DNA of 15,479 nt from a virus (taxonomy: Duplodnaviria; Heunggongvirae; Uroviricota; Caudoviricetes): the IMG/VR virus record IMGVR_UViG_2695420487_000018, one strand, 5' to 3'. The translations under genes and the position numbers were made by a program. The notes below the pieces were generated by a model. The model made no database searches, was not told where the DNA came from, and worked only from the letters and a program-made list of their open reading frames with translations. This document shows positions 1-15,479 of this stretch, piece after piece (position 1 is the stretch's first letter; each line of letters starts with the position of its first letter).

Positions 1-165
1 ATGGCAAAGCCGATCATCACGCTCAATGGCCTAAAAATCGTCATTATGTTGGGAATGCTGGTCATTATTCTCTGCGGTATCCGTTTTGCCGCCGAGATCA
101 TCGTGCCGTTTATTCTCGCATTATTTATTGCTGTTATATATAACTTATTTCACATAACACGTTGA
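1..165 (+). pseudogene. tqsA: Truncated 5' part of a host inner-membrane transporter gene (TqsA/YdgG-like); about 45 host-like codons, then 9 codons of AT-rich island DNA to a TGA
   Basis: ATG at 1; translation [45 protein letters not shown]... is a hydrophobic N-terminus I recognise from memory as E. coli-type TqsA (not searched). Composition switches abruptly to AT-rich at about 135-140. Confidence 0.45.
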
Positions 166-462
166 TTTAATTAAATAATTTTCACCACAAAAAGTGCCAA
201 AAATCGCAAAATGACTACACCAGTGACTACACCGTTCGGTGCACTGTATGAAACAACGTGGAACAAATAGACACAAGAAATATACAGGCGGATCATCTTT
301 CCAGGGGGAAGCGCACCAATTCATGAGGGGCGTTAATGTCGATATGGGGATCCCCACCTACCGGAATTTTTTTCCGGTTAAACGTTAATCAGGCTGGTGG
401 GCTTTACCTGTTCGGTAGGAGTTATGATTATCGTAATACCTTTCCCCCAATGGGGTAAAAGC

Positions 463-609
463 ATCAACCGTAACGAAAGTCGTTATGGTTGCCACTGATA
501 CCCCAAATTTGGGTATCACGAGTAAGACCCAAAATCTGGGTGTTACTCTTACTACCCAAACTACGGGTAGTTTCCGTAGTTTCATGGTCGAGTTGCAGAT
601 CTGCAACTC
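463..609. repeat. Array of dyad-symmetric sites: AACCGTAACG-N5-CGTTATGGTT (463-487), three ACCC-N7-GGGT sites centred at 507, 534 and 561 (27-bp spacing), and a perfect 20-bp palindrome GAGTTGCAGATCTGCAACTC (590-609)
   Basis: Read directly from the sequence; arms GATACCC/GGGTATC and CTACCC/GGGTAG are perfect reverse complements. Confidence 0.6.
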
Positions 610-902
610 CCCCATTAACCACAGGCGAATTTCCGCCTTCGGTCATTCCTTAATCATCTGCGTAATCATAATGATTATTCAGCAAGCGCAATTTTGCGCT
701 TTGCTTAAAGTTCAGCGAGTTACCGCGCCGACTTCCTCAAATTGAGGTTTCCGAAAATATCAGCGGGTTAGCGATTAAGCTGATCATTAATTAAACTGCG
801 AAAATTTCGTAGTTTGTGACTGTCTTTCAGGCAGCTTGTTAACAGTCCTCAGAAGCGAGGGATGTAGCCACCCATTTTTGGTCCGTCGGGAATATCAACC
901 AG

Positions 903-1184
903 TTACCGCCGCAACCGCTCCGGCTTCTTCCAGTGGTACGTTATTTTCTCCTTCTCCCGATACATCTCCACGCGGCGACGGTAGGCCAGCAACTCAAGAA
1001 CTCTGGTTCGTATGTTGCGCATATCCACGCCATTAAGTTCTATACCATCACGGCGCATCACCTCAGCAACAACACGCGCATAGTTTTCGGCTGTCACGCT
1101 GTCCGGCTGCGTGGCCTGTTCGTCAGCCTGCTGGCTGATTCCAGAGACGCGGCGGATTAATCGCAGTATTTCGGCTTCTGTCAT
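903..1184 (-). CDS. Hypothetical protein (93 aa), last gene of the packaging operon
   Basis: ORF starts 14 nt after the TerL stop, with GAGG about 9 nt upstream of the ATG; no family recognised. Confidence 0.5.
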   Translation of the reverse strand: MTEAEILRLIRRVSGISQQADEQATQPDSVTAENYARVVAEVMRRDGIELNGVDMRNIRTRVLELLAYRRRVEMYREKEKITYHWKKPERLRR

Positions 1185-1197
1185 GCTGCTGACCTCA

Positions 1198-2859
1198 TTA
1201 CACCCCGCTAAATTCTTCCAGTTTCTGGCGGTGGCTGTCGCTTATATCAAAAGCAAAATCCTCATGCTCTGCCTGGAATGTACCAAACGCCATCAGCGCC
1301 GCTACGCTCGGGTCTATCTTGTTCGGTGATTTTTTCTTGTTCGGCTTGATATTGGCGTTCGCGTCACTCTGCATCACGACGTTACTCATCGACCAGGACA
1401 ACACCGGATCGCCACGATGCACAATCACCCTGCGGTTAACAAAAACTTCGAACGATTTCGCCGCCGGACTGAATCTGAGGTAGGTTTGCGGGAACGGCTC
1501 CACCTCAAAACCTGCCCCCTGTAATTGCGTTCTGAGATGCGTGGCGTTCCACGTATCAAAGCCCACCAGCCTGATATTAAATTTCTCCGCGTCCTGCATG
1601 ATGTCATCTCTGATCCGGTCGTAATCAATGCAGTCGCCAGGTGTTGTGCGTATCCAGCCTGCTTTAGCCCACTGACGATAGACAGCGCGGTTTTTATTGG
1701 CGGGGTTCTGTAGCTGGAACTCCGGCAGATAATGACGGGAAACCAGCATAATGGTTTTACCTACCGGAAAGGCATAGCACACGCTGGAAATATCGCTTGT
1801 GGATGATAAATCCAGCCCCGCGTAACACTCCTGGCCGTGTAAATCTTCCTCCGTGAACGTTCCGGCACACTCAGCCCATGCGCCGTTACCCATCCACGGG
1901 GTAGTCCCCTGACACCAGATATTAAATCGCTTTGTCATCATCTCCACCCACTGCGACGGAATACCCCGCGCTTTCTGGATGGTTGAGGCCAGTTTTTCAC
2001 GATCCACGGAAACATCAATATTAGGGTTCGCCTTTATCCACATCGCCGGATCATCAACCTCGTTTTCGTCGTCCAGTTCGTAAATCAGTACAAAAATTGA
2101 ATCGTTAACCTCTTCGCCGTCCAGGATCTGGCAGCAATAATCATAGTGCTGCTTACAGGCTGAAACGACGTTGCTGCCTGATGTGGTAATGGCAAATAAC
2201 AGCCCTTCGGGACGTGCGCCCATCCCCAGCTCAAGCGCGGAATAAACGCCGTTATCGGGGTGCAAGTGGTATTCGTCCACGATGGAAAGGCTTGGGTTTG
2301 TGCCCTCGATGGTTGCCGCTTTTGCTGCCAGCGGCTTTAACAGGCTGTTGCTTTTCGGGTGTATCACCTTATGCGCCTGAATATTCACCCGCCTGCGTAA
2401 CGGTCGGGATAAAAGGCACATCTGACGCGCATCATCAAAGACGATCCGCGCCTGGTCACGGCTCACCGCTGCGGTGTAGATATCCTGCTGACCGTTCTCC
2501 ATAATCAGAAACCAGTTAGCCAGAATCGCGGCGGTCGTGGATTTCGCATTTTTGCGCGGCACTTCGATAAAGGCGCTCGTATATTTGCGCCGTCCGGTGG
2601 CCTTAACCTTAAAGCCGAGGATGCACGCAAAGGCGAACTGCTGCCACGGCTCCAGCTCAATGGGTCTGCCACGCATCGGTCCTTTTACGTGCGGGCACAC
2701 CCTGGAAAAGGCAATAAACCGCTCCACAACCTCACGATCGAACGTGTAAAGGGGGCTTTTAAGGTCCGAAAAGTACCGTTTAACAGCCTGTTTTAACCGT
2801 TTACAGGCCGGAATTTTGCCCGTTTTTACGTCTTCTGCGTACTTATTCCAGGCGGTCAA
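1198..2859 (-). CDS. terL: Terminase large subunit (HK97/Terminase_1-like)
   Basis: 553-aa ORF; N-terminal ATPase region with P-loop-like VPRKNAKST, C-terminal nuclease-like region; start overlaps the TerS 3' end by 17 nt. Confidence 0.9.
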   Translation of the reverse strand: MTAWNKYAEDVKTGKIPACKRLKQAVKRYFSDLKSPLYTFDREVVERFIAFSRVCPHVKGPMRGRPIELEPWQQFAFACILGFKVKATGRRKYTSAFIEVPRKNAKSTTAAILANWFLIMENGQQDIYTAAVSRDQARIVFDDARQMCLLSRPLRRRVNIQAHKVIHPKSNSLLKPLAAKAATIEGTNPSLSIVDEYHLHPDNGVYSALELGMGARPEGLLFAITTSGSNVVSACKQHYDYCCQILDGEEVNDSIFVLIYELDDENEVDDPAMWIKANPNIDVSVDREKLASTIQKARGIPSQWVEMMTKRFNIWCQGTTPWMGNGAWAECAGTFTEEDLHGQECYAGLDLSSTSDISSVCYAFPVGKTIMLVSRHYLPEFQLQNPANKNRAVYRQWAKAGWIRTTPGDCIDYDRIRDDIMQDAEKFNIRLVGFDTWNATHLRTQLQGAGFEVEPFPQTYLRFSPAAKSFEVFVNRRVIVHRGDPVLSWSMSNVVMQSDANANIKPNKKKSPNKIDPSVAALMAFGTFQAEHEDFAFDISDSHRQKLEEFSGV

Positions 2860-3199
2860 GCTCGTCCTCTTCTTCTGTTTCCGGTGGATTTTTACGGCGG
2901 CTTATCGGGTCAAAACCGAGCAAGGAGGCCATTTTTATCATCACTCTTTCCGCGTCGGATTTCGCGCTTAATGCGGGGTTTCTGCTCTCTCCGCCCTGAC
3001 TGTTAACAATGCTGAACCCGCGCGCCGCAAGGTCTGCGACGGCTTTCCGGTATATCGAGTAATTGACGCAATACAGTTCCAGATTACTCCAGTCGGCGGG
3101 AGTCAGGTCACCCCGTTCCGCAAGCGGCCGCGATTTTTCCCGCCACTGCTTCACGGCGATATCATCCAGGTAGGCGGGGGCTTTCGGTGGTCTTGCCAT
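2843..3199 (-). CDS. terS: Terminase small subunit (P27-family-like)
   Basis: 118-aa ORF directly upstream of and overlapping TerL; acidic C-terminal tail EEEDELDRLE; size and position typical of HK97-type TerS. Confidence 0.75.
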   Translation of the reverse strand: MARPPKAPAYLDDIAVKQWREKSRPLAERGDLTPADWSNLELYCVNYSIYRKAVADLAARGFSIVNSQGGESRNPALSAKSDAERVMIKMASLLGFDPISRRKNPPETEEEDELDRLE

Positions 3200-3322
3200 G
3201 CTTATTTTTTCGCCAGATTATTTTTCAAAAAATTCCCGTGCATAAAAATTTGAGGAGGCGTTCGGTGCCCGGCGGGGTCGGGTTTGTCCTGAAAACGCCC
3301 CCCACCCCGTCATACAGCCTCA

Positions 3323-3505
3323 TCAGCGATTGCGGAAACATTCCATAACCTCGCGGTCACGGTCGGTTAATCGCTTCGCTGTGATGCGTTCTGCGCGTCC
3401 TGACGCTTTATCTTTATGCCCTGTTTCCTGTGTCTTCCATGCGTCACGCTGCCTTATAAGTCCACGGATAAGGCGGTTTTGTTCCCGCTCATTCATCAGC
3501 GTCAT
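3323..3505 (-). CDS. Small basic hypothetical protein (about 57-60 aa) between HNH and TerS
   Basis: ATG at 3505 or 3496 lies just upstream of, and out of frame with, the HNH stop (3489-3491), suggesting coupling; translation M(TLM)NEREQNRLIRGLIRQRDAWKT... is Arg/Lys-rich. Only the 3' part of the longer 3323..3727 track ORF is used; weak SD. Confidence 0.3.
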   Translation of the reverse strand: MTLMNEREQNRLIRGLIRQRDAWKTQETGHKDKASGRAERITAKRLTDRDREVMECFRNR

Positions 3506-3929
3506 ACATCCAGTTATTGCGGTTAGCGGCCCGTTCTTCCTCTTCATGAAATCCACCTGCGGCACGCTTGCTTTTTGTTGCCGGATCAAGCCATTTCGTT
3601 TTCTGGTTATGACACGCCTGGCACAATGGTTGATGGTTCCATTCGGGCCAGAAGAGAACATCATCACCGCCATTAATCGGGATAATGTGATCCACCACCA
3701 CGGCGGGCGTATATATCCCCTTCTCAAGGCATCGCACGCATAACGGGTTTTTACTCAGATACATGGCGCGGTATTTGTCCCACTGTCTGGAGTACCCACG
3801 CGCGCGGCGGTGTCCTCGTCTGGCATCCTCTGCACGCCATGCCGCCCGCCTGTGCTCCTCACACTTGCCGGACTTCACGCGCCTGTTACAGCCTGGTTCT
3901 GTGCATCGTCTTAATGGTTGCCACGGCAT
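3489..3929 (-). CDS. HNH endonuclease (terminase-associated)
   Basis: 146-aa ORF with Cys pairs and the HNH core ...VVDHIIPINGGDD...NHQPLCQACHNQKT; start overlaps the upstream gene stop (TGATG). Confidence 0.85.
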   Translation of the reverse strand: MPWQPLRRCTEPGCNRRVKSGKCEEHRRAAWRAEDARRGHRRARGYSRQWDKYRAMYLSKNPLCVRCLEKGIYTPAVVVDHIIPINGGDDVLFWPEWNHQPLCQACHNQKTKWLDPATKSKRAAGGFHEEEERAANRNNWMYDADE

Positions 3930-4225
3930 CAGTACACCCCCACATCACGGTAAGCCGTCCAGAGCGCGCCAATCGTCATGGGTACGCGCGTTTTTGCGTT
4001 ATCCGCTACCAGCTGGCGATTCTCGTACAGGTGAGCGATAAACATCATGCAGCCAATCTTTATGGCTGGCGTGAACTCCAGCCCGTCATCAAAGCGCCTG
4101 CCTATATGTATCTGGCACGCCTCAAGCGATGCGGCAATGTATCCGCTGATTAACTGGTCTTCCTCGTCGCCATCGATGCGGCAATGGAGTTTCACTTCTT
4201 CCAGGGTGATAAGTTCTTCTGTCAT
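3929..4225 (-). CDS. Head-tail connector protein (gp6-like family)
   Basis: 98-aa ORF; N-terminal LITLEEVKLHCRIDGDEEDQLI resembles the gp6-like connector signature; ATGA overlap with the upstream gene. Confidence 0.65.
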   Translation of the reverse strand: MTEELITLEEVKLHCRIDGDEEDQLISGYIAASLEACQIHIGRRFDDGLEFTPAIKIGCMMFIAHLYENRQLVADNAKTRVPMTIGALWTAYRDVGVY

Positions 4226-4560
4226 TTTTCCGCGCCCTCACGACAAAGAATTTCAAGGCGTGTCCTGGCGGCATCCGGCAGCGGCTGCCCGATGATATTC
4301 AGTACACGCCCCGCCAGCGGCCCCGTATTGACCTTTATCCGGCTGGTGGCGTTGATGTCCTTCCTGTAGCGTATCCATATCCTTACCGTTCCAGTCGCCA
4401 GTTCTGCACCCGATGAAATGGCCTCCTTGCTGCTGATCATGTTCACGCTTGCCCAGAGTGTGTGACCGTCCACCCACGTTTCGAGTATTTCGCCGGTTAT
4501 ATCCCTGGTCTGTTTCAGGGTCTGAATCGTTACCCTGTCACGCAGTCGCCCTATGTTCAT
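4222..4560 (-). CDS. Head closure / head-tail joining protein (Phage_H_T_join-like)
   Basis: Track ORF 4222..4602; likely start is the ATG at 4560, overlapping the portal stop (ATGA). About 112 aa, MNIGRLRDRVTIQ...VRIWIRYR... resembles head-tail joining proteins. Confidence 0.6.
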   Translation of the reverse strand: MNIGRLRDRVTIQTLKQTRDITGEILETWVDGHTLWASVNMISSKEAISSGAELATGTVRIWIRYRKDINATSRIKVNTGPLAGRVLNIIGQPLPDAARTRLEILCREGAEK

Positions 4561-5768
4561 TCCGGTTTTTCTCCCTCGCTGATTTTTACTTCCTGTTTCC
4601 ATGCCTGGCTGAACTCATCACCACCATCACGCGGGGACAGCCCTTCACGTTCGCGGGCTTCGTTCGGGCACATAACGCCGGATTTGATGCCGCGTTCATA
4701 GGTGGCAAAGCGTTCGCCAGGTGTGGCCCGTAACAGGTCCGCGCTGTCAAACTCCACCTGATACCGGATACCAGGTACAGGTGAGGCCACCAGCAGGGCG
4801 TTTTTTATCTGCTGCTCAAAGTTCGCCAGCCACGGGCGCATCGTCATGGTGAGAAATGCGCGGCTTGCCTCGCTGAAATTGCTGTAGGTGCTGTTGCTGT
4901 ATTCCTGCAAAAAAATCGGCGAGACGTTGAACATTCGGGCGATGTCTTCAATGGTGAAGCGACGGGAGGCCAGCCATTCAGCATCCTGATTACTCATGCC
5001 CAGCTGCTGATAGCTCATACCCCCTTCAAGGATGGGCGTTTTTCCGGCGTTTCTGGCCCCTTTGTAGCGTTCCAGTGCGGCTAATGCCTGTTTGCCCTTC
5101 ACGCCGTCCAGCCATTCGCCTGACGTGATAACCCCTGCCGCCATCATGCCATCACGCATCACGCTCGCGCCGTGGCGTTGTTGGGCCAGCCCAAGCCCCA
5201 GCGATTCGCGGCAGATGGTTACAGGTGAGCGCCCCATAAAACCGTCATCTGTGGAGTAACGAAGGTGGAGAACCTCCCACGGTAAATAGTTGCGGGTGTT
5301 TCCGGTGTAGGCGTCAGTGATGCAGTAGCGCCAGTTATGCTCACCTGTCTGCTCCACGTTCACCGACTGCGGCGGGTAAGGATGTAAAGCCACCGGAAAA
5401 CCATCACGCCCCCACCGAATCACCGCATAAGCATTACCGTTTAACAGGCAGTGGCGGATCATCATTCGCTTAAACTGGTAGGGGGTTTGCCACGCGTTCG
5501 GGCGCTCGTTGAGGATGTGATCGACCGGATGAGAATCAAGCCACTCGCGGGCCTCCTTCCCCTTCTCATTGCGTACCAGGTACAGGTAACACGGCATGGT
5601 AGCCACCGCCTCAGAGATGACCGTCACGACGTTCATGACGGCGGGCAGTGATTCCGCTGTCCCCGATGATACGTACTCACCCGCCCCCGTGTTCGATGTG
5701 CCGGCCAGCGCCATAAACTCATCAAGCGTCATGCTGCGCTGCTCTTTTTTTCTTCTGAAAGGCCACAT
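4557..5768 (-). CDS. Portal protein (HK97 family)
   Basis: 403-aa ORF directly after the prohead protease gene; size and sequence character of HK97-type portals. Confidence 0.85.
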   Translation of the reverse strand: MWPFRRKKEQRSMTLDEFMALAGTSNTGAGEYVSSGTAESLPAVMNVVTVISEAVATMPCYLYLVRNEKGKEAREWLDSHPVDHILNERPNAWQTPYQFKRMMIRHCLLNGNAYAVIRWGRDGFPVALHPYPPQSVNVEQTGEHNWRYCITDAYTGNTRNYLPWEVLHLRYSTDDGFMGRSPVTICRESLGLGLAQQRHGASVMRDGMMAAGVITSGEWLDGVKGKQALAALERYKGARNAGKTPILEGGMSYQQLGMSNQDAEWLASRRFTIEDIARMFNVSPIFLQEYSNSTYSNFSEASRAFLTMTMRPWLANFEQQIKNALLVASPVPGIRYQVEFDSADLLRATPGERFATYERGIKSGVMCPNEAREREGLSPRDGGDEFSQAWKQEVKISEGEKPE

Positions 5769-5769
5769 A

Positions 5770-6327
5770 TCACACCCCCGCTAAATCCGCCCACCAGCGG
5801 CGATTATCCGCACGCGGCATTTTTTCGGGGTGCTGCTCGTACAGGGAGCGGCGGGCCAGCTCCACGCCGGAATCAGGGTAAGCCGGTACGGATGTAACGG
5901 TAATTTCGTACAGTTCCGCCACCAGCACGGTGCGCACGCATGGATCTGTTGTGGTATCCCATACATCCTTACGGGAGCGAAAGCCAAAGCTCATGCCGGA
6001 TATATCACCACGTTTAACCAGTTCGATAACGTCCCGCCCTGTGCTGGTATCCGGTGGGATCAGTTCAAAACGTAACCCTGTGTCATCCTCTTCCAGTCTC
6101 AGCGTACCGGAACGGGTGCGCCCCAGTAACATGCTGTGGTCATGCTCATACAGGCCGCGAACGTCATTACCCACCGCAAGCCATTCAGTAAACGCCCCCC
6201 GCTGGAATTTTTCGTAAAACTCCCCCCATAGCAGCTCTGAAAGGTTATCCCAGCGAACAACGTAGCCTGTAAGCGTGTTGCTGCCGCTGGTGGTGATTTC
6301 CGATGACCGGATTTCCATACTCATCAT
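5770..6327 (-). CDS. Prohead maturation protease (HK97 family, S78-like)
   Basis: 185-aa ORF between capsid and portal genes; N-terminal ...TLTGYVVRWDN... and internal EHD motif typical of HK97 prohead proteases. Confidence 0.8.
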   Translation of the reverse strand: MMSMEIRSSEITTSGSNTLTGYVVRWDNLSELLWGEFYEKFQRGAFTEWLAVGNDVRGLYEHDHSMLLGRTRSGTLRLEEDDTGLRFELIPPDTSTGRDVIELVKRGDISGMSFGFRSRKDVWDTTTDPCVRTVLVAELYEITVTSVPAYPDSGVELARRSLYEQHPEKMPRADNRRWWADLAGV

Positions 6328-6381
6328 AATTTTTTCACCTGTAAAACAGAGAAGGGGCTTTTTAGCCCCTTCGGTGTGCTG

Positions 6382-7539
6382 TTAATCGTCGTCCTGCGGC
6401 AGTTCCAGAATCTTTATAGCGTTCGAATCCACCACGCCACCGCCTAAATATTTCTGCGTGAAAATTTTGATAAAGCCCGGCTCTGTCAGGTTGTCCGGTC
6501 TGGTGCGCACGCCCGTTTCATGATCAACGATGTAATAACCGCGTTTGAAGTCACCCAGGGCGATAACGTTATCCGGCATAAATTCCAGATACTCCACCGG
6601 AAGCCCCAGCAACGTATCAGGATCACCCGCCTGTAAACGGTCGCGCCAGATGTAATCGCCGTTCGCGTTCTTCACCTTCTGAAGTTTTGCCGCCGTCGTG
6701 GAGTTAACCACCCAGACCGCGTTTTTGCGGTATTTTTTACGTAATGCAAATTTCAGGTCGATCAGCGGGTCCGCAGATGTCCACGCCAGAGATTCGGAAG
6801 GTTTAATTACCTGCAACGTACCAAAATCACGCTCTTTGTCGTTCTTCTCTGCACGGGGTACGGATAAAAAACCTTTTGCTTTTTTGTCACCGTCGCCCAC
6901 AACCAGATCGCTTTCTTCGGTTTCCGTGAAGGTGTCGCCAATCTCACCCGTCAGCCATGAAAGGATGTCCACATCGGAAAAATCCACGATTTCCTGTGTG
7001 GTGCGCGGGTACGCATAGACCGGATACAGCTTAATGCTCACCTCGTTAATCTGCGGGGTGCTGGTCTGTTCGCGTGCCTTACCCTCTTCACCGTGGTTAA
7101 CGGTCGCACCGCCAGCGGAAACAAGCTGCTTAAACTCGTTGCTGCTGATTTTCTTCACGGTACAGATGCGGCGCATGGTGGATTCATCCGCCAGCATTCG
7201 CATGATTTCGGTGTTCAGCTCGGGGATAACGGTATAACCACCATCAGCGGGAACGCCTGTACTTAATGCGCGGGTTTCACCTGTCAGGATGTAGTTGCGT
7301 AGTTCTGCGGGGTCAGTGGTCTGACTGCTTTTACCTGGCTTGCTGCGCTCTTCGTCTGCAATGGCTTCAAGGCGGGAAATGTCTTTATCGAGGGATTCAG
7401 CTTTAGCGCGTAATTCGTCAAATTTTGCGCCCTCAGCATCGTTAAGACTGCGGTTTTCTTTTTCCGCGTTCTCCAGCATGTCGCGCATCTGATTTTTAAT
7501 GGCGGTTTTCTGCTGGCGTAATTCGATTATTCTCGGCAT
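6382..7539 (-). CDS. Major capsid protein (HK97 fold) with N-terminal coiled-coil delta/scaffold domain
   Basis: 385-aa ORF; first ~100 aa are coiled-coil-like (IIELRQQKTAIKNQMRDMLENAEKENRSL...), followed by a capsid-like body. Confidence 0.85.
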   Translation of the reverse strand: MPRIIELRQQKTAIKNQMRDMLENAEKENRSLNDAEGAKFDELRAKAESLDKDISRLEAIADEERSKPGKSSQTTDPAELRNYILTGETRALSTGVPADGGYTVIPELNTEIMRMLADESTMRRICTVKKISSNEFKQLVSAGGATVNHGEEGKAREQTSTPQINEVSIKLYPVYAYPRTTQEIVDFSDVDILSWLTGEIGDTFTETEESDLVVGDGDKKAKGFLSVPRAEKNDKERDFGTLQVIKPSESLAWTSADPLIDLKFALRKKYRKNAVWVVNSTTAAKLQKVKNANGDYIWRDRLQAGDPDTLLGLPVEYLEFMPDNVIALGDFKRGYYIVDHETGVRTRPDNLTEPGFIKIFTQKYLGGGVVDSNAIKILELPQDDD

Positions 7540-7546
7540 AAAAAAA

Positions 7547-7576
7547 GTCCTGGGGTTAAGTAAGGAACTCCAGGAC
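7547..7576 (-). promoter_or_regulatory. Hairpin immediately upstream of the capsid gene start; its 3' arm contains the only SD-like AGGA and is followed by U7 then AUG
   Basis: Minus-strand RNA GUCCUGG-AGUU-CCUUACUU-AACC-CCAGGAC-UUUUUUU-AUG; 7-bp perfect stem plus 3 further pairs after one mismatch. Confidence 0.45.
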
Positions 7577-7629
7577 GCGGCAAAAACTCAACCGTTTTTC
7601 ATAAGGAAATCAGCAATCGCACCGTTCGT

Positions 7630-7677
7630 TTTCCCGCCTGGTAATGAATATTGGCGAGAACATTAACAGGCGGGAAA
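7630..7677 (-). other. Long imperfect hairpin in the capsid-operon leader (11-bp perfect stem TTTCCCGCCTG/CAGGCGGGAAA plus 5 inner pairs, 14-nt loop)
   Basis: Read directly from the sequence; no U-run follows on either strand. Confidence 0.5.
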
Positions 7678-7754
7678 GTGGCCCCAGCGTCCTGGCACCA
7701 CGGGCGAGAATAATCATGATTCAGTTCGGGTAAAATATGCCGATCCGCTCAGTG

Positions 7755-7779
7755 AACAACGTGGAACAACCACGAACAA
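7755..7779. promoter_or_regulatory. 25-bp dyad motif AACAACGTGGAACAACCACGAACAA (core CGTGG-AACAA-CCACG) upstream of the capsid operon; a second copy lies at 14170-14194 and a half-copy at 252-266
   Basis: Exact or near-exact matches found by eye (1 mismatch between the two full copies); both lie inside runs of 10-bp-phased ACAA/TGTT. Confidence 0.55.
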
Positions 7780-7796
7780 ATAATTTACAAAACATG

Positions 7797-7820
7797 ACAA
7801 AAAGCCGGATTGCTCCGGCT
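7797..7820 (-). terminator. Rho-independent terminator ending the replication/regulatory operon
   Basis: Minus-strand RNA AGCCGGA-GCAA-UCCGGCU followed by UUUUUGU, 7 nt after the stop of the 7827..8099 gene. Confidence 0.65.
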
Positions 7821-7826
7821 GTGTGA

Positions 7827-8099
7827 TTATCTGTCCTGGTAATTTCGCCATATTTCATCACCAGCACCATCCATACCCATTTCGGCATAAGTGCGATCGA
7901 CCGCCTTTTTCAGGTCTCCGTAATTATCCGGCGGCTCCGGTGGCCTCTGTGCCTTCCTGGAACATTCCAGCCGTCGCATCGTGATGTGATGCCGTTCCTT
8001 GTCTGTCTCCACCAGTTGCATGACTTCACCCCATCGCGCCGACGCTCTCCGGTAAAAGCCTTTCGCCTCCAGTTCTTCCGCTATGCGGTCATGTACCAT
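7827..8099 (-). CDS. Small hypothetical protein (about 90 aa); possibly a PerC/ANR-like regulator (uncertain)
   Basis: Track ORF 7827..8108 starts at GTG; the ATG at 8099 has GGGGTGGGGA upstream. Motif AEELEAKGFYRRASARWGEVM is reminiscent of PerC/ANR-type proteins, from memory only. Confidence 0.55.
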   Translation of the reverse strand: MVHDRIAEELEAKGFYRRASARWGEVMQLVETDKERHHITMRRLECSRKAQRPPEPPDNYGDLKKAVDRTYAEMGMDGAGDEIWRNYQDR

Positions 8100-8111
8100 C
8101 GTCCCCACCCC

Positions 8112-8522
8112 TCAGAACGGAATATCATCACCGTAAGGGTCATCGCCTTCCGCTGGTGGCTGATTACCCTGTGTGCCTGTGGTCTTGCGTCTGTTCCCGC
8201 CAGGACGTGCCGCACGGGCACTGATTACGCTGTCTGCAATAACCTGATACCCCCGCCGCGTTTCCCCGTTCTGTCCGGTCCACTGGCTTACCTGCATCGT
8301 GCCGGATACGCTGGCAACATCGCCTTTTTGATGTTTAGCCAGGAAATCGGCCTGTTTGCCAAATGCGATAACCGATAACCATAACGTCGCCTGTCCGTCA
8401 TGTGCCTGGCTGCATGGCAGCGATACCGCCATACGCGCCAGCGTCATCGGTGTTCCCTTGCTGGTCTGTTTTACCTGCGGGTCGTCCACCAGCCGCCCGT
8501 AAGCCGCTATCTGTGCTGTCAT
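8112..8522 (-). CDS. ssb: Single-stranded DNA-binding protein
   Basis: 136-aa ORF; OB-fold-like N-terminal region, Gly/Pro/Gln-rich linker, acidic C-terminal tail ending DDIPF (SSB signature); ATGA overlap with the upstream gene. Confidence 0.85.
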   Translation of the reverse strand: MTAQIAAYGRLVDDPQVKQTSKGTPMTLARMAVSLPCSQAHDGQATLWLSVIAFGKQADFLAKHQKGDVASVSGTMQVSQWTGQNGETRRGYQVIADSVISARAARPGGNRRKTTGTQGNQPPAEGDDPYGDDIPF

Positions 8523-8770
8523 GCTGTCTGCTCTCCGGTTTTAACGTTGATGGTTGTTACCTGTTCCGCTTCGGCAATCTCCCGTTCTGTCAACGTGGCA
8601 AAGTTTGCCGCTGCTGTGGTCATGAATGCGCTTATCAGGTCGGGATGTTCCTTCGCGTATCCTTCCCCTACATGTCGGTCTATCGTTCTGATTGCCACCT
8701 TTAAGGCCAGCTCTGTTATATCTAACGCTTTATATTTCGGCTCTGTTCTGTCTCTGCGTGTTCTGGTCAT
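8519..8770 (-). CDS. Hypothetical protein (about 83 aa) immediately downstream of the origin
   Basis: Track ORF 8519..8803; the ATG at 8770 has GAGGTGG upstream, and the earlier ATG lies in the AT-rich origin. Confidence 0.5.
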   Translation of the reverse strand: MTRTRRDRTEPKYKALDITELALKVAIRTIDRHVGEGYAKEHPDLISAFMTTAAANFATLTEREIAEAEQVTTINVKTGEQTA

Positions 8771-8803
8771 TTGCCACCTCAATTTATATATATATAGAAA
8801 CAT

Positions 8804-9120
8804 GTGCGGGTTATGCGGGTTATTGGGTTATCTTAGCGTGCTAACCATTTTTTATCCTTTTATATCAGCATGTTGCAAAACGCCCTGTTTATTATTTGCT
8901 CACCACATAACCCGCAAAACGCTCAAAATAACCCGCAAACGGGGTTTTTTCTGCGGGTTACGCATGACTGTCCGGTGTTACTTCAGTTATTCGCCTGCGG
9001 GTTATAATCGTGCTTTTGCGGGTTATAAATGCCCTTTTGCGGGTTACGTGCGGGTTATTGATTTCCTTTATATTCATGCGCTTAATACACTTATACACAG
9101 GATAACCCGCATAACCCGCA
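8804..9120. repeat. Iteron-type replication origin: about 12 copies of GCGGGTTA(T/C) (8 forward, 4 reverse) plus AT-rich tracts
   Basis: Forward copies at 8806, 8815, 8953, 8997, 9018, 9039, 9050 (and degenerate 8824); reverse ATAACCCGC at 8907, 8928, 9102, 9111; AT-rich 8780-8800 and 8840-8900; directly downstream of the rep gene. Confidence 0.8.
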
Positions 9121-9142
9121 ATTTTTTTCCTCACACAGGGGA

Positions 9143-11275
9143 TTAATCTTCATCATCAGGCTGGAACATCAGCACGTAAAAAACATGCTGCTTACCCCCA
9201 ATCTTGCCCAGCGCCTTTTTTTTGTATCGGCGATCGCTTCCCTTCTCCAGCATTCCGGCAGCATCCAGGGCACGCGCAAAATGCGCCGGATTAAATCCCT
9301 TCGCTATCTCACTCTCAAACACGTGCGGGAACGTGTAATAGCGCATCTCGTCATCTTCGTTGCGAATGCTCCCTTTTCTGTATCCGGCAAGCTCTTTAAT
9401 CGGTAAATCACGCTCATCTGTATTGGGGTACGGAAGGTAGCGGCTAAACCCAAACGACGACAAAAACGCCTCAGCCTGTTCAACCATCTGTTTAAATTCC
9501 CTGTTACCTGTGCCGAACTCCTTCACCCAGGCATTAAAGTTATGCTGTATCGCGTCGCGGCATTCCTGCACGACCCAGCCAGTTACATGACCGGAAAGCA
9601 CAAGCGCGGCCTCCAGTATGGCGAAACGTTCACCCACGCGGTGGACCTGCTCGCCGTAACTCTCCGGTATCAGGTTGCGCCACCGTTCGCGGCATTCCCT
9701 TACCGTGTCCTTTGCCTCCTGCTGGTGGCCTGCCAGCCATTTAACCCACTCACGACCCGCCGCCCCGTGATTTGCTGTCCAGGCATCCTTTAACGCGTCA
9801 GCATGTTCCTTACCGTTGCTGTATTCGTGAAATTTCGTGGCTTTTTCCATCGGAACGTTAAGCAGTCGGACAAGCTGCCCCGCCTTAACTTTTATCCCCT
9901 CACTTTTGAGGAATGTCTCAACGTCCATTTCTCCGGTGCTGATTGCCACCGTTCGCCAGTGTTTGATCTCCCTGTTGCCGCCATCCTTCGCCCCCTGCAA
10001 TTTCCCTGAACCGTTAAACAGCGTATAAGCAGACGTTGACACTTCCCGCGCATTTCCGGCCTGGCCTATCTCATCCAGTGGTAAAAGCCCGTCATTATGG
10101 GCCTCGGCCTCATTGGCAATACCTAACGCCGTGCCGTACCAGGTCAGCCGCTGCGCGTCCGGCTCTCCCCATAAACTTGATGCGATGTTCTGCGTGGTGG
10201 TCTTACCTGCCGATGACTGTTCGAAAAGATGCACCCCGAAGCCGTCAGCACCCACAAGGCCAATTAAAGGCGCTGCCAGTGACGTTGCCACACCCAGTAT
10301 CATTGAGGCATTACCGCCAGCCAGCCGCGCCACGCTGTCGCGCCAGCCATCCGCCGTGCCCGCCACGGAATAACCGTTAATCGCGGCGCTTTTTCCGGTA
10401 AACAGGATCGGTTTTTCAGATTCACCAATGATCGAACCGTCCGGCATGATGTACGCGCCAAAATGCCAGCCCGTTGTTGTGCTTAACTGCCATTCCTCAT
10501 GGCTTCCGCTTAACTGCATCCAGTCCGCCAGGATTGCCCTGTATTTGCCGTTGGTTGTCACGTTCAGCCCGTGATCTTTAAGTAACCGCCAGCCGTCACG
10601 GTCGCCGATACCACCACACGGGATCGCCATTGTGATGACTTTATGGTTTGCGGTTTTTTTCCAGCGCATCACGCGGTAATGCTCTTTACCGATCGTCCCC
10701 GTTCCCAGTAGTTCAAGCGGAGAACATAACCACGTCTCAGGCCGGATAATTTCGCCTGACTGCTTATCCACTTTGGGCGTTACCCAGAAAACACCATCGG
10801 CGCGACTTTCAACGCGTGGCTTTAATTCGTCATCGCTATGGCTTCCGGTATCTTTTTTCTTTACCGGAAACTCAATAACCAGACCATCAGAAAGATTCTG
10901 CCGCTCACGGGCCAGATATTCGCGCCAGTTCTCCACCTTCTGACCGTGCATTCCTTCGGGGTAAAAATTTGCGTCCTGAATATCTGCCGCCGCCAGCTTC
11001 TGACCAATCTTTTTGGTCTCCACCAAATCCAGTTCTCCGGCCTGGTACAGCCTTACGCGTTTTTTTCCATCCGGAACAATTTTCAGCGCATCAAGTTCGG
11101 CAAGCTGATTTGGCCCAAGCCACACAGGCGGAACATTATCGCCGGATGCGGGGCCATCCTGCTCCTGCCATTGTTTCGCGTGCGACCAGGCATCACTACC
11201 CGCGAAAATAATTACCTCTGTGTCTTTGTGTTTTATTCCGCGTGGCTGTTTTTTTACGTTCGGTGCCAGTTTCAT
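9143..11275 (-). CDS. Replication initiator, primase/helicase-type (P-loop NTPase; DUF927/D5-like family suspected)
   Basis: 710-aa ORF; Walker A-like FEQSSAGKTT; position immediately upstream of the iterons matches pri-rep genes of satellites. Confidence 0.8.
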   Translation of the reverse strand: MKLAPNVKKQPRGIKHKDTEVIIFAGSDAWSHAKQWQEQDGPASGDNVPPVWLGPNQLAELDALKIVPDGKKRVRLYQAGELDLVETKKIGQKLAAADIQDANFYPEGMHGQKVENWREYLARERQNLSDGLVIEFPVKKKDTGSHSDDELKPRVESRADGVFWVTPKVDKQSGEIIRPETWLCSPLELLGTGTIGKEHYRVMRWKKTANHKVITMAIPCGGIGDRDGWRLLKDHGLNVTTNGKYRAILADWMQLSGSHEEWQLSTTTGWHFGAYIMPDGSIIGESEKPILFTGKSAAINGYSVAGTADGWRDSVARLAGGNASMILGVATSLAAPLIGLVGADGFGVHLFEQSSAGKTTTQNIASSLWGEPDAQRLTWYGTALGIANEAEAHNDGLLPLDEIGQAGNAREVSTSAYTLFNGSGKLQGAKDGGNREIKHWRTVAISTGEMDVETFLKSEGIKVKAGQLVRLLNVPMEKATKFHEYSNGKEHADALKDAWTANHGAAGREWVKWLAGHQQEAKDTVRECRERWRNLIPESYGEQVHRVGERFAILEAALVLSGHVTGWVVQECRDAIQHNFNAWVKEFGTGNREFKQMVEQAEAFLSSFGFSRYLPYPNTDERDLPIKELAGYRKGSIRNEDDEMRYYTFPHVFESEIAKGFNPAHFARALDAAGMLEKGSDRRYKKKALGKIGGKQHVFYVLMFQPDDED

Positions 11276-11571
11276 TTCTTACCCCTGAATACGTTAAGCA
11301 TCTTTTTTATTTCCTGAATATTGGCGCGTGCTTTCTCCCTGCTGGTTGGTTTACTGCGGGGCGCTGCCTGTACCAGAGAAAAATCACGCCGGAACTGATA
11401 AACAGGCATCACGCAATCATATTCGTAGCCTTCACGATGGTAGGTTACGCGCCGTTCCTCCACGCCCTTAATCATTACCGTGCCGCCGTACTGGTCGCGG
11501 TAAATATCCCCGCGCATGAATTTAGTGCGAGTTTTGCCGCTGTCAGTTAAGCCAGGATATTTAAGTTTCAT
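11272..11571 (-). CDS. Hypothetical protein (99 aa)
   Basis: ORF ends overlapping the rep start; GGGGA upstream of the ATG. Confidence 0.55.
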   Translation of the reverse strand: MKLKYPGLTDSGKTRTKFMRGDIYRDQYGGTVMIKGVEERRVTYHREGYEYDCVMPVYQFRRDFSLVQAAPRSKPTSREKARANIQEIKKMLNVFRGKK

Positions 11572-11576
11572 TATTT

Positions 11577-11840
11577 TTATTCCCCGATAGCGTGACCTGA
11601 TAAGCCGTTAATCTTCTCTGATATGCTCTCTATTTTGCTGGTTGAACTATCCAGTAATTCAGAAACGGCTAATATTAATCTTGCAGTTGATTCATCGCGT
11701 TCATTATTCACCAGCGACTGAAGCCACATATTCATTACTTCGTTTGCTGCGTTGTTTAAAGATATTGCGCTGTTGGCAAGGCTTCTTAATTCACTGGTCG
11801 CCAGTTTATTATTTTTCATAGCGTTCGGCTCTCTCATCAA
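11577..11840 (-). CDS. Hypothetical small helical protein (80-87 aa), AT-rich gene
   Basis: ORF track; alternative start at 11819; local GC visibly lower than the island average. Confidence 0.5.
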   Translation of the reverse strand: MMREPNAMKNNKLATSELRSLANSAISLNNAANEVMNMWLQSLVNNERDESTARLILAVSELLDSSTSKIESISEKINGLSGHAIGE

Positions 11841-12000
11841 TTAACCACAGCGCAACACTTCCTGACAGTTTTGCCAGAAGGCCAGCTAATGCGGATATAT
11901 CACCATCATTTAATTTATCAGGGTATACCTCAAGAAGGCGGCAAATAATTTCTGTCTGGTGCGCACGTTCAGCGGCTTCGTGTAATGTAATTTCCTTCAT
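11809..12000 (-). CDS. Hypothetical small protein (63 aa), AT-rich gene
   Basis: ATG at 12000 overlaps the upstream gene stop (TAATG). Confidence 0.5.
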   Translation of the reverse strand: MKEITLHEAAERAHQTEIICRLLEVYPDKLNDGDISALAGLLAKLSGSVALWLIDERAERYEK

Positions 12001-12185
12001 TAATGCACCTCTTTTAATTCATACACTGCTGAAATAATGACTTGTGATAAGCCATATTCTGATGATTCGCTTCTCACCGCAGCAATAGCCGTCTGAACAT
12101 TAACAGCCTTCACATTCTGAGCGATACCAATTGTGTGGCCTAGTGGGTTAACAGCGCTGGCAAATACACGGAAGGTTTTAAGCAC
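12000..12185 (-). CDS. Hypothetical small protein (about 62 aa)
   Basis: Track ORF 12000..12215 begins at TTG; the GTG at 12185 has AGGGGG 7 nt upstream and overlaps the upstream stop. Confidence 0.4.
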   Translation of the reverse strand: MLKTFRVFASAVNPLGHTIGIAQNVKAVNVQTAIAAVRSESSEYGLSQVIISAVYELKEVH

Positions 12186-12642
12186 GGCACACCCCCTGAC
12201 GAATACGGGCGACAAAAATCAGATGTGCGTGCGGCAGCTGGGCGCGGGCTTCGCGTTCAGTGGCTGCGGTAACGGTGTAAATATCAATGCTGCTGTGGTG
12301 GCACTGCATAAAGCGCCAGACAAAGTAAGGGCGTGCGGATACAGCCATGTGAAAGGCTCCCAGATGAATTTTAAGGAGTCTCGCTACTACGCTGCTAAAC
12401 ATGGTGGCGAGACGTAACAGGGTTAGCAGACTGGTCATCTGGAAACCAGCGAGCACAAAGGCTCCCCCGTTACGCCCCGCCATAATGCGGGTATGGGTAG
12501 GTTTACGGACACAAAAAAACCGCTTATCGGATGTGGGCGGCTGTCCGCCAGATGTATTCAGGCTGCTAAACCCGGTCGCCATGTGGGCGACGGGGGAAGC
12601 ATACAGCCCCGTGATAATTTTTTGCAAGCGGTTTTTACGCAT
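12178..12642 (-). CDS. Hypothetical protein; C-terminal about 55 aa paralogous to the 12635..12907 product
   Basis: Track ORF 12178..12684; ATG at 12642. C-terminal motifs FVWRF, TEREAR, ARIRQG are shared with the upstream gene, with third-position differences (GTC/GTG, CGC/CGT). Confidence 0.45.
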   Translation of the reverse strand: MRKNRLQKIITGLYASPVAHMATGFSSLNTSGGQPPTSDKRFFCVRKPTHTRIMAGRNGGAFVLAGFQMTSLLTLLRLATMFSSVVARLLKIHLGAFHMAVSARPYFVWRFMQCHHSSIDIYTVTAATEREARAQLPHAHLIFVARIRQGVCRA

Positions 12643-12907
12643 GATGTGACCCCTGACGAATACGGGCGGCAAATACAGCAACACAACCTGACGGGCAACG
12701 GCTACGCGCTTCGCGTTCCGTCCAGGCGGTTACGTGGATGATTTGAGATTCTCCGGCACTCAGTGCCAGAAAACGCCACACAAAGGCCGTTTGTGTGTGT
12801 ACAAGGTGTGGTATATGATTTACAGCAACCATAACGGCTCCTAGTTTACGTTGTTGGTTAGAAGCCCTGCGAGTGGTAACGACACTTGCGGGGCTTTGTC
12901 TTTTCAT
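12635..12907 (-). CDS. Hypothetical small protein (65-90 aa), first gene of the leftward operon; paralog of the next gene's C-terminal domain
   Basis: ATG at 12907 (AAGG upstream) or 12832 (AGGAG 5 nt upstream); same conserved motifs as the downstream paralog. Confidence 0.5.
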   Translation of the reverse strand: MKRQSPASVVTTRRASNQQRKLGAVMVAVNHIPHLVHTQTAFVWRFLALSAGESQIIHVTAWTEREARSRCPSGCVAVFAARIRQGSHHA

Positions 12908-12923
12908 CGATTACCTTGATAAA

Positions 12924-13006
12924 GGTGTCAGCCACTATATTAGTAACGGGTGTCAGCCACGTCAATAGTGTTTTTCCGTTTTCTTGTGTGTATACTGTCA
13001 GCCACC
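12924..13006. promoter_or_regulatory. Divergent promoter/operator region: leftward promoter TTGACG-N17-TAATAT (minus strand), rightward -10 TATACT, and three direct repeats TGTCAGCCAC
   Basis: Minus-strand -35 is rc of 12960-12965 and -10 is rc of 12937-12942 with a 17-nt spacer. Repeats at 12926-12935, 12951-12960 and 12996-13005 overlap promoter elements on both strands. Confidence 0.6.
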
Positions 13007-13026
13007 TAATAACGAGGAAATCAGAT

Positions 13027-13206
13027 ATGGCAACAAAAGCAGTTAATGCAAAATCCAAAAAGCTTGAGGCTCGAGTACCACACGCAATAGCTGATGCTGT
13101 AGAAAATTTAAAGGAAGATGGCGAAAGTACAGGGCAATTTATCGTTTCGGCACTTGAAGGCGAGATCAAACGCCGCCAGCGCCGCAAGGCCAAAGAATCA
13201 GAATAA
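13027..13206 (+). CDS. Small DNA-binding protein, ribbon-helix-helix-like (59 aa); candidate regulator of the switch
   Basis: GAGGA 8 nt upstream of the ATG; pattern KKLEARVPHAIADAVENLKEDGESTGQFIVSALEGEI fits a beta-strand plus two helices; basic C-terminal tail. Confidence 0.55.
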   Translation: MATKAVNAKSKKLEARVPHAIADAVENLKEDGESTGQFIVSALEGEIKRRQRRKAKESE

Positions 13207-13248
13207 TCACTATCAGCGCCGTGGTGTGAGGTATTACGGCGCATTGCT

Positions 13249-13437
13249 ATGCAGGACAACACAATGACCGATAAAGAATTGACCAAAACATTATCACCGG
13301 CACGGAAAAGACGGCGCAGAAAGATAGAGCATGAATCAGAAAGATTCGCACCATGTGCTTTTGCCCTTGAGCAATTCCTTAAAGAGTACAGGGAAAAGCG
13401 CTCATTGCAGGTATGGCAACGAACTGAACCAGACTGA
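13249..13437 (+). CDS. Possible small basic protein (62 aa)
   Basis: ORF between the RHH-like gene and the plus-strand terminator; no convincing SD. Confidence 0.25.
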   Translation: MQDNTMTDKELTKTLSPARKRRRRKIEHESERFAPCAFALEQFLKEYREKRSLQVWQRTEPD

Positions 13438-13532
13438 TTGCATTGCCCACCAGCCTGATAGCGGCTATCATCCCCGTGCTTATGTTTGGGATCACACACA
13501 CAAACGGCGCAGCGGGTTATCTGTTCAGAAAG

Positions 13533-13560
13533 GCGGCTCCATTTCGGGGCCGCTTTTTTT
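13533..13560 (+). terminator. Rho-independent terminator of the rightward unit
   Basis: GCGGCTCC-ATTTC-GGGGCCGC (8-bp stem with one G-U) followed by TTTTTTT. Confidence 0.7.
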
Positions 13561-13706
13561 ATACCTGAAAAACCCCAATTTTGTTGTTTTTCAGTTTCAC
13601 CAGGGCGAACGAATCCCCGCCCACGTTCTGGCGTATATTCAATCTTCATGGTTATAGCTCTGTGTTCAGATGATTGATGTGTGGCGGCTGCGTGCCGCCA
13701 GCGTGA

Positions 13707-13895
13707 TTAATGAACTGCCTTGCAGCTATCCTTCCAGGCCAGAACCTCGGATAAAGACCAGCCAACGGAACGACCGCCAAGTTTACGACGTGATGGGAAT
13801 TGTCCGGCCTTTTCCAGGCGGTAGCGACACGTACGGCTAAGGCCGGTTAGTTTTTCGCATTCTTTTTCACGTATAAACCGATCAGTGCTTAACAC
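13707..13895 (-). CDS. alpA: AlpA-family transcriptional regulator (excisionase-like HTH)
   Basis: 62-aa ORF ...KECEKLTGLSRTCRYRLEKAGQFPSRRKLGGRSVGWSLSEVLAWK... matches the AlpA pattern; GTG start with AGGGGGG 6 nt upstream; sits next to int. Confidence 0.8.
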   Translation of the reverse strand: MLSTDRFIREKECEKLTGLSRTCRYRLEKAGQFPSRRKLGGRSVGWSLSEVLAWKDSCKAVH

Positions 13896-14047
13896 TATTG
13901 CCCCCCCTTTCGTTTCTTAAAGAGTCATCAGGTGTCTTATTGTGTCGTATTGTTCCCGCTAGAGTGATGAATGGCAAATATTGAGGATGTATGATTTACA
14001 GAAAATGAAACAGTAAGAATAAAATCTTTTAAATTCATGTTAATACA

Positions 14048-14094
14048 AAGGCATAAAATATTGTTTCATGCCTTTTTTCTCGCTCTTTAAAGAG
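14048..14094. other. Hairpin AAGGCAT-N13-ATGCCTT followed by TTTTCT on the plus strand, then a perfect 12-bp palindrome CTCTTTAAAGAG (14083-14094)
   Basis: Read directly from the sequence; lies between int and alpA; the strand on which it would terminate is ambiguous. Confidence 0.4.
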
Positions 14095-14169
14095 TGATTC
14101 GCTAGTGTATAAAAAACCAGTGACACATTAAAAATCAGCCACTTATAAATCTGTATGCTTTTTCGCCTC

Positions 14170-14220
14170 TTGTTCGTGGTTGTTCCACATTGTTGCTCAT
14201 TGTTGCACGTTGTATCTGTT
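14170..14220. promoter_or_regulatory. Second copy of the 25-bp dyad motif (rc AACAATGTGGAACAACCACGAACAA) within five 10-bp-phased TGTT units, upstream of alpA
   Basis: 14171-14220 reads tgttcgtggt/tgttccacat/tgttgctcat/tgttgcacgt/tgtatctgtt; one mismatch relative to the 7755-7779 copy. Confidence 0.55.
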
Positions 14221-14261
14221 CGCATATACAGTATGCGCATACTGAAAAAACACGAAAAAAA

Positions 14262-15479
14262 TTATTTTCTTCTGGCTACTGGTAGCGTGGTTACGTTTTC
14301 ATGTGTTCCCGCCAGTATCCCTAACCGCTCCGTCCACATATCCAGCGCATTGCGTTTAGCATCCAGATAACGGGAATGATTATAAACTCGCTGCATTCCT
14401 GGCATCTGGTGGCCTGTAAGCTGCTCCACGACATGCGGATCAACGCCTAAATCGTTCAGCATCGTTGTAAAGGTGCGCCGGATGTCATGCAGTGACCAGT
14501 GAGGATGATTAAGCCTCCTGTGCGCTAATCTTCCATACTGCGATACGCTGGCCTCCTGTTTCACTTCCCCCAGCAATAAGCCCGTGTGCCTGTTCTGCTC
14601 CACCAGCTGCGTGACGAACGGCAGGATCGCTTCCGGTATGGGCCGGAATATTGCGACCTTCGTTTTGCTGTGCTCCTTCGGAACGGTCCATAGCATTTCC
14701 GTAAAATCCCACTCTCCGATCTCCGATAACCTCAGTTCTACCGTTCTGGCTCCGAAGACAATCAGGAGGCGGATTAACGCGACGTAGTAAGGGGAGAATA
14801 TTTTTTTGTCCAGTGCCTGCAATAATTCGCCAAGTTCTTTGTTACTTAAGACACGTTCGCTTATATCCGGTTTTTTCCCAACGTCCGCCACGTTCAGATC
14901 GTCCAGAACGTTGCTGATTGCATAGCGCCGCCTACGGCAGAACTTAAGCGCCTGTTTGCACGCCTGTAGCACGAATCCGGCAGTAACAGGCGTTCGCTTT
15001 GCCACCTGGTCAAAACAGGCCAGCCAGTGCCGTAGCTCGCATTTATCCAGCGGCATAGCACCAATCTGCTGTATTACGTGATTATTAAGTCGCCTTTTCA
15101 GGGCGATATAATCCACGCGGTTTTCCTTTACGTAATACTCAAGCCAGTAGGTGAGCGCATCGCCAACCGTTACCGGCTTTAACGCTTCCTGTACGGTGTA
15201 ATTAAGCTCATGACGTGGATTTTTCCCCTCTGCCAGCCATGCGCGACACTGGGCGGCTTTTTCCCTGGCTGATTTCAGGCTCAGATCAGGATAACTTCCC
15301 AGCTTAATGCGTTCGGGTCGTGTCTCCCTTCCCGTTCCGGCCCTGTATGTGAAATACCAGGTCAATTTCCCTGATGTTAAATATTTCACGCTCAGGTTTC
15401 CGCCATCACTATAAAACGTGTTTTTCTCCGCTGGCTTACCATGAAGTTTCCTTAGCAAGGTATCGCTCAGTTTGTTCAT
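14262..15479 (-). CDS. int: Tyrosine site-specific integrase (P4-like, with N-terminal arm-binding domain)
   Basis: 405-aa ORF starting at the window edge; catalytic-domain motifs HDIRRTF and RVYNHSRY; N-terminus GNLSVKYLTSGKLTWYFTYR typical of arm-binding domains. Confidence 0.9.
   Translation of the reverse strand: MNKLSDTLLRKLHGKPAEKNTFYSDGGNLSVKYLTSGKLTWYFTYRAGTGRETRPERIKLGSYPDLSLKSAREKAAQCRAWLAEGKNPRHELNYTVQEALKPVTVGDALTYWLEYYVKENRVDYIALKRRLNNHVIQQIGAMPLDKCELRHWLACFDQVAKRTPVTAGFVLQACKQALKFCRRRRYAISNVLDDLNVADVGKKPDISERVLSNKELGELLQALDKKIFSPYYVALIRLLIVFGARTVELRLSEIGEWDFTEMLWTVPKEHSKTKVAIFRPIPEAILPFVTQLVEQNRHTGLLLGEVKQEASVSQYGRLAHRRLNHPHWSLHDIRRTFTTMLNDLGVDPHVVEQLTGHQMPGMQRVYNHSRYLDAKRNALDMWTERLGILAGTHENVTTLPVARRK

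Follow-up and report, generated by a model that had tools for sequence, protein, structure and literature searches.

A predicted ribbon-helix-helix repressor and its three putative operators at the divergent promoters of a capsid-forming phage-inducible chromosomal island

The replication operon of a capsid-forming phage satellite and a small gene facing away from it are separated by two divergent promoters, on which lie three copies of an 11-bp sequence of the form GTG-N5-CAC. The small gene encodes a 59-aa protein whose modelled fold is ribbon-helix-helix (RHH). We consider it probable that this protein binds the three sites and represses the leftward promoter, P_L; that it is also the principal repressor of the island is a more tentative proposal, whose chances fall a little short of even. 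A sequence-only reading of this DNA had named the RHH-like protein as candidate operator binder, leftward repressor and autoregulator. This assignment, still a prediction from sequence and model, now draws support from the predicted fold, a layout shared by about 70 islands, covariation between protein and operator, and two held-out predictions.

The window (the whole stretch of DNA analysed, 15.5 kb) is a phage satellite of the capsid-forming type of phage-inducible chromosomal island (PICI, a phage satellite) and is close to EcCIEDL933. Rightward of 12650 its sequence matches, at 100% identity, an island inserted at tqsA in E. coli O157:H7 strains, and about 1,400 complete genomes give a match; the tqsA island of O157:H7 is of the EcCIEDL933 type, a 15.4-kb capsid-forming PICI (10.1101/2022.09.08.507074). 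From right to left the genes are integrase, alpA, a small-gene block, DUF4222, the DUF927 primase and then capsid, portal and terminase. Those to which we refer are the following.

14262-15479, minus strand: integrase.
13707-13895, minus strand: alpA, the known activator of such islands (PMC6092414; 10.1101/2022.09.08.507074), convergent with the RHH gene; Pfam Phage_AlpA, 5e-17.
13249-13437, plus strand: a 62-aa basic ORF (orf62), possibly the second gene of the rightward transcript; its reality as a gene is uncertain.
13027-13206, plus strand: the RHH protein gene, 59 aa plus stop, YlcI/YnfO family, preceded by GAGGAA; K12, E14 and R16 are predicted to be the strand residues that read DNA.
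12635-12832, minus strand: Icd-like 1, first gene of the leftward operon, of a cell-division-inhibitor family (NCBIfam NF033153, 64.7 bits; RefSeq annotation of a near-identical island).
9143-11275, minus strand: DUF927 primase.

orf62 belongs to PHROG 21027, of unknown function, and was not called by RefSeq in the O157 island. A 263-aa antisense ORF (12858-13649) was rejected as a gene: it runs across the operator region, and an open antisense frame, present in 16 of 18 loci, is expected where the protein has almost no Tyr codons.

Three exact copies of TGTCAGCCAC occur on the plus strand (12926-12935, 12951-12960 and 12996-13005), all inside 80 bp. The three direct repeats noticed in the sequence-only reading were borne out: there are exactly three in the window, and no fourth was found on either strand even with one mismatch permitted. 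A 10-mer present three times within 100 bp arose in none of 300 first-order Markov simulations of the window; two copies were common (209 of 300). Read as 11-mers, the repeats are GTGTCAGCCAC, GTGTCAGCCAC and CTGTCAGCCAC, of the form GTG-N5-CAC. They are placed among the promoter elements as follows.

12925-12935, plus strand: O1, predicted operator, GTGTCAGCCAC; one base downstream of the leftward -10, covering the predicted leftward start.
12937-12965, minus strand: P_L, with -35 TTGACG (12965-12960), a 17-nt spacer and -10 TAATAT (12942-12937); 9 of 12 consensus positions.
12950-12960, plus strand: O2, predicted operator, GTGTCAGCCAC; fills the spacer of P_L and shares its last base with the -35.
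12991-12996, plus strand: TATACT, -10 hexamer of the rightward promoter, P_R; the stretch upstream is T-rich.
12995-13005, plus strand: O3, predicted operator, CTGTCAGCCAC, the off-consensus copy; its first two bases are the last two of the rightward -10, and it covers the predicted rightward start.
13531-13560, plus strand: intrinsic terminator at the end of the rightward transcript, strong in that direction and weak leftward.

To judge from the gene arrangement, P_L would drive Icd-like 1, a C4 RNA module, Icd-like 2, the small genes, DUF4222 and the DUF927 primase, and the leftward genes are packed or overlapping. This promoter had been called near-consensus; TTGACG-N17-TAATAT is present, but at 9 of 12 positions it is good rather than near-consensus. 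Of the two copies said to overlap it, copy 2 does lie on the -35 and spacer and copy 1 on the start, although copy 1 misses the -10 hexamer. The third copy sits, as had been claimed, at the start region of the RHH-like gene; as a 10-mer it has one base in common with TATACT, and it covers the predicted rightward start, which lies 22 nt before the ATG and inside O3. No -35 was recognisable for P_R (best match 2/6). At 13531-13560 the rightward RNA has a folding energy of -21.7 kcal/mol and a U7 tail (z = -5.0), and the minus-strand RNA one of -12.3 kcal/mol with the tail CUUUCUG. Measured between centres, the sites are 25 and 45 bp apart; these distances are out of helical phase and give no obvious basis for cooperative binding. 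Upstream of alpA, TCAGCCAC at 14135 was considered as a fourth operator and discarded, because it has no GTG flank and the aligned position in EcCICFT073 lacks that island's site.

The 59-aa protein falls in NCBIfam NF041551 (YlcI/YnfO; 60.6 bits against a cut-off of 30, E 1e-16, residues 9-50), and RefSeq labels an identical protein YlcI/YnfO family, a family for which we found no function described in the literature. Its 88 homologues are all from Enterobacterales, and tblastn against 50,697 phage genomes gave no match. N7, K9, S10, E33, F38 and E46 are invariant among the homologues, and R16 and a basic tail are nearly so. Pfam gave no match at threshold (weak, scattered hits to CB_ParB_C and PSK_trans_fac at E 0.03-0.04), a PDB sequence search gave none, and no curated RHH sequence model or solved RHH protein matched significantly. 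In the AF2 model (pLDDT 88.8) two helices, 19-28 and 35-58, come after an extended N-terminus, and a GESTGQ turn precedes helix 2; the model was set beside AmrZ, SvtR and omega as well as HicB, NikR and Arc. Strand-helix-helix topology over about 45 residues is that of the RHH superfamily, and on this model the fold is RHH (MetJ-Arc-CopG). Alignments by hhalign were weak (probabilities 6-11% for Arc and CopG), yet one register emerged for both templates, with K12/E14/R16 on Q9/N11/R13 of Arc and on R4/T6/T8 of CopG. In the DNA complexes of Arc and CopG these are the base-contacting residues.

A scan of one genome per species yielded 67 loci encoding relatives of the 59-aa protein, to which we added the loci of four further proteins and the prototype island EcCICFT073. 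A common layout was found in about 70 related Enterobacterales islands, EcCICFT073 included. In most loci with enough flanking sequence (tblastn and called genes) the order is int, alpA, sometimes accessory genes, and the RHH gene directed toward alpA; beyond it the divergent operon begins with variable small genes (Icd-like, Ash and others) and continues with DUF4222 and the primase. Reading toward the RHH gene from upstream, a hairpin is followed by site 1, the leftward -10, site 2 against a TTGAx -35, a T-rich stretch, and TATACT overlapping site 3. All 61 distinct upstream regions had TTGA(C/G/A) as the leftward -35, and most had a TAnnnT-like -10 at a distance of 16-18 nt. At P_R the -10 was TATACT in 43 of 58 loci and TATnnT or CATACT in the remainder, and the best -35 mostly matched at 1-3 of 6 positions.

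When the best three matching 11-mers were sought in 64 Enterobacterales loci, 54 reached 18-22 of 22; shuffled sequences averaged about 14.4 and went no higher than 18. The sites held fixed positions relative to the conserved TTGAx -35 and TATACT -10; the N5 core differed among islands, but within an island all three sites shifted in concert. Counterparts of O2 always adjoined the conserved xTCAA (the TTGAx -35 on the minus strand). Those of O1 differed from site 2 by 0-1 base in 48 of 54 loci, and site 1 was inverted in 23 of 52. The first base of O3 was C in 46 of 54 loci because of its overlap with the -10, and its core was unlike that of O2 in 22 of 54. Outside the switch, the locus-specific 11-mer (at most one mismatch) matched 5 times in 616 kb from the 54 related loci, with about 5 expected by chance. 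Several loci (L006, L009, L016, L028/L031 and L072) have kept the RHH gene and lost some or all of the sites.

Covariation was examined across 22 core types from 50 non-redundant loci. Of the protein columns, 12 and 14 were the most informative on the core (2.32 and 2.63 of 3.79 bits), a measure that is confounded by physical linkage and shared ancestry. Each core type occurred with one residue pair at these positions (H(12,14|core) = 0), and they were the only highly variable columns wholly fixed by the core; similarly variable helix positions were not. Residues 12 and 14 do not fully set the core (H(core|12,14) = 0.69 bits): L020 and L021 are both K12/S14, yet their cores are nnGGA and GCACC. 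Two otherwise different proteins have Q12/N14 in common and near-identical sites, GTGAATAGCAC and GTGAATCGCAC. Furthermore, two site predictions fixed before the loci were inspected, GTGTCGGACAC for protein P0037 (R12/D14) and GTGTCTTACAC with site 1 inverted for protein P0071 (S12/T14), were both found as predicted. Residues 11-17 and sites were paired as listed here.

KKLEARV: site GTGTCAGCCAC
KRFDVRV: site GTGTCGGACAC
QT(I/L)AARV: site GTGTTGAACAC
QMTTVRI: site GTGAAATACAC
QQLNARF: site GTGAATCGCAC
LQVSVRL: site GTGAACACCAC
QSVTARI: site GTGTCTTACAC
TQLASRV: site GTGCTTAGCAC
QALKARV (EcCICFT073): site GTGTGGCCCAC

Covariation, the nearly invariant R16 and the Arc register together suggest that alternate strand residues of the 59-aa protein read bases. 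In a DNA alignment of the window with EcCICFT073 the flanks were nearly identical, and divergence was limited to the operators and codons 1-45. The operators and the first ~45 codons may accordingly be viewed as a putative specificity cassette, similar to a phage immunity region.

We infer binding, repression, autoregulation and stoichiometry, as follows, from what the sites, their arrangement on the promoters, the modelled fold and the covariation show. An island-specific RHH repressor, probably dimeric, would act on the three 11-bp GTG-N5-CAC sites. O1 and O2, which bracket the leftward -10 and cover spacer and start, would when bound keep RNA polymerase off P_L, and the operon blocked in this way would run from the Icd-like genes through the primase to the genes for capsid and packaging. 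At higher protein levels occupancy of O3 would bring negative autoregulation. O3 overlaps the gene's own -10, which forces it off consensus, and since it differs from O2 in its first base or core it should be the weaker site, as such autoregulation would have it. Residues 12 and 14 would help to read the variable 5-bp core, and R16, perhaps with an N7/K9/S10 arm, the constant GTG and CAC flanks. An inverted site 1 could be tolerated by a symmetric dimer on an asymmetric site, as it is by omega on its heptads. Exchange of the cassette (operators plus ~45 codons) between islands could give rise to many specificities that do not cross-react.

Two further candidate layers of control lie next to the switch. 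One is an RNA repressor module inside the leftward operon, whose parts are listed with a candidate antisense RNA that lies closer to the operators.

12178-12604, minus strand: P1/P4-type RNA repressor module inside the leftward operon, from Rfam matches.
12604-12555, minus strand: a1b1 targets (c4-a1b1, 45.5 bits, just below the gathering threshold of 46.7).
12487-12400, minus strand: C4 RNA (RF01695, 72.7 bits against a gathering threshold of 45, full model matched).
12348-12178, minus strand: Icd-like 2 gene, with its SD in a stretch complementary to the C4 loop.
12791-12826, plus strand: candidate antisense-RNA promoter, TTGTGT-N17-TATGAT (-10 at 12814-12819), inferred; predicted start ~12826, beside the Icd-like 1 start codon.
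12861-12908, plus strand: conserved hairpin with T-rich tail, a terminator and the proposed 3' end of the antisense RNA, ending ~17 nt before O1.

The statement that no cI-like repressor is present holds for proteins, but the leftward operon contains this complete C4 RNA module of the P1/P4 type. An isrK match in Rfam (36.8 bits) also falls in the module. The SD/AUG region of Icd-like 2 has CAUCUGG, complementary by eye to CCAGAUG of the C4 loop; a sliding RNA-duplex scan of C4 against the operon did no better than shuffles (best -44.5 versus -47.9 kcal/mol). The O157 island and most related loci lack the module. C4 and IsrK matches in Gram-negative PICIs have been reported earlier (PMC10111431).

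The hairpin at 12861-12897 was compared in 38 loci. As plus-strand RNA it has a mean folding energy of -23.8 kcal/mol, against -16.7 kcal/mol as minus-strand RNA, and its G.U pairs number 115 on the plus strand versus 14 on the minus strand; compensatory changes occur in 6 of 8 consensus pairs. The G.U asymmetry identifies the hairpin as a plus-strand structure, and a 5' leader stem of the leftward mRNA was rejected on this ground. A TAnnnT hexamer lies 42-46 nt upstream of a conserved GGTTAGA box in 36 of 36 loci (11.5% in control windows), and the start codon of the first leftward gene follows 4-10 nt past it. Rfam gave no family match at this position. These features suggest a cis-antisense RNA of ~80 nt that would cover the ribosome-binding site of the first repressed gene, in the manner of sar.

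AlpA is switched on by helper phages, is needed for induction, and is sufficient for it when over-expressed (PMC6092414; 10.1101/2022.09.08.507074; 10.1101/2025.02.11.637232). Since AlpA over-expression alone induces islands, the RHH repressor is not an absolute lock. Direct relief of repression by a helper-phage factor found no support, and published induction runs through AlpA; the rank of master repressor, which the sequence-only reading expected from the layout, is tentative. No AlpA-type repeats were found at P_L. Leftward, the terminator separating alpA from the RHH gene is weak, which makes antisense read-through a reasonable idea: speculatively, transcription from the alpA promoter could proceed leftward past 13531-13560, antisense over the repressor gene, and into the operon. 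In a bistable version, AlpA read-through would at once transcribe the operon and, running antisense over the repressor gene, switch that gene off. The broadest form of the proposal makes the RHH protein the repressor and immunity determinant of Gram-negative and capsid-forming PICIs (EcCICFT073, EcCIEDL933), bistable with the AlpA read-through transcript, with a swappable code between residues 12/14 and the 5-bp core and at least 12 natural orthogonal pairs. We advance it tentatively and hold it with somewhat less conviction than doubt.

The RHH protein might instead bind its sites chiefly for immunity or insulation between co-resident islands, or for fine-tuning, and leave the choice between on and off to the AlpA promoter, C4 and the antisense RNA. 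We regard this as unlikely, although several observations would fit it: AlpA is required for induction and sufficient when over-expressed (PMC6092414), specificities are very diverse (22 core strings in 50 loci, with operators and the first 45 codons swapped as a cassette), some genomes hold multiple islands of differing types (4 in X. mauleonii, 3 in X. innexi and 3 in Y. pekkanenii), and the window has the further control layers described above (the C4 module and the candidate antisense RNA). However, O1 and O2 lie on the core of the only recognisable promoter of the replication operon, as a primary repressor would need, and the C4 module is much less widely conserved than the RHH-operator module. 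Moreover, such a role and that of main off-switch are compatible.

Other readings place the RHH protein in a different system or assign the sites to a different protein. It is quite improbable that the RHH protein is the antitoxin and autoregulator of a cassette with orf62, its sites being mainly autoregulatory and their overlap with the leftward promoter incidental. orf62 occurs in a subset of the E. coli islands and in none of the other genera, whereas the RHH gene and operators are conserved everywhere; the leftward promoter, not the protein's own, carries two of the three sites; orf62 is 100% identical in the window and EcCICFT073 despite their differing operators; and no conserved partner toxin gene, as in type II toxin-antitoxin systems, was found in the operon.

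Comparison among islands separates the RHH protein from the other candidate binders. Between EcCICFT073 and the window AlpA is 93.5% identical, the integrase 91% and the RHH protein 66%; the EcCICFT073 RHH protein has A12/K14, and the sites of that island are GTGTGGCCCAC, unlike those of the window. The primase of L070 is 94% identical to that of the window, and its sites are GTGTCGGACAC. The Xenorhabdus islands have the sites and strand residues of the window, an AlpA that is ~46% identical, and no match to the Icd-like protein or DUF927. None of AlpA, integrase, primase, orf62 and the Icd-like protein tracks the site type, and all five were discarded as binders for that reason. At least four core types occur within E. 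coli alone, which makes a host factor unlikely as binder. Binding of the repeats by AlpA, as the known activator and an excisionase-type protein, in place of the 59-aa protein has very little to recommend it. AlpA-family proteins do bind repeated sites and activate island genes (PMC6092414), but an AlpA 93.5% identical to that of the window goes with different repeats (EcCICFT073) and one ~46% identical with the same repeats (Xenorhabdus). In addition, a separate repeat set upstream of alpA does vary with AlpA: AACAAC with ~10-bp phasing in the window and EcCICFT073, AATATC in L069. Least probable of all is that these direct repeats within a replicative mobile element are origin iterons bound by the primase or initiator, because a dense iteron array lies elsewhere, directly downstream of the primase gene (TGCGGGTTAT seven times and its inverse four times, at 8805-9120), where a PICI origin has been mapped (PMC6092414), and the three repeats neither lie beside the initiator gene nor vary with the initiator, 94% identical primases being paired with different repeats.

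Repression of P_L by the RHH protein would be a mechanism of a known kind, an RHH repressor at divergent promoters; the protein family, its role in PICIs and the specificity cassettes are undescribed in the searchable literature. The founding paper on Gram-negative PICIs left the presence of a global repressor unclear (PMC6092414), and later surveys name only AlpA, MerR or Stl as regulator and term the islands essentially unidirectional (PMC10085698, PMC10111431). We found no description of the RHH-operator module in literature on YlcI/YnfO or on RHH proteins in PICIs, satellites or AlpA systems. The two best-studied E. coli islands both have the module, which extends across Enterobacterales and bears on how such islands stay silent and how AlpA wakes them. 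The matched series of proteins and operators could also supply small orthogonal repressors for PICI-based delivery vehicles.

Among known repressors of satellites, Stl and Rpr of the SaPIs and Gram-positive PICIs resemble the RHH protein in proposed function: they are island-encoded, divergent from the replication and packaging operon, and silencing. The RHH gene likewise adjoins this operon and diverges from it, an arrangement conserved in the related islands. Unlike Stl and Rpr, which are large helix-turn-helix proteins encoded beside int and co-oriented with it, the protein here is a 59-aa RHH protein whose gene is convergent with alpA and int; neither int-side co-orientation nor a helix-turn-helix was found. 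Stl and Rpr are inactivated by a helper-phage protein that binds them directly, whereas induction here runs via AlpA. With immI of P1 (c4-icd-ant) and the CI RNA of P4 the island shares a repressed operon that starts with Icd-like genes, and the window adds an a1b1-C4-target-icd module. In P1 and P4, however, immunity is conferred by the RNA, without a protein repressor at the promoter; in the islands the RNA module is optional, and it is the RHH-operator module that is conserved.

The omega protein of pSM19035 and CopG of pMV158 also use short non-palindromic sites, direct or inverted, that are promoter-proximal and repressing. Omega binds as one dimer per heptad, and the same is assumed here. 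Its heptads form contiguous arrays of 7-10 units, in contrast to three 11-mers split by promoter elements, and it serves plasmid partition as well, while the window contains no partition genes. In the immI region of P22 (Mnt/Arc, with P_ant/P_mnt and sar RNA) a small RHH repressor is divergent from the promoter that it represses, with operators on the promoter cores and with autoregulation. The strand-residue register of Arc equals that of the 59-aa protein, and sar of P22 covers the ribosome-binding site of ant as the candidate antisense RNA would that of the first repressed gene here. P22 differs in that tetramers bind single 21-bp palindromes, whereas the island has three discrete 11-bp sites, set 25 and 45 bp from one another, of which one is often inverted. 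Arc has no significant sequence similarity to the 59-aa protein (hhalign probability 10%), and the repressed gene in P22 is an antirepressor, whereas here it is the replication and packaging operon of a satellite. By analogy, the closest systems would be Mnt/Arc of P22 in logic and omega in the use of sites.

Genomes with several islands of this kind carry a different operator and strand-residue type in each. The islands are identified here by the locus (L-number) encoding the relative of the ribbon-helix-helix (RHH) protein:

X. mauleonii, L005, L027, L053 and L058: types all different
X. innexi, L012, L024 and L050: types all different
Y. pekkanenii, L004, L033 and L038: types all different

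The differing types fit immunity-like insulation among these co-resident islands. In L006, L009, L016, L028/L031 and L072, the RHH gene is kept and the operators have been partly or wholly lost through upstream rearrangement; these are probably islands in decay. Antisense to the RHH gene and its operators in the window lies an open frame of 263 aa (12858-13649, - strand). Of 18 related loci, 16 have this antisense frame open as well, and RefSeq labels the corresponding stretch a pseudogene. The frame probably stays open because the RHH gene is almost devoid of Tyr codons.

Two hairpin features lie near the start of the first leftward gene, which is Icd-like:

12791-12908, + strand: conserved terminator with an upstream TAnnnT box
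12777-12797, - strand: hairpin within the first Icd-like gene that resembles a terminator and has GCGUUUUCUG after it

Over 38 loci, the first of these structures contains 115 G.U pairs when read on the + strand versus 14 on the - strand, and the TAnnnT box precedes the + strand terminator at a fixed spacing in every locus scored (36/36). The conserved terminator and the box held at this distance jointly suggest a candidate antisense RNA of ~80 nt, which would overlie both the SD sequence and the start codon of that leftward gene. Among Rfam families, none matches 12791-12908. The - strand hairpin, ~130 nt from the start of the leftward transcript, may be a mere by-product of the conserved FVWRF codons.

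Further repeats occur around alpA and 3' of the primase gene:

14166-14222, - strand reading: AACAAC repeats with ~10-bp phasing in the int-alpA spacer
8805-9120: dense iteron array directly 3' of the primase gene

The AACAAC repeats are common to the window and the prototype island EcCICFT073, and L069, with an AlpA 66% identical, has AATATC in their place. They are likely AlpA sites or integrase-arm sites, and are unrelated to TGTCAGCCAC, the shared operator repeat. Sequences resembling CTTAAAGAGT occur twice upstream of alpA (13913-13925 and 14083-14095) and once between alpA and the RHH gene (13375-13387). The int-alpA RNA (Rfam RF02996) reaches gathering score near int and alpA in L019, L021, L026, L040, L045 and L061; it was not found in the window. 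The iteron array, presumably the replication origin of the island, holds copies of TGCGGGTTAT at 8805, 8814, 8952, 8996, 9017, 9038 and 9049 and its inverse at 8907, 8928, 9102 and 9111.

The leftward operon also contains a regulatory unit:

12178-12604, - strand: complete P1/P4-type RNA repressor module

It comprises c4-a1b1 targets, a C4 RNA (72.7 bits) and the second Icd-like gene, and the C4 loop is complementary to CAUCUGG in the ribosome-binding region of that gene. Most related loci are missing this module, and the window differs from the EcCIEDL933-type island of O157:H7 chiefly by its ~460 bp.

Follow-up and report, generated by a model that had tools for sequence, protein, structure and literature searches.

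A conserved, helically phased repeat array in the int-alpA spacer of a capsid-forming phage-inducible island: a proposed operator for the excisionase-type protein AlpA

Here, we propose that the spacer between the int and alpA genes of a phage-inducible chromosomal island carries an operator array for a small winged-helix protein of the RDF type, with the island's own AlpA as the likeliest binder, a reading to which we give a probability of about 0.55. The phased TTGT repeats of this spacer (ACAA on the strand of the genes) form a conserved array of predicted protein-binding sites. We infer the binder, the bending of the DNA, the choice of promoter and termination at a nearby hairpin, and in the case of AlpA we do so because of its co-occurrence with the arrays and the behaviour of its protein family.

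The DNA analysed (hereafter the window, 15,479 nucleotides) is a capsid-forming phage-inducible chromosomal island (cf-PICI) of the EcCIEDL933 type (10.1101/2022.09.08.507074), inserted in E. coli tqsA and 99.3% identical to the islands of O157:H7; capsid-forming islands occur in about one sixth of complete E. coli genomes, O157:H7 included. All island genes lie on the minus strand, and the gene content comprises co-directional int-alpA-pri-rep together with capsid, protease, portal, connectors, HNH, TerS and TerL, with no tail genes. The first-pass annotation had named the two genes flanking the spacer correctly. Both are read from the minus strand, and the region is therefore a co-directional spacer, not a divergent one. 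Its GC content is 35%, against 51% for the window. Two open reading frames that touch it, 14240..14040(-) of 66 aa and 14155..14370(+) of 71 aa, were rejected as genes: they have no Pfam matches, and frame-breaking indels occur in them among homologues. The features discussed below are collected in Table 1.

Table 1. Genes and putative regulatory features of the island (positions within the window)
Feature	Positions	Strand	Composition	Basis or remarks
int	15479..14262	-		Arm-DNA-bind_3 domain
alpA	13707..13895	-	62 aa	PF05930, Pfam E=5e-17; proposed binder of the arrays
A-tracts	14243..14264	+	two A-tracts about 11 bp apart (TGAAAAAACACGAAAAAAATTA)	directly 3' of int stop, flank the array; nearly invariant in alignment
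Distal operator array (putative)	14161..14215	-	five head-to-tail units at exact 10-bp spacing, minus-strand reading ATACAACGTG CAACAATGAG CAACAATGTG GAACAACCAC GAACAAGAGG	TRF, shuffles, alignment
IHF consensus (putative site)	14133..14145	+	AATCAGCCACTTA (WATCARNNNNTTR), 5' A/T tract	kept at the homologous position in 32/33 spacers
Conserved box, copy 1	14085..14099	-	AATCACTCTTTAAAG (family AATSACTCTTWAA)	left half invariant, right half not
Hairpin (probable int terminator)	14042..14078	-	A6 tract, 9-bp hairpin GGCAUGAAA/UUUUAUGCC (14072..14050), then UUUGUAUU	folds of 15 variants
Conserved A/T-rich block	13995..14043	.	alternative promoter-like elements	both strands
Best alpA promoter candidate	13949..13977	-	TTGCCA-17-AACAAT	PWM scan
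Proximal array	13935..13958	-	2-3 ACAAT units, 10-bp spacing (GGAACAATAC GACACAATAA GACACC)	overlaps the -10 and the leader start
Conserved box, copy 2	13915..13929	-	GATGACTCTTTAAGA	alpA leader, just 5' of the Shine-Dalgarno sequence
Capsid-operon array	7752..7802	+	5-unit ACAA array, inverted orientation	between the terminator after perC and the capsid operon
Left att-arm module	211..282	+	doubled 12-bp motif ATGACTACACCA GTGACTACACC, then 3-unit ACAA array	doublet: putative Int arm sites

The first-pass annotation described five TGTT units in 10-bp phase. Four of these hold (14171-14201), the fifth in-phase unit being TGTA and a further TGTT at 14217 falling out of phase; the TTGT cores start at 14170, 14180, 14190, 14200 and 14210 of the plus strand, and TRF returned a period of 10 at 14180-14213. 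Such phasing is far beyond chance. Chains of at least four units appeared in none of 300 shuffles of the whole window and none of 2000 shuffles of the spacer, and 921 kb of unrelated natural DNA held a single one (a CAA microsatellite), which amounts to 0.017 per 15.5 kb. Across 33 distinct homologous spacers (63-98% identity) the ACAA cores are invariant and the bases between them variable, while the number of units changes from spacer to spacer by whole 10-bp units, with 6-7 in spacers of the EcCICFT073 type. The phasing, whose conservation in homologues had been left to be checked, is kept in all 33. The earlier suggestion that it reflects wrapping or bending by a protein is further backed by the recurrence of the array on each att arm and ahead of the capsid operon, by a conserved IHF consensus 20 bp away, and by the excisionase-fold winged helix encoded by the neighbouring gene.

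Related islands yielded 24 distinct arrays, all built from the same unit (consensus wGrA-ACAA) and placed in the int-alpA spacer, on each of the att arms and ahead of the late operon. Each has 3-7 units, hence at least the three turn-spaced direct repeats that characterise an RDF-type array. In the left att arm of the window, the ACAA units at 253, 263 and 273 (array 251-280) stand beside a doubled GACTACACC motif, with the att core TGCTGTTAT at about 130-138. An identical module occurs in the right arm, upstream of int and just outside the window (L010 15518-15585, with the array at 15546-15585), and ACAA arrays likewise accompany the doubled motif in both att arms of EcCICFT073. The array before the capsid operon has the 19-mer GTGGAACAACCACGAACAA in common with the distal array; it is kept in other capsid-forming islands and is absent from EcCICFT073 and the 042 island.

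If the repeats are protein-binding sites, what might bind them? The island encodes a candidate cognate small RDF, AlpA, identified by its PF05930 domain and its fold matches, and no other xis-like gene is annotated in it. In the AF2 prediction (pLDDT 86.5), AlpA is modelled as an excisionase-type winged helix whose top fold match is the GIsul2 excisionase 8c3t (TM 0.83/0.90), followed by RdfS, Pukovnik Xis, and TorI. Excisionases of the winged-helix class bind direct repeats one helical turn apart and bend the DNA, and the RDF Apl binds such turn-spaced repeats both at att and at promoters (PMC7498355); RdfS binds attP and its own promoter (PMC11963761). In EcCICFT073, the PalpA reporter pJP2038 is activated by pBAD-alpA in DH5alpha, without Int, and overexpression of AlpA triggers int-dependent excision (PMC6092414). 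The insert of pJP2038 corresponds to L018 4628-5083 and covers the entire spacer, with array, IHF site, and hairpin. A literature search for mapped AlpA cis sites, for the helper inducer, or for sRNAs at the int-alpA locus found none.

Several observations sit less easily with an array for AlpA. Arrays occupy both att arms, whereas classical RDF sites usually lie on one. No effect of AlpA on the int promoter Pint was seen (Fillol-Salom 2018; PMC6092414), although an array stands just upstream of int. Some 190-240 bp separate the distal array from the best promoter candidate, whose -10 is overlapped by the units of the proximal array, a position from which repression would normally be expected. 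Covariation between the array motif and AlpA across distant lineages was sought in three loci from a scan of genome contigs and 19 close matches from a protein search. The L012/L013 lineage has a shifted core, CGAAC versus ACAA, both at an att arm and upstream of alpA; this difference is too small to assign the binder, and covariation was rejected as a line of argument. L140 and L143 have other gene layouts; in L143, a distant AlpA lineage, the arm array is kept and the layout before alpA differs.

An alternative, which we consider unlikely, is that the distal array is a docking site for a helper-phage or host factor, such as an excisionase-type protein of the helper on the model of P2 Cox, with AlpA sharing the array sites or using others (the AATSACTCTTWAA boxes, for example). 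In P4, vis is preceded by three repeats in 10-bp phase, with the reverse complement TTAAAGNCA, which we take to be the P2 Cox-box consensus, and our spacer does hold a second conserved repeated box. Moreover, alpA transcription is induced by helper phages through a factor that was unidentified as of 2018 (PMC6092414), and excisionases of the AlpA family cross-complement helper phage Xis (PMC11773190). Against a helper factor, the placing of arrays at both att arms points to an RDF of the island itself, AlpA suffices to activate the spacer reporter, and helpers as unlike as lambda and phi80 would all have to recognise one unit.

Could the integrase itself be the binder? The ACAA arrays would then be extra arm-type sites for the N-terminal domain of Int, through which it would repress or organise the spacer and the capsid-operon region. 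Int does carry an Arm-DNA-bind_3 domain, and the arrays on both att arms lie directly beside the doubled motif; in lambda, too, the arm sites P'1-P'3 are adjacent direct repeats. The doubled GACTACACC motif is, however, confined to the att arms, and as a 12-bp tandem it matches the geometry of the annotated 'attP arm sequence repeats' of P4 and of the HE-PICI doublet at -81/+132 (PMC10111431). The doublets thus resemble Int arm sites and are putatively assigned as such, giving the four half-sites that a tetramer would use; with these four sites filled, the ACAA arrays need another binder. The PalpA spacer, which has arrays and no doublet, also responds to AlpA in a host that lacks Int, and we hold occupation of the arrays by Int to be rather unlikely.

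Elements that would assist an AlpA complex lie close to the distal array. The putative IHF site combines the consensus with an upstream A/T tract and is conserved, the NNNN of the consensus varying among spacers (CCAC, CTAC, ATGG, CTTT and others); a match to the consensus anywhere in a shuffled spacer has P=0.08. On the other side of the array, the A-tracts probably constitute intrinsically bent or H-NS-prone DNA. Towards alpA, the A/T-rich block offers TTAACA-16-TATTCT on the minus strand (14043..14016) and TTTACA (13995-14000)-N17-AATAAA (14018-14023) on the plus strand, with ATGAATT and TTCTGTAAA invariant. The best candidate for the alpA promoter, TTGCCA-17-(A/C)ACAAT, has the top conserved PWM score and is present in 32 of the 33 spacers, and its geometry survives an indel of exactly one 10-bp unit between lineages. 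PWM scoring did not decide the assignment, as several conserved candidates occur on both strands of this AT-rich DNA. TRF found a period of 10 at 13932-13953 in the proximal array, of which one strain (L007) carries exactly one extra 10-bp unit.

The palindrome reported by the first-pass annotation proved less telling. At 14083-14094, CTCTTTAAAGAG does form a perfect palindrome of 12 bp, yet the symmetry is kept in a single sub-lineage only, and the element is not unusual statistically: the window contains nine perfect 12-bp palindromes against 3.6 in shuffles, and at least one falls in a shuffled spacer with P=0.14. A conserved dyad operator was rejected on these grounds and by the lack of conservation of its right half. 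From the alignment, the palindrome reads as the first copy of a conserved box plus a lineage-specific right half, and some sub-lineages show a compensated CTCT/AGAG to CGC/GCG change there. The box core ACTCTTWAA has three copies on the same strand both in the window and in EcCICFT073 (P=0.002 in shuffles), and within the second copy ACTCTTTAAGAAA is invariant in 33/33 spacers. A hairpin CUCUUU/AAAGGG that would sequester the Shine-Dalgarno sequence in the alpA leader was also considered and set aside, as its predicted fold is no better than that of shuffles (z of -1.05 and +0.42).

The hairpin between the IHF site and the A/T-rich block is probably an int terminator or insulator acting on the int/alpA-sense RNA, because its pairing is uninterrupted on the minus strand only. 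The first-pass annotation had seen the element from the other side, as a plus-strand hairpin with a T-run. Both are present, the dyad at 14050-14072 and T6 at 14073-14078, and the fold is better than that of shuffles on both strands (z of -3.7 plus, -4.3 minus); a simple terminator scan called the hairpin on neither. The comparison of 15 variants separates the strands. The 9-bp minus-strand stem is intact in 15/15 (-5.8 to -9.3 kcal/mol), with all but one of the stem substitutions giving a G.U or compensated pair, and six of seven independent substitutions are tolerated solely on this strand. The plus-strand stem is interrupted or lost in 9/15, including the window (-5.3 kcal/mol) and L022 (0.0). 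The U-tract of the minus strand, UUUGUAUU in the window, is down to 1-2 U in three variants. In a sister lineage, int is followed immediately by a canonical terminator on the sense strand.

These results tell against the short plus-strand RNA ending at 14078 that had been suggested, which as an RNA of about 45-50 nt, made from a promoter that diverges from the alpA leader or runs antisense to it, would damp alpA. In its favour are the T6-7 run, invariant in 15/15 variants, the strong plus-strand stem (-8.8 to -9.4 kcal/mol) in six of them, and the invariant TTTACA and AATAAA about 30-50 nt upstream on the plus strand, separated by a variable spacer of 16-17 nt. The -10-like AATAAA nevertheless lacks the key final T, and no Rfam family matches here. 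Given the broken plus-strand stems, we rate such an RNA as rather improbable.

An identity of the repeats as replication iterons, or as activator sites of the lambda CII type (TTGC-N6-TTGC), is very improbable indeed, for although 10-bp direct repeats occur in the P4 ori region and one TTGC-N6-TTGC match lies at 14193-14206, the island has its own iteron block (TGCGGGTTA repeats) at 8805-9120, downstream of the primase gene, and the CII-type match is lost in the O157 and EcCICFT073 spacers, where the ACAA cores persist.

In light of AlpA being the likeliest binder, how might the array work? AlpA monomers would bind head-to-tail to G(G/A)AACAA units one helical turn apart, cooperatively and with bending of the DNA; IHF at its predicted site 20 bp away and the A-tracts that flank the array would assist. 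The resulting nucleoprotein structure may raise alpA transcription from the downstream promoter(s), which would amount to positive autoregulation, as already measured for EcCICFT073. The hairpin would keep constitutive int transcription from running into alpA, the master activator. At both att arms, arrays beside the Int arm-type doublets would let AlpA act as an excision factor, and in capsid-forming islands the further copy that precedes the packaging operon may bring this operon under the same protein.

Gram-negative phage-inducible islands, including the capsid-forming ones, have AlpA as their master switch, and our findings suggest that a single protein links expression to excision and, in cf-PICIs, to control of the packaging genes through one type of site. 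On this reading, the array is an ordinary kind of switch, previously unmapped in these islands. The conserved parts list (phased array, IHF site, two repeated boxes, sense-strand hairpin and promoter candidates, along with the corresponding arrays and Int doublets of the att arms) opens autoregulation, excision directionality, and helper induction to direct testing. More speculative, and in our judgement distinctly improbable, is that array, IHF site and A-tract region are the entry point for helper-phage induction of Gram-negative PICIs. The AT-rich spacer would be kept silent, as the Shewanella alpA promoter is by H-NS, until an excisionase-type protein of the helper, made on prophage induction, cross-binds the ACAA units as P2 Cox does at the phased boxes preceding P4 vis. 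This could nucleate a filament and give a first burst of alpA, after which AlpA would take over through the array sites in autoregulation, att-arm excision and late-operon control. If true, the spacer would be the long-sought point at which helper phages induce these islands.

How does the proposed switch compare with known systems? The PalpA spacer of EcCICFT073 is homologous, 68% identical with the same blocks and the same Int/AlpA family, and there AlpA activates a spacer-spanning reporter and helper phages induce, in a study that mapped no cis element (Fillol-Salom et al. 2018; PMC6092414). The literature searched held no description of the array, IHF site, boxes, or terminator of the spacer. 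Pseudomonas aeruginosa AlpA acts through a promoter-embedded binding element (ABE) with intrinsic terminators before its target genes (PMC7969949). It is an 8-helix, Q21-like protein that forms a ring at the RNA exit channel (PMC9371919); regulators of this type have the ring in their N-terminal part and an HTH in the C-terminal part, and load between -35 and -10. PICI AlpA is a 62-aa winged helix, and a sequence search of PICI AlpA against the P. aeruginosa AlpA chains gave no match. The analogy appeals in that intrinsic terminators precede alpA and, directly, the capsid gene of the island; homology to this antiterminator was rejected, the likeness being one of name.

Closer are Apl of phage 186 and Cox of P2, which also use 5-7 direct repeats with a spacing of one helical turn, found at attP as well as in a regulatory region, and are small, monomeric, DNA-bending proteins that bind cooperatively (PMC7498355), properties that are predicted for AlpA. 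Apl and Cox repress face-to-face switch promoters, whereas AlpA is reported to activate its own gene, and unlike theirs the island arrays lie on both att arms. The unit differs as well, GRAACAA in the island against the cox box consensus TTAAAGNCA.

P4 resembles the island in having a P4-type integrase, 12-bp tandem repeats on both arms, and, in Vis, a PF05930 protein with the double role of excisionase and regulator, with 10-bp-phased repeats upstream of its gene. Vis represses PLL. Unlike the island arrays, these repeats of P4 are Cox boxes for the RDF of the helper. The arm motifs also differ (TGGGGGCAT in P4, GACTACACC in the island), as do gene order and orientation, the island having int then alpA, co-directional.

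Lastly, RdfS of ICEMlSymR7A ranks among the structures closest in fold to the AlpA model. Its sites are without a recognisable consensus and it has an extra N-terminal helix for filament formation, whereas the island shows a clear phased consensus and the AlpA model lacks this helix. As is proposed here for AlpA, RdfS couples expression to excision by binding at both attP and its own promoter (PMC11963761).

We propose, from sequence, that the phased ACAA units (TTGT on the plus strand) between int and alpA work like a dual-purpose operator of the recombination directionality factor (RDF) type, with putative cooperative binding and bending. The window is a capsid-forming phage-inducible chromosomal island (cf-PICI) inserted at tqsA, the 5' part of which occupies bases 1 to ~140, and the second island junction lies ~190 bp past the window end. 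Because it is 99.3% identical to islands of O157:H7 strains, it is of the EcCIEDL933 type (10.1101/2022.09.08.507074). All its genes are on the minus strand, and the 366-bp spacer from the int stop to the alpA start (35% GC), which contains the phased repeats, is found in 904 of 5426 complete E. coli genomes. The stretch 13650-14320 (671 bases queried; alpA, spacer and int 3' end) is 100% identical in E. coli 042, whose island is elsewhere of the short, non-capsid-forming EcCICFT073 type and carries another capsid module; the converse mosaic, in the related locus L084, joins an EcCICFT073-type spacer to a cf-type late array. Such comparison indicates that the integration/regulation and late modules swap independently among islands.

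The first-pass annotation had described five phased TGTT units; four of these are in phase, but the fifth in-phase unit is TGTA. TRF gives a period of 10 for the array. Chains of four arose in none of 300 shuffles of the window and none of 2000 of the spacer, and 921 kb of unrelated natural DNA held one chain of at least four, a CAA microsatellite. We compared 33 distinct homologues of the spacer, at 63-98% identity to the window, from E. coli genomes, IMG/VR contigs and the experimentally studied EcCICFT073 (L018; Int WP_000085269, AlpA WP_000953274). Window-type spacers have five units and EcCICFT073-type spacers six to seven, and the IHF consensus is kept in 32/33 while its NNNN changes (CCAC, CTAC, ATGG and CTTT, among others). 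The (A/C)ACAAT of block (g) opens a second, short (proximal) ACAAT array with 10-bp spacing. Array indels are whole units: the window lineage has lost 10 bp, strain CH4799 has one exact additional GACACAATCC unit, and both changes leave TTGCCA-17-NACAAT unbroken. A perfect 16-bp palindrome between the A-tracts and the distal array is confined to the window lineage; EcCICFT073-type spacers have further ACAAC units at its position.

Features of the island and its int-alpA spacer (window positions unless a related locus is named)
Feature	Position	Strand or direction	Remarks
int	15479..14262	-	Arm-DNA-bind_3 and Phage_integrase domains
alpA	13895..13707	-	PF05930
Other genes		-	DUF927 primase, ssb, major capsid, protease, portal, connectors, HNH, TerS, TerL
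Block (a)		minus	Two A/T tracts straight after int stop; conserved in spacer alignment
Block (b)			ACAA cores every 10 bp; cores invariant, bases between vary
Block (c)	14133-14145	opposite to (a)-(b)	AATCAGCCACTTA; matches IHF consensus WATCARNNNNTTR
Block (d)		minus	ACTGGTTTTTTATACAYT..GAAT-ACTCTTWAA; conserved
Block (e)		minus	A6 and hairpin; conserved
Block (f)		minus	ATGAATT.AAA, TTTT, TTCTGTAAA; conserved
Block (g)		minus	TTTGCCA, then at 17 nt (A/C)ACAAT; conserved
Block (h)		minus	ACTCTTTAAGAAA, Shine-Dalgarno sequence, alpA start; conserved
Distal array	14170, 14180, 14190, 14200, 14210		TTGT starts
16-bp palindrome	14229-14244		CAGTATGCGCATACTG
12-bp palindrome	14083-14094		CTCTTTAAAGAG
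Spacer hairpin	14050-14072		
T6 run	14073-14078	plus	
Box copy 2	13929..13915	-	In alpA leader
Box copy 3	13387..13379	-	Exact ACTCTTTAA; same strand as the two spacer copies
In-phase ACAA units	253/263/273		~115 bp inside left island end
Four in-phase ACAA units	L010 15548-15578		Between int start and right att junction
Five ACAA units	7756-7797	inverted	19-mer GTGGAACAACCACGAACAA in common with spacer array
Palindrome around att core	133-144		GTTATATATAAC
attP region	125-282 and L010 15500-15670		
C4-like stretch	12400-12604	-	Upstream of Icd-like gene
Terminator after perC	7820..7803		-13.2 kcal/mol, then U5
Capsid hairpin and U7	7575..7541		-14.1 kcal/mol; stops 1 nt short of capsid ATG
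Repeats	8805-9120		Downstream of primase gene
G+C hairpin	13527-13560		GGCGGCTCCATTTCGGGGCCGC; T7 on plus strand, A7 ahead on minus strand

Among EcCICFT073 and 25 IMG/VR relatives, all ACAA chains of at least three, with a single exception (L022, position 2324), lie at places homologous to those of the arrays listed above, and the 105 units of 24 distinct arrays pool to wG(G/A)A-ACAA-y. On both att arms the array is adjoined by two copies of GTGACTACACC at 12-bp spacing, a doublet that is absent elsewhere in the island. The same geometry, with other motifs, appears in the P4 record, where TGGGGGCAT, repeated at a 12-bp interval on each of the two arms, is an 'attP arm sequence repeat', and in helper-embedded PICIs, where tgTGTATTGCa occurs as a pair at -81 and at +132 relative to the attP centre (PMC10111431). 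By analogy with both, the four half-sites would be Int arm sites and the ACAA arrays would thus belong to another protein. The att core TGCTGTTAT sits within a palindrome, and each arm carries a co-oriented module of GACTACACC twice followed by three to four ACAA units, at a core distance that differs by arm (~75-145 bp). Distant PICIs (AlpA 60-66% identical; L012 4340-4480 and 2790-2850, L143 1290-1400) retain a (G/A)ACTACACC doublet, and their 10-bp-phased units at the att arm, also found upstream of alpA in L012 and L013, are centred on CGAAC/TTCG, not ACAA.

AlpA is the obvious candidate, by inference, for this other protein. Its AlphaFold model is a three-helix winged helix (pLDDT 86.5), the best structural matches of which are solved excisionases: GIsul2 Xis (8c3t; TM 0.83/0.90, 38% identity), RdfS, Pukovnik Xis and TorI, with 8c3t alone matched in the PDB at the sequence level. 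RDFs bind cooperatively to, and bend, direct repeats one helical turn apart, several of them at att and promoters both, such as 186 Apl, with five attP sites and a further seven at pR-pL (PMC7498355), and RdfS, which binds attP plus its own promoter (PMC11963761). No second excisionase is found in the island annotation. By primer mapping, the PalpA reporter pJP2038 spans L018 4628-5083, starting 33 nt ahead of the int stop and ending at alpA codon 19, and hence holds the distal array together with the IHF site, the hairpin and all else. Since it was activated by pBAD-alpA in DH5alpha, without Int or island (PMC6092414), AlpA acts on the spacer DNA without Int. The P. aeruginosa AlpA antiterminator is excluded as a relative, being a Q21-like protein (PMC9371919).

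How might AlpA then activate its own gene? It would polymerise head-to-tail along the array and, with IHF and the flanking A-tracts, would bend or loop the AT-rich spacer, raising alpA transcription. The best promoter candidate for alpA is TTGCCA-17-(A/C)ACAAT, top of a PWM scan across all spacers (32/33); weaker candidates are the conserved TTTAAT-17-TACAYT upstream of the hairpin (-10 at 14109..14104) and TTAACA-16-TATYCT, in the window lineage only. A difficulty for activation, however, lies in the positions: the proximal units share bases with the -10 of TTGCCA-17-(A/C)ACAAT, and the distal array is ~200 bp off. Activation by relief of silencing is possible, given that the alpA promoter of Shewanella CP4So is an H-NS target (PMC5148205).

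The spacer hairpin and its plus-strand T6, recognised at first pass, are real, and the fold beats shuffles on either strand. Across 15 sequence variants, the 9-bp stem is unbroken in every minus-strand RNA (-5.8 to -9.3 kcal/mol), whereas on the plus strand it is broken or lost in nine (-5.3 in the window, 0.0 in L022), which lends no support to the earlier proposal of a short plus-strand RNA ending here. Of seven independent substitutions in the stem, six are A-to-G or C-to-U, keeping G.U pairs on the minus strand only (~P=0.06), and one pair shows G.U to G-C compensation. In a sister PICI lineage at the yljB/cspD site, a canonical sense-strand hairpin with U7 stands directly 3' of int. On account of the conserved minus-strand stem, the substitution pattern and this sister-lineage terminator, we regard the hairpin as a putative int terminator or insulator ahead of alpA, on evidence that is mixed. 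A bidirectional terminator, or the end of a tiny plus-strand RNA, is a lesser possibility: the minus-strand U-tract (UUUGUAUU in the window) decays to 1-2 U in three variants while the A6 run, the plus-strand T-run, is invariant, and the plus strand has a conserved TTTACA-N16/17-AATAAA pair 30-50 nt upstream. The frequent interruption or loss of the plus-strand stem stands against such an RNA.

The 12-bp palindrome is perfect, as first described, but statistically unremarkable: the window has nine such palindromes versus 3.6 in shuffles, and a spacer this AT-rich would by chance hold one or more with P=0.14. Its left half alone is conserved, as part of a box, AATSACTCTTWAA, present in three copies on one strand in the window and EcCICFT073 alike (shuffles, P=0.002). 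Some window-lineage variants retain the dyad through a double change (CTCT/AGAG to CGC/GCG), and EcCICFT073-type spacers are without a dyad at this position. The third box copy, which falls within sequence annotated as either a pseudogene or a small ORF, has identical flanks in EcCICFT073 (L018 5793-5801).

Elsewhere in the island, a stretch upstream of the Icd-like gene matches Rfam C4 antisense RNA (72.7 bits, above gathering score), the a1/b1 target of C4 (45.5 bits, just below) and isrK (36.8 bits, below), and by these matches is identified as an immunity module based on antisense RNA, in the style of P1/P7/P4. In the region 7535-7830, intrinsic terminators of the same strand as the capsid operon bracket it, the inverted five-unit ACAA array sitting between the perC terminator and the capsid hairpin; the equivalent place in EcCICFT073 has three terminator-like hairpins, without the array. 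Expression of the late genes may depend on read-through. The TGCGGGTTA / ATAACCCGC repeats, some tandem and some dispersed, with a 21-bp unit x2.4 among them, probably mark the island replication origin. A strong G+C hairpin inside a 263-aa ORF (13649..12858; RefSeq incomplete pseudogene) is probably the terminator of the plus-strand YlcI/YnfO-family gene, and possibly bidirectional.

Our literature searches found no mapping of these sites in PICIs, the nearest being the doublet of helper-embedded PICIs, which its authors state to be absent from other PICIs (PMC10111431). At the sequence level, phased direct repeats, att-arm copies and a cognate winged-helix RDF are all present, and the arrangement would work as the dual-purpose RDF operators of the Apl/Cox/Vis/RdfS class do. 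Thus, the array is a useful, if unsurprising, putative addition to the known RDF operators.
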